A stretch of 64,000 bases of DNA from an uncultured delta proteobacterium (GTDB lineage Bacteria; Desulfobacterota; Binatia; UBA9968). Of this stretch, positions 1-64,000 are shown piece by piece. The notes beneath the pieces are model-generated. The model was not told the DNA's origin. It did not search any database and saw nothing but the letters and a program-made list of their open reading frames with translations. The translations under genes and the position numbers were made by a program. The stretch spans positions 288,001 through 352,000 of the forward strand of contig CAVYTU010000013.1 of NCBI GenBank assembly GCA_963771465.1. Reading direction: 5' to 3'. Each line of letters opens with the position of its first letter. Position 1 is the stretch's first letter.

Positions 1-2085
1 CGCCGCGTCGTCATAGCAGACCTTGTAGGCGTCCGGGACTGGATCGTAAATTTTTAGCGCATCGTCGCGCATTGCCTTGATGGCTTTTTCTTTGGTCGCG
101 GCATCATTGGCAGTGACTTGCTTGTTGTTGACGATGTAATAACGCTCGGGCGGCTGTTTCGGCGTTTCCCCTGCCGCTGCCGGCTCAGCCGGTGGAGCTT
201 TCTTCAACAACGCCACCGCGTGGCCAACGCCTTTGGTGGGCATGATCGCCATGTAGCCGACGGGTGTGAAACCAGCGCTTCGCAGCAGGCGAGTGGCGTA
301 GGTGGCGAGCACGTCGCAGTCGGATTTGAGACGCATCAGTGCGGGCTCGGCAGCAGGCAAGTGGCCGAGTTTGCCGGCCAAATCGGGCGTGACGTCGCCA
401 CGGTCGACGTGAAAGAAATAAATGTCGGCGATGTTCTCGTAGGCATCGGTGATTTTCTCGGGAGAATTTGGGAATTCGGCGGCGAGCGCTGCGCCGATAT
501 CTTCGGTCTCGGCGTCGAGCCATTTTTTTAGATCATTAAATTTCAGGCTGGAGGGCGCGGCGATTTCGATTTTGTGTTTTTTGCCGAGGTTGACGAGGAA
601 GTCGGTGTAATATTTCTGTTTGTAGCTGTAGACCCACGGCATATCCGCGGCCATGGTTAACGCGCGCGCTTGGCCGGCCGCATCTGCGAACTGTTTGCCG
701 CCGTAGCCAGGCTCGACGAAGTAGTCGCTGCTGAGAATTTCGAATAGGTAAGCCTTGTCGGTAGTCCACAGCCAGTCGGAGATTGCGACCCGTGAGCCCG
801 GCTCGAACACCAGGATTTCCGCCAACCCCTCGAGGTAATCGGCATCTTTTTTGTATTTGGCTAGCGTCGGCTCCAGCGCGGCGATCAGCTTGCTCTTGCC
901 CAGTAACCGCGCGTAATCGCCGGAACGATCCGTCAGCTTGTCCAGAAGCGGATGATCACCTGGAGTCGCTTCGCGTCCAGCGAAGAAGGTTGACACGAGT
1001 TTGATCTGCTCGGCGCTGGCGTTTTTCGGTGTCTGAGTGACGGTGTCGTAGATGAACTTCTTGTTCTCGTCGGGGAGCTTACCGGCTAGGTCGAGCGCTT
1101 CCGTGATGAAACCGGCCGCGGCAAGATCAGACGCGATCAGCCCGGCGCGAGCTTCGCGCTGGTCCGCCTTGGTCGATTCGAGAATCATCAGTGCCAGGTG
1201 ATAGGCGTCTCGGAATGCGATCTCCCACGCCTTTTGCTTGGTTTTGTCCGCCGGCTTGTCGATCAGCTCGGTCGTGTCTGGAGCTGGTTTGTGGGTGATC
1301 TCGTAGGCCAGTTCTTGCGCCGTAAAGGCGAAATCCTTGTTCCCTGGATCGGTCGAAGGGGCGGGCTTTTTTCCTTGCGCCCAAGTTTCGAGGCGCTGGC
1401 GTGCCCGCACTCGCTCGGCGGCAAGTTTTTTCTTCGCGGCTTCGTCATCATCTTTTTGCAACAGCGGACCGCTGTCGTTTTGCTGCACCGTATGAACCAG
1501 CTCATGGGCAAGCAATCGCTGACCTGAGCTCGTGTGCGGGGCGTACCGTCCCTGGCGCAAAAAAATATTCGAAGAAACGGTGAACGCGTGAGCTTGAATC
1601 GCAGCCGCGGCCGAATCAGCGGCATCATCGACATGCACGCGCACGTGGCCGAAGTCATGGCCAAAGCGTGGCTCGAAAAAACTTCGAGTCGTGGCATCCA
1701 ACGGCTGGCCGGGCGAAGACAGCGCGTCGCGCACAGTGGAAGGCGCCTGTTCTAACGTAGCGCTAGCTCCAACCGAGCGGCCTTGAACACTCGGCGTTTC
1801 CGCTAAAATTTGCGATTCCTTGCTGACCTGAGAATCCGACATTCCAATGACTTGGTTTGCCACGCGATCCGCATTCTGTTCGGACTCGTCACCTGATTTA
1901 TTGATACGCAACGTGGTTGGTAATGGCTTACCGAGTATTTTTTTGCTTTCGCATTGAGCGCATGCGCCGGTTAATCCCGCCGCGCCGCCGCAGGCGCATT
2001 TGCGTTGAAGCAGGGATCCGCGAGAGTCGCTCTCGCTCTGGGCCGGCTTGGTCATTGCGGTCTGTTCGGCGTGAGTACCACTCAT
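1..2085 (-). CDS. DUF4157 (eCIS core) domain protein with C-terminal transglutaminase/papain-like domain; 3' end outside the window
   Basis: Hand translation from the ATG at 2085 (ATGA overlap with the upstream stop) is open to base 1 (695 codons): MSGTHAEQ...LLQRKCACGG...SPGQPLDATTRSFFEPRFGHDFGHVRVH...AHAFTVSSNIF...GQRLLAHELVHTVQQ (DUF4157)...LKSDCDVLATYATRLL...GHAVALL...YYIVNNK. It is not in the ORF track because no stop falls inside the window. Confidence 0.9.
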   Translation of the reverse strand, partial: MSGTHAEQTAMTKPAQSESDSRGSLLQRKCACGGAAGLTGACAQCESKKILGKPLPTTLRINKSGDESEQNADRVANQVIGMSDSQVSKESQILAETPSVQGRSVGASATLEQAPSTVRDALSSPGQPLDATTRSFFEPRFGHDFGHVRVHVDDAADSAAAAIQAHAFTVSSNIFLRQGRYAPHTSSGQRLLAHELVHTVQQNDSGPLLQKDDDEAAKKKLAAERVRARQRLETWAQGKKPAPSTDPGNKDFAFTAQELAYEITHKPAPDTTELIDKPADKTKQKAWEIAFRDAYHLALMILESTKADQREARAGLIASDLAAAGFITEALDLAGKLPDENKKFIYDTVTQTPKNASAEQIKLVSTFFAGREATPGDHPLLDKLTDRSGDYARLLGKSKLIAALEPTLAKYKKDADYLEGLAEILVFEPGSRVAISDWLWTTDKAYLFEILSSDYFVEPGYGGKQFADAAGQARALTMAADMPWVYSYKQKYYTDFLVNLGKKHKIEIAAPSSLKFNDLKKWLDAETEDIGAALAAEFPNSPEKITDAYENIADIYFFHVDRGDVTPDLAGKLGHLPAAEPALMRLKSDCDVLATYATRLLRSAGFTPVGYMAIMPTKGVGHAVALLKKAPPAEPAAAGETPKQPPERYYIVNNKQVTANDAATKEKAIKAMRDDALKIYDPVPDAYKVCYDDAA

Positions 2086-2336
2086 TTGAGCAATCCTTTA
2101 CCGATGGCGCGGCCCGTCTCGGCGCCGATATGGCGCGGTTTCGGATTCGCTTCGACGCTAAACGCATCGACGCTCAAGTGCGGCACGTGTCCGAGGTTGG
2201 TTAATCGTGCCGCCGTCTCCGGTGTGGCCAACAGCCGCGCCAATTCATCTTGCAGCGCGGCGGCGATGGCATGGCGGTCTTCGTAGCGGAATCCCTTGAG
2301 CACCAACCGTTCGATGTCGACGCGCACTTGTTTCAT
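2082..2336 (-). CDS. small conserved eCIS-associated protein
   Basis: MKQVRVDIERLVLKGF...IAAALQDELARLL; ATGA overlaps on both sides inside the eCIS operon. Confidence 0.75.
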   Translation of the reverse strand: MKQVRVDIERLVLKGFRYEDRHAIAAALQDELARLLATPETAARLTNLGHVPHLSVDAFSVEANPKPRHIGAETGRAIGKGLLK

Positions 2337-4261
2337 ACCCATCCCCGTGTTTCCGCTTCCGAAATCGCTCGGTCGCGTTTGGCGGCTTCGCCATGCGCCG
2401 CTTGCAACAGATGGCTCATGGCGATCGCCGCGCCGTCGTCGGCCGCAAGAAATGCGGCGTGGAGCGCGATGTTGCGGATGTTGCCGCCTGCCACGCTCAA
2501 CTTGGCGAGCTTCGCATAATCGATGTCATCGATCGGCATGGCCGGTGGAAAAATGGCTCGCCAGATCGCTTCGCGCCCTTGCTGATCGGGAAAGGGAAAC
2601 TGCACGACGAAACGCAAGCGCCGTTGAAATGCGCTGTCGAGGGCAGACTTCATATTGGTGGTTAGGATCGCCAGGCCGCGATAGGCTTCCATGCGCTGGA
2701 GCAGATAGCTCACTTCGATATTGGCGTAACGGTCGTGGCTATCGCGCACTTCGCTGCGTTTGCCGAATAACGCATCGGCCTCATCGAAAAGCAGCATCGC
2801 GCCGCTGTCCTCGGCCGCGTCGAACACTTTGCCGAGATTTTTCTCCGTTTCACCGATGTATTTGCTCACTACCGCCGACAGATCGATGCGGTAAAGATCG
2901 AGATGAAGGTCGTTGGCCAAAACTTCGGCTGCCATGGTCTTGCCGGTGCCGCTCTCGCCGGCAAAGAGTGCGCTGATGCCAAGGCCGCGCGCGCCTTTAT
3001 CGGCAAAGCCCCATTTTTGATAAACCGTCAGCCGGTGTTTCACCTGGGCGCCGATTTGGCGCAAAATTATTTTTTGCGCTTCGGGTAAGATTAGATCGTC
3101 CCACACCGCAGCCGGTTCGAGACGTTGCGCGAGATCATCTAATGTCGTCCGGCTAGCGCTTCGACAAGCGCGCCACAGCAGTGCATCGGGACGTTCGCTG
3201 GGGGCAACTGCAGCGCGAAACTCTTTCCCGGTGGCAAAAATCGTCTGCGCACTCAAGCGAAACTGCGTCGCAACTCCGTCCAACGAGCCGTTCAAACCAA
3301 CCGCGGCGGCGCCGAGAGCTTGTTCCCACAGTTGTTTTTGTTCACCCGCATCCGGCTTATTGACGCGAAAGCGCAGATTCTCGCGACTAAGCGGCACCGG
3401 CTCCCGGCTGGCGATGAAAATCATCGTGCCGACACGATCAGCGAGTTCGCTGACCGATTTCGGAACTTCGGGATTTTTACATTCGACCAGCAAAACGGCG
3501 CCGAGCAGCGCCGCCTCACGTTGCCACAACACGGCGAAGGCGTCGATTTCGGCGCTAGTCGACGGCAAGTCTTCGGCGCGCACACGCAGCAGCCGCACTC
3601 CTAACTGAGCGGCGACCGCCGCCGCGACATCGCCTTGGCCATCGAGATCATCGCCATGCAAAAGCATGATTGCCGCTCGCTCTGACCTGACGTTCAACGC
3701 TGCGAGCAGCGCTTGGGAAACTTTGCGATGGCCATCGGCCATCGTTGCCGGTGTGGCGGCGGGCCGCAGCAGCGGCTGCAAACGGCGATCGAGATAATTG
3801 ATTCCGGCGAGGTAGTGAAGCACGCGCTCATCGATGCGCAGGCGCGCGGTGCTAAGACCACTGCCGTCGTCCAATTCGATGATCCGCCACCGGCGCAGCG
3901 CTGCCACCGGTGTAAGCGCACTCCAGTGCGGCTCGTCGAGTACGGCGAGTGCCAAGCCAAATGACGCGAATGGACGATGGGGAACACCTTGAACGTCGGC
4001 ACAACGGCGCGCCAGCTCAGCGTCCATTTCCACACCGGCGCACAGCAGCAGCACTTCGCGCTCGAACACGCTCAGGCCAAATAGATTTGTTAAAACATCG
4101 ATGGGCGCCGGTTCGGTCAATGCGGCGCGGCTTGCTGCGACGGCGGCCGCGAGAATGTCATCGACTTCTCCTCTCAGCCGCTGCTTGAGCCGGCCAAACT
4201 CCGCGACCAAGTAGCGCTGGTTGGTTTCCAGCGCCGAACTCTGAGAGATATTTTGCTTCAT
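2333..4261 (-). CDS. eCIS AAA+ ATPase (Afp15/Pvc15-like)
   Basis: Walker A GESGTGKT, Walker B LLFDEAD, SKYIGETEKNL, DRYANIEVSYLLQRME; start placed at MKQNIS (4261), overlapping the upstream stop. Confidence 0.92.
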   Translation of the reverse strand: MKQNISQSSALETNQRYLVAEFGRLKQRLRGEVDDILAAAVAASRAALTEPAPIDVLTNLFGLSVFEREVLLLCAGVEMDAELARRCADVQGVPHRPFASFGLALAVLDEPHWSALTPVAALRRWRIIELDDGSGLSTARLRIDERVLHYLAGINYLDRRLQPLLRPAATPATMADGHRKVSQALLAALNVRSERAAIMLLHGDDLDGQGDVAAAVAAQLGVRLLRVRAEDLPSTSAEIDAFAVLWQREAALLGAVLLVECKNPEVPKSVSELADRVGTMIFIASREPVPLSRENLRFRVNKPDAGEQKQLWEQALGAAAVGLNGSLDGVATQFRLSAQTIFATGKEFRAAVAPSERPDALLWRACRSASRTTLDDLAQRLEPAAVWDDLILPEAQKIILRQIGAQVKHRLTVYQKWGFADKGARGLGISALFAGESGTGKTMAAEVLANDLHLDLYRIDLSAVVSKYIGETEKNLGKVFDAAEDSGAMLLFDEADALFGKRSEVRDSHDRYANIEVSYLLQRMEAYRGLAILTTNMKSALDSAFQRRLRFVVQFPFPDQQGREAIWRAIFPPAMPIDDIDYAKLAKLSVAGGNIRNIALHAAFLAADDGAAIAMSHLLQAAHGEAAKRDRAISEAETRGWV

Positions 4262-5556
4262 GTGATGGTAATCCGCTGATCGAAAAAAACCGGCGGCGTC
4301 GCCGCGTGATCGACCAGCGCGCTTTCGATACCGTCCACCCGCAAACGCACCAGATGATCGCCCACAGGCGCCAAGGCAACGACGAAGGTGAGCGTGCCGG
4401 TTGCTACGGTGAACGGTTGGGCGACGACTTCGCGGGCGCCGAGAATTAGCGATACCCGTTGTCCCGGTCTCACTTGCGGCTGACAATCGAGTATGATTGT
4501 CGCAGCGCCGCCGACGTCGCGCGCGACGCTGATCGGCAGCGCCGTGGTGATTTGCGGACCGATAACCAAAGCCAACTGATTGCTCGTGCGCGGGTCGGTT
4601 TCACCGGGACGGACCAGCGATACCGCCAATTGATAGATTCCCGCCGGTACATCGGGCACCGCGGCTTGCATGCTCGTACTGGAGCCGCCGGCGGCGGCAG
4701 CCACGGGCTGCTCGATTTGAAATCGCGAATTGGCGAAGGTGACGGTACGATTGCCACCGTCGAGATGATGCCCCGTGATTTCGATGGTTCCGCCCACTGC
4801 TGCGGCGGGCTGCAAATTGGTCGGCACGACACTCTGGATTGTCGGAAATGGCGACAATAAGTTTGCTGCGCTGATGATGCCGCGATCGCGCCCCGTGACT
4901 GGATCCACCGGCCCGCGGCTCAGCACCGGCAGCGGCGCGCGCGTCGGCCGGATCGCTTCGATCAAGACCACGGTAGCCATATAGGCCGCGGTGGGCCGGT
5001 AGTGCGATTGCACCGCGGTCCAAAGTTTCGACATCTCTTCGGTGCTCAGATACTCCGGCGTGATCTTGATCTGCTCCAACTGATCGGCGAGACCGCACTC
5101 GGCCAGAGCGCGCAGCGCCGGCGGCAAAGTCGTGCCGACAGGCGGGGAGGGGTTGAGCGCATTGCTGATCGCGGCGCGGCTGAGCACCGGCATCTCGTGG
5201 AGTAACTGCATGGCGTAGCCCAAAAGAATTTCCGTGTGCAGGCTCTCGGCGCCGTAGGCGCTCAACAGATAATGTAGATCGAGCGCCAGCGGCGGATTGC
5301 TGAGCCGGCTGCGGCCGGAACTATCGCGCGACGGCAAGCGCTCGTTGCGCCAGCCGGCATTGGGAGTCACTTGATGCAGGAATAGATTCAACTGGGAATT
5401 TTCAGTGCCATTGCTCGGTGCCAGCCGATCGGGCGGTAGCGCGCTCACGGTCACTGTGCTGCCGAGCACGCCGCTGACGTTGTGGTTGATCAACCCATCG
5501 TTGAGCAGATCGCGCAGCACGGCTGTGACTCCGGCAATGGCAAGGGCGCTGCTCAC
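4258..5556 (-). CDS. DUF4255 / Pvc16-like eCIS protein with C-terminal Ig-like (IPT/TIG) extension
   Basis: MSSALAIAGVTAVLRDLL...LNLFLHQVTPN...PPLALDLHYLLSAYG...EEMSKLWTA...YRPTAAY; beta-rich C-terminal part. Confidence 0.88.
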   Translation of the reverse strand: MSSALAIAGVTAVLRDLLNDGLINHNVSGVLGSTVTVSALPPDRLAPSNGTENSQLNLFLHQVTPNAGWRNERLPSRDSSGRSRLSNPPLALDLHYLLSAYGAESLHTEILLGYAMQLLHEMPVLSRAAISNALNPSPPVGTTLPPALRALAECGLADQLEQIKITPEYLSTEEMSKLWTAVQSHYRPTAAYMATVVLIEAIRPTRAPLPVLSRGPVDPVTGRDRGIISAANLLSPFPTIQSVVPTNLQPAAAVGGTIEITGHHLDGGNRTVTFANSRFQIEQPVAAAAGGSSTSMQAAVPDVPAGIYQLAVSLVRPGETDPRTSNQLALVIGPQITTALPISVARDVGGAATIILDCQPQVRPGQRVSLILGAREVVAQPFTVATGTLTFVVALAPVGDHLVRLRVDGIESALVDHAATPPVFFDQRITIT

Positions 5557-6299
5557 CGCTCCCTCCCATGGCGCCGCGCCAGATAATCGTCGAGCGACAA
5601 GTTTGGTTGGCGCGCCGGCGCCGCGCGTTTTGGCGGCGCCGCCTGTACCAGCGCGGTCACTTCGATCCGGCCGATGGTTACTTGCACCGGCGCATCGGCG
5701 ACGGGCCGCGCTCGTTCGTCAATGCGGTCGTTACGGGTTGACAGCGACAGAGGCGCCGTCAGTTTGATCTGACGTTCAGCCGGCACATCCATGGTTAAAT
5801 TTTTCCGGGGCGGCGCCGGCTCACTGTTCGCCCTCGTCGGCCAGAGTGGCGCTGCATTGCGCAACGGAGCGCTACTTTCGAGCTTGGGCGCATCGAAGGA
5901 TTGAATTTTCCCAGGCTCGTGGATCGGTGAAATTGCCGCGGCCATCGACGGTGAAGCCGCCACATTTCTAGGCGCGGGTTGAGTTCGCTCGGAGTCTATC
6001 TTCACCGGCTCTACGCCGAATCGCGTGCCGTCCTCAAGCGCTGGCGTTTGAGTTTCCACGCGGCGCGGCTCTGCCATGCGCGGGTGCTCTAGACGCGGCG
6101 CATCGGCGATCGATGGACGCACCGGCGAGGTTGCGACTTTTTCATCAAGACGGGGCAACGGTTGGGGCACAAAGTCATCGACCAGCGCCGGCGCTTGCGA
6201 CTCATGCGCCATCGGTGCGAAGAGCGGCTTGATGCGCGGCTCGATGGTTTCAATCCGGCTGAGCTGACGCTCTGCAAGTCTGGTCAGAAAATCGCTCAT
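5553..6299 (-). CDS. Pro/Ala-rich eCIS-associated hypothetical protein
   Basis: Conserved-looking ends (MSDFLTRLAER; VQVTIGRIEVTA...LSLDDYLARR) around a low-complexity linker; overlaps both neighbours. Confidence 0.75.
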   Translation of the reverse strand: MSDFLTRLAERQLSRIETIEPRIKPLFAPMAHESQAPALVDDFVPQPLPRLDEKVATSPVRPSIADAPRLEHPRMAEPRRVETQTPALEDGTRFGVEPVKIDSERTQPAPRNVAASPSMAAAISPIHEPGKIQSFDAPKLESSAPLRNAAPLWPTRANSEPAPPRKNLTMDVPAERQIKLTAPLSLSTRNDRIDERARPVADAPVQVTIGRIEVTALVQAAPPKRAAPARQPNLSLDDYLARRHGRER

Positions 6300-7027
6300 G
6301 CCATTGCCATCTGCACGTAGAGTCCTCGGCGCGCGTCGCTCATGGCGAGGATCTCGGCTTCACGCCAACCGTAAGCGCGCGCCAGCGCGTCGATCTCCTG
6401 CAATAAGCGGCGCGCCCGCGTGCGAATCTCGGCCCAGAGAAAATCAATTACTTCCAAGACGCCTTGCCACGCGCCGCCGCAGGCGGGACAAGTGAGTTCT
6501 ACGAGCACCTCAGCCTGGGGATCGAGGAGCGCTATTTCGGCGGCGATTGCCGCTTGTGTCCGCTCCGGTAGGGTGGCGACAGGCCCATCGACTACAGCTG
6601 CCGGCACCGCGCAACGGCTTAACAGTGTATTTTTTGCCGCCTCGACGGTTGCGCCGGCCGTTGCCGCCGCCGCATCGCGGCTAGTTGGCGCTCGGAGAGA
6701 AAATAAAATGCCGTCGATCTCGACGGTCTTGGTCGGCAGTTGCCGCACTGGACCGTCATGGAGGAACGCGCCGCAGGAAAGCGAAAACTCCAATCGTTCG
6801 TGACACGCGGGACACTGTGTGAACGCTTCCAGCGCATCGCCGAAACTGCCGCGGTAGAGTTCGAACAAGCGCCGATCGCGCTGGCCAAGGCTCAAGTCCA
6901 GCAGCGTCTCATGATTGTGCTCGGGGCAGCAGTGACCCAGCACGAGCAGCGCCCGGTCGAGCGCAGACAAGTGGCATCCTTGCTCCCAAACGTCGAGTGT
7001 CATGGCGGGCGACAGGGTGTGCATCAT
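6296..7027 (-). CDS. T4-like baseplate / tail assembly protein with two CxxC motifs
   Basis: LSLGQRDRRL, CPAC twice, LLQEIDALARAYGWREAEILAMSDARRGLY; directly follows the tube gene. Confidence 0.8.
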   Translation of the reverse strand: MMHTLSPAMTLDVWEQGCHLSALDRALLVLGHCCPEHNHETLLDLSLGQRDRRLFELYRGSFGDALEAFTQCPACHERLEFSLSCGAFLHDGPVRQLPTKTVEIDGILFSLRAPTSRDAAAATAGATVEAAKNTLLSRCAVPAAVVDGPVATLPERTQAAIAAEIALLDPQAEVLVELTCPACGGAWQGVLEVIDFLWAEIRTRARRLLQEIDALARAYGWREAEILAMSDARRGLYVQMAMA

Positions 7028-7042
7028 CGCGGCTCACGGCGC

Positions 7043-7564
7043 TCACGGTTCGACGAAACTCGGCTCCGTCGGCTCGGCCACGGCGTAGTCTCGCTCCCAA
7101 CCTTCGTTCTCAAGCTTGATGGTTTGAATCGCGACCGCGTTGGCGTTGGCATCAAGATCGGGTTGCGCCTGGAACTCGGAAACCCAACAGCGGTAGATCT
7201 TGTAGGCGATCGCCAGCTGTCCGGCCTCGTTGTACATCTCGATGATGATGTCCTTGCGAAAATCTTTGAGCGAAACTTCCGCGCCCAGACCGGACCCGAA
7301 GTTCCACACTTTATTCGCCCAGCCTTCAAACTCCTTGTCATGGGTGACGCCGCGCTCCAACGTGATCGCCTCGTACTTGGTCCGGCCCGGAGACTTTCGC
7401 CCGCTGCTGGGATCGCCGCCTTCGCGGTGCTCGACGACTTCCGTTGTACGCTTCAAGGCGCCGACCTTGCTGATCCCGGCAACGTACCGGCCATCCCACT
7501 TGACGCGAAATTTGAAATTCTTATAAGGATCGAATCGCTGCGCATTGACGCTGAATTGAGCCAT
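7043..7564 (-). CDS. eCIS tail tube protein (T4 gp19 family)
   Basis: RFDPYKNFKFRV, GRTKYEAITLERGVT, RKDIIIEMYNEAG, DLDANANAVAIQTIKLENEG. Confidence 0.95.
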   Translation of the reverse strand: MAQFSVNAQRFDPYKNFKFRVKWDGRYVAGISKVGALKRTTEVVEHREGGDPSSGRKSPGRTKYEAITLERGVTHDKEFEGWANKVWNFGSGLGAEVSLKDFRKDIIIEMYNEAGQLAIAYKIYRCWVSEFQAQPDLDANANAVAIQTIKLENEGWERDYAVAEPTEPSFVEP

Positions 7565-7576
7565 TTGCCTGCCTCC

Positions 7577-9187
7577 TTATGTCGCAATCTGCCCGGCCAT
7601 TTGCTGGAGTTTGATGATGACGAACTCGGCCGGCTTGAGCGGGGCAAAGCCGACAACGATGTTGACGATGCCTAGGTTGATATCGTTCTGGGTCGTGGTT
7701 TCCTTGTCGCACTTGACGAAGTAGGCTTCCGCGGGAGTTTTTCCCTGAAAGGCGCCTTGGCGGAAAAGGTTTTGCATGAAGGCGCCGATGTTGAGACGAA
7801 TCTGCGCCCACAGCGGCTCGTCGTTGGGCTCGAAAACGACCCACTGGGTGCCGCGGTAAAGACTTTCCTCGATGAACAGCGCCACTCGCCGCACCGGCAG
7901 ATATTTGTATTCGTCCGCCGCGACATCCGCGCCTCTCAGCGTGCGCGATCCCCACACGACGCGGCCGTAAACCGGAAACGCGCGCAAGCAGTTGATGCCG
8001 AGCGGATTGAGTAAGCCGTTTTCCGCATCAGTCATTTCTACTTGCAAGCCGGCCACGCCGGTGAGTGCCGCATCGATGCCGGCCGGTGCTTTCCACACGC
8101 CTCTTTGCGAGTCGGTGCGCGCCATCACGCCGGCGATCATGCCGCAAGGTACGAAGGTGTCGATCTGACCGCCGAGCTGCGGGTCGGCTTGCTTGATGCG
8201 GGGAAAATAGATCGCGGCGTTGCGCGCTGTGTCCCCGGTAAGATTCATTGTGCCCACGCCGGACTGCGCCGCGCTGACAGACGCCCAACCATTTTTCGAA
8301 TCGACAATCAGTATCGCCCGCCGTTTGGCGCAGTAACTCATCGCCTCCTGATACACGTCGTCCGGCACGTCGCCGTCACGCGCGCTCGGTAGAATGCAAA
8401 GGAGATTGAAAAGATCGCTCTTTTCCAGCTGATACAAACCAGTCTTCGCCGACGGACTACCTTTGTATGCGGCCGAATCGAGCGCGGCGCTATCGACTGC
8501 TTCATCGGCGGGAGCGGCATTTTTTGCCGCCGTCGATTTGGTAGCATTGGTCCAGACATCGGCGTCGGTGAGCGCGCCGCCATGGGCCGTCGGCGATGTA
8601 TTGGACGGCAGCATTACGCTGGCGGCGACTCGCGCCAGACTCGATTCGGCTTTGAGCAACCGGTCGGCGCGTCGCGCGCTCTCTTTGGTGGTCAGATTGA
8701 GAAAGGTTTCGACCGCGCCGCTGCCGCCGTCGCGAAGCGTCAGATCGAAAAGGTCGGCGGGCTGAACTCCCAGCCGCGCCGCGACCGCAATCAAGTTGGG
8801 ATCGGTGCCGGCTTTCTTGTCAACCCGGGCGCGGACTTGCATGCCCCAGGCGCCTTCCGAGGCCGCTTCCAAGGCCAGATTGGTCACCTCATAGACCGCT
8901 CTGGCGGCTTTACCCGCCACCGATTTGTAAAGGCGGACGATTACCGCCTGGGCGCCGCCGTTGATAAAGAAGTCGCGCACCGCATAGCTCAGCGGGAAGT
9001 CGCGATGTAGCCCGCCGAAGATTCGTTCAAAGTCGCCGAAGCTGGTGATCGTGGTCGGCTGATCCGTTGGTCCGCGTAGCGCCGAACCGAGGAGAGCGGT
9101 GATCGATGTGGCCACGCCCGTGATCGTGCGCACGCCGCTGGGAATCTCTTCGATGTAAACGCCCGGGTAAGTTGCTGCGACTGGCAT
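7577..9187 (-). CDS. contractile tail sheath protein
   Basis: YPGVYIEEIPSGVRTITGVATS, RGVWKAPAG, VVWGSRTL, WVVFEPNDEPLW, YFVKCDKETT, GFAPLKPAEF; RBS GGAGG before the ATG at 9187. Confidence 0.96.
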   Translation of the reverse strand: MPVAATYPGVYIEEIPSGVRTITGVATSITALLGSALRGPTDQPTTITSFGDFERIFGGLHRDFPLSYAVRDFFINGGAQAVIVRLYKSVAGKAARAVYEVTNLALEAASEGAWGMQVRARVDKKAGTDPNLIAVAARLGVQPADLFDLTLRDGGSGAVETFLNLTTKESARRADRLLKAESSLARVAASVMLPSNTSPTAHGGALTDADVWTNATKSTAAKNAAPADEAVDSAALDSAAYKGSPSAKTGLYQLEKSDLFNLLCILPSARDGDVPDDVYQEAMSYCAKRRAILIVDSKNGWASVSAAQSGVGTMNLTGDTARNAAIYFPRIKQADPQLGGQIDTFVPCGMIAGVMARTDSQRGVWKAPAGIDAALTGVAGLQVEMTDAENGLLNPLGINCLRAFPVYGRVVWGSRTLRGADVAADEYKYLPVRRVALFIEESLYRGTQWVVFEPNDEPLWAQIRLNIGAFMQNLFRQGAFQGKTPAEAYFVKCDKETTTQNDINLGIVNIVVGFAPLKPAEFVIIKLQQMAGQIAT

Positions 9188-9217
9188 GATACCTCCTTCA
9201 GTCAATCGAGGTAAATT

Positions 9218-9502
9218 TTATGAAGCGCTGAGAAATTCTCGAATTTCATCGGCACGATCTTTATTGACGCCGAATAAGGTCACCGCGGCGCCGGCAGATT
9301 TTTTCGTGAGCCAATGCTTTTGCTCGGACAAATATTCCAGAGCGTCGTGAACCTTATTGCGACTTTGCTGCGCGGTTTGTGCCGACAGCCAAAATTTATG
9401 GATGCCGTCCAACGTGTCTTTCGCGTCGGGATGTCTAACCACATGGATGAGTATTTCGCGGATCAGCAATGAAGACTCATCGCGTGATGCGTCGCTATTC
9501 AA
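9218..9502 (-). CDS. small putative winged-helix protein
   Basis: REILIHVVRHPDAKDTLDGIHKFWL...VHDALEYL; first gene upstream of the sheath. Confidence 0.7.
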   Translation of the reverse strand: MNSDASRDESSLLIREILIHVVRHPDAKDTLDGIHKFWLSAQTAQQSRNKVHDALEYLSEQKHWLTKKSAGAAVTLFGVNKDRADEIREFLSAS

Positions 9503-10043
9503 AGCCTCAACCTGCTTTCTTTACTGTCGGTACGCTTCGCAAAATCGACACCAAACGGACTTGTCCGCCAACTACTCATTTCAGTGCGCAATTTTTTTTC
9601 GCCACCCTCGCGCTGCGGCATTAGGGACGCAGGACGACACACGGCGCAAACCAATATCTCGCAACAAATTTCTATGCTTATTGCATGGGGCGAATGTGAC
9701 GCGCCGGTGCGGCGTCTTTCCCGCACGCAAGATGAGCAAGATGAGCAATTAAAAAAGGATAGGATGTGACAACTGCGCAATAAGCTCGGACTCCGCAGTT
9801 CAAATTGAAGCAGCGAGAGAGACGCGATCCTGCCGCAGACAATGGGCCTGTGCCCCTGAGCAGGCAACCGACATCGGCGCCCAGCGAACAATCCTTGGTA
9901 GCCATTGGAACGGCGTGCCGACCAGACAAATTGACTTTGCAACCTAAGCGCTGGATGTCTTCACGGCTCCAGGCTCGCGTCTCGCTCGGCGCACGCAATT
10001 ATTTCAACTGAGGAACTCGGGATTATTCCAACCGGTGGTTTTG

Positions 10044-11427
10044 CTAGGAAATGAAAGCCTGACGATCTAATCGATGCTTGCGCAATAACCGTTGAAAGGA
10101 ACGCCGCTCCTTGCCGGCCGCCCTGGCGGCGCGGCTGACGTTGCCTTGATGTTGGGCGAGCAGAGTGGCGAGATAATGACGCTCGAAGCTCTCGATGGTT
10201 TTGTGCTTCGCCTCGCGCAGCGAGCGCGCCGCTGCGGCTTCGCCGTTGACGCCGGCAGGTAGGTCGATATCTTCAGCCGTGAGTATCGGCGCGCGGGAGA
10301 ACGTCAAGGCGCGAATGATGACGCTCTCAAGCTCGCGAATGTTTCCCGGCCAGGAGTAAGCCATCAGTTTTTGCAGCGCAGCCGCTGAGAGCGCGGCGGC
10401 CGGCCGGCCATGTTCCTTGCCAAAGTGATCGAGAAAGTGCGCCGCCAGCGGCGCGACGTCTTCGATCCGCTCGCGCAACGACGGAATCGTCAGCGACAGC
10501 GCGTTGAGTCGGTAATACAAATCCTCGCGAAACTGCCTTGCTTCAACCCGCATGATCAAATCCGTATTGGTTGCGGCGATCACGCGCACGTTGGCTTTGC
10601 ACGAACGTGCCGAACCGACGGGCCGATACTCGCCGTCCTGAAGAAAGCGCAAAAGCTTGGCCTGGGCCATCAAACTCAAAGTGTCGACTTCGTCGAGCAC
10701 CAGTGTGCCGCCCTCCGCTTCAGCGATGAGGCCCTTTTCCGCGGAACTGGCGTCGGTGTAGGCGCCTTTGACGTGACCGAACAATTCATTCTCAAAGAGG
10801 TGATCCGGTAAAGCTGCACAGTTAATCGGAATAAATGGATAACGCTGGCGCCGGCTTTGATAATGGATGGCGCGCGAAAATAGTTCCTTCCCCGTACCGG
10901 TTTGGCCGATGATCAAGATTGTCGCGTCGGAATCAGCCATCGGCGGTAACGTTGCGGATGGCGCGCATGAATGTTTCGCTGCGGCCGACCAGAGCGCCAA
11001 AGTGCAGCGTTTCTTGCCGGCTGGAAACTTCTCGTTCGGCGGCGCCATTGATCGACGGCCTTAAGAGCCGGCGCACGCGCTGTAAAAATTCCCCTTCGTC
11101 AAATGGCCAGAATGAGAAATCGTCACACTCGGCGAGCGCTTGCTGATCCTGTTTCTGATCGCGGCCGCGGCAAAGCATCAGCAACAGCGGAACGTCGCGC
11201 CATTTCTCTCGACAGCGTGCCACCAAGGAATTCGGCGCGCCGAATTGCGCGGCTTTCAATATAATCAGGTTGGGCATGACGGGGGGATTGCCGGGAAATT
11301 CACGGTCACCGGCCACGCAGGCGCAATCGATGGAAAAAGCGCGGCGCAGCAAGTCCGCAAGCACATCGCAGGTCGTGGCCGCGCACGAAGATGAAGTCTC
11401 GTCGAGAATGAGTACCTGGGCTGTCAT
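10044..11427 (-). CDS. sigma54-dependent enhancer-binding protein (atypical receiver + AAA + Fis HTH), frameshifted near 10945
   Basis: ORF 10933-11427 gives a receiver-like domain and LVGRSETFMRAI. ORF 10044-11048 continues ATILIIGQTGTGKELFSRAIH, FENELFGHVKGAYTDA, FREDLYYRLN, WPGNIRELE, GNVSRAARAAG. One indel joins them. Confidence 0.88.
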
Positions 11428-11645
11428 TACTATGCCCCTGATTTACCGGTGAACGATGCTTGAAATTGTACTATCGGCTCTTGCGCCTGTTGATGGATCG
11501 ATTTGCCGTTGATCGTCATCGTAGACGAGCAGAAATTTTTTTGCCGACACTTATTATATGTTCCAAATTCGTCGTCACTGGCAAGTAGTTTTTTATTTTT
11601 TTTAATAGAGCAACACTCATACCATCGAAGAAAAAAATCGTGCGC

Positions 11646-11662
11646 GGCAACGAGTATGCCAA
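11646..11662 (-). promoter_or_regulatory. sigma54 (-24/-12) promoter upstream of the enhancer-binding protein gene
   Basis: Minus strand TTGGCATACTCGTTGCC: GG-N10-GC with TGGCA and TTGC cores, about 220 bp upstream of the start. Confidence 0.7.
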
Positions 11663-12040
11663 CTCGGCGCAATCGCGCCACTCAAAGAAAAAAAATCTGC
11701 GTTGATCGCGCGGCCGAACCCAGATTCAGACGCGGATTTAGGAAAGAGATCTGCGCGAAAAGCGAAATTGATTGAATCGCTCGCGAATGCGACCTTTCGT
11801 CATGAAAACTTCCTTTAAGATCAGAAGTCGTTCCGATGAAATAAAAATCCTTGGCTCGCAGACGCCTAGTTGTCAGCGCGTAACATCGGTTACACGCATC
11901 GTTTACACCAGCCACGCTCGCAATCAGCGCCGCGGTCGGTGTATGTGAGAAATATTTGAAGTGTGAAAAGGCGCGGATTGCAACATTATGAAGCAAGCGT
12001 TAGCAAAATTGTTTTACGTCGCGGATTGGCGCGGCGAAAA

Positions 12041-12072
12041 TACGCCCTCGCGGTGAACCCGCGAGGGCGTTT
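12041..12072 (-). terminator. rho-independent terminator after the cupin gene
   Basis: Hairpin ACGCCCTCGCGG...CCGCGAGGGCGT followed on the minus strand by ATTTT. Confidence 0.7.
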
Positions 12073-12098
12073 CATAAGATCCGGTTCGGCGTGAAAAC

Positions 12099-12524
12099 TT
12101 AGCCCGTGAAGAACGCGTCGGGAATCACCTCCCGCGGTTTGGCTTTGCGCTCGGTGTAGTCGACGCGCTTGTCCATGGTATTTTGCGCGCGGGCGCTAAA
12201 GCGCAGGATCACCAGCGCTTCCTTGCTGCTGCTCTCAAACCAGTAGGGCGTGCCCCGTGGGATCAAAAGCATTTCATTCTTGTTTAGTTGCGCGACGACC
12301 TTGTCACCCTCGCCGTAAAAGGTTGCCTGGCCGGCGACCACCAGCCAAGTAGCGTCGCTGCCCGCGTGCGCGTGTAGATTAGTCTCGCCGCCTTCGGTGA
12401 CAACCTGAACCGTCGCACCGAGAATATCGGTCCTAAACAGCGATTGTCCTTTTTTTCCGCGGCTCACCATTTGCGGATTAATCTTGGCGACCTTAAACGG
12501 CGCCGGCGTTTCCAACTCAGCCAT
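12099..12524 (-). CDS. cupin domain protein
   Basis: GGETNLHAHAGSDATWLVVAGQATFY...LIPRGTPYWFE; RBS AAGGAGG. Confidence 0.85.
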   Translation of the reverse strand: MAELETPAPFKVAKINPQMVSRGKKGQSLFRTDILGATVQVVTEGGETNLHAHAGSDATWLVVAGQATFYGEGDKVVAQLNKNEMLLIPRGTPYWFESSSKEALVILRFSARAQNTMDKRVDYTERKAKPREVIPDAFFTG

Positions 12525-12766
12525 AAAATATTCCTCCTTGGAAAATAGTTGATGCACTTTAGCGCGATGCAGAAACTGCCGTCAAGCTCCATCGCGCGAG
12601 GTTCAAGAGTGAACGCCGCCGGATCGCGCGGTTCGCACCGGCGCTCCGCGCGTAGGGCCCAAATTATCCTATTTTTGGCTAGCTTTCCTTAAACATCCCG
12701 CTGTGCTATTGGCAAATGCACGAGTCGAGAAGGAATCCTCAGGGATTACCGCTAAGGAGAGACCCC

Positions 12767-13891
12767 ATGGCCAACACGGACCCGACGATGGTGCGCGCCG
12801 AGCGCGAAATGGTCAAGCAAGCCGAAGTCTATAAATCGCCCTATGAGCGATGGAAAGAGGCCGAGGGTCTGCCGACGCTGCGCGGTTACTTCGTTAAGAA
12901 TCTCTTCGAGGTCGAGCTTACGCCGTGGAAATCCAGCGGCGACGGTTCGGCGGCGATTATCAATCTGGAAGGCACCGGCGGTTTTAACGACGCCTACGTG
13001 GCCGAAATCCCGCCCGGCAAATCGCTCAAGCCGCACAAGCATCTGTTCGAAGAGACCATCTACATTCTCAAAGGACAGGGCGCTACCTCGGTGTGGCTCG
13101 ATGCGGCCAAGAAGCAGACCTTCGAATGGCATGCCGGCAGTTATTTCGCGATTCCGATGAACGCCTGGCACGAGCACTTTAACGCCTCCGGCACCGAGCC
13201 GGCGCGTTATGTCGCTATGACCAGCGCGCCGCGGGTAATCGACACATTCGACAATCATAAATTCGTCTTTGACAATCCGTTTGTATTCGACGACCGATTC
13301 AACTCCGAAGAGGCATATTTCCGCGAAGTCGGATCGGAAAATCGATCAACGGCGCTGGCAAACCAATTTCGTCGCCGACGTGATGGCCTGTCAGATGAAC
13401 GAGGGCGGCAGAGGGATCGGCGTCGAAATCGTTAGGCTTCGCGCTGGTCAACGGCACGATGAAATCGCACAGCTCGTTCTGGCCGGTCGGAACCTATAAA
13501 AAAGCCCACCGCCACGGGCCGGGCATCCACGTTGTCATCTTGAAAGGCCACGGCTACTCGCTGATGTGGCAAGAAGGCAAGTCGATCGAAAGAATCGATT
13601 GGGAGCCCGGCAGCATATTCGTGCCGCCGGAGATGTGGTTTCATCAACATTTCAACACGGGAAAGGATCCGGTACTGTTTCTTGCCATCGGCTGGGGCAG
13701 CGACAAGCCGAAGGCCGGCGGTAAGCAGTATGTTTACAAGAGCGTTAAAGAGGGCGGCGATCAAATCGAGTATGAAGATGAAGACTCCGGCGATCCATCG
13801 CGACTATGAGGCCGCGTTGGCAAGCCAGGGCGTAGCTTGCAGAATGGGCGGCAAACATCCCTTCTGCACGGCGAAAGCGGCGGCAGCGTGA
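12767..13891 (+). CDS. bicupin protein (gentisate dioxygenase-like fold), broken by about three frameshifts
   Basis: Cupin 1 PHKHLFEETIYILKGQG...NAWHEHFN; cupin 2 KKAHRHGPGIHVVILKGHGYS...MWFHQHFN; spread over ORFs 12716-13435, 13459-13809 and the tail of 13682-13891. Confidence 0.8.
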
Positions 13892-13972
13892 TGTGTTGCA
13901 GGATTTATCAATCAGCGAGCAATCACGAAGAAAGATGGCATAAAAGGAAATAACAAAGGGGGATTCAGAATC

Positions 13973-14912
13973 ATGGCACAGCGTAAGATAAAAGTTCGCG
14001 GCGTTTATCGTTCGGGCAGTCATATGCCGATCTGGGAAGTGATGGATAAGGCGCGCATTTGGGGAAAAGCCGGGCTCGAGCTGGTCAGCTTCGAGTACTG
14101 CGCAATGCCGCCGGATGCCGAGCGGGCTTTGTTTAAAGGTGAAATCGATTTTATTTCAGGCGACCATTTGACCCCTTATGGTTTGGTTGTCCAAGGCAAG
14201 CCGATCGTCAGCATCGCCTCTCCGGTGAACGGCCAGAACGCCAGCATCGCGTCATGGGAGCCGATCACGTCGCTGCACGATTTGCGCGGCAAGCGCATCG
14301 CCGACACGCCGATGGAAGGACGCAAACGGCGGCTTTCATCATGGCCGCGGCAATCATATGATGTATCTCATCCGCGCCGGAATCGGCATCGATGACGTCA
14401 AGTGGGTCGAAGGTGAAAGCTCGGATGAGCAGTTCGAGGCGTTGAAGATCGGTAAGGCGGATGCGCGCTTTATCTCCGGCGCCGGCGAGAGATACAAAGA
14501 AATGGGCTTGCATATCTTCCCGCTCGGGCCGTTGCCGATGATCAACGGACCGACGCTAACGACTTCTTACACGGTGCTGCAAAAGAAAAAGGGGCTCGGC
14601 GAGCGGCTGGTCAAAGCGTTGGTGCTGGGAATTCACTTCGCCAAGACGCAGCGGCAGAAGACCCAGAAAATTTTAGACGGCCTGAACAAGCGAACCGGCG
14701 AAGATTATCAATATAGCCGGCTCGAACGCATGCCGAGTAAGCCTTATCCGGATGCCCAGGCGATTATCAATGCCTACGACCTTGGCTGTATCAAGTCGCC
14801 CGAAGCCAAACAGTTGAGCCCCATGGCGCTCTGGGATTTGCACTATCTGCGCGAGCTCGACAACTCGGGGTTTATCGATAAACTGTATAAGCGCAAGGCG
14901 GCCAGCGCATAA
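13973..14912 (+). CDS. NMT1/SsuA-like substrate-binding-fold protein, frameshifted near 14325
   Basis: ALFKGEIDFISG, LHDLRGKRIAD, then MYLIRAGI...WDLHYLRELDNSGFIDKLY in the next frame; no obvious signal peptide. Confidence 0.72.
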
Positions 14913-14955
14913 TAATTAATAAGGTGGACACGGTGAACTCGCGAAGGAGGTCGTT

Positions 14956-16505
14956 ATGAAAAGAGTTGCCTCACTGAGTTTAATGTTGCTGATTTGGCTG
15001 AGTGCTATCACCCATCTCGAAGCGGCATCGGCGCAACCCAAGCGCGGCGGCACGATTACGTTGGCTATCAGCAAAGAGCTCGCGTTGATGAATCCATTGG
15101 TCAACACCAGCTCGACCGAGGCGCGCATTCGCGATTTAATGTATGAGCCGTTGCTGGCCAAGGACTTGAAAGGCGCAATTCAGCCGCGCCTCGCCGAATC
15201 ATGGGAGATTTCCAAGGATCGGAAAGTTTACACTTTTAAACTGCGCAAGGGCGTCAAGTTTCACAACGGCGAGGAGCTGACCGCCGACGACATCAAGTTC
15301 GCCATCGACTACACATTGAATCCGAAGAACGGCGCATACGGCTTAGAAGATTTGAGCACCGTGGAACGAGCCGAGGCTGTCGACAAACACACGCTCAGAG
15401 TTCACCTAAAACAACACAATCCGCTTTTTCTTACCGTGCTCACCGAGATTCGTTCGTTCTCGGCGATTCCCAAAGAGTCTCTAGCCGAAGGAATAAGAAA
15501 ACCGACGACATTTCCCGCCGGCACCGGTCCTTTCAAGTTTGTCGAATGGCTGCCCGGCCAGCGCATCGTTTTTGAACGGCATGACGACTACTGGGGCCAC
15601 AAAGCTTATGTTGACCGCGTCATCATGAAAGAGATCGGCGACGCCACCGTTCGCTTTACCGCATTACAAGCCGGCGACGTCGATATCATCGAGCGGACGC
15701 CTTACGAATGGGTGCAACAGCTCGTCGAGGGAAAAATAAAAGGCATCGGCTTCGCCAAAGCGGCCCGCGCTGGCGCGCGCAACCTTGAGTTCAACGTCTT
15801 CGATCCGCCCTTTAATAACAAGAAATTGCGCATGGCGATTGCTCACGCGCTGGACCGCAAGGAAATCATGCAAGCGGCCTATCTCGGTCTGGCCGAGACG
15901 GCTGACCAGAGGTTCCCCAACGGCCACCATTGGCATTTCGATATTCCCGCGGCGCCCTATGACCCGAACAAAGCCAAGGCTTTGTTAAAAGAAGCCGGCT
16001 ACAAGGGAGAGACCCTGGAGCTGATGGGCAACCGCGGTGAAGTCGCCGACGTCGAGGGCGCGGTCATTCAAGCGCAGCTCGCAAGGTCGGCGTCAAGGTC
16101 GAACTGAAAATTTTGGAGCGCGCCTCCGCGCTCGAAGCCCGGCGCCAGGGTAAGTACATGTTCAAACTCGCCGGCGGCAGCGATTTCCCGGACCCGCTAC
16201 CAGCGTATGAAGAATACACCTGTGAGCCGGACCCGAGAAAGCGCCGGCTCAATGAAAGCGGCTATTGCGACAAGGAGTACGACGCGCTCCTGCGAAAGGC
16301 CGAAGCCGAGATCGATCAGGACAAACGCCGGGCGCTGTTCAAGCAAGTGGTCACCAAAGTGGTGCAGGATCTGCCGATCTTTCCGATCGGCTTCACGCCG
16401 CGCTTTTTCACTTTCCGTGACCATGTGAAAAATTTCGTCACCAATGGCGGCGGCGATTTCGAACCTTGGGGCGCCGGATTGAGCCGCGCCTGGGTAGACA
16501 AATAA
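14956..16505 (+). CDS. peptide/nickel ABC transporter substrate-binding protein (family 5), frameshifted near 16080
   Basis: Signal peptide, LAESWEISKDRKVYTFKLRKGVKFHNG, GTGPFKF; C-terminal ORF 16113-16505 continues the family motifs. Confidence 0.88.
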
Positions 16506-16519
16506 AGGGCAAATATGAT

Positions 16520-16591
16520 TTCACCACGAAGGCACGAAGGGTCCGAATAATTGTTTCTTACCTTCGCGCTCTTCGCGTCCTTCATGGTGAA
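16520..16591. repeat. intergenic palindromic REP-like element (TTCACCACGAAG...CTTCATGGTGAA family)
   Basis: Imperfect inverted repeat; related copies at 23769-23845 and 33622-33700. Confidence 0.6.
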
Positions 16592-16650
16592 GCATTCTTC
16601 CATAACCAAGCCAATATTGAATTTGAGGCGGAAACCGCTCTGCTTCGCTC

Positions 16651-17616
16651 ATGCTACTCCGCTATATCGTCCAGCGCATTTGGCAGTTGATCCCGGTACT
16701 CATCTTGGTGAGCATCGCGGTTTTCTTAATCGTACGGCTGATTCCGGGCGATCCCGTGTTGGTGATGATGGGTGTCGATCCCGAAGAGCGCTCGCGCATC
16801 AGCGACGCGCAGTATCAAGCACTGCAACAGCAGTTGGGTTTTGACCGGCCGATCTATGTGCAATACGTCAACTGGGTGAGCCGAATCGTCCATGGTGACA
16901 TGGGACAGTCGCTGCGCTCGCGCCGGCCAATCTTTGAAGTCATCTTTGAACGCTACCCGGCGACGATCTATCTGGCGGCCATCGCTTTGTTCACTGGATT
17001 GATCATTGCCATTCCCGCCGGAGTGATCGCGGCGATCCGACAAAATACCAGCGCCGATTATGCCGCCATGGGATTCGCCCTGTGGGGCATCGCCATGCCC
17101 AATTTCTGGCTCGCGTTGATGCTGATTGTCTTATTCAGCCTCCATCTCGGCTGGCTGCCGTCGATCGGCTACGCCGATCCTTTCGAGGCGCCCTGGCGTT
17201 TCCTCCAACATGCTTGCCTACCGGCGATCGTGATGGGCACCGATCTCGCCGCGCCGCTCACGCGTTACATCCGGGCGGAGATGTTGGAGCAGCTCAAGCA
17301 AGATTATGTTCGTACCGCTTGGGCCAAGGGCTTGCCTTCGCGAATGGTCATCGTCAGACACGCGCTCAAGAACTCTCTGATCGCCGCGGTGACCGTGGTC
17401 GGCCTACAAACTGCGCGGCTATTGGGCGGCTCGACGATCGTCGAGACGGTGTTCTCCTGGCCGGGCATCGGTCGGTTGCTCATCGAAGGCATCTACTCGC
17501 GGGATTATCCGATCGTGCAGGGCAGCGTGCTGCTGATCGCCGTCACCTATGTGTTCATCAATCTTTTCGTCGATATCGCGTATAAATGGTTGGACCCGCG
17601 CATCAAGCTCGAATAA
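16651..17616 (+). CDS. peptide ABC transporter permease (DppB/OppB-like)
   Basis: PGDPV, GFDRPIYVQY, DYVRTAWAKGL, ETVFSWPGIGRL, RDYPIVQG. Confidence 0.93.
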   Translation: MLLRYIVQRIWQLIPVLILVSIAVFLIVRLIPGDPVLVMMGVDPEERSRISDAQYQALQQQLGFDRPIYVQYVNWVSRIVHGDMGQSLRSRRPIFEVIFERYPATIYLAAIALFTGLIIAIPAGVIAAIRQNTSADYAAMGFALWGIAMPNFWLALMLIVLFSLHLGWLPSIGYADPFEAPWRFLQHACLPAIVMGTDLAAPLTRYIRAEMLEQLKQDYVRTAWAKGLPSRMVIVRHALKNSLIAAVTVVGLQTARLLGGSTIVETVFSWPGIGRLLIEGIYSRDYPIVQGSVLLIAVTYVFINLFVDIAYKWLDPRIKLE

Positions 17617-17627
17617 CGAAGGCCGAG

Positions 17628-18527
17628 ATGAAACAAGAAACCTTGCCAAGATCGTGGAGCGCTGCCGATAGCGCCAATTCCTCGTTGCAAAGATTCCTCG
17701 GCGCCTGCCAGGTCATCGCCCGCAGTCGCTTGGCGCTCATCGGAGTCGTTATCGTCGGCGTCTGGCTATTAACCGCCTTGTTCGCCCCGTTCATGGCGAC
17801 CCACGATCCCTATGAAATCAACATCGCCGGACGCCTTAAAAGCCCCAGCGCCGATCACTGGCTCGGTACGGATTACCTCGGCAGGGATAGTTACAGCCGC
17901 ATCGTGTTTGGCGCGCGCACGGCGTTTCAAGTCGCTGTCGGTGCGGTCTTTCTCGGCGCATTTTTTGGTATACCGATCGGTGCCGTTGCCGGCTTCGCCG
18001 GCCGCTGGATCGACTCCGCGTTGATGCGGGTGATGGACGCGATCATCGCTTTTCCCGGCAGACTTCTGGCGATTGCGCTGGTGGCTTCCCTCGGCGGCGG
18101 ACTTTATTCGCTCTACATTGCGCTCGGCATCAATTCGATTCCATCCTACGCGCGCATCGTGCGCGGCGTGGTCCTGTCGCAAAAGCAAAAAGAATACGTC
18201 GAAGCCGCGCGTATGACCGGTGAATCCAACTGGAGCATTTTGTTTCTGCAAGTCCTGCCCAACTGTTTATCGCCGTTGCTGGTACGCCTCAGTCTCGACT
18301 TCGGCCATGCGATCCTGGCCGAATCGTCGTTGAGTTTTCTCGGTCTCGGCCTGCCGCCGCCGACGGCGAGCTGGGGACTGATGTTGAAAGAGGTCACGCC
18401 GTTTCTTCAACTCCAACCGATGGCGGCGTTCTTTCCGGGCCTAACGATCTCGATAATCATTTTGGGTTTCAACTTGCTCGGCGACGGTCTGCGCGACGTT
18501 TTCGACCCGCGCCAGTATGAACGCTAA
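17628..18527 (+). CDS. peptide ABC transporter permease (DppC/OppC-like)
   Basis: HWLGTDYLGRD, EYVEAARMTG, LSFLGLGLPPPTASWG, FNLLGDGLRDVFDPR. Confidence 0.93.
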   Translation: MKQETLPRSWSAADSANSSLQRFLGACQVIARSRLALIGVVIVGVWLLTALFAPFMATHDPYEINIAGRLKSPSADHWLGTDYLGRDSYSRIVFGARTAFQVAVGAVFLGAFFGIPIGAVAGFAGRWIDSALMRVMDAIIAFPGRLLAIALVASLGGGLYSLYIALGINSIPSYARIVRGVVLSQKQKEYVEAARMTGESNWSILFLQVLPNCLSPLLVRLSLDFGHAILAESSLSFLGLGLPPPTASWGLMLKEVTPFLQLQPMAAFFPGLTISIIILGFNLLGDGLRDVFDPRQYER

Positions 18528-18574
18528 AAAACTTTCACTGCCGTCGTGAAAAATAGTTAATCAACGATTCGACC

Positions 18575-19537
18575 ATGGCGCTGCTTGAAGTCAGAAACCT
18601 CTCGGTCAATTTCAACCTCAGGCGCGGCACGTTGGCCGCGGTGCATGATCTTTCGTTCTCCCTGGCGGCGAGCGAAACCTTTGGTATCGTCGGCGAGACC
18701 GGCTGCGGCAAGAGCGTCACCTCGCTCTCGATTCTCCGGCTTGTTCCTTCGCCCGGCGAAATCATCGGCGGCGAAATTATTTTCGATGGCCAAGATTTAC
18801 TCAAGAAGAGCGAGCGGGAGATGGAGAAGATCCGTGGCCGGCAGATTTCCATGATCTTTCAGGAACCAATGACTTCGCTCAACCCGTCGCTCACCGTCGG
18901 CGAACAGATCGACGAATGTTACCGCGTGCACATGGGCCATTCGAAAAAGATCGCCCGCGATTGCACCGAGCATGTTTTGAATTTGGTCCGTCTGCCGGCA
19001 CCCAAGACGCTCGCGGATCGCTATCCCCATGAGCTGAGCGGCGGCATGCGCCAGCGGGTGATGATCGCCATGGGACTGGCGTGTGAGCCCAAACTATTGA
19101 TCGCCGACGAGCCGACCACGGCTTTGGACGTGACGATCCAAGCGCAGATTCTCGAGCTCCTCAAAGAGCTGCAAGAAAAGCTCAAGATGGCGCTGATCTT
19201 CATCTCGCACAACCTCGGCGTGGTCGCGCGCGTGTGCGACCGCATCGGCGTCATGTACGCCGGATCGATGGTCGAGCTGGCTGACAAGAAAAGTCTATTT
19301 ACCAACCCGCAGCATCCGTACACCATCGCGCTGCTCCATGCGATCCCGCGCCCCGAGATGCGCCACGAATCTCTGCACGCGATTCCCGGCGCGGTCTGCA
19401 ACCTCTTCGATCCGCCCCCGGGATGTAAATTTCACCCGCGCTGTACCAAGGCGCAGGACATCTGCCGAACGGAAACGCCACGGCTGGATGAAAAAATTTC
19501 CGGTAGCCGCGCGGCTTGTCATTTTCCTGGTGTCTGA
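18575..19537 (+). CDS. peptide ABC transporter ATPase (DppD/OppD-like)
   Basis: GETGCGKS, LSGGMRQR, IADEPTTALD, C-terminal Cys motif. Confidence 0.94.
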   Translation: MALLEVRNLSVNFNLRRGTLAAVHDLSFSLAASETFGIVGETGCGKSVTSLSILRLVPSPGEIIGGEIIFDGQDLLKKSEREMEKIRGRQISMIFQEPMTSLNPSLTVGEQIDECYRVHMGHSKKIARDCTEHVLNLVRLPAPKTLADRYPHELSGGMRQRVMIAMGLACEPKLLIADEPTTALDVTIQAQILELLKELQEKLKMALIFISHNLGVVARVCDRIGVMYAGSMVELADKKSLFTNPQHPYTIALLHAIPRPEMRHESLHAIPGAVCNLFDPPPGCKFHPRCTKAQDICRTETPRLDEKISGSRAACHFPGV

Positions 19538-20535
19538 TGCCGCTTCTCGAAGTCAAGCACCTTACCAAACATTTCGACGTCAGCGACGGCCTGCTTGGCC
19601 GCTGGCTTGCCGGCGGTAAAACGCTCAAGGCGGTGGATCAGATTTCCTTCGATGTGGCGGAGGGAAAAACTTTCGGACTGGTCGGCGAGAGCGGCTGCGG
19701 CAAGTCGACCACCGCGAGGCTGATTACCCGGTTGATCCCCGCCACCGGCGGCGAAGTCTACTTCGATGGCAAGGAAATTCTCAGTCTCCCCAATCGAGCG
19801 CTGCGCGAGCTACGCAAACATATTCAAATGATTTTTCAGGATCCCTATGCTTCTTTGAATCCGCGCATGCGCGTCGTCGACATCGTCGGCCGACCGCTGA
19901 CGATTTTCTTTGGTACCAAGGGTCAGAAAAAAAACCAGCGCGTGGCGGAATTGCTGGAGTTGGTCGGTCTGAGCGCCGATCATCGCTACCGCTACCCACA
20001 CGAGTTCAGCGGCGGCCAGCGCCAGCGCATCGGCATCGCCCGCGCCTTAGCGACCGATCCCAAGCTGATCATCGCCGACGAGCCGGTGTCTTCGCTTGAC
20101 GTGTCCGTGCAGGCGCAGGTGCTGAACCTGCTGCGCAAACTGCAGCGCGAACTGAATTTGACCATGATTTTCATCTCCCACGATCTAAACGTCGTCGGTT
20201 ATCTCGCCGACAGCGTCGGCGTCATGTACGCCGGTAAGATGGTCGAGATCGCTTCGGTGGAAAACATTTTCAAAGCTCCGTTGCATCCTTATACTCAAGC
20301 GCTGCTGGCGTCCAACCCAACCGTCGGATCGTTCATGGAAGCAATGCCGCCGCCGCTCAAGGGCGAAGTGCCGGTGCCGGTCAACCCGCCGCCCGGATGC
20401 CGCCTCGAGCCGCGCTGTCCGATTCGCGTCGACAAGTGTAAATCCATCGAACCACGCTTGGAAGAAAAAGCAAAGTCGCACCAGGCCGCCTGCCATGAAG
20501 TGGGAAGGGTAGAAACTGTTGAACGGCCCGGCTGA
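19537..20535 (+). CDS. peptide ABC transporter ATPase (DppF/OppF-like)
   Basis: GESGCGKS, FSGGQRQR, IADEPVSSLDVSVQAQ. Confidence 0.94.
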   Translation: MPLLEVKHLTKHFDVSDGLLGRWLAGGKTLKAVDQISFDVAEGKTFGLVGESGCGKSTTARLITRLIPATGGEVYFDGKEILSLPNRALRELRKHIQMIFQDPYASLNPRMRVVDIVGRPLTIFFGTKGQKKNQRVAELLELVGLSADHRYRYPHEFSGGQRQRIGIARALATDPKLIIADEPVSSLDVSVQAQVLNLLRKLQRELNLTMIFISHDLNVVGYLADSVGVMYAGKMVEIASVENIFKAPLHPYTQALLASNPTVGSFMEAMPPPLKGEVPVPVNPPPGCRLEPRCPIRVDKCKSIEPRLEEKAKSHQAACHEVGRVETVERPG

Positions 20536-20610
20536 TCCATCGTAATATCGCCAACAATCGGGCTTCGACGGGCAAATGTGGTGAATAAATAAACTGACGG
20601 AGAACGACGA

Positions 20611-21744
20611 ATGGTAGCATCGACACCCCGAATAATAGCATGGGCAACAGCGGCATTAATCGTTATCGGAAATTTTACCAATCTCGCGTTCGCCGCCGAT
20701 GCGAAATCCTCGGCGCCGAGCGAGTGGGAGCGTACCGTCGAGGCGGCGAAGAAGGAAGGCAAGCTGAGCGTCTATCTGTGGCACGGCAGCGATTTGGAGA
20801 AAGTCGTCCAGCAATTCGAGAAAAAGTATCCTGACATCAAACTCACCACCGTCGGCGGGCGCGGATCAAGCTTCATCACCCGCATCACCAGCGAAATCCG
20901 CGCCGGCAAGAATCTCGCCGATGTCTGCATTTGCGGCGTCACCTCGCCGTTCAAGATTTTTCACGAACAGATGAAAGCATTGGAACCGCTCAAGCCGGCA
21001 TTGATGCTGCCGGAGGTCAAAGACGAAAGTAAATGGTGGCAGGGCAAACAGCACTATCAAGACCCGGAAGGCCGATATCTCTTTATCTACATCGGCAGCC
21101 CGTCGGGCAGCCGCATCTTTTACAACCGTGCTCAGGTGAACCCAGCCGACTTCAAATCCTATTGGGATCTGCTCACGCCCAGATGGAAAGGTAAGATCAT
21201 TGCCATCGACCCCAACGAGTCCTCCGGCGGGTGGCGCCAGCTCTATTACCATCCGGACTTGGGCGTAAACTACGTTCGCAAGCTGCTCACGGAGATGGAC
21301 CTAACTGCGTCGCGCGACGAACGACAAACTACCGATTGGCTGGTGCAGGGGAAATATGCCATGGCGCTATTCTCCCGCGGTGTGCCCGAAGCCAAGGCGC
21401 AGGGCTTGCCGGTCGACGAAGTGAAAGAAGCCCAGTTCAAAGAAGCGCCGTCGATCTCCAGCGGCGCCAACGGCACCATCGCGCTAATGAGCAACGCGCC
21501 GCATCCCAACGCGGCAAAAGTTTTCGTCAACTGGTTTCTCTCTCGCGAAGGCCAGACGGCGGTGCAGCAGATCATGAACTCGCCGCTCGATCAAAATCAG
21601 TCCATGCGCAACGACCTGGCGGTCGACCCGGTGCCGGCGGAATCGCGGCGCCGCGACGATATCCGCTATATGCCAATCTTCACGCCCGAAACCATGGACG
21701 CCGCGCCGGTGTTGAAACTATACAAGGAACTGATGAAGAAGTGA
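20611..21744 (+). CDS. extracellular solute-binding protein (Fe3+/thiamine/polyamine cluster)
   Basis: Signal peptide, AAKKEGKL, SYWDLLTPRWKGKI, APHPNAAKVFVNWFLSREGQ. Confidence 0.88.
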   Translation: MVASTPRIIAWATAALIVIGNFTNLAFAADAKSSAPSEWERTVEAAKKEGKLSVYLWHGSDLEKVVQQFEKKYPDIKLTTVGGRGSSFITRITSEIRAGKNLADVCICGVTSPFKIFHEQMKALEPLKPALMLPEVKDESKWWQGKQHYQDPEGRYLFIYIGSPSGSRIFYNRAQVNPADFKSYWDLLTPRWKGKIIAIDPNESSGGWRQLYYHPDLGVNYVRKLLTEMDLTASRDERQTTDWLVQGKYAMALFSRGVPEAKAQGLPVDEVKEAQFKEAPSISSGANGTIALMSNAPHPNAAKVFVNWFLSREGQTAVQQIMNSPLDQNQSMRNDLAVDPVPAESRRRDDIRYMPIFTPETMDAAPVLKLYKELMKK

Positions 21745-21819
21745 AAAAAACTGAACGGCTGGGCTGAAACTCATCACCGGTCTTAAACAGCTCTCGATCA
21801 CAACGGATACTTCCATTCC

Positions 21820-22968
21820 ATGACCACACTTCGTCTCGGCATCGCCGGCGCGGGCAACGCCGGCAGCGCGGTGCTCGGTAGCGCCGGCAAAGTCGCCGGT
21901 GTTGAGATCAGCGCCGTCGCCGATCGCCGCAAAGAAGCGCTCGAAGTTTGGCGCGAAAAAATTCCTGCCATTCAACTCTTCGACAGCATCGAGGCGATGT
22001 GCGCGAGTGATGCCGTCGACGCGGTATGGATAGCGACACCCAACGAGTCGCACGCCGAGCACACCCTGGTCGCGGCAGAGCATGGTAAACATATTCTGTG
22101 CGAGAAGCCGATGGCGTTAACGTTGCTAGAGTGCGATCGCATGATCGGCGCCGCGGAGCGTAATCGGGTCAAGTTTCTGCTTCACTCCAAAGCCAGCGAC
22201 CCGCCGATCGTAAAAATGCGGGAAGTTATCGACAGTGGCAAACTGGGCCGAGTGATTCAAATCAATAGCTGGAATTACAAAGGCTGGCTCACTCAGGCGC
22301 GCCTGCCGGCCGAAGTCGACACGTCGAGAGGCGGCGGCGTGGTGTTTCGCCAAGGGCCACACCAGATCGACATCGTTCGCCGGCTCGGCGGCGGCAGAGT
22401 CAAAAGCGTGCGTGCTGGCGCCGGTCAATGGAACAGCGACTTCGCCACCGAAGGCAATTTCACCGCGCTGCTGGAATTCGCCGACGGCACGCCGGCCACG
22501 CTGGTTTTCAACGGCTACGGCTTTTTCGACATGACCGAATTGACTTGGGATATTGGCGAAGGTGGGAGAAAAGTTAACAATCGCTATGAGCCCAAAGAAC
22601 GTCCCACCGGCGCGGTCGGTGCGGCTGAGCGTTACGCCATGCCGCTGCGCAGCGAAACGCGCAAAAGCGAGGGAGAAAAAAAGCAGCCTTTCTTCGGCCT
22701 CACCGTGGTCAGCTGCGAGCGCGGCGATATTCGCCAATCGCCCGACGGGCTTTATATTTACACTGCGGATGGCCGAGAAGAGATTCCCTGTCCGCCGTTC
22801 CTGGACCGCGGCATGGAGCTTAAAAAACTTTATCAGGCCGTGATCGAAAACCAGCCGGTCTTCAGCGACGCCCGTTGGGGCAAAGCCGCTCTTGAAATCG
22901 TGCTGGCCATTTTGCAATCATCGCGCGACGGCCGCACGATCATGCTAGAGCATCAGGTGCCGTGTTAG
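21820..22968 (+). CDS. Gfo/Idh/MocA oxidoreductase resembling phthalate cis-dihydrodiol dehydrogenases
   Basis: GIAGAGNAG, KHILCEKPM, GGGVVFRQGPHQIDIVR, FFGLTVVSCERGDIRQSPDG. Confidence 0.82.
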   Translation: MTTLRLGIAGAGNAGSAVLGSAGKVAGVEISAVADRRKEALEVWREKIPAIQLFDSIEAMCASDAVDAVWIATPNESHAEHTLVAAEHGKHILCEKPMALTLLECDRMIGAAERNRVKFLLHSKASDPPIVKMREVIDSGKLGRVIQINSWNYKGWLTQARLPAEVDTSRGGGVVFRQGPHQIDIVRRLGGGRVKSVRAGAGQWNSDFATEGNFTALLEFADGTPATLVFNGYGFFDMTELTWDIGEGGRKVNNRYEPKERPTGAVGAAERYAMPLRSETRKSEGEKKQPFFGLTVVSCERGDIRQSPDGLYIYTADGREEIPCPPFLDRGMELKKLYQAVIENQPVFSDARWGKAALEIVLAILQSSRDGRTIMLEHQVPC

Positions 22969-23012
22969 AAACGTAGGACCTTAAACGAGCAACATTGCAG
23001 CAAGGAGAGATC

Positions 23013-23762
23013 ATGTCGGAAATAAAAATCATCAAAGAGTTGCGGGAAAAGGTCGCGATCTCATGCCGTATCATCGGCAACCGCGGCGTCACACGCGGTT
23101 CTTTCGGCCATGTCAGCGCGCGCATTCCGGGGACTAAGAAAATTCTCATCAAGGCTAAGGGACCCGCGGAAGAAGCCCTCGAGTTCGCCGGCAAACGCGA
23201 CATCATAATGATCGACATCGACGGCAACACCCTGGACGCGCCCAAGGGACTCGAAGCGCCTCAGGAAACCGAGATGCACCTGGCGGTGTTTCGCGCCCGG
23301 CCGGAAGTAATGAGCGTGATTCACAGCCATCCCGATTGGGTGGTCGCGTTGACCGCCAGCGAGAAGCCGCTCTTACCGATTTACGCGGCGTACAATCCGC
23401 CGGGTATGCGCCTCGTGCTCGACGGTATCCCGGTCTACCCGCGCAGCGTGACGGTGGTGAACGAAGCACTGGGCAAAGATTTCATGCGCTACATGGGCGA
23501 CAAAAAAGTTTGCCTTTTGCGCGGCCACGGCATGACCACCGCGGGAAAAACCGTCGAAGAAGCGACCAGCGTGAGTTTGAATGCCTTCGAGCTGGCGCGC
23601 TTAAACTACATGGCCTACGCCATCGGCACGCCCAAATCGGTGCCGGAAGAAGACATTCGCGAATATCAAAGCCGCTGGGAAAAAGGCACGCGCAAACGCG
23701 ACAAAGAAACCGGCGAGCCATCCGATTGGCGCTACAACAAAAAGCTTTTGAAAAAAGGATAA
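23013..23762 (+). CDS. class II aldolase/adducin family protein
   Basis: GHVSAR, ETEMHLAVFRARPEVMSVIHSHP, LLRGHG. Confidence 0.9.
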   Translation: MSEIKIIKELREKVAISCRIIGNRGVTRGSFGHVSARIPGTKKILIKAKGPAEEALEFAGKRDIIMIDIDGNTLDAPKGLEAPQETEMHLAVFRARPEVMSVIHSHPDWVVALTASEKPLLPIYAAYNPPGMRLVLDGIPVYPRSVTVVNEALGKDFMRYMGDKKVCLLRGHGMTTAGKTVEEATSVSLNAFELARLNYMAYAIGTPKSVPEEDIREYQSRWEKGTRKRDKETGEPSDWRYNKKLLKKG

Positions 23763-23768
23763 GAAGAA

Positions 23769-23845
23769 TTCACAGCGGAAGCACAGAGTTCGCAGAGATA
23801 ATTTTTATTCTCCCCTCTTAGCGACGTCTGCGCCTCGGTGGTGAA
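23769..23845. repeat. intergenic palindromic REP-like element between convergent genes
   Basis: TTCACAGCGGAAGCACAGAG...CTGCGCCTCGGTGGTGAA imperfect inverted repeat. Confidence 0.55.
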
Positions 23846-23853
23846 CTATCCTC

Positions 23854-24951
23854 TTACTTAACCACTTTCACCGCGCGCTGGAGCACTTGCGGTGGGATGG
23901 TTACGCCGATTTGTTCGGCAGTCTTGAGGTTGACCGATAGATCGAACTTTGTCGGTTGCACCAACGTCAAATCGCTCGGTTTGGCCCCTTTGAAAATCTG
24001 ATGCACGTACTCCGCCGCGCGGCGTGACAGGTCGGCCAAGTTCACGCCGTAACTCATCAGGCCGCCGGCGTCGACGAACGTGGTGCGGTCGTAGATCGCC
24101 GGCAGGCGGTTCTTGATCGACGCCTGAGCGATTTGTTCGACGCGGCTGTTGAACATCGCGTCGGATAAGATGAAGAGCGCGCTCGCGCCTCCCTTGGCGG
24201 CACTTGCGACAGCGCCATTCAGTTCATCGGCGGTGCGAGCCGCTACCGACTGAAAGCTCAGGCCCGACGCGCGCGCGCCGAGATCGGCGTCTTTCAAGCT
24301 ACGTCCATGACCGGGATTATTGGGATTGGACAGCGCCGCTACTTGCTGCGCTTTAGGCAAGATTTCTTTGATCAGTTTCAACCGGTCGCCGAAAAAGTCG
24401 GCAGACAAACGCCCCACCCCGGTGACGTTGCCACCGGGGTTCATGTAGCTCCTGATCAACCCGGCCTCGACGAGATCGCCGGCGCCGGCAACGACGATGG
24501 GAATCGTGCTGGTGGCATTTTTCGCCGCTACCGCCACGCTCGTGCCGCCGACGACGATAACGTCAACTTTCATGTCGACGAGCTCGCGCGCAAGCTGCGG
24601 CAAGCGCTCCAGTTTTCCGTCGGCGTAGCGGTACTCCAGCGTGAGGTTTTTACCTTCCTCGTAACCATGATCGCGCAACCCGTGACGCAGTGCGTCAGCG
24701 CGAACAGCGTCCAATACCTGCGTCGTAGAAACCAGCACACCGACCTTCCAAACTTTCGCCGGCTGTGCGTCAGCCACCGCTTTGCACAGGACGAATGCGA
24801 GAGCGATGGTGAGAAGCCCAGACCATTTGGGTCGGTGCGGCCGCTTTGGGTCTGCGGCGCCGCTTGCCGTCTGCGGGGCCGCTTTTAGATTGCCGGAAAA
24901 AACTCTCGCGGTTCGAGTCGTGAATGTTTGGCGCATGGGCTGTCTCCTCAT
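23854..24951 (-). CDS. ABC substrate-binding protein (ABC_sub_bind family); start uncertain
   Basis: GYEEGKNLTLEYRYADG, PGGNVTG, AGGLMSYG, GAKPSDL...QPTKFDLSVNLKTA. Confidence 0.88.
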   Translation of the reverse strand: MRRQPMRQTFTTRTARVFSGNLKAAPQTASGAADPKRPHRPKWSGLLTIALAFVLCKAVADAQPAKVWKVGVLVSTTQVLDAVRADALRHGLRDHGYEEGKNLTLEYRYADGKLERLPQLARELVDMKVDVIVVGGTSVAVAAKNATSTIPIVVAGAGDLVEAGLIRSYMNPGGNVTGVGRLSADFFGDRLKLIKEILPKAQQVAALSNPNNPGHGRSLKDADLGARASGLSFQSVAARTADELNGAVASAAKGGASALFILSDAMFNSRVEQIAQASIKNRLPAIYDRTTFVDAGGLMSYGVNLADLSRRAAEYVHQIFKGAKPSDLTLVQPTKFDLSVNLKTAEQIGVTIPPQVLQRAVKVVK

Positions 24952-26063
24952 TGCTTCTTATCTTCCCTAGGAAAGCCGAAGGCGGCGGTGAGTTTCTCCA
25001 TGTAAACCTGCTGCTTCATCCCGTGATCCCAGTCACCGAGCGAGATTTTTTTGCCGCGCGCGAGTTCTTCAGTTTTCGACCCCGGAGAATAGATCGAAGA
25101 TTTGAACGGCTCGACGTCCCACATAATTCTTTGTCCTTCCGGGCTGGCGACGTATTCTAGGAAAAGCATGGCGGCGTTTGGCCGGCGCGTGCCTTTGACA
25201 ATCGTATGGGTCTCGGTCAAGCGCACCGGCACCGGCTCGATCAGCAAAACTTCGAGATCCTGCGCGCCGCGTTTTTTCATGCGCATGACGCCGTGGTAGT
25301 AGGTGCCGAAAAACAACCGGTATTCTCCCGCCGACATGGAATTCAGATAGCGCGTGTGGCCGCGCACCCAGATCGGCTGCTGTGCGGCGAGCTTGCGCGC
25401 GTAGGACTCCACCCATTCCAGTCCCATCGCCGGAATAAGCCCCGCGATACTGTTGGGGCGAACGTCGACGAGAAGTTTTCGCCCGCTGTGCTCTGGCTTC
25501 AAGAAATCTTCCCAACTCTTGGGCACCAAATCCGGCGGTAGTAGCTTCTTATGATACGCCGACGCATCGATGGTGGATGACAAGGCGATCACGTTTCGAC
25601 TCTCCGGATTGATCATCTTCGGCGGGATCTGCAGCACGCCCTGCTCGGCCATCGCACGCAGATCGATCTTTTCGGTATAGGGCGCATAATCTTGCTGACC
25701 TTCATTCAGCACGTTGACAATGTCCCAATCGGAAGTCCTGCCGGTCTGAAGCTCCAACAAATAACGCTGGGACTCCGCCGGGTTTCCATGCTCCTCAAAT
25801 TGCGGATTGATGAACGGATATTTTTTTCGAAAGCCATCGCGCAATGCCACAATCGTCGGCTTGTCGAAGCCCAGTAACGCGCGCAGAGCGCCTTCTTTCT
25901 GAGCCTTAGCGGCGATCTCTTCGCGCTTGCCGTCAAAGCGAAATCCTTTCGCTTCCGCTTCTTTCTGCGCCTGCATTAATCCAGCGCCGGGCGATGCGGC
26001 TTGCGCGACGGGGGTGAAAGACCAATAAGTGAGTGATAGCAAAATGATCAACAGGACATTCAT
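24948..26063 (-). CDS. extracellular solute-binding protein (Fe3+-type cluster)
   Basis: Signal peptide, AQKEGALR, VPKSWEDFLKP, RPNAAMLFLEYVASPEGQ. Confidence 0.85.
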   Translation of the reverse strand: MNVLLIILLSLTYWSFTPVAQAASPGAGLMQAQKEAEAKGFRFDGKREEIAAKAQKEGALRALLGFDKPTIVALRDGFRKKYPFINPQFEEHGNPAESQRYLLELQTGRTSDWDIVNVLNEGQQDYAPYTEKIDLRAMAEQGVLQIPPKMINPESRNVIALSSTIDASAYHKKLLPPDLVPKSWEDFLKPEHSGRKLLVDVRPNSIAGLIPAMGLEWVESYARKLAAQQPIWVRGHTRYLNSMSAGEYRLFFGTYYHGVMRMKKRGAQDLEVLLIEPVPVRLTETHTIVKGTRRPNAAMLFLEYVASPEGQRIMWDVEPFKSSIYSPGSKTEELARGKKISLGDWDHGMKQQVYMEKLTAAFGFPREDKKQ

Positions 26064-26115
26064 CGGCTTTACCTCTCCTTTCGAAAAAGCCATCTTCACT
26101 ACCTTCTCTCCCTGC

Positions 26116-27873
26116 CTAGCTCTGTTGTCCGCTCACCCGAACAATGAAGCGGCGCATCACGAGTGTCAATGGGACGAGCGCCATCATCAGCAAGACGCCC
26201 AGTGTGGCCGCTAGAGAAACATCCCCGTCAGACCAGTATTGCCACATCAGCACGGAAAAGACTTCATTCTTTTTACTCGACAGCATCAACGGAATGGAAA
26301 AAGCTCTCAAGGAATGGACTGAAACCCAGATCCAGCCGGCGGCGAAAGCCGGAAGTAGCAGCGGCAACGTGATCGCGAGCAGGGTTCGCATCGAAGTGGC
26401 ACCGCACACGTAGGCCGCTTCTTCCAGCTCCTGGTGAATTTGCCCGATGGAACTATTCATCAGCCTGGTGCCAAAGGCGATGTAACTGACGATCAACCCC
26501 ATGGCCACGATCCACAGGGTGCCATAAATTCTTAGATAACTGAGTGGCGCCGTGAGATAGGCCATGATCATCGCCAATGCGATGACGATCCCCGGGATCG
26601 AATGGGGCAGAAACATGAGCCCGTCGAGCAAAGCTTTGCCGCGGATCTTGGTGCGCACGACGATCCAAGAAACAAAGAACGCCAACAACATCGTCGCGGT
26701 CGCAGCCAATGTCATCAGAATCAAGGTGTTCCACACGACCCCGAAAAAATGCGGGCGGGAAAACACCTCGCTAAAGTTATTGAGCGAGAGCAGCGATAAT
26801 GCTGCCCAAGAGGGCGGTCGATAGCTCGGCAGCAGCGACGTCCAGAGCAAAATAGTAAATGGCGCCAAAACGGTTAAAAAGAAATAGACCACGAACAGCG
26901 TCAGCGCGACGTAGCGCCAGCGTCCCAATGAAATCACCCTTGGCCGATAGCCTTTCCCCGTCACGGTGGTGTAACGCTCGGAATGACGCACGGCGCGGCG
27001 ATAGCCCCACAGTAGGAAAAGCAACATGATCATGTAGGTGACGCCAAAAACGGCGCCGAGGCCGTAGTCAACCGGTGCCTGCAGGCGCACAGTAAAATAA
27101 ATCAAAGTGCTCAAGACAAAGATTCCCGCCGGCAATCCCACGGCTAAGGGCGCCTCGAAAGACTCCATGCTGGAGACAAATTCGTACATCGCGGCGGTCA
27201 ATACGGCTGGCAGCAACACCGGCAGAGTCACTTGGAAAAAGCTGGACGCGGCGCTAGCTTTGGAGACTCGCGCAGCTTCCTCAAGGCTCGGGTCCATCAT
27301 GCGAAAAGCGCCCACGACCATAAGAAAGATCGTCGTGACACCGCGCAGCCCGTCCAAAAAGATCAACCCGCCTAGGGAGTAAATATTGAGTGGGCCTTGG
27401 CTGACCTGAATTCCTATGGGCTCTAGCAGAGCGCGCAAAGCGAGATTGATGGCGCCGGTTTTCGGCGACAGCAATAGGGCCCAGCCGAGGGCGAACAATA
27501 CTCCGGGCACAGCCATTGGGATCAGGATCAACGTCCAGGCCAGATTGCGCAGCGGCATATCGGTGCGCTCGATCATCCAGGCAAAAAGAATCGCGATGGA
27601 CAGCGTGATGACCGTTCCCACCACCGACAGCACAATAGTAGTTCCCAGGGCGCGATAGAAAGCGGGCAAAGAGTAGGCCGACAGGTAGTTCTGTAACGTC
27701 CAACCCTCGGGCATCGCCGGATGGCCGAGTTGGAAACTATTGACGATCAATCTGACGAGCGGGACGAGAATCAGCAAGAGGAGAAAACCGGTGGCGCAGA
27801 TCAAGACCAGATTGCTTTTGATCTGGCTCCACAGAGTCCCGGTCCTGATCTGGGTGAGAACGGCGGTGCTCAT
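26116..27873 (-). CDS. Fe3+-type ABC transporter permease (FbpB/AfuB-like, two EAA loops)
   Basis: MDPSLEEAARVSKA and IHQELEEAAYVCGA, YTTVTGKGYRP, many TM helices. Confidence 0.9.
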   Translation of the reverse strand: MSTAVLTQIRTGTLWSQIKSNLVLICATGFLLLLILVPLVRLIVNSFQLGHPAMPEGWTLQNYLSAYSLPAFYRALGTTIVLSVVGTVITLSIAILFAWMIERTDMPLRNLAWTLILIPMAVPGVLFALGWALLLSPKTGAINLALRALLEPIGIQVSQGPLNIYSLGGLIFLDGLRGVTTIFLMVVGAFRMMDPSLEEAARVSKASAASSFFQVTLPVLLPAVLTAAMYEFVSSMESFEAPLAVGLPAGIFVLSTLIYFTVRLQAPVDYGLGAVFGVTYMIMLLFLLWGYRRAVRHSERYTTVTGKGYRPRVISLGRWRYVALTLFVVYFFLTVLAPFTILLWTSLLPSYRPPSWAALSLLSLNNFSEVFSRPHFFGVVWNTLILMTLAATATMLLAFFVSWIVVRTKIRGKALLDGLMFLPHSIPGIVIALAMIMAYLTAPLSYLRIYGTLWIVAMGLIVSYIAFGTRLMNSSIGQIHQELEEAAYVCGATSMRTLLAITLPLLLPAFAAGWIWVSVHSLRAFSIPLMLSSKKNEVFSVLMWQYWSDGDVSLAATLGVLLMMALVPLTLVMRRFIVRVSGQQS

Positions 27874-27889
27874 CAGGTCGGCAACTTGA

Positions 27890-28960
27890 CTATTTCGCAA
27901 AACCCCACAGCGAAAGAATCTTTTTTGTGATCGCCTGCTCCGGGTCGGACTCGCCCAGCCCTCTTAAAACTGTCTTGGCGCCGGCTTTCTGCAGCTGCTT
28001 CCAAAGCTCGCTGCCGGCGGCGAAAGGCGACGCCCGGCCGATCTGTTCGTAGCCTTTCTGTCCCGCTGGTGACGCTAGCCAACCCGCCAGCAACAAGGCG
28101 GCGTTCGAGTTTTTCGCTCCTTTGACTACGGTCATCGTCGTGCTCACGCTGACCGGAACTTCCCGCGGCCACGAGAGCGCCAGATTTACTTTCGGATCAC
28201 GCCTGAGCGCGCCGTTGACGGTGTGATAGGAGATGCCACAGAACATAGGATATTCTCCGGCGGCGATCTGAACCAGACTCTCCGGCTGTCCCCGTTTCCA
28301 GACCGGCTGGTTATCGCGCAGCTTAGTCACGTAGTCCAAGGTCTTCGCCTCGCCCCAGACCATCGCTAGGGTCGCGAACGTGTTTGGCCGGGTGTCGACA
28401 ACCAATTTCCCCTTCCAATAGGGATTGAGACAATCGGACCAATCACGAGGGACATGCTCAGCCGCAACCAGCGTCGGATTGTAGGCAATGGCGCGCAAGC
28501 TGTACGCGATGCCAATGAAGTGACGATCGGAGCTGACCTGTACTTCTGTGATACCGGGAAACAGCTTGCGCCATTCGAAGGGACCGGCGAGGACTTGGGC
28601 TTTCAAGTATTTCGAGTAGAACTCGTTAGCGATGTCGATGAGATCGTACTCCACCAGGCCTGCCAGCGCCTCGCTCAAAATTCGTTCGCTGTATCCGACT
28701 CCCGAGCCGCGGGTGAACTCCACCTTGATCGTCGGATATTTGCCATAGAAGGCCTTCAAAACCTGCGGCACCTCCTCCGGGAAGAGATTGCTAACCATCC
28801 GCACCCGGCCTTCTTTGATCGCGAGTTTTTCTATTTCCTCGAACGTCTTGCCGAAACCAGCCGGGTCGGCAATAGCTGCACCGGCAATTGCAGCGCAAGT
28901 TGGCGCTGCGAACGCCAACAGTGCGGCTAAAAGTTTTGTCCCTCGCATCGTCGCGCTCAA
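27890..28960 (-). CDS. extracellular solute-binding protein (Fe3+-type cluster)
   Basis: AIKEGRV, VPRDWSDCLNPYWKGK, NAALLLAGWLASPAGQ. Confidence 0.85.
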   Translation of the reverse strand: MSATMRGTKLLAALLAFAAPTCAAIAGAAIADPAGFGKTFEEIEKLAIKEGRVRMVSNLFPEEVPQVLKAFYGKYPTIKVEFTRGSGVGYSERILSEALAGLVEYDLIDIANEFYSKYLKAQVLAGPFEWRKLFPGITEVQVSSDRHFIGIAYSLRAIAYNPTLVAAEHVPRDWSDCLNPYWKGKLVVDTRPNTFATLAMVWGEAKTLDYVTKLRDNQPVWKRGQPESLVQIAAGEYPMFCGISYHTVNGALRRDPKVNLALSWPREVPVSVSTTMTVVKGAKNSNAALLLAGWLASPAGQKGYEQIGRASPFAAGSELWKQLQKAGAKTVLRGLGESDPEQAITKKILSLWGFAK

Positions 28961-28975
28961 TGTCGGGCGTTAAGC

Positions 28976-29818
28976 TTACGCCGCCTGCGACTGCGGAATC
29001 TCTTCGGGCCAGTCCTTGATCGTCAGCGGTTCCGGAGGAAATCCCAATACGCTCGTATATAGATATGTTCTCCATTGGTGAAATTTGCTCACGTTCTCAA
29101 TGGTCCCGTCAAAATACTTGCGCAGGAACTCGCGCATGGGCGGGTCGAACACCGCGCGCGAGCGGCTATTGAGCGACTCGGCATCGATCTGAGCGATCTT
29201 TCGCCGCATCGGCGTTTCGCCGTATTCTTCGATCAACTGCCATACGTGGTCATGGATTTTCTGCAAAATTTTCCCGTGATGGTCGCGCTCCTCCGCATGG
29301 ACGACGGTGCGCTCGAATTCGAGCACGCGCGCATTGGTAATCTGAATCCCCCGCGTTGCCGCCGTGCAGTGACCGTAGGGCCAGAGGTTTCCGGCGATCA
29401 GGTAGCTCAAAAAATCTCGCCGTAAGAGCTCGGCATGTTTGACCCGTGGCACGAGCCCGTACTCCTGGGCAAACTCCGGATCGGGCTTGGAATGATCCCG
29501 ACTCGGGTCGACGAGGTCGGCTTGTTTGATATAACCCCAGCCGTGACCGGCCTCTGTGCGAATATGGTCGGCGAGCAGATAACGCCATTCCGGGTCCATC
29601 TCGAAGTGGCTGTAAGCATAGCAAGCGGAGCCGACGATATGTTCCAGTTCACCTCGTCCGCGAAAGCCCAGCCAGCGCGCCAACAGTTTGCGCTCGGCGT
29701 CATTTTGCGGCTCGCGCTTGTGTGGCTTGCGCTGCTCGCGCAGTTCTTCGATCCAATTGGAGATCGGATTATCGTCGCTATAGGTGATAAGTTTTCCTAC
29801 GCCTCGAACGTCAGCCAT
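28976..29818 (-). CDS. ferritin-like (putative dimetal four-helix bundle) protein, paralogue A
   Basis: E57...E89xxH92...H150...E177xxH180/H181 pattern; RBS AAGGAGG; close paralogue at 31214-32059. Confidence 0.7.
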   Translation of the reverse strand: MADVRGVGKLITYSDDNPISNWIEELREQRKPHKREPQNDAERKLLARWLGFRGRGELEHIVGSACYAYSHFEMDPEWRYLLADHIRTEAGHGWGYIKQADLVDPSRDHSKPDPEFAQEYGLVPRVKHAELLRRDFLSYLIAGNLWPYGHCTAATRGIQITNARVLEFERTVVHAEERDHHGKILQKIHDHVWQLIEEYGETPMRRKIAQIDAESLNSRSRAVFDPPMREFLRKYFDGTIENVSKFHQWRTYLYTSVLGFPPEPLTIKDWPEEIPQSQAA

Positions 29819-29894
29819 AAGCTGCCCTCCTTAGCTTCTTAACTTGAAGTTAAACAAAACTATTACCAGAAGTTTTATCGCGCCAAGACGCCAC

Positions 29895-29922
29895 GCAGGG
29901 GCGAAACATTTTTCGCCTCTAC
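29895..29922. repeat. short REP-like palindrome / possible terminator
   Basis: GCAGGGGCGAAACATTTTTCGCCTCTAC inverted repeat overlapping the stop of the gene at 29919-31010. Confidence 0.5.
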
Positions 29923-31010
29923 TTGCGAAATCCCCAGGCCTGGAGCAGCCAGTTGACGACTTCATTCTCCTGCTCGGGGGTAAAATCCCAGCCGGAAAAA
30001 ATCACCTTCGCGCCGGCTTCTTTGATTCTCTTGCCAAACTCGCTGCCTTCGTCAAAGGGAGAGTCTCGGGCAACACCCCGGTAGGCTTTTTGGCCCTCGT
30101 CAGAGGCCAGATAACCCGCCAGCAGTAGCGCCGCATTGGGGTAGCGGGCACTTTTCGTGACAGCCATGGTCGCGTAAAGGTTTGCGCCGACCTCCTTGGG
30201 TATGGCGAGCCCTAGGGAAGTATCCCCCCCGCGCGTCACGATTCTTATGCTCGAAGAGTAGAAGGCGCCGCACATCATCGGGTACTCACCGTTAGCGATC
30301 AGCGTCACCGCGTCAGAATTACCGGCGATCCAAACCGGCTTGTTGGCCGCCAGGCGTCGGGCAAAGTCGAGCAGTTTTTCTTTTCCCCACAAGGGATACA
30401 GGCGCACGAAGCTGCCGCCCCGGCTGTCGACGACAAACTTGCCGCGCCAATACGGATCGAGACAGTCCTCCCAGCGGCGCGGCACCCGCTCCGGCGGTAC
30501 CAGTTTGGTGTTGTAGACAACCGCGTCCGTCGAGGCACCGGCGCCGACGAAGTAGCGGTCCGGACTGATGTAGACGCTCCTTATTCCGAACAAGCCCGCC
30601 CAGTCAAAAGGACCGGCCAGCATGCCAGCTTTTTTGTATTTGGGGATCAGAGAGTCGAAGACCGTCAAGAGGTCATATTCGGTTTGACCCGACAATAGCT
30701 CTGCCAGAATGGTTTCCGAAGCAGTGCGCGGAGTGGCGCGAGTGTATTCGACGTTGATTTCCGGATACTTCTCGCGAAATCCCTTGAAAAAAGTTTTCGC
30801 CTGCCGTTCATCCGGCGTGCCGGAAGTGAATCTCACCTTGCCTTCCTTCTTTGCCAAGTTGACGATCTCGGCAAAGCTTTTGCCGAAGCGCTCGGGAGCG
30901 GGGGAGGCCGCGCTTGCCGGCGTGACGGCAAGAAGAAAACTTCCGTGGAGCGCGAACGCCGCCGCCGCAATCAAATAGGAAGAAACAATTCGTACTCGCC
31001 GCCGTTTCAT
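29919..31010 (-). CDS. extracellular solute-binding protein (Fe3+-type cluster)
   Basis: AKKEGKV, VPRRWEDCLDPYWRGK, YPNAALLLAGYLASDEGQ; paralogous to 27890-28960. Confidence 0.85.
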   Translation of the reverse strand: MKRRRVRIVSSYLIAAAAFALHGSFLLAVTPASAASPAPERFGKSFAEIVNLAKKEGKVRFTSGTPDERQAKTFFKGFREKYPEINVEYTRATPRTASETILAELLSGQTEYDLLTVFDSLIPKYKKAGMLAGPFDWAGLFGIRSVYISPDRYFVGAGASTDAVVYNTKLVPPERVPRRWEDCLDPYWRGKFVVDSRGGSFVRLYPLWGKEKLLDFARRLAANKPVWIAGNSDAVTLIANGEYPMMCGAFYSSSIRIVTRGGDTSLGLAIPKEVGANLYATMAVTKSARYPNAALLLAGYLASDEGQKAYRGVARDSPFDEGSEFGKRIKEAGAKVIFSGWDFTPEQENEVVNWLLQAWGFRK

Positions 31011-31091
31011 GTTTCCTCCTTCACCTATACTTCTCGCCGTTCAAGAAACTATCTCGCAATAACGGAAACTCCGAATCTGTTGACCTCACCT

Positions 31092-31144
31092 ATCATTTCG
31101 AGCGCAGCGAGAATCTTGGATCCCTCGCGTTCTCTCGGGATGAC
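31092..31144. repeat. intergenic palindromic element (GTCATCCCGAG...CTCGAAATGA type)
   Basis: ATCATTTCGAGCGCAGCGAG...CTCGCGTTCTCTCGGGATGAC imperfect inverted repeat. Confidence 0.55.
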
Positions 31145-31213
31145 AACCAAACGTTGAATGACCAAACGATCCATTCTCACCCGGCGGAGGCAACAATCCA
31201 CCGGTGAAATTCC

Positions 31214-32059
31214 TTACGCTGCTTTGGGTTGAGGAATTTCCTCTGGCCACGCCTCGATGTAAACCGGCTCGGGCGGAAAGCCGAGCACATTTAAGTATAG
31301 GTATTCGCGCCAAGCGGGAAACTTGCTGACGTTTTCAAGGGGGACATTGAAGTGCCGGCGCAGAAAATCCCGGCGCGGCGGATCAAAGATGGTTCGGGAG
31401 TTGCTGTTCAGCGCCTTGGCATCGATCTCGGCGATCTTACGCCTGATCGGTCCCTCGCCGTACTCCTCGATCAACTGCCACACATAGTCGTGTAGCTTCT
31501 GCAAGATTGCGTCGTGGTGGCCGCGCTCTTCCGCGTGCACGACCCGCTCCTCGAAATCGAGCACCTTGGGAGTGGTAATCAGGATGCTTTGTATCGTTGC
31601 CGCCGTGCAGTGGCCGTAGGGCCAGAGATTGCCGGCGATGAGATAGCTCAGAAAGTCGCGCTGCATCAAGTCCAGGTGGTCGACGCGCGGCGTGAGCCCA
31701 TGCTGGCGCTCAAATTCTGGATCCGGTTGGGCGTGATCCCGACCCGGATTCAGAGTATTGCCCTGTCGTATGTAACCCCAGCCATGGCCGGCCTCGGTGC
31801 GGATATGATCGGCGAGTAGAAAACGCCACTCGTAGTCCATGTCGAAGTGAGAGTAGGCATAACAAGCGGTGCCGACGATGGTCTTGAGCTCGCCCCGGCC
31901 GCGATAAGCAAGCCATCTGCCGAGCAGCTCGCGCTCGGCGGCGTCCTTGGGTTCGCGCTTCTGTGAGTTCCGCTTGCTGCGGAAATCCTCAATCCATTCG
32001 CTAATCGGGTTGTCGTCACGGTAGGTGATCGGCTTTCCCACACCTCTGATATCCGCCAT
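31214..32059 (-). CDS. ferritin-like (putative dimetal four-helix bundle) protein, paralogue B
   Basis: GRGEL, HIRTEAGH, WPYGH and HAEERGHH conserved with paralogue A; RBS AAGGAGG. Confidence 0.7.
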   Translation of the reverse strand: MADIRGVGKPITYRDDNPISEWIEDFRSKRNSQKREPKDAAERELLGRWLAYRGRGELKTIVGTACYAYSHFDMDYEWRFLLADHIRTEAGHGWGYIRQGNTLNPGRDHAQPDPEFERQHGLTPRVDHLDLMQRDFLSYLIAGNLWPYGHCTAATIQSILITTPKVLDFEERVVHAEERGHHDAILQKLHDYVWQLIEEYGEGPIRRKIAEIDAKALNSNSRTIFDPPRRDFLRRHFNVPLENVSKFPAWREYLYLNVLGFPPEPVYIEAWPEEIPQPKAA

Positions 32060-32168
32060 AAAAACCTCCTTAGTTTCGGGCGACGGTTTCGCTTTCCTCC
32101 TAACGATTAAATGCTTGGCGCCGATTTATTTGCCTTGCGACCTTTATGCACTTTGTCGTCAACTCTTC

Positions 32169-33542
32169 CTACGGGCGTGGACGTAGAACATCGGTGAGCC
32201 CGTGCACGTCGCGTAGCTGCTCAAGGTGACGGGTGATTTCAATGACTTTATCGATCTGCTCCGGGGCGAGAACCCGCGCGGTCAGTTGGCGGAATTTCTT
32301 TTCGAGCATATCGTCCGGCAAAAGGTTATTCGGATGGCCGGGCGGAAATACCATGGTTTCGGACAATTCCTTTCCCGCTGACGTGCGCATGGTGATCGTC
32401 GTCGGATTGGCCTTGGGCCAGTGGATATCGAGCGATTCGTCCCCATAAACTGTCGATTTGTCGACCAGACTGAGGATGTCAGGCGAGCTCAGCTTTTCTG
32501 GTTCGAATTGATCAGCGGTAAGTTGGTCGTCAACAAGAGCTGCCGCGATGCAGAAACGCACGCTATGATTGGCGGTGTCGCGGCTTTGTGGCCGCGCGTA
32601 GGATTCGCGCGACTGCGTGTTGGCGTCCCGGCGCGCAAAACCGATGCGCAATGATGCGATATCGCGCCAATCTAACTTATTCTCGCGCACGAGTTTAAAC
32701 GCCGCCGCCACCGCGGTCTGGCCGCACTTCACGGTGTTGTAAAGTTTCGTGTAGCTCTCCAAAATTTTATGCCGCGCGATGGGCGCGACTAAGCCATCGT
32801 AGTCGATGGAGCCGGCGACCGCTTGCGTGAAGCCACCCGAGCTTTCGATTACGGCATGAGGTCCAGTTATTTTCTGCTCCGCCAGTAACGCCGCGACGAT
32901 GGCGTTTGCTGCGGTCATGCCATCGAGAATCGATTTGTTCATCGGCACCTGGCCGTGGCTCGCGGCATCGAGCACGCCGCCATGAGTCACCGCCATGCCG
33001 AGAGCGCTCAAGGTTTGCTCTCTATTCAAATTGAGCAGACCAGCGGCCGCCAGCGGAATTGAAAAAGACAAATTGGTGCTGCCGGCCCAGCCGCGGGCGC
33101 CGAAATCGGGCAAGCCGGAGTTCTCCTGAAAGCGCGGCATGATTTCGTAGCCGGTGACGATCGCGGTAACGAGCTCTTTGCCGCTCGCTTGGACGCGTTC
33201 AGCCAGCGCAAGCAGCGGTGGAATATTGAAACAAGGATGACACGGATAGGGACCAGGATGGCCGTCCATGAAGTCGAGAAAACGGAGAGCGGTTCCGTTG
33301 ACCAGCGCCGCCCGTTCGCACGAGGTTCGCTCCCGAGTGCCAAGAATACTCGATTCCGCAACACCACCGAGCGCCAGCGCCACCCTTCGCACCGCTTCGG
33401 TAGTCTCGCCGCTGGCGCCGGCGATCATGCAGCCCAGCGCGTCGAGCAATCTTCGACCGGCTTCGCGAACGACTTCGGCGGGGAGATTGTCAAAACGAAT
33501 CCCGCGCGCCAAATCGACCAGCTTTTCTGTTACATCATTCAT
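32169..33542 (-). CDS. MmgE/PrpD family protein
   Basis: LLDALGCMIAG, AALVNGTALRFLDFMD, TANHSVRFCIA, PPGHPNN...LEKKF; start at MNDVTEKL. Confidence 0.9.
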   Translation of the reverse strand: MNDVTEKLVDLARGIRFDNLPAEVVREAGRRLLDALGCMIAGASGETTEAVRRVALALGGVAESSILGTRERTSCERAALVNGTALRFLDFMDGHPGPYPCHPCFNIPPLLALAERVQASGKELVTAIVTGYEIMPRFQENSGLPDFGARGWAGSTNLSFSIPLAAAGLLNLNREQTLSALGMAVTHGGVLDAASHGQVPMNKSILDGMTAANAIVAALLAEQKITGPHAVIESSGGFTQAVAGSIDYDGLVAPIARHKILESYTKLYNTVKCGQTAVAAAFKLVRENKLDWRDIASLRIGFARRDANTQSRESYARPQSRDTANHSVRFCIAAALVDDQLTADQFEPEKLSSPDILSLVDKSTVYGDESLDIHWPKANPTTITMRTSAGKELSETMVFPPGHPNNLLPDDMLEKKFRQLTARVLAPEQIDKVIEITRHLEQLRDVHGLTDVLRPRP

Positions 33543-33621
33543 TGTCGCCGAGTAACACAGGCACGAAAGCACTGTCAACCGAATCCAGGGAGCGTCTTGA
33601 CACAAAATTCGCCGCAGAGTA

Positions 33622-33700
33622 TTCACCACGAGAGACAGCAGAGCACGAAGTACGAAGTTTTATCATCCGAACCCTTCGTGACTGTCTGCCTGGATGGTGA
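33622..33700. repeat. intergenic palindromic REP-like element
   Basis: TTCACCACGAG...CACGAAG...CTTCGTG...GATGGTGA; same family as 16520-16591. Confidence 0.5.
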
Positions 33701-33748
33701 TAAGTATTGATCCAGCCACCGTCTGATAAAACCCGCGAAGGACAAAAC

Positions 33749-34759
33749 ATGAAGATCGCAAGAAGCATCGGTATCGTCTACTTAACTTTGTTGCTCCTCA
33801 GTTGGCACCATGCCTGGGGTCAAACCGATTCCACCGCCAAACTTATTGAAGGCGCAAAGAAAGAAGGCGAAGTAGTTATCTATGGGACGATGAGCTTGGA
33901 GGCGGTCAATTCGCTTAACGCAAAGTTCAAAGAAAAATACCCCTTCCTCGATATTAAATTAAATCGCCTGGGCTCGGGAAAATTTGCGCCGCGGGTAATC
34001 TCGGAAGTCAGAGCCAACAAACACCTCGCCGATATCTTACAGACCAATAGCCTGACTCTCCATTACATCAAGAAAGAAGGCTTCTTGATGAACTATCTCT
34101 CGCCGGAGGACCGTTACTACCCCAAACAATATAAGGAGCAAGGCTATTGGACCACAACCAACATGAACGTCCACGTGCTCGCCTATAACACCAAGCTGCT
34201 CACCCGCGACAAAGCACCCAAGACTTACGAGGATCTTTTGCTGCCGCAGTGGAAAGGGAAAATGTTGAGCGAAACTTCGGAGCAATGGGGCGCCTTGATG
34301 TTTCAGATCATGGGCAAAGAAAAGGCTATACGCTTTATGCGCGAACTGGCCAAGCAAAATGTATCATTGCGACGGGAGGCGAGCGCGCTACGTGTGCAAC
34401 TAATCGCTGCCGGCGAAGCATTGGTCGATTTCGACTCAACCCTCGGGCCGGTGGAGGATCTTAAACGACGCGGCGCGCCGATCGATTGGATCGCGCTCAG
34501 CCCGGCCCCCGTCGTCACCAGCGCGCACGCGATCGCCTTGCGGCCGCCCCATCCCAACGCCGCGCGGCTTTATTTGGACTACTTACTTTCACGCGAAGGA
34601 CAAAAAGCGGTCTTGGACACGCGCAGGAATGTCGCGCGCTCCGATCTTTTGCAGGAACAAGAAGCGATCAAGAATTTGGACCTCATGCCGCTCGACCCCA
34701 ACTTCGGAGCCAACGCGGAATACTACGCGCGACTGCTCAAAGAAATCTTCGGGCAGTGA
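33749..34759 (+). CDS. extracellular solute-binding protein (Fe3+-type cluster)
   Basis: Signal peptide, GAKKEGEVVIY, PKTYEDLLLPQWKGK, PHPNAARLYLDYLLSREGQ. Confidence 0.88.
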   Translation: MKIARSIGIVYLTLLLLSWHHAWGQTDSTAKLIEGAKKEGEVVIYGTMSLEAVNSLNAKFKEKYPFLDIKLNRLGSGKFAPRVISEVRANKHLADILQTNSLTLHYIKKEGFLMNYLSPEDRYYPKQYKEQGYWTTTNMNVHVLAYNTKLLTRDKAPKTYEDLLLPQWKGKMLSETSEQWGALMFQIMGKEKAIRFMRELAKQNVSLRREASALRVQLIAAGEALVDFDSTLGPVEDLKRRGAPIDWIALSPAPVVTSAHAIALRPPHPNAARLYLDYLLSREGQKAVLDTRRNVARSDLLQEQEAIKNLDLMPLDPNFGANAEYYARLLKEIFGQ

Positions 34760-34876
34760 TTGAGCAAGCAATGAAGTCATCCGCGACGAAAATGTTTTCC
34801 AACAACTTCATGTCGCTAGCGTGAAAATGGGCAACAATGAATTGCCGACCGACCCACATACAGAGGAGAAATCATC

Positions 34877-35939
34877 GTGAAAATAACTGACGTGCGAGTC
34901 ACTCGCCTCAAGATGCCCAGGGTCGATCCCGCGTGGCGCACGGCATCTTACGCCGGCAACTCGGTTGAGAGTTTCATTCTCGAAATCGACGCCGACGGCG
35001 TGACCGGCATCGGCGGCACGGCCGGCCACCCGCGCAGCATGCCGCCGGACAAGTTGGAAGCGCAACTCAACGGTCCCATTCGCGCCGCGCTGCTTGGCGC
35101 CGACCCGCTCTGCGGCAATGCGGTGCGCGAAGCGATTGGTAAAGCCGACGTCGATGCGCGCGCTACCATCGCCGCCGATCTCGCGCTCTACGATATCGCC
35201 GGTAAAATCGCCAAGCTTCCTTGCCACGCGCTTTGGGGCGGCGCCGTTCGGCCGGAACGTTAGAATCGTTCGCATGGTCGGTATTAAAGCGCCTGAGGAG
35301 TTGGTGACTACCGTGGGGCAACTGCTCGAAGACGGCATCACCCACATGAAAGTTAAGGTCGGTACCGGCATCAAAGAAGATGTCGAACGCATCCGTGCGT
35401 TGCGCAAATCATTCGCCGAAAGAATTTCCATCGGCATCGACGGCAACGGTGCCTACACGCCGGATGAGGCCATCGAACTCAGCCGCGCCCTCACGCCGTA
35501 CAACGTTACTTTGATCGAGCAGCCAATCGATTACCATGACTTGGACGGCCTGGCGAAAGTTACCGCGGCGAGCCCGATTCCGATCATGGCCGACCAGTGT
35601 GTTGATGACGCCGAGTCGGCGTTGGAAGTATGTCAGCGTAAGGCTGCACACGTCGTCTCAGTCAAACTTAGCAAGATGGGATCCATCGATGAATGCCGGC
35701 GTGTCTTTGAAATCTGCCGCGCGTTTGGCGTGAGGGTTCATATCGGTGGCTCCGCCGGACCGGCGGTGGTTGACATCGCCGCAGCACAACTGGCAGCATC
35801 GTTCTCGACCATCGACGAGGACGCTGAGGTCGGCGAGTTTCAAGCGCTCACCGGGGAACCTACCCGCGGCGCGACGGTCAAGGGTGGTTGTGTTGAGATT
35901 GGTGACGCGCCGGGCTGGGGACTGAGTTTGGCGCGATAA
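34877..35939 (+). CDS. mandelate racemase/muconate cycloisomerase (enolase superfamily) protein, frameshifted near 35250
   Basis: MKITDV...ADLALYDIAGK, then KVKVG, DGNGAY, IEQP, PIMADQ, SVKLSKMG in the next frame. Confidence 0.85.
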
Positions 35940-36020
35940 TTAAAACACTGGCGTCCTGGAACAATCGGTTCAGAGCGTGCCGTTCCAAAGTTTCAGCATG
36001 ACACATTTTGCGGGGGAATC

Positions 36021-37130
36021 ATGACACGAATTTATTTGGTATTTGCTTTGATCGTAACGCTATCCGTCGGCGGCACTGATTGTTTCGCCGCTGCGGCCGG
36101 CGCTTCATTGGCCAAGGCCAAACAGGATGCCGAGGCTAAGGGGTATACTTTTCTAACCAGCCACGAAGAGATTCTCGCGCGCGCTAGGAAAGAGGGCAGG
36201 TTGCGCGTGCTTAGCTCGCAAGACCCTGAAGCGATCAAGGCGATGTCCGCCGCTTTCAAGAAAAAGTATCCCTTCATCGATGCCCGCATCGAGGAAATCG
36301 GCGGCATGGAAAACTATCAACGCATCCTCCAAGAAATGAAGGCAGGTCTGGCCAAGACCTGGGACGCCAACTATTTAGCTTTCGATTTTTACAGCGAGTT
36401 CGTGCCGTTTCAGAAAAAGTTCGACATCCTGGGTATGGCCGAACAGGGCGTGCTGCAAATCTCGCCGAAACTGGTCGATCCGGTGAATCGCTCAGTCGTC
36501 GCCGTCCAAAGCAATATGCAGGTCATCGCATACAACAAAGAGATGATTTCCGGCGATAAAGTGCCGGATAGCTGGGAGGGATTCCTGGCGCCTGAGTTCA
36601 AAGGCAAAAAATTTCTGCTTGATGTGCGCCCGAAACCGCTCGCGGCTCTCGTTCCACTCTGGGGCCTGGAAAAAACCGTTGAGTTCGCCAAGAAACTCGC
36701 GGCACAACAGCCGATCTGGTACCGGGGCGAAGCACGCCAACTCATCCAAATGACGGTGGGCGAATATCCGCTCATCCTCGGACCGAATTACAAATCGTCG
36801 AAAGCGACGAAAGATCCACGCGGAGTTCTCGAAGTGAAAGTTGTCGAACCAGTTCCGGCGCGCTTCAGCGAAGTACAGGCCGTGTTGAATGCGGCATCGA
36901 GTCCACACGCCGCGCTACTCTGGCTCGAATTTCAAGCGAGCGCCGAAGGACAAAAAATTCTCGACGAGACCGATATGGCCGCGACCATCTACACACCAGG
37001 ATCGACGATCGAGAAGTTGACCCGCAACAAGAAAGTGTCGTTGCTTACCTGGGAGCACTATCCGAAAATGGGCAAGTACGAAGAGGAAATCATCAAAGCC
37101 TACGGGTTCCCGCGAGCAGAAGCTAAATAA
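36021..37130 (+). CDS. extracellular solute-binding protein (Fe3+-type cluster)
   Basis: ARKEGRL, VPDSWEGFLAPEFKGKK, PHAALLWLEFQASAEGQ; paralogous to 24948-26063. Confidence 0.85.
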   Translation: MTRIYLVFALIVTLSVGGTDCFAAAAGASLAKAKQDAEAKGYTFLTSHEEILARARKEGRLRVLSSQDPEAIKAMSAAFKKKYPFIDARIEEIGGMENYQRILQEMKAGLAKTWDANYLAFDFYSEFVPFQKKFDILGMAEQGVLQISPKLVDPVNRSVVAVQSNMQVIAYNKEMISGDKVPDSWEGFLAPEFKGKKFLLDVRPKPLAALVPLWGLEKTVEFAKKLAAQQPIWYRGEARQLIQMTVGEYPLILGPNYKSSKATKDPRGVLEVKVVEPVPARFSEVQAVLNAASSPHAALLWLEFQASAEGQKILDETDMAATIYTPGSTIEKLTRNKKVSLLTWEHYPKMGKYEEEIIKAYGFPRAEAK

Positions 37131-37296
37131 CAGACGCAAAGCTCACGAGGGTTTTTTCGATCCGCTATTTAGTCGGCCCACGTGGCAGGCCTCGGCGGAG
37201 TGCACGGAGAGAGAGACTTCACCGAGAGGCGATAAGTAGTTCTCGAACGACTTGGCAGCGGACAAATTTACAACAATTATTTTTTCTCGCTGCTCG

Positions 37297-38523
37297 TTAA
37301 GCGGTCGCTGCGGCACGGTGTCGGCGGCTCAACACTAACAAGAAGCTCGCTGCGACAGTGCATACTAAGCCGCACATGGCAAAAGTCCATTCGATACTGA
37401 TCACTGCTGCTGAACCGCCGATGATCAGACTGCCAAGGGACCACAAACCTCGGTCCATGAAAAATAGGCTCAACACCCGACCCAGCAGATTCTGCGGCGT
37501 GTCTGTTTGAATCACGGTATTGGCCAAAGCGCGCTCGCCTAACTGGCAAAATCCTACCATCGTCAGCGCGATAATCGACAGCACGAACGAATGACTAAAG
37601 GCGAATAGGGTCAGGAACAACGCAAAACCCAATACACACGCACAGATCGAGCGGGTGCCGACGCGCAGCTTGTTGACGGACGCGAGAAATAATGATGCTG
37701 CCGTAGCGCCGATTCCCGGTGCCGACATCAGCAAGCCAAATCCTGACGCGCCGACGTGCAGCACATTCGTGGCGAAAATCGGCACGAATCGACTGTAGGG
37801 CGCGCCAAACAAGGCCATGAGGTAGGAAATGCCGACAATATGAAGAATACGCCGGTTGCCGCGCAGGTAGCCGTATCCTTCTTTGATATCGGCGAATAAG
37901 CTCTGACGGCCTTGGCGCGCTTCCCACGGCGGCAGGTCCATTAGATACAAATTGAAGAGCAAAAAGACAAAACTGATGGCATTGACCAGGAAGCAACCGG
38001 AGATGCCGAGGTAAGCGATAATCACGCCGCCCGCCGACGGTCCGGCGATCTTCGAGAAGTTGTTTACCGAGGAGTGCAGTCCGATCGCGTTGAGCAGCTC
38101 TTCTTTGGGTATCAGACTGTTTATCAACGACTGGCGCGCCGTCTGATTGATCGTGTTCACGACGCCCAAGAAACAAGCCAAAATTGCGATCTGCCATAAC
38201 TCGATGGTTTCAAATTGCACCAACAGCCAATAGACAATCGCTTGCATCATCGCCAGAGTCTGGGTGATCATCAGCACTCGCCTGCGGTCGAAACGATCGG
38301 CGATGGCGCCGCCCACTGCGCCGACCATAAGCCGCGGCAAGCTGTCAAAGACCGCGATTACGCCGATGGCGACCGGCGACTGAGAAAGGTGCCACACCAG
38401 CCAGCTTTGCGCGACGTTCTGCATAAAATCGCCGGAGTGGGAAATTAACGCACCTACTAATAGCAGGCGAAAGTTTCGATGGCGCAGGGAACGAAGTGTT
38501 CTGAATTTCCAAAGGTTTTGCAA
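37297..38523 (-). CDS. MFS transporter (MFS_3-like)
   Basis: SLRHRNFRLL, GAIADRFDRRRVL, about 12 TM helices. Confidence 0.9.
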   Translation of the reverse strand: MQNLWKFRTLRSLRHRNFRLLLVGALISHSGDFMQNVAQSWLVWHLSQSPVAIGVIAVFDSLPRLMVGAVGGAIADRFDRRRVLMITQTLAMMQAIVYWLLVQFETIELWQIAILACFLGVVNTINQTARQSLINSLIPKEELLNAIGLHSSVNNFSKIAGPSAGGVIIAYLGISGCFLVNAISFVFLLFNLYLMDLPPWEARQGRQSLFADIKEGYGYLRGNRRILHIVGISYLMALFGAPYSRFVPIFATNVLHVGASGFGLLMSAPGIGATAASLFLASVNKLRVGTRSICACVLGFALFLTLFAFSHSFVLSIIALTMVGFCQLGERALANTVIQTDTPQNLLGRVLSLFFMDRGLWSLGSLIIGGSAAVISIEWTFAMCGLVCTVAASFLLVLSRRHRAAATA

Positions 38524-38698
38524 AGCTAATTTGCCGTTCGATCACGATTATCTACTATTGTTACGGCAATCATCGTCGCAATGCAAAGCTGCCACGTTAG
38601 AGACGGGTAATTGTCTTACCGTCTCGGCTGGCATAGAATTCCCGGCACGGCCTGATCCGACTTTTCGATCAGCCGCTTGTGTCCCTGGGGGATATCAT

Positions 38699-39217
38699 AT
38701 GTCTTCGATGCCCATCATCAATTTGCAGCGACACGCTCACCAACTAGCCGCCAGCGGCAAGCGCGTCAGCGTTCTGTGGCAGCATGCTGACACGCTCGCG
38801 TTTATCGCTCGCGGCCGCGAGTACCGCAGTGAATTTCACATCAATCCGAGCGACGAGACTATGTACATGATCAAAGGCGAGATGCGCCTGCACTTCCGCA
38901 CGCTGGAAGGCAAGGAAGACGTCGCGGTGATCGCCGAAGGAGCGATGATCTACACGCCCGCAGGCACACCGCACTCGCCGCGCTTCGCGCCCGATGCCTT
39001 CGCTTTGATTTCAGAGAGAAAAAGACGGATCGGCGAGATCGACAAGTTTCACTGGTACTGCCAGAAGTGTGACAACTTGCTGCACGAAGAACACTTTATT
39101 GTAAGAGACTACGCCGAAGACCCGGTGTCGAAGGCTTACCGGCGATTTTTCGACAGCGAAGAGTTCCGCACCTGCAAGAAATGCGGCGATGTCATGCCGG
39201 CGCCGGAAGAACTTTGA
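38699..39217 (+). CDS. nbaC: 3-hydroxyanthranilate 3,4-dioxygenase family protein
   Basis: FHINPSDETMYMIKGEM, GTPHSPR, rubredoxin-like WYCQKC and RTCKKCG. Confidence 0.8.
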   Translation: MSSMPIINLQRHAHQLAASGKRVSVLWQHADTLAFIARGREYRSEFHINPSDETMYMIKGEMRLHFRTLEGKEDVAVIAEGAMIYTPAGTPHSPRFAPDAFALISERKRRIGEIDKFHWYCQKCDNLLHEEHFIVRDYAEDPVSKAYRRFFDSEEFRTCKKCGDVMPAPEEL

Positions 39218-39536
39218 TTACAAATCGAGAGAAGCACGCAGTTGCAAACGAGAAGACTCAAGAATTCCCAAACATTTCAGTATCGAAATCTGGCCACTGG
39301 GTTTGCTTAGGTCTCATGGCAAACAGTTCTCGGACAAACACGGACCGGCGAGATTAAGTTGATCGACTCTTCAGGCAATCTCACAGGACTTGTTCGTCTG
39401 AGAAATCAGTTCAATCTCAGGCTGCAGATGGAGGACATCGCCTGATAACCGATGCCGATCCGGCTTTATCTGTGGCGCCACTTTTCGTCGATTCTCTCCG
39501 AGGATCGTACGAGGACAAAAGGCTAAGAAGCTGAAA

Positions 39537-41477
39537 CTATTTTTTGGTGATGGTCGAATTAATTTCACACACAAGCCGATGAGCTTCAGCGTCCGACAGC
39601 GTTGCTAATTCGTCTAGGATGGTCGCCAACTGGCTCTCGTCTAACATCTTCCCTTGGTGTTCGGTGATTACCGCGGCCATTTCAGCAATGGTCGGAGACT
39701 GAAACAGTGATTGCAGCGGTATCTCTAACTGAAAGCGTTTGATGACCTGTGATATAACTTGGGTTGCGGACAATGAGTGACCTCCGAGGTCAAAGAAATC
39801 ATCATTTATACCTATGGGGGAAACATCAAGAACTTCTTCCCATATCTGGACTAAAATCTGTTCGGTCTCATTTCGTGGCCTAGAATATAACGCGCTGAGC
39901 TCCGGGCGCTTTTGGTCTGGTTCAGGTAAGGCTTTTCGGTCGAGCTTGCCGGTGGCAGTGAGTGGTAGGACTTCCATCCTGACAAATACTGACGGTATCA
40001 TGTAATCGGCCAGTACGTTACCCAAGCATTTCCGTAACTCATGTGCTGTAGGAGCTGTAGGACCCTGATCAGTTAAAGATGTAAAATAAGCTGCGAGTCG
40101 ACTCTTCCCCGATTTATCTTTTCGATCCACTACAACAGCGTCGCGGATCGCCTTATGACTGCGAAGGGCCGCCTCAACCTCGTTAAGATCCACACCGTAA
40201 CCGCGAATCTTAATCCAGTCGTCCTTGCGACCTTTGTGCACTAAGCAGCCTTCGGGAAGCATTAACCCAAGGTCCCCGGTGTAGTAAAGCCGTTTGTTCT
40301 GATCCTCTGGATCGTGCTTGAATTTCGCAGCGGTCAACTCCGGATTATGCCAATAGCCCGGTGAAAGATAAGCACTGCGAACGACGATTTCACCAACCTG
40401 CTCCAAGTCAACAGATTTACCGGTCTCATCAACGAGTAGCACCTCGCGATCGGGAACCGGGTATCCAACCGGCACCGTTTCCTCGTCAATAGGTGTATCG
40501 TGGTCGATGAAGTATTGCCGAATGGTCGTAGCCTCGCTCGATCCTAGGTTGTGAAGAAGACAGCAAGTGTTGGGAAATCGCTTGCGGTAGTCGAGGACGT
40601 CACTGCGGTACACGGGCTCGCCGCCAAGGTGTAGAACCCGCATGTGGGGAAACTTTACCGCTTCGTCCGATGACTGAATCATCGACCGAAAGAGCGTCGG
40701 GACGATCTGACAGACAGTGACGCGCTTCTCGATCAACCAGTGCGCGAAGCTCGCTGGGCCTTGCCCAGCCGTATCAAAAGGCAAAAGAGTCGCGCCGTTT
40801 AGCAGAGCGCGAAAAATCGACGACGTTCCTGCCAAAGTTGTGTAGCTCGCCGCCTGGCAGATGCGGTCTTCGCAGGTGAGGTAAAGCGTGTTGGTATGCA
40901 CCATGATGTTGTTCAAAACGATAGTGTGTGTGTGCACGACCCCCTTCGGTCGACCGGTTGATCCAGAGGTATAGATGATATTACTGGCGGTGTCCGGCGT
41001 GATATCGAGTCCGAGATTTTCGCCGTTTCCGGAGCCGATGACACATTCAATTGCCACGACTTCGGTACCATGGCCTACCAGTGTCGCTGCCTCTTCAATG
41101 TGATCACAATCAGTAAGGACCAAAACGCTTCCGGCATCCATCAACAAGGCGTGAGACCGCTCAGACGGACCACCTGGCAGCATGGGAAACCATGCACGGC
41201 CTGACTTGAGCACACCCAGGATGCCGGCTATCGCGTCGAAGCCCGGCGCGAAGAACAATGCCACTGGATCACTAGATTCCTGTGTGTGTAAAATCGCTCG
41301 CGCAATGCGGTTAGCACTTTCGTTTAAGGTACGGTAGGTCCAGCTCTGCTGCCCCGCTTCGATGGCAATTCTATCCGGGTGACGTGCGGCTTGCGACTCG
41401 AACCTGCGAGGAATGTTACCTTCTAGCTCTATCGGAAACTCTTCGAATCCGGCCACTGGAATTGGGCGAGTTACCAT
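39537..41477 (-). CDS. stand-alone NRPS-like adenylation-thiolation didomain
   Basis: YTSGSTGRPKG, YYTGDLG, IKIRGY, LPLTATGKLDR, carrier motif FFDLGGHSL; start MVTRP at 41477 overlaps the upstream stop. Confidence 0.88.
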   Translation of the reverse strand: MVTRPIPVAGFEEFPIELEGNIPRRFESQAARHPDRIAIEAGQQSWTYRTLNESANRIARAILHTQESSDPVALFFAPGFDAIAGILGVLKSGRAWFPMLPGGPSERSHALLMDAGSVLVLTDCDHIEEAATLVGHGTEVVAIECVIGSGNGENLGLDITPDTASNIIYTSGSTGRPKGVVHTHTIVLNNIMVHTNTLYLTCEDRICQAASYTTLAGTSSIFRALLNGATLLPFDTAGQGPASFAHWLIEKRVTVCQIVPTLFRSMIQSSDEAVKFPHMRVLHLGGEPVYRSDVLDYRKRFPNTCCLLHNLGSSEATTIRQYFIDHDTPIDEETVPVGYPVPDREVLLVDETGKSVDLEQVGEIVVRSAYLSPGYWHNPELTAAKFKHDPEDQNKRLYYTGDLGLMLPEGCLVHKGRKDDWIKIRGYGVDLNEVEAALRSHKAIRDAVVVDRKDKSGKSRLAAYFTSLTDQGPTAPTAHELRKCLGNVLADYMIPSVFVRMEVLPLTATGKLDRKALPEPDQKRPELSALYSRPRNETEQILVQIWEEVLDVSPIGINDDFFDLGGHSLSATQVISQVIKRFQLEIPLQSLFQSPTIAEMAAVITEHQGKMLDESQLATILDELATLSDAEAHRLVCEINSTITKK

Positions 41478-42511
41478 GGAGTATTCGCTCCTAGTTCCCG
41501 CGCAGTGGTGCGCAATGCGTCGCAGGTGCGGTCGTCGACATGCAGCCCCTCGGCGGTGTGTTTCTCGTAAGCCAGCCAACGACGATCACCGGGGACGATG
41601 GACTCGTCCGTACCGGATGTGTGAACTGTCGATTGCATGAAACCGACCAAGGCTTCGATACGTTTGAAGTATGTTCTGCGCGAGATGAAGGCGTCAATAT
41701 CCAGGGCCACAAAAGTATGCCCGACTCCATTGGGCCGCGAGAAGTTTTCATAGATCGAGGCGACTTCATGGGAGATCGCCGCTCCTGTGATAACCCCGCT
41801 CAGAATCTCAACCATGATACTCAGTGCGAAACCCCTCGATCCACCCATGGGCTCTAGAACTCCGGACACCGCTGCGCGCGCGTCCTTTACAGCCCGACCA
41901 TCAGCATCTCGGGCGATGCCGGAGGACAACGCTTCTCCTTTTTCCGCCGCTCGACGAACTTTAGAGCCCGCCGATGCGCTCGTAGACAAGTCTACGAGGA
42001 TCGCGCGTCCCGACAGACGCGGCGCGCCGAGGGCGATGGGATTCGTACCCAATAGAGGGACTTTACTAACGGCGGGCGCGACCCGTGGCGCTGCATTACT
42101 AAAAGCCAACCCCAAGTATCCTTTTTCCGCCGCTAAGTTGACGTAATACGCAGCTGGTCCAAAGTGGTTGCTCCGTTTCACCCCGACCACTCCGACGCCG
42201 AAATCGGTCGCGAGTCGTATTGCCCGACGCATCGCCAGTTGCCCGATCACCTGCCCGAAGCCGTTACGCCCATCGACTAACGATACGGCTTTTCTGCGCG
42301 TGGCCGTGTAGGCGTGACATGGCGACCTGATCAAGCCATGCTTAAAGCGTTTAAGATAGGTAGGAAGCCGCCACACTCCCTGCTCGGGGCGGCTTATCAT
42401 GTCGGACCAGACCAGTACTTTCGCTAGCACGGCTGCCTCCTTTGGGTCTACCCCCGCGTGACAGGCCAACGACTCGATCCAGGTCTGAAATGTTTCTCGC
42501 TGGAACTTCAC
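41471..42511 (-). CDS. Ldh_2 family (malate/L-lactate/sulfolactate) dehydrogenase
   Basis: VDGRNGFGQV, SNHFGPAAYY, LGTNPIA, MVEILSGVITG, VPGD. Confidence 0.88.
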   Translation of the reverse strand: MKFQRETFQTWIESLACHAGVDPKEAAVLAKVLVWSDMISRPEQGVWRLPTYLKRFKHGLIRSPCHAYTATRRKAVSLVDGRNGFGQVIGQLAMRRAIRLATDFGVGVVGVKRSNHFGPAAYYVNLAAEKGYLGLAFSNAAPRVAPAVSKVPLLGTNPIALGAPRLSGRAILVDLSTSASAGSKVRRAAEKGEALSSGIARDADGRAVKDARAAVSGVLEPMGGSRGFALSIMVEILSGVITGAAISHEVASIYENFSRPNGVGHTFVALDIDAFISRRTYFKRIEALVGFMQSTVHTSGTDESIVPGDRRWLAYEKHTAEGLHVDDRTCDALRTTARELGANTPW

Positions 42512-42930
42512 AAATTATCATTCCGAACAATACGAAAATCACTTAATGTGCCGGAGTTAGCGACGCCATGTCGATGGTGCTGAGAAGCGTTGTGAACGAA
42601 AACGCTTAACTTTGAAAATCTGCGTGTCATTCGAAACGACTGTACAAGTCAACACATCATCCGACAGTAGATTGCCACCTCGTTCTTGAGCAGACTTATC
42701 ACGCACAAGGCAATTGCAAAAACGATTATTTACAGCAGAAGAGAATGCAAATCTGTCGAAGTGACAAGCCCGAAATTCGGCTTAAGATTGAACTGTATAG
42801 ACGCTTCAGTTCGAATCATTAGGTGCCAGTGATCGACTGTTTGTTTAGCGAGGTTCTGAGGAGGTTCGTCTGAACTTTGAACGCTTAAACCTTGGACTGT
42901 TCCGAAGTTTGGAACGTTTTGAACAAATCC

Positions 42931-43917
42931 TCAGATGTTAAGTTCCTTCGACCGATCGTAATCATGTCTGCCGCCGGCAACTGCTCCCAAAGGAAAAATT
43001 TCATTGATGGCAGCAAGCTCGTCAGCGTTCAGTGAGATTTCCGCCGCTGCGGCATTGGCTTCCAGATTGGCGATCTGATAGGTGCCGGGAATCGGCACGA
43101 AGAAATCGCCTTGATGGAGAATCCACGCCAGCGCCAGCTGCGCGACGGAACATTTTTTTGAATCGGCGATTTGTTCCAACTCTTTGAGCAAACCAACATT
43201 GCGCGCAAAGTTCTGCTCGTGAAAGCGCGGCCCGCGCCGTTTCGCTTCCGCCGCGCCGAGCTGTGCGAAGTCGCGCCATTTCCCGCTCAAGAAGCCGCGC
43301 CCCAGCGCGTAGTACGCAACGTAGCCGATACCCAGCTCGCGGCAGACGGGTATCGTGTTGGCTTCATAGTCGCGCGTCCAAAGCGAGTATTCACTCTGGA
43401 CGGCGGCGATCGGATGCACCGCGTTGGCCCGGCGCAATGTTTGCGGCCCCGCTTCGCTCAAACCGAGATGGCGAACCTTGCCTTGCTCGACAAGCTTCGC
43501 CATGGCGCCAACGGTGTCTTCGATCGGCACTTTGGGATCGACACGGTGCAAGTAATAAAGATCAATATAGTCGGTTTGCAGACGCTCGAGCGAATGATCG
43601 CAGGCCCACGCGACATACTCCGGCTTGCCCTCGACTGCGCGGCCATTCGCCCACGGCTGGCCGCGCAGGTTGCCGAATTTGGTCGTGAGCACGACCTCGC
43701 CGCGCCGATGCTTCAATACCTTGGCGAGAATCTCTTCGTTGTTGCCGTTGTTATGATCGGCGCTGTCGATGAAGTTGATGCCGATGTCGATGGCGCGGTG
43801 CAACACCCGAATCGCATGGGTTTCTTCGGCGTCGCTCAGTTTGCCCTGAAACGGCGGACAGCCGTAACCGATGGCGGAAACTTTCAATCTGTCTTTGCCA
43901 AGGAAACGATCCTTCAT
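42931..43917 (-). CDS. aldo/keto reductase
   Basis: VSAIGYGC, SLERLQTDYIDLYYLHR, GKVRHLGLSE, QSEYSLWTR, AQLALAW, PIPGT. Confidence 0.93.
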   Translation of the reverse strand: MKDRFLGKDRLKVSAIGYGCPPFQGKLSDAEETHAIRVLHRAIDIGINFIDSADHNNGNNEEILAKVLKHRRGEVVLTTKFGNLRGQPWANGRAVEGKPEYVAWACDHSLERLQTDYIDLYYLHRVDPKVPIEDTVGAMAKLVEQGKVRHLGLSEAGPQTLRRANAVHPIAAVQSEYSLWTRDYEANTIPVCRELGIGYVAYYALGRGFLSGKWRDFAQLGAAEAKRRGPRFHEQNFARNVGLLKELEQIADSKKCSVAQLALAWILHQGDFFVPIPGTYQIANLEANAAAAEISLNADELAAINEIFPLGAVAGGRHDYDRSKELNI

Positions 43918-44000
43918 AAGAATTCCTCTATTGGGTTCGATAATGATCTCTCACTCGACCCACACATTCACTCCAACTTTCGCATCCGGGGTAGTGCAGG

Positions 44001-44053
44001 CGTTAACATCGTGCTGTGAACGTCGTTTACACCTGATGTAAACAGCGTTTACA
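44001..44053. promoter_or_regulatory. phased repeated operator/UAS sites
   Basis: CGTT(A/T)ACA at 44001, 44024 and 44046; the last forms the palindrome TGTAAAC-AGC-GTTTACA. Confidence 0.55.
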
Positions 44054-44134
44054 GTGAATTGCGAAAATTCCATCCTGCGTTGGCCGCTCTACCCGAGGCA
44101 CACGGACGTAATCGCTACAATTGCCGCGCAAAAA

Positions 44135-44150
44135 TTGGCACGACTCATGC
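44135..44150 (+). promoter_or_regulatory. sigma54 (-24/-12) promoter upstream of the OsmC-family gene
   Basis: TTGGCACGACTCATGC: consensus TGGCACG and GG-N10-GC spacing. Confidence 0.65.
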
Positions 44151-44308
44151 GTTATTGTGGAAGCCAGTCTGCATTACTGTATGTTTCAACCGTCGGACAA
44201 TCGCGTCAGCCGAGCAGTATTGAGCGTAAGCAGTGCCGCCGCAATTGGTGACCCACCGAGTGAGCATTCGAGCGCAGCAACACTTGACGAAAGGAAAGCC
44301 CACAGTCC

Positions 44309-44855
44309 ATGAACGACCGGATCAACGGCTTTCAGCGTGACGATCTCGAACGATTGAAAAAAGAGCTGAACGCCAACCCGGACACCGGGATATTTCAAAT
44401 TACGCGCGAAAAATCGTTGGATCGATGGCACCCAAAGCCTTAGCCTAGTCAGCAGTTTCTACGGCATGTGCCGCGAGTTTAGCGTGCGCAGCACGCCGTT
44501 TATTCAAACCACAGACGCGCCGCCGGTACTATTGGGCAAGGATCTCGGGCCGACGCCGATGGAAGAGCTGCTCGTCGCGCTCGCCGCATCCATAACCATG
44601 ACACTCGCCTATCGTGCCGCGGTGGCGGGCATCGAAGTTGAAGAGATTGAGTGCGAAGTAGAAGGGGATATGAATCTTCATAGCGTCGTGGATCCGGCGA
44701 TCAGCGGAGCGCAAGGTTTTGATCAAATCCGCGTCACGGTCCGCGTCAAGTCGGCGGCGAGTGAAGAACAAATAGCCGCTCTATGCGCTTCGTCCCCGGT
44801 CTTGGCGTCGCTCAAACGGCCGATCCCGGTTTCGATTTCGGTGAAAAAGGATTAG
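44309..44855 (+). CDS. OsmC family protein, frameshifted near 44400
   Basis: MNDRING...TGIFQ continues in another frame as LRAKNRWIDGTQS...DAPPVLLGKDLGPTPMEELLVALAA...GFDQIRV. Confidence 0.8.
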
Positions 44856-44928
44856 CCGGCCAGCTTCGGAGTTAAAACTATCATTCTTTGGGTACTTCGC
44901 GCTCCCGGCGGTTAACGTTCCGAATTCT

Positions 44929-46395
44929 TTACTTCAGCAGATAGCCGAACATCTCGCGCGCTTTGCGGGTGACTTCTTGGCTCGGGGCGTTGACCTTGGG
45001 GAATTTATCGCGCCACTCGTAGGGCCGGGTGGCGTCGATGACCATTCTAGAATTGGTAAAGTCGCGGACCTTACGCTGCTCCGGGGTCAGGCGCGGATCG
45101 GCCGGGGTGCTGCGCATGCGCCTTAGGATATCCACCGAAGTCGCCGGGTCGGAGCGTGATAACATCGCCCACATCAGCTGGTCGAGATTCGACACGTCGA
45201 TGTCGTCGTCGACGACGATCACCATTTTCAAGCCATAGACACTGGCGCCGCAGCTCGCGGCCAACACACCGACCTGCTTGGCGTGGCCCGGATAACGCTG
45301 CTTGATCGCCACCGCGACCAGCATGCGCGATGCGCCTATCTCATGGGGCCAGACTTGGGTGACGTCGGGGACACCGGTATTGCGCAGTTGCTGTTTGAGC
45401 ATCGCCGAGCGCATGATCGCGCGGTAGCGCGCCATCTCATCCGAGCCGCCGCCGATGGGCGGCACGCCGAGAATGATCGGATCGTTACGGTGATAGATCG
45501 CCTCGATTTCCAAAACGGGTTGCGCGCTTTCGTCCGAAGCGTAGTAGCCGGCCCACTCACCGAACGGACCTTCGAACTTGCGATTGTCGTTGTTCAAAAA
45601 ACCTTCGAAGACGATTTCTGAGTTGGCCGGAAACGGTAGCCCAGTAATCTTGCCGCGCACGCATTCCACCGGCTTGCCACGCATGCCGCCGACGACATCG
45701 TACTCGCAGACACCGTACGGATGCTCGGTGCCGGCCATGAAAAAAAACAGCGGATCGCCGCCGAGCACCAACGCCATCGGCATTTTTTCGCCCTTGCTAA
45801 AATATTTTTCCCGGTGCATGTAGCCATGCTTGCCGGGCACCATGAGCAAACTTACGGTTTTCTTGTCCTGAATCATCGCCCGGTAGCAGCCGGCATTGAT
45901 CCATTTCTCGTCCGGGTCCATGGTGACGGAATAGCAGCCCGTGCCGATGTAACGACCGCCGTCGCCGACATGCCAGATCGGCGTGGGAAATTTTTCGACG
46001 TCGACGTTAGCTTTTTGGATAACGTTCTCAAAAACCGGCCCGTTGTCGACGAACACGGGAGGAATATTTTGCGGCGTTTTTTGATAATGGTCGAAGTAAG
46101 CGTCGCTCAATTCTTGTTTAGTCAAACCCTGTGGAAAACCGAATGTCATCGCGCGGCGTTTGCCGGCAAACGTGTTGATGATCACGCGAAAGCCCTTCGG
46201 ACAACCCGGCACCTCGTCGAAGACCACCGCCGGCCCGTCGTCGGGCGGCACGACAACATCGGTGGCGAGGCCGATCTCTTCCTGCCACGACGCGCCGCGC
46301 ACAATCTTGAGCTCACCGAGTTTCTCGGCTTCAGCCATCCACTCGCGCAAATCGGTAAATGCCAATTGCGGTTGGATCTTTGAGCTGTCGAACAT
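44929..46395 (-). CDS. UbiD family prFMN-dependent decarboxylase
   Basis: DLREW, GGRYIGT, EGPFGEWAGYY, VIVVDDDIDVSN, MVIDATRP. Confidence 0.92.
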   Translation of the reverse strand: MFDSSKIQPQLAFTDLREWMAEAEKLGELKIVRGASWQEEIGLATDVVVPPDDGPAVVFDEVPGCPKGFRVIINTFAGKRRAMTFGFPQGLTKQELSDAYFDHYQKTPQNIPPVFVDNGPVFENVIQKANVDVEKFPTPIWHVGDGGRYIGTGCYSVTMDPDEKWINAGCYRAMIQDKKTVSLLMVPGKHGYMHREKYFSKGEKMPMALVLGGDPLFFFMAGTEHPYGVCEYDVVGGMRGKPVECVRGKITGLPFPANSEIVFEGFLNNDNRKFEGPFGEWAGYYASDESAQPVLEIEAIYHRNDPIILGVPPIGGGSDEMARYRAIMRSAMLKQQLRNTGVPDVTQVWPHEIGASRMLVAVAIKQRYPGHAKQVGVLAASCGASVYGLKMVIVVDDDIDVSNLDQLMWAMLSRSDPATSVDILRRMRSTPADPRLTPEQRKVRDFTNSRMVIDATRPYEWRDKFPKVNAPSQEVTRKAREMFGYLLK

Positions 46396-46529
46396 GGGTC
46401 CCCTCCGATCACGACTTCCTTGTCAGCCATATCGCCAAGAATCGGCGCCGCTGTCAACTCCGCTAGTACGGCCACGTTGAATGTCAACACGCATAGCCCA
46501 GCGAGCGATCTTGCCTTGGCCATGACAGA

Positions 46530-47159
46530 ATGCGAAATTACCTCTACATGACCAATCGACCCAACATAACCAGGCGAAGGTTTCTGGTATCGTCGTTCCT
46601 GATCCTACCCGAGTTGGAACTCGCAGGATCGTTCTTCGATTGGCAAACGCTTGCGGCAACGCGAGAGCTGCAAGCGACGCCATCCTGCGGCGATGCTGAC
46701 GGCACGACGCCCCAGCAAACTGCCGGCCCGTTCTTCAAGCCGCGCTCGCCGGAACGGAAGTCCTTGCTCGAAGCGGGTATCCGAGGAAGCAGAATCATCC
46801 TGGAAGGCTTGGTGCGCTCAACCAAGTGTCAACCGATCCATAACGCACTGGTGGACTTCTGGCAGGCTGACGCAAACGGCGACTACGACAATAGCGGGTT
46901 TAGGCTGCGCGGCCACCAGTTTACCGACGGAGCCGGCAGATATCGCCTAGATACCATCGTGCCGGGAGTCTATCCCGGACGGACGCGACATATTCACGTC
47001 CGCGTGCAAGCGCCTAACGGTCCGCTGCTCACGACCCAACTCTATTTTCCCGGCGAAACGGAAAACCGCCGCGACGGGATATTCAATGCCAAACTACTAA
47101 TGGCTGTGAACGACTCGGCAAACGTGAAGGCAGCCAACTTTGACTTCGTATTACGATAG
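46530..47159 (+). CDS. intradiol ring-cleavage dioxygenase family protein (possible Tat signal)
   Basis: TRRRFL, TAGPFF, VDFWQADANGDY, LRGHQFTD, PGVYPGRTRHIH, TTQLYF. Confidence 0.88.
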   Translation: MRNYLYMTNRPNITRRRFLVSSFLILPELELAGSFFDWQTLAATRELQATPSCGDADGTTPQQTAGPFFKPRSPERKSLLEAGIRGSRIILEGLVRSTKCQPIHNALVDFWQADANGDYDNSGFRLRGHQFTDGAGRYRLDTIVPGVYPGRTRHIHVRVQAPNGPLLTTQLYFPGETENRRDGIFNAKLLMAVNDSANVKAANFDFVLR

Positions 47160-47293
47160 CTGAAATTTTTCGTGGCTCACACCAACTTTCAGTGCCAATG
47201 GTCCTGGAAACCCCAACGTTGACTGCGATTTTGAAATAGGAAAGAATCGCTCCCATCAAGAACCGCGTTGATCAAACGAGCGAGGAATCCCTA

Positions 47294-48361
47294 ATGATTA
47301 TCGATGCTGATGCCCACGTTGTCGAAACCGAGCAAACCTGGAGCTACATGGACGGCGCCGACAAGAAATTTCGCCCCCAGCTTTTCAGCTCGGCGGACAA
47401 TCCCAATATGCAGTATTGGTTTTGCGAGGGAAAGTCCGTCGGCTTTCGGCCGCCGACGCTGACCGAACAGGAGCTGATCGCGTTGTCCAAAGAAACCGGC
47501 CGCGAGCTCAAGACCGCCGCCGGCGCGCGCGAGCTGCGCGATATTGAATTGCGTTTGCAGCATATGGACAAGCTCGGCATCGACGTCCAGATCCTGTTCA
47601 ACACCATGTGGATCGCACGCGTCGCCGACAAGGCCGAAGCCGAGATCGCTCTGTGCAGCTCTTGGAACCGCTGGATGGCCGACATGTGGCAGGCCGGCAA
47701 AAATCGCCTGCGCTGGTCCTGCGTCGTGCCGGCGATGACGCTCAGCGAAGCGGTGCAGCAAATGCGCTTCGCCAAGGAGCATGGCGCCGTGGCCGTCAGC
47801 TTGCGCCCGTTCGAAGACGACAAACATCTTGTCGATCCGTATTTTTATCCGATCTACGAAGAAGCGACGCGGCTCAATCTTGCCGTTGCCGTGCATATCG
47901 CCAACGGCAGCCCGCAGCTGCTGGATCAATTCAAGCCGCGCTACGACAAGATGGGCGGCTTCGCGCAGTTCCGCATTCCCACCGTCATCACTTGTCTATC
48001 GTTGATGATGAGCGACGTGCCGAAAACATTTTCCAAGCTCAACTGGAGCTTCGTCGAAGCGTCGGCCCAATGGGTGCCTTGGGTGGTCAAAGAAGCGACG
48101 CGCCGTTCGGGCAGCAAAGGTTTTCCCAAACTGCCGTTTAAGGATTTTAATATTTACGTCACCACGGAAACCAACGACGACTTCGACTTCGTGCTGCGCT
48201 ACGCCGGCGAAGACAACATCGTGATCGGCACCGACTACGGCCACACCGACGCCTCGAGCGAAGTCGACGCCATCGATATTTTCCGCGCTAACAAAGAAGT
48301 CGCCGATCCGGTGAAGAAAAAAATCTTGGACGACAACCCGCGCCGGCTGTACGCGTTATAA
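47294..48361 (+). CDS. amidohydrolase_2 family protein
   Basis: IIDADAHVVE, DPYFYPIYEEA, VHI, IGTDYGHTD, ILDDNPRRLY. Confidence 0.9.
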   Translation: MIIDADAHVVETEQTWSYMDGADKKFRPQLFSSADNPNMQYWFCEGKSVGFRPPTLTEQELIALSKETGRELKTAAGARELRDIELRLQHMDKLGIDVQILFNTMWIARVADKAEAEIALCSSWNRWMADMWQAGKNRLRWSCVVPAMTLSEAVQQMRFAKEHGAVAVSLRPFEDDKHLVDPYFYPIYEEATRLNLAVAVHIANGSPQLLDQFKPRYDKMGGFAQFRIPTVITCLSLMMSDVPKTFSKLNWSFVEASAQWVPWVVKEATRRSGSKGFPKLPFKDFNIYVTTETNDDFDFVLRYAGEDNIVIGTDYGHTDASSEVDAIDIFRANKEVADPVKKKILDDNPRRLYAL

Positions 48362-48500
48362 GAATGTATCGTTCGCAAAGAACGCATAGGACCAAAAAAT
48401 AGAAATTTGAATCTACGCGGCTATTTAGTTCTGGTGAATTTACCCCTGGGGCAACGTCGCGAGCACTCCAGTGAATCGGCTTTCCTTTAACGTTTCACCC

Positions 48501-50892
<2,392 letters not shown>

Positions 50893-50967
50893 CACCGACG
50901 AGACAAAGGTTCGGCGAGAAAATGTTTTCGCCATGCGCCGGCTTAGCATTGACCGCGGCCGGTTATT

Positions 50968-52032
50968 CTATAGGCCATAGAATGTCCGGGAATTGCGCTC
51001 GAGAATTTTCTCCGCCTGAGCGTTAGTGATTCTGCCTTCGTCCACCCAGCCGCGAACTTCGTCGAGCGCGCTCAGGTTGGCGGAGATGTCGGTGTGGCTG
51101 TAATCGGTGCCGATCATTAGGTTATCTTCGGTGCCGAACTTCAGTAAAGACTCGATGTCGTCGATGGGGTCGATGGTGACGAATAACCGATTGGCGCGAA
51201 ACAGTTCCGGTTCGAGTTCAAACAGACGGGGCAATCGCGTCTGTTGCCCGCGCAGCGCTTGGCGTTTTACCGCGCCCAATTGGGATATCGTATAGGGAAT
51301 CCACGAAGCTCCCGACTCGATCAATCCAAACCGCAGTCTCGGGAACTGCTTGGCAACTCCGGAACTCACCAGTGCGGCACAGGAGTACATTATCGGGAAG
51401 CCTCTATCCCATTCATGTCCCGGCAGCGGATGGCCGGTGTGGATGCACACGGGCAGGCCGAGGGCGCTGGCTTCTTCGTAAATTGGAAAAAAGTGCGGGT
51501 CGGTGACAGTCCTGTCGAGGTCAAAGCCGCGCTTGAAGATGGCGCAGGCGCCGTGCTCCTTCGCCCAGCGCAACTCGTCAACGGCTTTTTCAGGTCGAAG
51601 TAGCGGCAGCACGGCGGCCCATTGAAGGCGCCCGTTGGTTTGCGCACATTTCTCTGCCAGCCAGCGGTTGTAGGTCGTGGTCAGCGCCCATTCCGCTTCC
51701 GCGTTGTTGGTGTTGTAGCGGATGAAGAAAGTCGGGAAGATGACCTGCACCGCTACGCCCATCTTGTCCATGTGGGCCAGGCGTCCCGCCACGTCTTCGA
51801 GCTCACGAAAAACGCGCAGAGGATGATTGACCTCATCTCGGATGGCCCGGTTTTGCAACCTGCCTTCAACGACCCAGCAGCGGCGGTTGGTGGCGTTAAA
51901 GCCGGCGCGTTTGGCCTCGTCCGGTGGCAGTGACGTGGTCACCGGTATGTACTTCGCATAGGGAGTCCCATCCAACTTCTTCCAGGTGTCTTCGGACTCG
52001 TCAACGTGAGTATCGGCATCGATCATTGACAT
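50968..52032 (-). CDS. amidohydrolase_2 family protein
   Basis: IDADTHVDE, DPHFFPIYEEA, CIHTG, IGTDYSHTD. Confidence 0.9.
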   Translation of the reverse strand: MSMIDADTHVDESEDTWKKLDGTPYAKYIPVTTSLPPDEAKRAGFNATNRRCWVVEGRLQNRAIRDEVNHPLRVFRELEDVAGRLAHMDKMGVAVQVIFPTFFIRYNTNNAEAEWALTTTYNRWLAEKCAQTNGRLQWAAVLPLLRPEKAVDELRWAKEHGACAIFKRGFDLDRTVTDPHFFPIYEEASALGLPVCIHTGHPLPGHEWDRGFPIMYSCAALVSSGVAKQFPRLRFGLIESGASWIPYTISQLGAVKRQALRGQQTRLPRLFELEPELFRANRLFVTIDPIDDIESLLKFGTEDNLMIGTDYSHTDISANLSALDEVRGWVDEGRITNAQAEKILERNSRTFYGL

Positions 52033-52117
52033 GGAAAATCCTCCGCAAATAGTTCGCGAGCCATACGTCGCTCAGATGTTCTGAATACGGTTATAGCGTC
52101 TCGATTTCTCTGTCAAA

Positions 52118-52504
52118 TCAGGCGACCTTGGCGCCGCGATCGAGCAGCAGCTGTCGAAGCACGGACCGATGGCAGTGGGACTCAATTTCGCAATAGCAGC
52201 CCACCGAGAATTGCGCTCCATGTGACAGCGCAGCGAGTAGATCGAGGACTCTGCTATTTTCGGGCCTTGCCATCTCAGCGCGATAGCGCTTTACAAATTT
52301 AGCCCACTGACGCTCGCTGTCAGCGCTCAGTGCCAGTTTCACCGTCGCCGGCAAAGGCGCGAGGTTGGGAAACCAGACATCGTACCAGTTGCCAGACGAG
52401 AATTTAGCTTTGGAAACTCCCCGCGGCGGGCGCCGCACTGTGCCGATGCGCAATCCTTCATTAGGAGTTCTTTCACTACCAAGACGGACGATTCGGATGG
52501 CCAT
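52118..52504 (-). CDS. DUF488 (YeaO-like) protein
   Basis: RIGTVRRPPRGV, WFPNLAP, FVKRYRAEM, CYCEIESHCHRSVL. Confidence 0.85.
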   Translation of the reverse strand: MAIRIVRLGSERTPNEGLRIGTVRRPPRGVSKAKFSSGNWYDVWFPNLAPLPATVKLALSADSERQWAKFVKRYRAEMARPENSRVLDLLAALSHGAQFSVGCYCEIESHCHRSVLRQLLLDRGAKVA

Positions 52505-52617
52505 GTATTCTCGACTTTCGCGCTGGGTTCAGCGCATCGGAAAAAACTCAGTTACTTGGATCAATTCAAACTAGATGTTTTGAAGGATGGGTGCCGCGAT
52601 ACCCGTTATATGTTTCG

Positions 52618-52995
52618 CTATCCGTCAGCGCCGCATGTGAGATAGCGCCATCGCATGGGAAGAATTTCGCGTGTAAGTGGGTTGAGCATGAAGCCGAGGG
52701 TTTCGAGCGTGACCGCGCCGAGCAATGCGCCGTCGTTTTTGTCGCCGAGCACAACCGGAGATGTGGCCGACTCGCCACGAATCTCGAACCAACACTCGGA
52801 AACGCCGCGTGTGATGGCCGTGCCATCCGCCAAAGTGAATTCGACCTGGCGCTGCGGTTTGAGCCGCAGCGCCCGCCAGATTTTCTCGGGCACTACGGAG
52901 TAGATCGCGCCCGAGTCGACGAGAAACCGCACGTCTCGTGAAGGACCTCGACCGGCAGACTTGCGAAGTCGCGCATGCACATAGGTAAGACCCAT
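52618..52995 (-). CDS. small clan AA (retropepsin-like) aspartyl protease
   Basis: FLVDSGAIYSVV, FTLADG, LLGAVTLETLG; the last few codons may be frameshifted. Confidence 0.82.
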   Translation of the reverse strand: MGLTYVHARLRKSAGRGPSRDVRFLVDSGAIYSVVPEKIWRALRLKPQRQVEFTLADGTAITRGVSECWFEIRGESATSPVVLGDKNDGALLGAVTLETLGFMLNPLTREILPMRWRYLTCGADG

Positions 52996-53203
52996 ACAAT
53001 AATCCTATAGCACGGCCAATTTGCGGTCAACTACAGTCGGTGCCATTGAGTTTCGCAGGATTGTTGAGGTCACTCGGCTGATCCAATCAGCGCCGCGATG
53101 GCTATTTTATAAATAGTTTCTTTTACGCAGCCGTTTGACTTGCGTGGCGGCTAATCAATATTCAGCCGAGCTGAAAAGCGTTCAAATCAAGGATTGCGCT
53201 GCC

Positions 53204-54577
53204 ATGCCCAAAGACTTACGCAGTTTCATCGCCGAATTGGAAGCCAAGCATCCCGAAGAAGTCGCGCGCGTGACCCAACCGATCTCGCCGCGCTATGAGA
53301 TCACGGCGCTGCTGACGCAATTGGAGAAAGCCAAACGCTTTCCTTTACTCTACTGTGAAAACGTCGAAGGCAGCGACGCGCCGGTGGTGATCAACGCGCA
53401 GGCGAGCCGCAAGCTGATGGCGCTGGCGTTGGAGTGCAAAGCGGAAGAACTCGCCGCGAAATTTACCGAGCGCCAGGGCAAACCGATGGCGCCGGTGGAA
53501 GTAGCCGACGCGCCGGTGCACGAAGTCGTCAAGCTCGGCGACGATGTCGATCTTACTCAAGTGCCGCTGCTCACTCACTATGATGTGAACGCCGCGCCTT
53601 ATGTCACGGCGGGCATTGTCGTCGCCGCTGATGCCGATTCAGGCGTTAGAAACACCAGCTATAACCGGCTGATGATGGCGCGCAAGCGCGAGTTGAGAAT
53701 TTTCATGGCGATCGGCCGCCACCTGTGGACGCTGCAAAACAAAGCGGAACAACGCAACCAAGCGCTGCCCGTCGCCATCGTCGTCGGCGTTCATCCGCTG
53801 TTTTCCCTCGGCGCCCAGGCGTTCACGCCGTCGACCGATGATGAGTACGCCGTCATCGGCGGCATGATGAACGAAGCGCTGCGCGTGGTGAAGGCGAAAA
53901 CCGTGCCGATTTTAGTTCCGGCCGACGCGGAATTGATTATCGAAGGAACGATTTTGCCCAATGTCCGGCGCGAGGAAGGGCCGTTCGGCGAGTTCACCGG
54001 CCATGCGGTTTCCAAAGACGAGCGCCAAGTGATCGAGGTCAGCGCGATTACGCATCGCAAGAACTATATTTTCCAAGATGTCCATGCCGGTTACACCGAG
54101 CACAAGCTCATGGGCGCAGTGCCGCGCGAGGCAGCGTTGATCAAAGCCGTGCGCCAAACCGTGCCGACGGTGAAAAACGTCTGCATGCCAGTATCGGGCA
54201 ATTGCCGTTTTCACGCCTACATTTCGATTTCCAAGCGCACGCCCGGCCAGGCGAAGAACGCGATCTGCGCCGCCTTCGCGTCCGACATGTTGTTGAAGCA
54301 TGTCGTCATTGTCGACGATGACATTGACGTCTTCGACGAAGAGCAGGTGCTCTGGGCGGTGTCCAATCGCTTTCAGGCCGACCGCGGTCTCGTCGTGATA
54401 GCGAACGCCCAAGGCAGCGAGCTCGACCCGTCCGCCGGCCCCGGCGGCGTCAACGCCAAGATGGGCTTGGACGCGACCAAGCCGCTGACCGGTTTCGCGC
54501 CTGAGTTACGAGTGCCGGAAGCAGTGATGCAAAAAATTCGCCTGGAAGATTATTTGCCGAAACTGAGCAAACCGTGA
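53204..54577 (+). CDS. UbiD family prFMN-dependent decarboxylase
   Basis: DLRSFI, RNTSYNR, EGPFGEFTGH, VVIVDDDIDVFD, KMGLDATKP. Confidence 0.92.
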   Translation: MPKDLRSFIAELEAKHPEEVARVTQPISPRYEITALLTQLEKAKRFPLLYCENVEGSDAPVVINAQASRKLMALALECKAEELAAKFTERQGKPMAPVEVADAPVHEVVKLGDDVDLTQVPLLTHYDVNAAPYVTAGIVVAADADSGVRNTSYNRLMMARKRELRIFMAIGRHLWTLQNKAEQRNQALPVAIVVGVHPLFSLGAQAFTPSTDDEYAVIGGMMNEALRVVKAKTVPILVPADAELIIEGTILPNVRREEGPFGEFTGHAVSKDERQVIEVSAITHRKNYIFQDVHAGYTEHKLMGAVPREAALIKAVRQTVPTVKNVCMPVSGNCRFHAYISISKRTPGQAKNAICAAFASDMLLKHVVIVDDDIDVFDEEQVLWAVSNRFQADRGLVVIANAQGSELDPSAGPGGVNAKMGLDATKPLTGFAPELRVPEAVMQKIRLEDYLPKLSKP

Positions 54578-54594
54578 GTCGTGAAGTGAGCCGC

Positions 54595-54657
54595 CAGAAG
54601 TGAGAAGTCGGCGGTCGGATTTCAGGCTTCTGACCTCCGACCTCTGACCTCCGCCTT
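54595..54657. repeat. inverted heptamer arrays between convergent genes
   Basis: CAGAAGT-GAGAAGT-CGGCGGT facing CTGACCT-CCGACCT-CTGACCT-CCGCCTT. Confidence 0.5.
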
Positions 54658-54659
54658 CC

Positions 54660-55631
54660 TCACTCCAACGAAAACTTCACACCCACGCCATTCGCCACCG
54701 CCCAGCGATATGCCCAGGCGGTCGTCACTGTGTCCCAGATCGGCATGCCGACTGACTCGAAGACAACCGTTTCGTTCTCATTTTGGCGCGGCGGAACCTT
54801 GCCGAGAATCACGTCACCCAACTCGCCGGCGATCTTTGCTGCCGACCAACTATCGTCGGCGATCATGGAGGAATAAGGTTGGCGCGGCGCTTCGCCGCCG
54901 AGCACTTCATCTTGCCACGACACGATCACGCGTGAGTGCGCCACCGTTTCGCGCGGCAGTTGGCCGCTGGTGATCGATACAACCAACGCACCGGGCTTGA
55001 TCCACTGGGGCTCGATCACGGGTGAGCGCGAACTGGTCGCCAAGCTAGCGATGGGCATGTTTTCCAAAGCCGCGCGCGCACTGTCCGCTGCTTCGACTTC
55101 GACTCCAAGCCGGGTTGTCATTTCCTTGGCGAAGGCATCCCGATGTTCTTTGGTGGAACTGAATACTTTCACTTTTCGCAATGACGGGACGGCGCGTGCG
55201 ATCGCCACGATCTGTCCGCGCGCTTGCCTGCCGCTGCCGATCAGCCCCAGTTGATCGGCGCCGGCAGGCGCCAAGTATTTACTGGCGACGCCGCCGGGGG
55301 CGCCGGTGCGCCAGACATTTAAGTCGCGGCCTGCCACCAGCCCCAACAAGTCGCCGCGCTCGCCGTCGAAAAGCAGGATAAAGTAAGCATCCTTGACGCC
55401 GCGAAACAGCGCACTGATGCGCATGCCTTGGCCGGCGTTAGGAACGGCCGAGGTCATGATGCGATATTTCTTCTGGCCGTCAAGCAAGCTGGTTTCGACC
55501 CGCGCCTGGCCGCCCACCGCGCCAATGCTCTGCGCGCGCATCGAGTCTTCAATCAACGGCAATAGCTCGTCCATGCGCGTCGGCGTATTTAAAAGCGGCG
55601 CGAGATCGTTTTCACTTAAGATGATCGGCAT
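54660..55631 (-). CDS. ornithine cyclodeaminase/mu-crystallin family protein
   Basis: WRTGAPGG, GLIGSGRQA, GELGDVILGK, VFESVG. Confidence 0.9.
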   Translation of the reverse strand: MPIILSENDLAPLLNTPTRMDELLPLIEDSMRAQSIGAVGGQARVETSLLDGQKKYRIMTSAVPNAGQGMRISALFRGVKDAYFILLFDGERGDLLGLVAGRDLNVWRTGAPGGVASKYLAPAGADQLGLIGSGRQARGQIVAIARAVPSLRKVKVFSSTKEHRDAFAKEMTTRLGVEVEAADSARAALENMPIASLATSSRSPVIEPQWIKPGALVVSITSGQLPRETVAHSRVIVSWQDEVLGGEAPRQPYSSMIADDSWSAAKIAGELGDVILGKVPPRQNENETVVFESVGMPIWDTVTTAWAYRWAVANGVGVKFSLE

Positions 55632-55753
55632 CCGATTCTCCTACTGTTTTTCTTCTTGCACACACTCCTATCTACCTTTATCACCGCTGTCGATGGCCAC
55701 GGAACGATAAGAAATGATACTGTCGGCATGCACCTAATAATATTCTTAAGGAG

Positions 55754-56515
55754 TTGCCGGGTATTCAAGGACTGGTCGGCGGCAGTTTTCATTTTAGCCA
55801 AATCCTCGGCCAAGGCGCCGGCGCGATCCTGCGCGGTTTGCCGCTAAAGATTTCAATGGTCTTCGACACCCGCCCGCTCAACTGGCTTTACGCCAGTAAG
55901 AACATCAAAACGATTCAAGAACTCAGAGGCGGCAAACAGGTCGCGGTGTCAAGCTTCGGCGCAGCGCTCGATCAAATGACCCGCGAGTTGCTCGCGAAAC
56001 ACGGCGTCGATCCCCAGCGCGATGTAGTCCTACGCGCTATCGAACCGACGCCCAATCGGCTCGCCGCATTGCTGACCGGCGTCGTCGACGCCAGCGTGCT
56101 CAATCAGCTCGACCGTTTGATCGCCAAGAAGAATGGCTTCAACGAGCTGCTCTTTTACGGCGACGATCTGGAGTTCGTTACCGCCGGCATCGTCGTGGCG
56201 GAAAAAACGCTGACGCAAAACCCGGAAATGGTGCGTCGCTTTGTGCGCGGCACCTTGCGCGGTTTTCACTGGCTCAAGTCGAGCGTGGCGCGCTTTGCGG
56301 CGGCGATGAAGGTCAGCGAAAGCGAAGCCACCGATGTTTACAAGGCTGCTCTCCGGGTCATGTCCACGGACGGCACAATAGCGGCCGGCCTGCAGGAAAA
56401 AATGATCGCCCTCCAGCGCCGCTCGCTCAAGGTCGAGCGCGACGTCCTACCCGAGCAAGTCTATGACTTCACGATTGTCCGTGCCATCAATGATGAATTA
56501 CGCAAAAATCGCTGA
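55754..56515 (+). pseudogene. N-terminally truncated NMT1/SsuA-like substrate-binding protein
   Basis: Starts mid-domain (GIQGLVGGSFHF, IKTIQELRGG, RLAALLTGVVDA); no signal peptide, and no room for one before the divergent gene at 55631. Confidence 0.6.
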
Positions 56516-56609
56516 CCTAGGACCGATTACCATTTTAGATCCTTCACTCTCCAAGGTACATCCATCCATAGAAACCGATCACTCCAACAGTCCAATGCAC
56601 CTTTCAAGC

Positions 56610-56638
56610 TTGACTTGACACCGGGCATCACCGATACT
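56610..56638 (+). promoter_or_regulatory. candidate sigma70 promoter for the amidase/actin operon
   Basis: TTGACT-N17-GATACT ending 37 bp upstream of the amidase start. Confidence 0.35.
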
Positions 56639-56675
56639 TTTTGAGTTCGCGATTCCCTTTTCAACAAATCAAGCG

Positions 56676-57683
56676 ATGGCGACGGTCGACGAAACCAAGT
56701 CTCGGCTCCTGCGTGGAGTGGTGCAGGATAATATCGATGTGCTGCAAAACGTTAAGGCGCGGCGCCTTAACCGGCGCAAGCGATCTGTCCATCCGTGGAT
56801 TCTCGCTGGCTTGCTGTTGGCGCTAGGCGCCTACGTAATTCAACCCGCATTGCTAGTTTCCACTGCGCCGACGCCCGCTGGCAGCTCCGTCGCGTTGGCA
56901 ACCAGCGCCGTAACGCCGACCGACATCGACCTGACCCCGGAATTGTCCGCGCCGCTGACTAATCCTCGGCCCATCGACCGCGCAGCGATACCGCTCGCGA
57001 TCAAGCGAATCGTCATCGATCCGGGCCACGGCGGCGAGCCCGGCGCAATGTCCGAGTCCGGCGTCGCGGAAAAGGAAATTACTCTGGACGTGGCGCTGCG
57101 GTTGCGCCGTTTGATGGCCCATGATCCCTATGAAGTCCTGCTCACGCGCGAAACCGACCGTCTGATGTCCCTCGACAAGCGCGTCAACTTCGCCAACCAG
57201 CGCAAGGCCGATCTGTTCGTGTCAATCCATGCAAATTGGATGGAGCCGAAAACCATCCGCGCCTTGGAAACTTACTACATCGGACCCACCGACGATCCGG
57301 CGACATTGAAGTTGGCGAGCATGGAAAATAAGGGCTCCGGCTATTCGCTGTCGGATTACAAACAAATTCTTGAGAAAATTTATGTCGATGCCAGACACGA
57401 CGAGTCGCGCGCGCTGGCGAAATCAATTCAGACTAAGCTTTTTCGCTCGCTCAAACTGGTCAATCCCGTGCTCGAGAACCGCGGCGTCAAAACCGCGCCG
57501 TTCGTCGTACTGATCGGCACACAGATGCCCGCTATTTTGGTGGAGATCGCCTGCTTATCCAATGAGGATGAGGTTAAGTTGTTGACAAAAGAGGATTATC
57601 GCGAAAATATCGCCCTGGCTTTGGTGCAGGGCATCCGCAGCTACGCGGCGAGCCTCAATGCACCTAACAGGAAAGGCAGTTAA
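56676..57683 (+). CDS. membrane-anchored N-acetylmuramoyl-L-alanine amidase (Amidase_3)
   Basis: Zn/catalytic motifs IDPGHGG, EKEITL, FVSIHAN, ILVEIACLSN; about 40-aa N-terminus ending in a basic patch, then one TM helix (WILAGLLLALGAYVI) and a Pro/Thr linker. Confidence 0.93.
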   Translation: MATVDETKSRLLRGVVQDNIDVLQNVKARRLNRRKRSVHPWILAGLLLALGAYVIQPALLVSTAPTPAGSSVALATSAVTPTDIDLTPELSAPLTNPRPIDRAAIPLAIKRIVIDPGHGGEPGAMSESGVAEKEITLDVALRLRRLMAHDPYEVLLTRETDRLMSLDKRVNFANQRKADLFVSIHANWMEPKTIRALETYYIGPTDDPATLKLASMENKGSGYSLSDYKQILEKIYVDARHDESRALAKSIQTKLFRSLKLVNPVLENRGVKTAPFVVLIGTQMPAILVEIACLSNEDEVKLLTKEDYRENIALALVQGIRSYAASLNAPNRKGS

Positions 57684-57686
57684 CTC

Positions 57687-58718
57687 ATGGAAGAAACCAA
57701 TGAAACCCTCTGTGTCGGCATCGATCTCGGCACTTCGCGCAGTTCTATTTCCGCATCCAATGGTCAGCGTCACGTCGTCGACAGCTACGTCGGCTGGCCG
57801 GTGGACATGGTGGCGCGCAAGCTGGTCAAAAAAACCGTCCTGGTCGGCCGCGATGCGCTCGACAACCGGTCGATGCTCGACCTGCGCCGGCCGCTTGAGC
57901 GCGGCGTGATGAAAGAAGGTTCGGAAAAAGATCAAGAAGCGGTGCAAGAAATTCTCCGTCATCTGATCGATGTCGCCGGTATCAAACAGAAGGGCAAGGG
58001 TAAAACCAAAGTGCGCGCCGTGGTGGGTGTGCCGGCCGAAGCGTTCCGCGTCAGCCGGCAAAACTTGCGCAACACCATGGAAGGCATCGCCGACAGTGTG
58101 ATGTTGGTTTCCGAACCCTTCGCCGTGGCGTATGGGCTAGAGGCGCTGCTGCACGCGCTGGTGATCGATATCGGCGCCGGCACCGCCGATTTTTGCGTCA
58201 TGCAGGGCCGCTATCCGACCGAAGAGGATCAACGGACGCTGCCCAATGCCGGTGATTCCATTGACGAACAGCTAACAAAACTCATTTCGGAGCGACATCC
58301 GGAAGCGCAGTTTTCGATCCACATGATTCGCGAGTGGAAGGAACGGTGGAGCTTTGTCGGCGAGCCTAAAAGCCGCGTCGTGGTCAGCGCGCCGGTGAAG
58401 GGGAAGCCGACCGAACTCGACATCACCGACGAGATGCGTACCGCCTGCGAGAGCATATTGTCGCCGGTTTGCGAAACTGCCGTGGATTTGCTTTCCAAGG
58501 TCGAACCGGAGTTCCAGGACAAGGTGCGGAACAACATCATACTTGCCGGTGGCACGTCGCTGATTTCGGGCTTTGCCGAGGTGATCCAGAAATCGCTTAT
58601 GGAATTCGGCGGCGGCCGCGCCGTGGTGGTCAAAGATCCTGTGTTCGCCGGCTCTGACGGCAGTCTCGCCATCGCGCGCGATGCGTCGAGCGCAGATTGG
58701 GAGAAACTCTCACTATAA
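57687..58718 (+). CDS. MamK-like bacterial actin
   Basis: GIDLGTS, VGWPVD, RSMLDLRRPL.RG, AVVGVPA, VSEPFAVAYGL, IDIGAGTADFC, P..EDQ.TL..AG, ERHPE, KE.WSFVG, GKP..DIT, NIILAGG, VKDPVF; these match magnetosome MamK as I recall it better than MreB. Confidence 0.88.
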   Translation: MEETNETLCVGIDLGTSRSSISASNGQRHVVDSYVGWPVDMVARKLVKKTVLVGRDALDNRSMLDLRRPLERGVMKEGSEKDQEAVQEILRHLIDVAGIKQKGKGKTKVRAVVGVPAEAFRVSRQNLRNTMEGIADSVMLVSEPFAVAYGLEALLHALVIDIGAGTADFCVMQGRYPTEEDQRTLPNAGDSIDEQLTKLISERHPEAQFSIHMIREWKERWSFVGEPKSRVVVSAPVKGKPTELDITDEMRTACESILSPVCETAVDLLSKVEPEFQDKVRNNIILAGGTSLISGFAEVIQKSLMEFGGGRAVVVKDPVFAGSDGSLAIARDASSADWEKLSL

Positions 58719-58815
58719 TTCGTCGTCGCCGTGGGATCACTCGAACTGCAATTGCGGCAACTCGACGCGCCGATGAATTGGGGCGCTTGAATCATCGAGA
58801 ACCGACGCAGTCACT

Positions 58816-59124
58816 ATGGAAGAATTGATTCCCGATCTGGTCATTTTCATTGCTGGCACCGCCGTGGGGATGCTAATTGCATTAATCGTTCCCGGTCTCT
58901 CCGCCACCGAGAAGAAAACCAGCGAGCTAGTTGCCGCGCGCCGGCGCATGCTTGCCGATATCAAAGAGAAACACCACGAGGAGATTCTCGATCAAGCATT
59001 TCGCACCACCGAAGCGATCCGTGGCGAGCTCGACAAGTCAGTGACCACCTTGCGCAAAACTTTGGATGCCGTGCTGCCGTCCGGTTCAGATCATCCGAGC
59101 GGGCAGAGGAAACCCGCTGGTTAA
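58816..59124 (+). CDS. small single-TM coiled-coil protein (YhcB/ZapG-like architecture)
   Basis: N-terminal TM LVIFIAGTAVGMLIALIV followed by a helical, charged segment. Confidence 0.6.
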   Translation: MEELIPDLVIFIAGTAVGMLIALIVPGLSATEKKTSELVAARRRMLADIKEKHHEEILDQAFRTTEAIRGELDKSVTTLRKTLDAVLPSGSDHPSGQRKPAG

Positions 59125-59274
59125 TTTTCTCGACCCCTGAAGCCGAATTGATCCCTATCACCGTTGGGCGCGTACTGAGCAAAGTTGTCCGATGAGAACT
59201 CAACAATTGGCAGGGAAATCACTGCGAATGAAGGAGTGTTGGCAGCCACGTTTGTGCTGCTGCCGCTAAAACAT

Positions 59275-60201
59275 ATGGCTGAAGATGTCATTAAGCTTGG
59301 GTTGTTCAATCAGGACGCGGCGATCATCGCGGCGAACAAAAAGGGCTTTCTCAAACAAGAAAACATCCAGGTCGAGATCAACACGGTCACCGACTCGCCG
59401 ACTTTGCTGCGCAATTTGATCAGCGGCCGATATGACCTGATCTTAAACAACGCCGACAACGTCATTGCCTGGGCCGAAGGCCAGGGCGAGGACCCGCAGA
59501 AAAACGATTTTGTGATTTTTCTCGGCGGCAGCCAAGGAGTCGATCAAAAGCTTGTCGTCGCCCCGGGAATTAACGACTACCAAGACATCAAAGGCAAACT
59601 CTTGGCCGCCGACGCCGTCACCACCGGTTACGCCGTTGTCGCCATGGCCATCTTAAAGAAATATGGATTGCTATGGAATCGCGACTACACCATGAAATCT
59701 TTCGGCAACACCACGGCGCGCGCCGACGCCATGAGCCGCGGCGATGCCGCCGGCGCTATGATGAGCATGCCCACTGAAGAAATCCAGAAACGAGGATTCA
59801 AAGTTCTCGCCGAAGCGAAAGATCATGTTAAACACTACGCCCGCGGACTCGGCGCCACCCGCCGCGAATGGGCTAATGCAAATGAAGATCTGGTGGTGCG
59901 CTTCACCCGCGCCCTGATCCGCGCCACCGACTGGCTGCAAGACGCCAAGAATAAAGACGAGGCCATCGAACTGCTGCTCGGCGAAACCAATAGCAACAAA
60001 GCGCGCGCCGTGGCGATGTACGAATCGACGCTCAGCCCGACTATGGGTTTGACGGCGCGCAGCCGCATCGACATGGAAGGCATCCGCACGGTGATCGAGC
60101 TGCGCGAGACCGCCGGCCTGATGAAACCGCCGGTGCCAAAGCCGGAAAAGTACGTCGACGAGCGGTTCTATAGTAAAGCGCTGGCGACATTGGCGCGGTA
60201 A
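59275..60201 (+). CDS. NMT1/SsuA-like substrate-binding protein
   Basis: KGFLKQENIQVE, GINDYQDIKGK, KPEKYVDERF; start uncertain. Confidence 0.82.
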   Translation: MAEDVIKLGLFNQDAAIIAANKKGFLKQENIQVEINTVTDSPTLLRNLISGRYDLILNNADNVIAWAEGQGEDPQKNDFVIFLGGSQGVDQKLVVAPGINDYQDIKGKLLAADAVTTGYAVVAMAILKKYGLLWNRDYTMKSFGNTTARADAMSRGDAAGAMMSMPTEEIQKRGFKVLAEAKDHVKHYARGLGATRREWANANEDLVVRFTRALIRATDWLQDAKNKDEAIELLLGETNSNKARAVAMYESTLSPTMGLTARSRIDMEGIRTVIELRETAGLMKPPVPKPEKYVDERFYSKALATLAR

Positions 60202-60252
60202 GTGCCGACGCAAACTAGTCCTACGGCAATTTGGCTTGGGGGTTAATCGAAC

Positions 60253-60341
60253 AAAATCTCCCCTAACCCCTCTTTTTCAAAGAGGGGAAAACTCGAATTC
60301 TGAGTTTCCCCCTTTGAAAAAGGGGGACCAAGGGGGATTTT
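60253..60341. repeat. composite palindromic REP-like element
   Basis: AAAATCTCCCCT...GGGGGATTTT ends enclosing two hairpins CCCCTCTTT..AAAGAGGGG and CCCCCTTT..AAAGGGGG. Confidence 0.7.
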
Positions 60342-60431
60342 CTCATGAGCGAGCTAAAATTTTCGCTTGCGTGTCCACACCAAGTTTGGCTAACTTCTCC
60401 ACTTCAATGAAACAACTCACGGAGGTGACCC

Positions 60432-61070
60432 TTGTTCGAACTCGCCGGTAGAAAAATCGCCAACACGTTGGACGAGTTGATCGAACCCGGGCGCGTGGCG
60501 TTGCTGCTGTGGGACATGGAGTACGGCATCGCGCCGCATGCATTTAACTACCAGCAGGTTTTGCCAAACTTGCAAAGCCTTTCGGCTACCGCGCGCCGAG
60601 TTGGCGTGCCGGTTTTCTATTCAATCCAGCAAGGTTTCGATCTCGCCAAAGAAGAAGCCGGCGTGTGGGTGCGCATCCGCATGAGACGCGCCAACACCAA
60701 CGACCCGAACCAGCTATTGAAACAGAAAGAGAATCCCCACGACAGCGTGATTGTCGAACCACTCAAACCGCAACCGCAGGACAGCGTCTTTCACAAACGC
60801 CGTCCCGATGGCTTTGTTGGCACCGACTTCGATCTCATGCTGCGCAGCAAAGGCGTCAAAACCATCGTGATCGGCGGCGTCGCCACCGAGGGCGGCGTCG
60901 AAGGCACGGCGCGCAGCGCGCGCAATCTTGGTTACGACGTGGTCGTGCTGCGCGACGGCGTCGGCTCGCGCAATCCCGATTTGCATGAAATGGCCTTGAA
61001 GCTAATGCAGCAAACCTTTTTCGACGTGGTTAGCACAGCGGAGGTCGCCGCGATATGGGTGAAAGCATGA
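60432..61070 (+). CDS. isochorismatase / cysteine hydrolase family protein
   Basis: ALLLWDME, KRRPDGFVGTDFD, GVATEGGVEGTAR; the usual catalytic Cys position is Gly. Confidence 0.85.
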   Translation: MFELAGRKIANTLDELIEPGRVALLLWDMEYGIAPHAFNYQQVLPNLQSLSATARRVGVPVFYSIQQGFDLAKEEAGVWVRIRMRRANTNDPNQLLKQKENPHDSVIVEPLKPQPQDSVFHKRRPDGFVGTDFDLMLRSKGVKTIVIGGVATEGGVEGTARSARNLGYDVVVLRDGVGSRNPDLHEMALKLMQQTFFDVVSTAEVAAIWVKA

Positions 61071-62062
61071 GGACTGAGTCAAGAACGACACTTTGCTTGA
61101 TCGTGCTTTTGCTCGAATCTCTCAGCTCAATGCTTTACGCCGCGGATGAGAAGACGATTGAACTGGCGAAAAAAGAAGGCCGGGTCAGCTTCTACACTTC
61201 GATGGGCGCCGATGAGACCAAGATGGTCGCTGACGCCTTCCAGGCGAAGTATCCTGGTATTCGCGTCGAGATCACTCGGCTTGGCAGTGAAAAGCTATTG
61301 CAGAGAATCATCACTGAGAGCCGCGCCGGCAGCCATCTTTTCGATGCCGTCACCAACAGCGGTATGGAAATCCATATGCTCGGCAAGATGAAGCTGCTCG
61401 CGCGTCATTTCCCGCCGGAATTTTCACAGTTCATGCCGGACTCGCGCGACGCCGCCTTCGGTTGGGCCGACATGTATTCCAATCTCCGGCTTGTCGCGTT
61501 CAATACCCGCATGGTGCCGAAGGACAAAATTCCGCGGCGCTACGAAGACTTAACCGACCCGATGTGGAAAGGCCAAATTGGCTTTCCCGAGGGTCAATTT
61601 TCCTGGTTCGCGACTGTGATGAAAACGATGGGAGACGAAGCGGGGAGAAAGTTTTTCCAGGGACTGGCGCGGCAAAATTTGCACTTTCGCAATTCGCAGG
61701 TGCTGGTCACTCAGTTCGTGGCTGCCGGCGAGTTTAGCCTTGGCTTTGTCTATGACACCCAAGTCTTGCGCTTCAAAAAACGCGGCGCGCCGCTCGATAT
61801 CGCGCCGATGCCGTTCATCACCAAAAATATTCATCCGCTCGCCCTCGCCGCCCACGCGCCCCGTCCCAACGCCGGCAAAGTTTTCATCGACTATGTTTTG
61901 TCCAAAGAGGGGCAAATGCTGATCAAAAACATGGGCCGGGTAATCTCGCGCAGCGATATTCCCCAGGAAGATTTCGCCCGCGCCAAAATCATCTCCGAAG
62001 ACCCCGCCATCGCCGACCGGCTGAATCCCGTGATGGAGGAGTATAAGAGATATTTGCATTGA
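61067..62062 (+). CDS. extracellular solute-binding protein (Fe3+-type cluster)
   Basis: AKKEGRVSFY, IPRRYEDLTDPMWKG, APRPNAGKVFIDYVLSKEGQ. Confidence 0.88.
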   Translation: MRTESRTTLCLIVLLLESLSSMLYAADEKTIELAKKEGRVSFYTSMGADETKMVADAFQAKYPGIRVEITRLGSEKLLQRIITESRAGSHLFDAVTNSGMEIHMLGKMKLLARHFPPEFSQFMPDSRDAAFGWADMYSNLRLVAFNTRMVPKDKIPRRYEDLTDPMWKGQIGFPEGQFSWFATVMKTMGDEAGRKFFQGLARQNLHFRNSQVLVTQFVAAGEFSLGFVYDTQVLRFKKRGAPLDIAPMPFITKNIHPLALAAHAPRPNAGKVFIDYVLSKEGQMLIKNMGRVISRSDIPQEDFARAKIISEDPAIADRLNPVMEEYKRYLH

Positions 62063-62320
62063 ACGCGGGCCAACGGCCTCTGCTCCGACGTCGATCCAAT
62101 GGACGGAGTCGAAAATTTAGCGACCAGCAGTTTCATGATTCGAGTTTCTTGCCGAAATTGAATTGATTTCCGCGCAGCCGGTTTCCCAAGCTGGCTACTG
62201 AGTAAGGTCATTCCAAAAGCTTCGAGAGTCCGTCATACCCGAGCGCGGCTACTAGCTTGTAAAACTTCAGGTGCAGGAATAAGTAAGAGTGATATTGAAG
62301 ATCTGAAATAGGACGCACGC

Positions 62321-63565
62321 ATGTCTGTACGACAAAAATTTTCAAATCAGATTCGCGAGTTACGCCAAACCGATTCCATTCTCTGGATGATCGCGTTGGG
62401 CCATACCTTCACCCACTGGTGTCCCGCCACATTCTATTTGCTGCTGCCGTTCTTGGTAAAAGAAATGGGCCTCACCTATAGCCAAGCCGGCTTTCTGGTG
62501 ACGATCCGGGCCGCGGCCAATCTATTGATCAACATTCCAGCCGGCATGCTCGTCGATTTGATCGGCAAGAAGGCTTTGCTCATGGCGCTGGCGCTGGTTG
62601 CCACCGGCGTGCCGTACTTTCTCGTCGGCATCAGTCAAAATTATTTTTGGATCGCTTTATTCATGGCGTTCGTCGGTGTCGGCAATTATCTGTGGCACCC
62701 GGCGGCGATCTCGACTCTTTCGGAGAAGTATCCCGACAAGCGCGGCTTCGCCATCGCGATCCACGCCATGGGACCCAACGTCGGCGAAAGCATCGCGCCG
62801 CTTTTGGTCGGTGTTTTATTGCTCTATATGTCCTGGAGAAACGTTCTGTTTCTAAACTTGATTCCCGGTGTCGTGATCGCTTTCGTGCTGTGGAAGTATC
62901 TTTTTGGCAAGCTCGGATCACGTGCCGAGTCTAAAAAAGGCCTGTCTGCCACGGAGTATTTCTCCGGCATGAAAAAGTTAGCGCAGAACCCGAGTATCTT
63001 GCTGCTCGTCTTGGTCGCCGGAATGCGCTCGATGACCCAGCAGGGACTGCACACGTTCTTGCCGATCTATCTGACCAACGACCTCGGCCTGTCGAGCGCG
63101 GTGGCCGGACTTTATCTTTCCGTGGTTCAGACCGCGGGCATGATCGGCACGCCGATCGCCGGCAGCATTTCCGATCGCAGCGGCAGAAAGCGCGTACTCA
63201 GCGCAGGACTTCTTTCGACGAGCGTTGTCCTCGTCGTCCTTGCCTACTTTCGTTTGAACTGGTTGTTTGTCTCGGGTCTGGCGATCCTCGGCTTCTTTCT
63301 CTACGCCGTGCGTCCAGTCATATGGGCTTGGGTTCTCGACCTGAGTCCCAAAGAAGTTGGCGGCAGCACGGTGAGTTTTTTCTCCGGCTCGCAGTCGCTG
63401 CTAAGCTCGGTTTCGCCGTGGCTCTGCGGGCTGATCGCCGACCGCTGGGGCATTCTCGCCGCATTCTATTTTCTCGCCGGCACGGTGTTCGTCGCTAACC
63501 TGGTCGTGCTGGCGATCCGAGAAGAAGCTAAGGAATCGCCGGCGCTGGTCGAGGAGCCCGCTTGA
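62321..63565 (+). CDS. MFS transporter (Fsr-like)
   Basis: GMLVDLIGKK, WHPAA, GSISDRSGRKRV, about 12 TM helices. Confidence 0.9.
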   Translation: MSVRQKFSNQIRELRQTDSILWMIALGHTFTHWCPATFYLLLPFLVKEMGLTYSQAGFLVTIRAAANLLINIPAGMLVDLIGKKALLMALALVATGVPYFLVGISQNYFWIALFMAFVGVGNYLWHPAAISTLSEKYPDKRGFAIAIHAMGPNVGESIAPLLVGVLLLYMSWRNVLFLNLIPGVVIAFVLWKYLFGKLGSRAESKKGLSATEYFSGMKKLAQNPSILLLVLVAGMRSMTQQGLHTFLPIYLTNDLGLSSAVAGLYLSVVQTAGMIGTPIAGSISDRSGRKRVLSAGLLSTSVVLVVLAYFRLNWLFVSGLAILGFFLYAVRPVIWAWVLDLSPKEVGGSTVSFFSGSQSLLSSVSPWLCGLIADRWGILAAFYFLAGTVFVANLVVLAIREEAKESPALVEEPA

Positions 63566-63638
63566 AACCAACCGATCGAATCGATTAAAAATTAATCGGG
63601 TCGCGCGCAGCGGGCCATTCAAAAGGAGAGATACTCAA

Positions 63639-64000
63639 ATGGATTGCCGTTTAAATCATTCAGCACACTTGTTCGCGATCGTCTTTGTTTTCGCGTTGCT
63701 ATTCCATACCTCTCCAGCATTCGCCCAGGCGCCATTCTACCAGGGAAAAACCATCACCGTACTGCAAGGCCGCGAGCCCGGCGGCACCGGCGATCTGCGC
63801 GCGCGTGCGACAACGCAATTTCTACAAAAATATATTCCGGGTAATCCGACCATCATTCATGAATTCATGGGTGGGGGCGGCGGGCTCAGAGCGGCAAACC
63901 ATATGTTTGCCGTCGCCAAGCCCGACGGCCTCAACATCGGCAGCGTGAGCTCGGGCATGCTCAGTAGCGCAATCCTCGGCAGTGCCGGCGTCAAGTATCA
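63639..64000 (+). CDS. tripartite tricarboxylate transporter substrate-binding protein (Bug/TctC-like), partial
   Basis: Hand translation: signal peptide, FYQGKTIT, PGGTGDLRAR, YIPGNPTII, AANHMFAVAKPDG; runs off the window; RBS AAGGAG. Confidence 0.85.
   Translation, partial: MDCRLNHSAHLFAIVFVFALLFHTSPAFAQAPFYQGKTITVLQGREPGGTGDLRARATTQFLQKYIPGNPTIIHEFMGGGGGLRAANHMFAVAKPDGLNIGSVSSGMLSSAILGSAGVKY

Follow-up and report, generated by a model that had tools for sequence, protein, structure and literature searches.

The window analyzed here, that is, the whole stretch of DNA of 64,000 nucleotides, carries a compact locus in which the gene for a peptidoglycan amidase directly precedes a gene for an actin of the MamK family, with a small gene for a putative membrane protein following. 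The genes, taken from the ORF listing, and the features assigned within and around them are as follows.

56610..56638, + strand: weak candidate promoter (TTGACT, 17 nt, GATACT), preceding the amidase start by 38 nt
56676..57683, + strand: amidase gene, 335 aa
56676..56789, + strand: predicted cytoplasmic N-terminal tail of the amidase, residues 1-38, with an AlphaFold helix at 2-23; predicted actin-binding element
56790..56852, + strand: predicted transmembrane helix of the amidase, residues 39-59; AlphaFold helix, with the hydrophobic run read from the sequence
57000..57665, + strand: predicted periplasmic catalytic domain of the amidase, residues 109-330; AlphaFold pLDDT >90 over most of 111-330
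57670..57676, + strand: Shine-Dalgarno-like GGAAAGG for the actin gene, within the amidase 3' end; read from the sequence
57687..58718, + strand: MamK-family actin gene, 343 aa; member of the amidase-linked clade described below
58816..59124, + strand: small bitopic membrane/coiled-coil gene, 102 aa

Three bases separate the amidase stop codon (TAA, 57681-57683) from the actin start codon (ATG, 57687), and 97 bases lie between the actin stop and the third gene; the ORF coordinates thus confirm the spacing given in an earlier note on this DNA, and the actin would be translationally coupled to the amidase. The promoter-like site has 9/12 matches, and the region holds 2 such sites versus 1.2 expected in shuffled sequences; scans of the region for promoters and terminators gave no signal beyond chance. 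Contigs from the RNA libraries of 4 studies match the amidase and the actin, most of them without differences, and two bridge the junction between the genes, with the proviso that such libraries can contain carried-over DNA and that a contig spanning two genes is not proof of a single transcript. One set of RNA-library contigs also covers the third gene; gaps in this coverage carry no meaning. The flanks had been described as unrelated transport genes, and Pfam bears this out, with NMT1-type substrate-binding proteins encoded on both sides.

The two encoded proteins

Pfam assigns to the amidase a single domain, Amidase_3 (PF01520; residues 112-321; 2e-48; 165.2 bits versus a cut-off of 27), and finds neither an AMIN nor a LysM domain in it, as the earlier note had stated. 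The best sequence matches in the PDB are AmiB (3ne8) and AmiA (8c2o), and the closest fold is that of Escherichia coli AmiA (8c2o, TMt 0.83). In structural type, this bitopic peptidoglycan amidase belongs with AmiA/AmiB/AmiC, and its scores are below every NCBIfam equivalog cut-off (AmiA, 106.4 versus 400; AmiC, 93.5 versus 700; AmiB, 91.9 versus 532). Among 33 representatives with <60% identity, the set used to assess conservation in both the amidase and the actin, residues H118, E132, H185, and E290 are invariant (33/33). Following the assignments made for the Amidase_3 family, we take them to be the His/Glu/His metal ligands and the catalytic Glu, and the enzyme looks active, judging from the invariance of these residues. 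An insert in the catalytic domain (residues 205-250; conservation 0.67) aligns with the regulatory-helix region of AmiA/AmiB (3ne8) and is modeled by AlphaFold as helices 208-218 and 225-235, with a pLDDT of only about 63-65.

The N-terminal helix that had been proposed to precede the transmembrane helix reappears in the AlphaFold model, where helix 2-23 is followed by helix 39-59. An Arg/Lys-rich stretch, read from the sequence, lies ahead of the transmembrane helix, and a disordered linker of ~45 residues (AlphaFold) joins the latter to the catalytic domain. The predicted topology would accordingly comprise a cytoplasmic N-terminal helix, a single membrane crossing, a flexible linker, and a periplasmic catalytic domain. 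Within the tail, N19 is invariant and K8 is found in at least 90% of the 33 representatives, and the conservation of the tail motif (0.56) exceeds that of the transmembrane segment (0.37) and of the linker (0.35). The strict form of the motif occurs twice in the six-frame ORFs of the genome, the second occurrence being internal. The tails of the amidases at loci L049 and L050 are divergent, and a simple tail-motif pattern misses both, so that its lack of hits beside the other MamK-family actins retrieved carries no weight.

Such an N-terminus could also be a Tat/Sec export signal or an anchor signal, in which case the two proteins would be encoded by neighboring genes that are co-transcribed for one process, e.g., division, with no contact between their products. 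In E. coli, AmiA and AmiC are exported by the Tat pathway, and in 20/33 amidases an RR pair is found no more than 15 residues from the hydrophobic run, in keeping with this explanation. However, 13/33 amidases have no RR, the strict Tat motif is present in just 2/33, and the conserved K8...N19...G25 precedes the hydrophobic run by about 15-30 residues and is better conserved than the run itself, which is unlike signal peptides. Considering also the docking and co-inheritance data presented below, we regard neighbors without contact as quite unlikely.

For the actin, the best NCBIfam model is that of MamK (NF040964), with a score of 377.6 bits, below the cut-off of 400, which is passed by clade members L049 (440.7 bits), L050 (424.2 bits), and P0125 (425.2 bits). 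The protein remains below the cut-offs of both NCBIfam MreB models (71.9 versus 293 and 57.4 versus 365.75) and of the BeeR model (218.8 versus 530), none of its NCBIfam matches is to a ParM or Alp family model, and its Pfam match is to MreB_Mbl/Actin. The nearest solved structure by sequence is MamK 5ljw (1.1e-75, aligned over residues 6-341), and the predicted structure superimposes on the MamK filament protomer 5ljv_A with a TM of 0.90/0.95, an rmsd of 1.7 Å, and 38% identity in the structural alignment. Residues D13, G15, E143, D161, G163, G165, G288, and G289 are invariant in 33/33 representatives, and E143 lies in a VSEPF stretch that aligns with the same stretch of 5ljw, so that the MamK-type motifs, including this catalytic Glu, are kept as the earlier note had claimed. 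With E143 and the phosphate motifs invariant and the model fitting the MamK filament protomer, the actin looks functional; it is a cytoplasmic MamK-family protein with intact nucleotide-binding and catalytic motifs that probably polymerizes.

Recurrence and ancestry of the gene pair

The amidase gene lies directly upstream of the actin gene, on the same strand, in 77 of the best 80 related loci, which derive from Binatia, Methylomirabilota/Rokubacteria, Acidobacteriota, and Syntrophobacteraceae; contig ends cut 2 of the remaining 3 loci, leaving the adjacency in 77/78 testable ones. The median gap between the genes is 3 nt, and in 68 of the 77 loci they are ≤10 nt apart or overlap. Other neighbors are each common to at most 12 loci, except for a spurious cluster of antisense ORFs (29 loci), which is of the kind that our greedy ORF picking produced in high-GC DNA. 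Two distant genomes of the window's phylum, with GC contents of 33% and 59%, have the pair amid wholly different flanks. Because it recurs in nearly all of these loci with unrelated flanks, the gene order is not a matter of chance, and the adjacency, the conservation of which had been proposed as a check, holds over several phyla. At locus L069, a clade actin has an MFS gene upstream instead of the amidase. An apparent amidase-actin fusion (L098, 682-aa ORF) was rejected as an artifact, the genes being in different frames.

The pair has no such constant companion downstream. The third protein has a hydrophobic helix at about residues 7-27, followed by a charged, probably coiled-coil cytoplasmic part; it matches no Pfam or NCBIfam family above the cut-off, and its Atlas scores are <0.8, i.e., at chance level. 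Homologues follow the actin gene in 20/22 loci of the same genus and in a few other Binatia-type loci, and not elsewhere; the third gene is lineage-specific, confined to close Binatia kin. In general, the genes 3' of the actin vary by lineage (DNA ligase, NUDIX, hydrolases, SPOR protein), and we therefore rejected a conserved third partner beside the pair. The SPOR domain is encoded by the gene following the actin at one Holophagales locus; SPOR domains bind the denuded glycan made by amidases.

At the level of genomes, the pair is present in 21/24 members of the genus, in 0/16 from other families of the order, and in 25/301 of the acidobacterial phylum of genome G441 (one sample), the carriers being soil metagenome-assembled genomes of Binatia, Acidobacteriota, and Rokubacteria. 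Neither gene is found in genome G008 (same genus, 99% complete) or in the sister genus (G331), each of which has kept only the AmiC-like paralogue, and the pairwise identities of the actin and of the amidase catalytic domain are correlated (r = 0.68; 0/999 permutations as high). The two genes have been gained and lost together, which argues against neighbors without contact. In genome G007, the amidase is intact and the actin is cut to residues 1-125, suggesting either that the amidase may work alone or that the assembly is faulty.

The patchy distribution, together with the intermixing of lineages in the actin tree, points to lateral transfer. Patchiness would also be expected if a partition actin of the ParM/Alp kind and a lysis amidase had been captured by the chromosome from a plasmid or prophage, an origin that we nevertheless consider very improbable: the flanks are chromosomal, with genes for transport and metabolism that keep their synteny across the genus, and the GC content of the pair resembles that of the remainder of the window; there are no iterated centromere-like repeats (two-copy chance repeats alone) and no adaptor gene; the amidase, which carries a membrane anchor, belongs to the regulated AmiA type rather than to the endolysin type; and the actin is nearest to MamK, with ParM and Alp models absent from its NCBIfam matches.

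In our phylogeny, the amidase-linked actins form one clade inside the MamK family (support 100/100; recovered in 100% of 200 bootstrap trees and with a support of 99 in quick trees). MreB sits on a very long branch (about 7), outside the MamK-family radiation, and the actin thus stands apart from canonical MreB, as the earlier note had supposed. The proteins with the highest MamK scores in the window's phylum (genomes G318, G260, G059, and G358) were tried as true-MamK references and rejected, as they are not in magnetosome clusters. Since only the MamK of genome G090 (locus L133) adjoins genes for a MamB-like CDF and FeoB, it is the one probable magnetosome MamK in the tree, and its join with the amidase-linked clade has a support of only 65/40, too low to back the ancestral role for the MamK clade raised in the earlier note. 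Proteins of 700-1232 aa with a C-terminal MamK-like domain were also set aside: their N-terminal parts have no Pfam match, none is an amidase, and all fall outside the clade.

With MamK as the best named family and the source of the best solved structures, the locus might be taken for a remnant of a magnetosome cluster, or the actin for a MamK working on magnetosomes whose genes lie at another site in the genome. We find this hardly credible. In the 99.4%-complete host genome, the MamA, MamE, and MamP models yielded nothing above the cut-off, extending to the genome, as regards these three, the lack of magnetosome genes reported for the window (the MamI model matched no genome searched and is hence uninformative); moreover, the clade is separate from the MamK found beside the MamB-like CDF and FeoB, and its carriers are the soil lineages named above. 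A search for a separate mreBCD, also suggested earlier, located mreB (500.5 bits, PF06723) with mreC and mreD on another contig, and a separate AMIN+Amidase_3 (AmiC-like) protein is encoded elsewhere in the genome. The amidase-actin pair would be accessory to this mreBCD and AMIN-type division amidase, which the genome keeps.

The predicted contact and its possible roles

Modeling the actin together with the amidase N-terminus, as the earlier note had proposed, supports docking: the tail helix is placed on the actin with an ipSAE of 0.84 in 3/3 runs, versus 0.11 for the best of 3 controls, this score being the model's own confidence. When the tool was calibrated, the mark was reached by 58/80 solved complexes and 2/110 mismatched pairs, counts that hold only roughly because our own alignments were used for the complex model. 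The runs agree in at least 91% of the contacts, with a partner pLDDT of at least 67. The modeled interface comprises tail residues 4-26 and actin residues 139-155, 174-176, and 329-341, which line the cleft between subdomains IA and IIA. Peptide-in-cleft complexes of actins, namely, ParM-ParR and actin-WH2, have already been solved, and part of the docking score may therefore be likeness to them. Clade-specific residues are weakly enriched at the modeled interface (4/20 versus 26/323; Fisher p = 0.085, not significant), a result that would suit neighbors without contact, whereas the difference between 0.84 and 0.11 speaks against them.

We consider it fairly probable that the locus encodes a dedicated module of two genes, with the amidase tail held by the actin, supplemented by a lineage-specific third gene. 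The N-terminal helix of the amidase would dock between actin subdomains IA and IIA, and the actin would determine the place, and possibly the time, of stem-peptide removal from the wall by the amidase. The IA/IIA cleft is the site for neighboring protomers in actin-type filaments, and the tail may therefore be bound not to the side of a filament but to its end or to a monomer; most likely, it would hold a filament end or an unpolymerized protomer, as ParR does with ParM. The earlier note's overall reading of the locus as an amidase-actin module acting on the wall is thus supported computationally, and none of its in silico checks spoke against it.

The same contact could serve as a switch rather than a scaffold, controlling activity without directed positioning: clustering would lift auto-inhibition, or the tail would cap or sequester protomers. 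Amidases of the AmiA/AmiB type need activation, and the catalytic domain retains the insert aligned with their regulatory helices; likewise, the modeled site is the IA/IIA cleft, which is used by monomer- and end-binders in other actins. However, a single transmembrane helix followed by a disordered linker of ~45 residues is a poor allosteric route to a periplasmic domain, and no LytM activator-type gene is conserved beside the pair, so that we judge a switch to be unlikely.

A more ambitious version of the positioning module, which we consider unlikely but by no means negligible, is a ParMRC-like cytomotive machine operating on the wall. The tails would hold the growing ends of MamK-like filaments, and insertional polymerization or treadmilling would push the anchored amidase through the plane of the membrane; its cuts in the stem peptides would then follow a track or fall at a set distance from a landmark. 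If so, it would provide the first case of an actin driving the transport of a peptidoglycan hydrolase, and it would give the MamK lineage a second role, not tied to an organelle, that is found in a considerable fraction of uncultured soil phyla.

Collectively, the recurrence over several phyla of a MamK relative paired with an amidase points to a mechanism, not described before, by which wall cleavage could be guided from within the cell. To our knowledge, the spatial restriction of wall hydrolases is known in few systems, i.e., MreB-guided elongasomes, the FtsEX-EnvC-amidase chain, and bactofilin-LmdC. The module, if our reading is correct, adds a system in which a MamK-lineage actin, driven by ATP, holds on to a wall amidase via the cytoplasmic tail of the enzyme, and the module occurs in abundant, almost unstudied soil lineages (Binatia, Acidobacteriota, and Rokubacteria). 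MamK-type actins would then not be a magnetosome speciality, a point of consequence for any study that relies on mamK as a marker gene of magnetotactic bacteria. Our search of openly accessible main texts turned up no publication in which MamK-type actins are connected with an amidase.

Comparison with known systems

The amidase shares its catalytic fold with AmiA/AmiB/AmiC, which act with EnvC/NlpD, and with the amidases of the LytH-ActH and CwlD-GerS pairs (8c2o, 8c0j, 4bin, 7tj4, and 7rag), and like LytH it is anchored via an N-terminal transmembrane helix. It is without an AMIN domain and below the NCBIfam equivalog cut-offs, and its conserved cytoplasmic tail and actin partner are found in none of these systems. 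The predicted contact has its closest parallels in ParM-ParR and actin-WH2, in which a short amphipathic helix of the partner sits in the IA/IIA cleft, as the modeled amidase tail helix does. In contrast to ParMRC, there is no centromere, DNA-binding adaptor, or plasmid, and the helix belongs to a membrane enzyme.

The closest characterized protein to the actin is MamK (5ljw, 5ljv, 5jyg; NF040964), with the same catalytic Glu and phosphate motifs. The actin differs from it in belonging to a separate, well-supported clade, in scoring just under the cut-off, and in having no MamA, MamE, or MamP match above the cut-off in its genome; in addition, its partner is a wall amidase, whereas the partners of MamK are magnetosome adaptors of the MamJ/Mca type. 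According to the accessible text of the respective papers, two further MamK-related actins come from non-magnetotactic hosts: saltatorellin, which forms filaments in E. coli and Magnetospirillum (bioRxiv 10.1101/817700), and BeeR, which polymerizes with ATP (PMC11929497). In the same accessible text, an amidase is mentioned in neither paper.

The best functional analogue is BacA-LmdC of Hyphomonas neptunium and Rhodospirillum rubrum, for which the accessible part of the source describes a bactofilin gene adjoining the gene for a bitopic M23 endopeptidase, with BacA binding the LmdC tail directly (peptide 1-38, KD about 15 µM) and recruiting the enzyme (PMC10945521). As far as that part goes, both systems combine the gene of a polymer with an adjoining gene for a bitopic hydrolase that has a conserved N-terminal cytoplasmic tail, one transmembrane helix, and a periplasmic catalytic domain. 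They differ in the putative polymer (here a MamK-family actin dependent on ATP, there a bactofilin, which is independent of nucleotide), in the enzyme (Amidase_3 rather than M23), in the tail (a predicted helix rather than a beta-hairpin), and in the binding of tail to polymer, which is modeled here. Because the protein families differ, the likeness is one of analogy, not of membership, and the amidase-actin module would most likely work in the manner of BacA-LmdC.

The amidase-actin pair and its genome

Listing of the open reading frames bore out the three positions proposed in the earlier note, all on the plus strand.

Open reading frames of the locus
56676-57683, plus strand: amidase, 335 aa
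57687-58718, plus strand: MamK-like actin, 343 aa
58816-59124, plus strand: third gene (TM/coiled-coil), 102 aa

The spacings were also as described, with 3 bases separating the amidase stop codon (TAA, 57681-57683) from the start codon of the actin (ATG, 57687) and the third gene starting 97 bases past the actin stop. Because a GGAAAGG run lies 11-17 nt 5' of the actin ATG, translational coupling of amidase and actin is plausible. Contigs of metatranscriptome libraries from 4 studies match both genes, most of them identical to the window, and one of them also covers the third gene; the junction of amidase and actin is spanned by two contigs, at 57343-57817 and 57614-57784, which is no proof of a single transcript, and DNA carry-over may be the source of such contigs. 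The GC content of the locus is unremarkable, and Pfam identifies NMT1-type binding-protein genes on both flanks. For the one 5' of the amidase (55754-56515; 253 aa, TTG start; the similar downstream gene has 338 aa), the profile match spans only 59-209 of 216 positions, and part of its 5' end may be missing. On the minus strand, a 125-aa ORF (52618-52995), adjoining a 128-aa ORF, contains the sequence LVDSGA, which recalls retropepsin-like aspartic proteases.

The actin belongs to MreB_Mbl/Actin in Pfam, and the NCBIfam models rank MamK first (377.6 bits, cut-off 400), followed by BeeR (218.8, cut-off 530) and MreB (71.9, cut-off 293). Its best solved relatives are MamK entries, and the comparison with 5ljw (1.1e-75) aligns the MamK-type Glu of VSEPF, confirming the motif read earlier. 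Of the solved structures, the MamK filament protomer 5ljv fits the AlphaFold model (pLDDT 84.6) most closely (TM 0.90/0.95, rmsd 1.7 A), with BeeR second and MreB third. The amidase, akin in sequence to AmiB and AmiA (3ne8, 8c2o), contains Amidase_3 as its sole Pfam domain (2e-48, residues 112-321), with H118, E132, H185 and E290 invariant in 33/33 relatives. Its model (pLDDT 79.8) has a confident catalytic domain, helices at 2-23 and 39-59, and disorder at 25-35 and 65-88; in fold it is matched best by E. coli AmiA.

The search for a separate mreBCD that the earlier note proposed found a canonical mreB (500.5 bits), then mreC and mreD, on another contig of the assembly (6.9 Mb, 99.4% complete), and the assembly also encodes another Amidase_3 protein, this one with an AMIN domain. 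The pair is therefore an extra system and no replacement for MreB or the division amidase; canonical MreB was also found in the three other carriers checked. Among the mam genes, profiles for MamA, MamE and MamP gave only generic TPR, protease and PDZ matches below cut-off, and the MamI profile, which matched in no genome searched, is uninformative.

Conservation and phylogeny of the pair

Within the genus, the actin is present in 21/24 other genomes (20/23 without the unpublished G005), and it was found in 0/16 genomes of the order's other families. The amidase lies beside it in 22/22 same-genus loci, which says little alone, since the downstream transport gene is also syntenic. In a 401-genome sample of the phylum, 17 genomes had a MamK-model match at E <= 1e-50; among the 20 loci fetched, the actin was close to the window's in two alone, from genomes with GC contents of 33% (G066) and 59% (G334), both with an overlapping amidase gene upstream of the actin and wholly different flanks. 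A scan of species genomes with a five-sequence alignment yielded 583 relatives, and among the best 80 of 583, the amidase is directly upstream on the same strand in 77, so the adjacency whose conservation the earlier note proposed to test is upheld. Loci L117 and L120 begin at a contig edge, where the upstream gene cannot be tested, and in L069 an MFS gene occupies the amidase's place. The amidase stop and the actin start are a median of 3 nt apart, with <= 10 nt or overlap in 68/77. Record titles of the best 80 of 583 name Binatia, Methylomirabilota/Rokubacteria, Acidobacteriota (Thermoanaerobaculia, Holophagales) and Syntrophobacteraceae, and, barring a spurious antisense-ORF cluster (29 loci), no other neighbour cluster is common to more than 12 of 82 loci plus the window. 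In L069 (2343-7993), a 1374-aa coiled-coil repeat protein starts ~500 nt past the clade actin.

Pairwise identities of actins and amidase catalytic domains are correlated (r = 0.68, 33 pairs; 0/999 permutations as high). Neither gene occurs in G008, a 99%-complete genome of the same genus, or in G331 from a sister genus, the sole amidase relative there being an AmiC-like paralogue of 37% identity, and a close actin homologue occurs in 25/301 genomes sampled from the phylum to which the acidobacterial carrier G441 belongs; thus, the module is accessory and patchily distributed. In another genome of the genus, G007 (L028, contig C4, 1501-1974), the amidase is intact and the actin is cut to residues 1-125, its match running into the C-terminal part of the third gene at what looks like either a fusing deletion or an assembly fault. 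Elsewhere (L027, G018:C43, 1356-2387), actin and amidase match piecewise in different frames, as if frameshifted, which may reflect sequencing error of that assembly.

Trees of MamK-family actins set the amidase-linked actins apart. A quick tree of 97 rows separated them from all other rows by a single branch (support 99). Its rows were the window's actin, the genome's MreB, L049 and L050, 37 of the best 80 loci (those left by filtering at 80% identity), ten further actins of the MamK family from the phylum, and 47 of 150 listed representatives, of which eight were cut down to their actin domain. In a careful tree of 52 rows, with 24 long or redundant representative rows dropped and the clade thinned to 19, support for the clade was 100/100 (100% of 200 bootstrap trees). 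L133, the sole probable magnetosome MamK in the tree (beside a MamB-like CDF and FeoB), falls outside the clade, and these actins are therefore a distinct subfamily within a broad MamK family; the branch joining the two has support of only 65/40, too weak to fix the place of the clade relative to magnetosome MamK.

In this phylum, a number of genes that score highly as "MamK" lie outside magnetosome clusters, and magnetosome-free MamK-family actins seem common. Tandem pairs occur in L131 (G318:C1, 14884-17734), L132 (G260:C12, 9711-12373) and L135 (G358:C23, 7777-9959), some above the NCBIfam MamK cut-off; no magnetosome genes were found near them, the neighbours being Mla lipid-transport, radical-SAM and other ordinary genes. 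Proteins P0137, P0140, P0141, P0142, P0144, P0145 and others (700-1232 aa) form their own clade, with a C-terminal MamK-like domain and N-terminal parts matching no Pfam family, and P0192 is an FtsZ-MamK fusion.

The amidase tail and the third genes

From 75 amidase sequences taken from the loci, 59 with a complete N-terminus were aligned with the window's own, and the 33 left after a 60%-identity filter gave the consensus M....R.KRR.LR.AV.EN....RG. for residues 1-25, with N19 invariant and K8 conserved in at least 90%. Residues 8-28 have a mean conservation of 0.56, compared with 0.37 in the TM segment and 0.35 in the linker. Among the genome's six-frame ORFs, two contain the strict motif, which is internal in the one other than the amidase; an RR pair near the TM helix is found in 20/33 sequences and a strict Tat motif in 2/33.

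Modelling the actin with the amidase N-terminus, as the earlier note proposed, supported their association: with the actin alignment and residues 1-40 of the amidase alignment as input, the complex scored 0.84 in 3/3 runs, and the best of three controls scored 0.11. The calibration, in which the mark was reached by 58/80 solved complexes and 2/110 mismatched pairs, holds roughly here, the counts being approximate because our own alignments were used. The runs share at least 91% of contacts (partner pLDDT at least 67) and would place tail residues 4-26 on actin residues 124-128, 139-155, 174-176 and 329-341, which in the model's secondary structure correspond to the helix that follows the catalytic Glu, the loop next to phosphate motif 2 on its C-terminal side and the two helices at the C-terminus. 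We take this site to be the cleft between subdomains IA and IIA. This cleft is the ParR site on ParM and the WH2-helix site on actin, and takes the next protomer in actin-type filaments; the docking pass may be partly owed to solved complexes of the ParR-ParM or WH2 type. Clade-specific actin residues (R128, L155, A333, D337) are weakly enriched at the interface (4/20 vs 26/323, p = 0.085).

A small TM/coiled-coil gene lies 3' of the actin in 20/22 same-genus loci and in a few other Binatia-type loci; outside these, the following gene varies by lineage. The window's third protein matched no Pfam family above cut-off. Its cytoplasmic part contains a conserved basic-hydrophobic stretch, ARRRMLADIKE (similar in L059), loosely like the amidase tail motif. 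In a Holophagales locus, the gene after the actin encodes 531 aa with a C-terminal SPOR domain (1/14 downstream ORFs scanned), a domain that fits an amidase product.

Relation to known systems

Collectively, there is good support for the amidase-actin pair as a module, and we propose, from sequence and modelling, that it would act as a cytoskeleton-guided wall hydrolase, much as the earlier note envisaged. A search of the main articles of the openly accessible literature found no publication that pairs a MamK-type actin with an amidase. By relationship, MamK, saltatorellin (10.1101/817700) and BeeR (PMC11929497) stand nearest to the actin, and in those texts an amidase link is given for none of them. 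The closest published mechanism is that of BacA-LmdC, in which the bactofilin BacA binds LmdC, a bitopic M23 peptidase, by its cytoplasmic N-terminal tail (PMC10945521).
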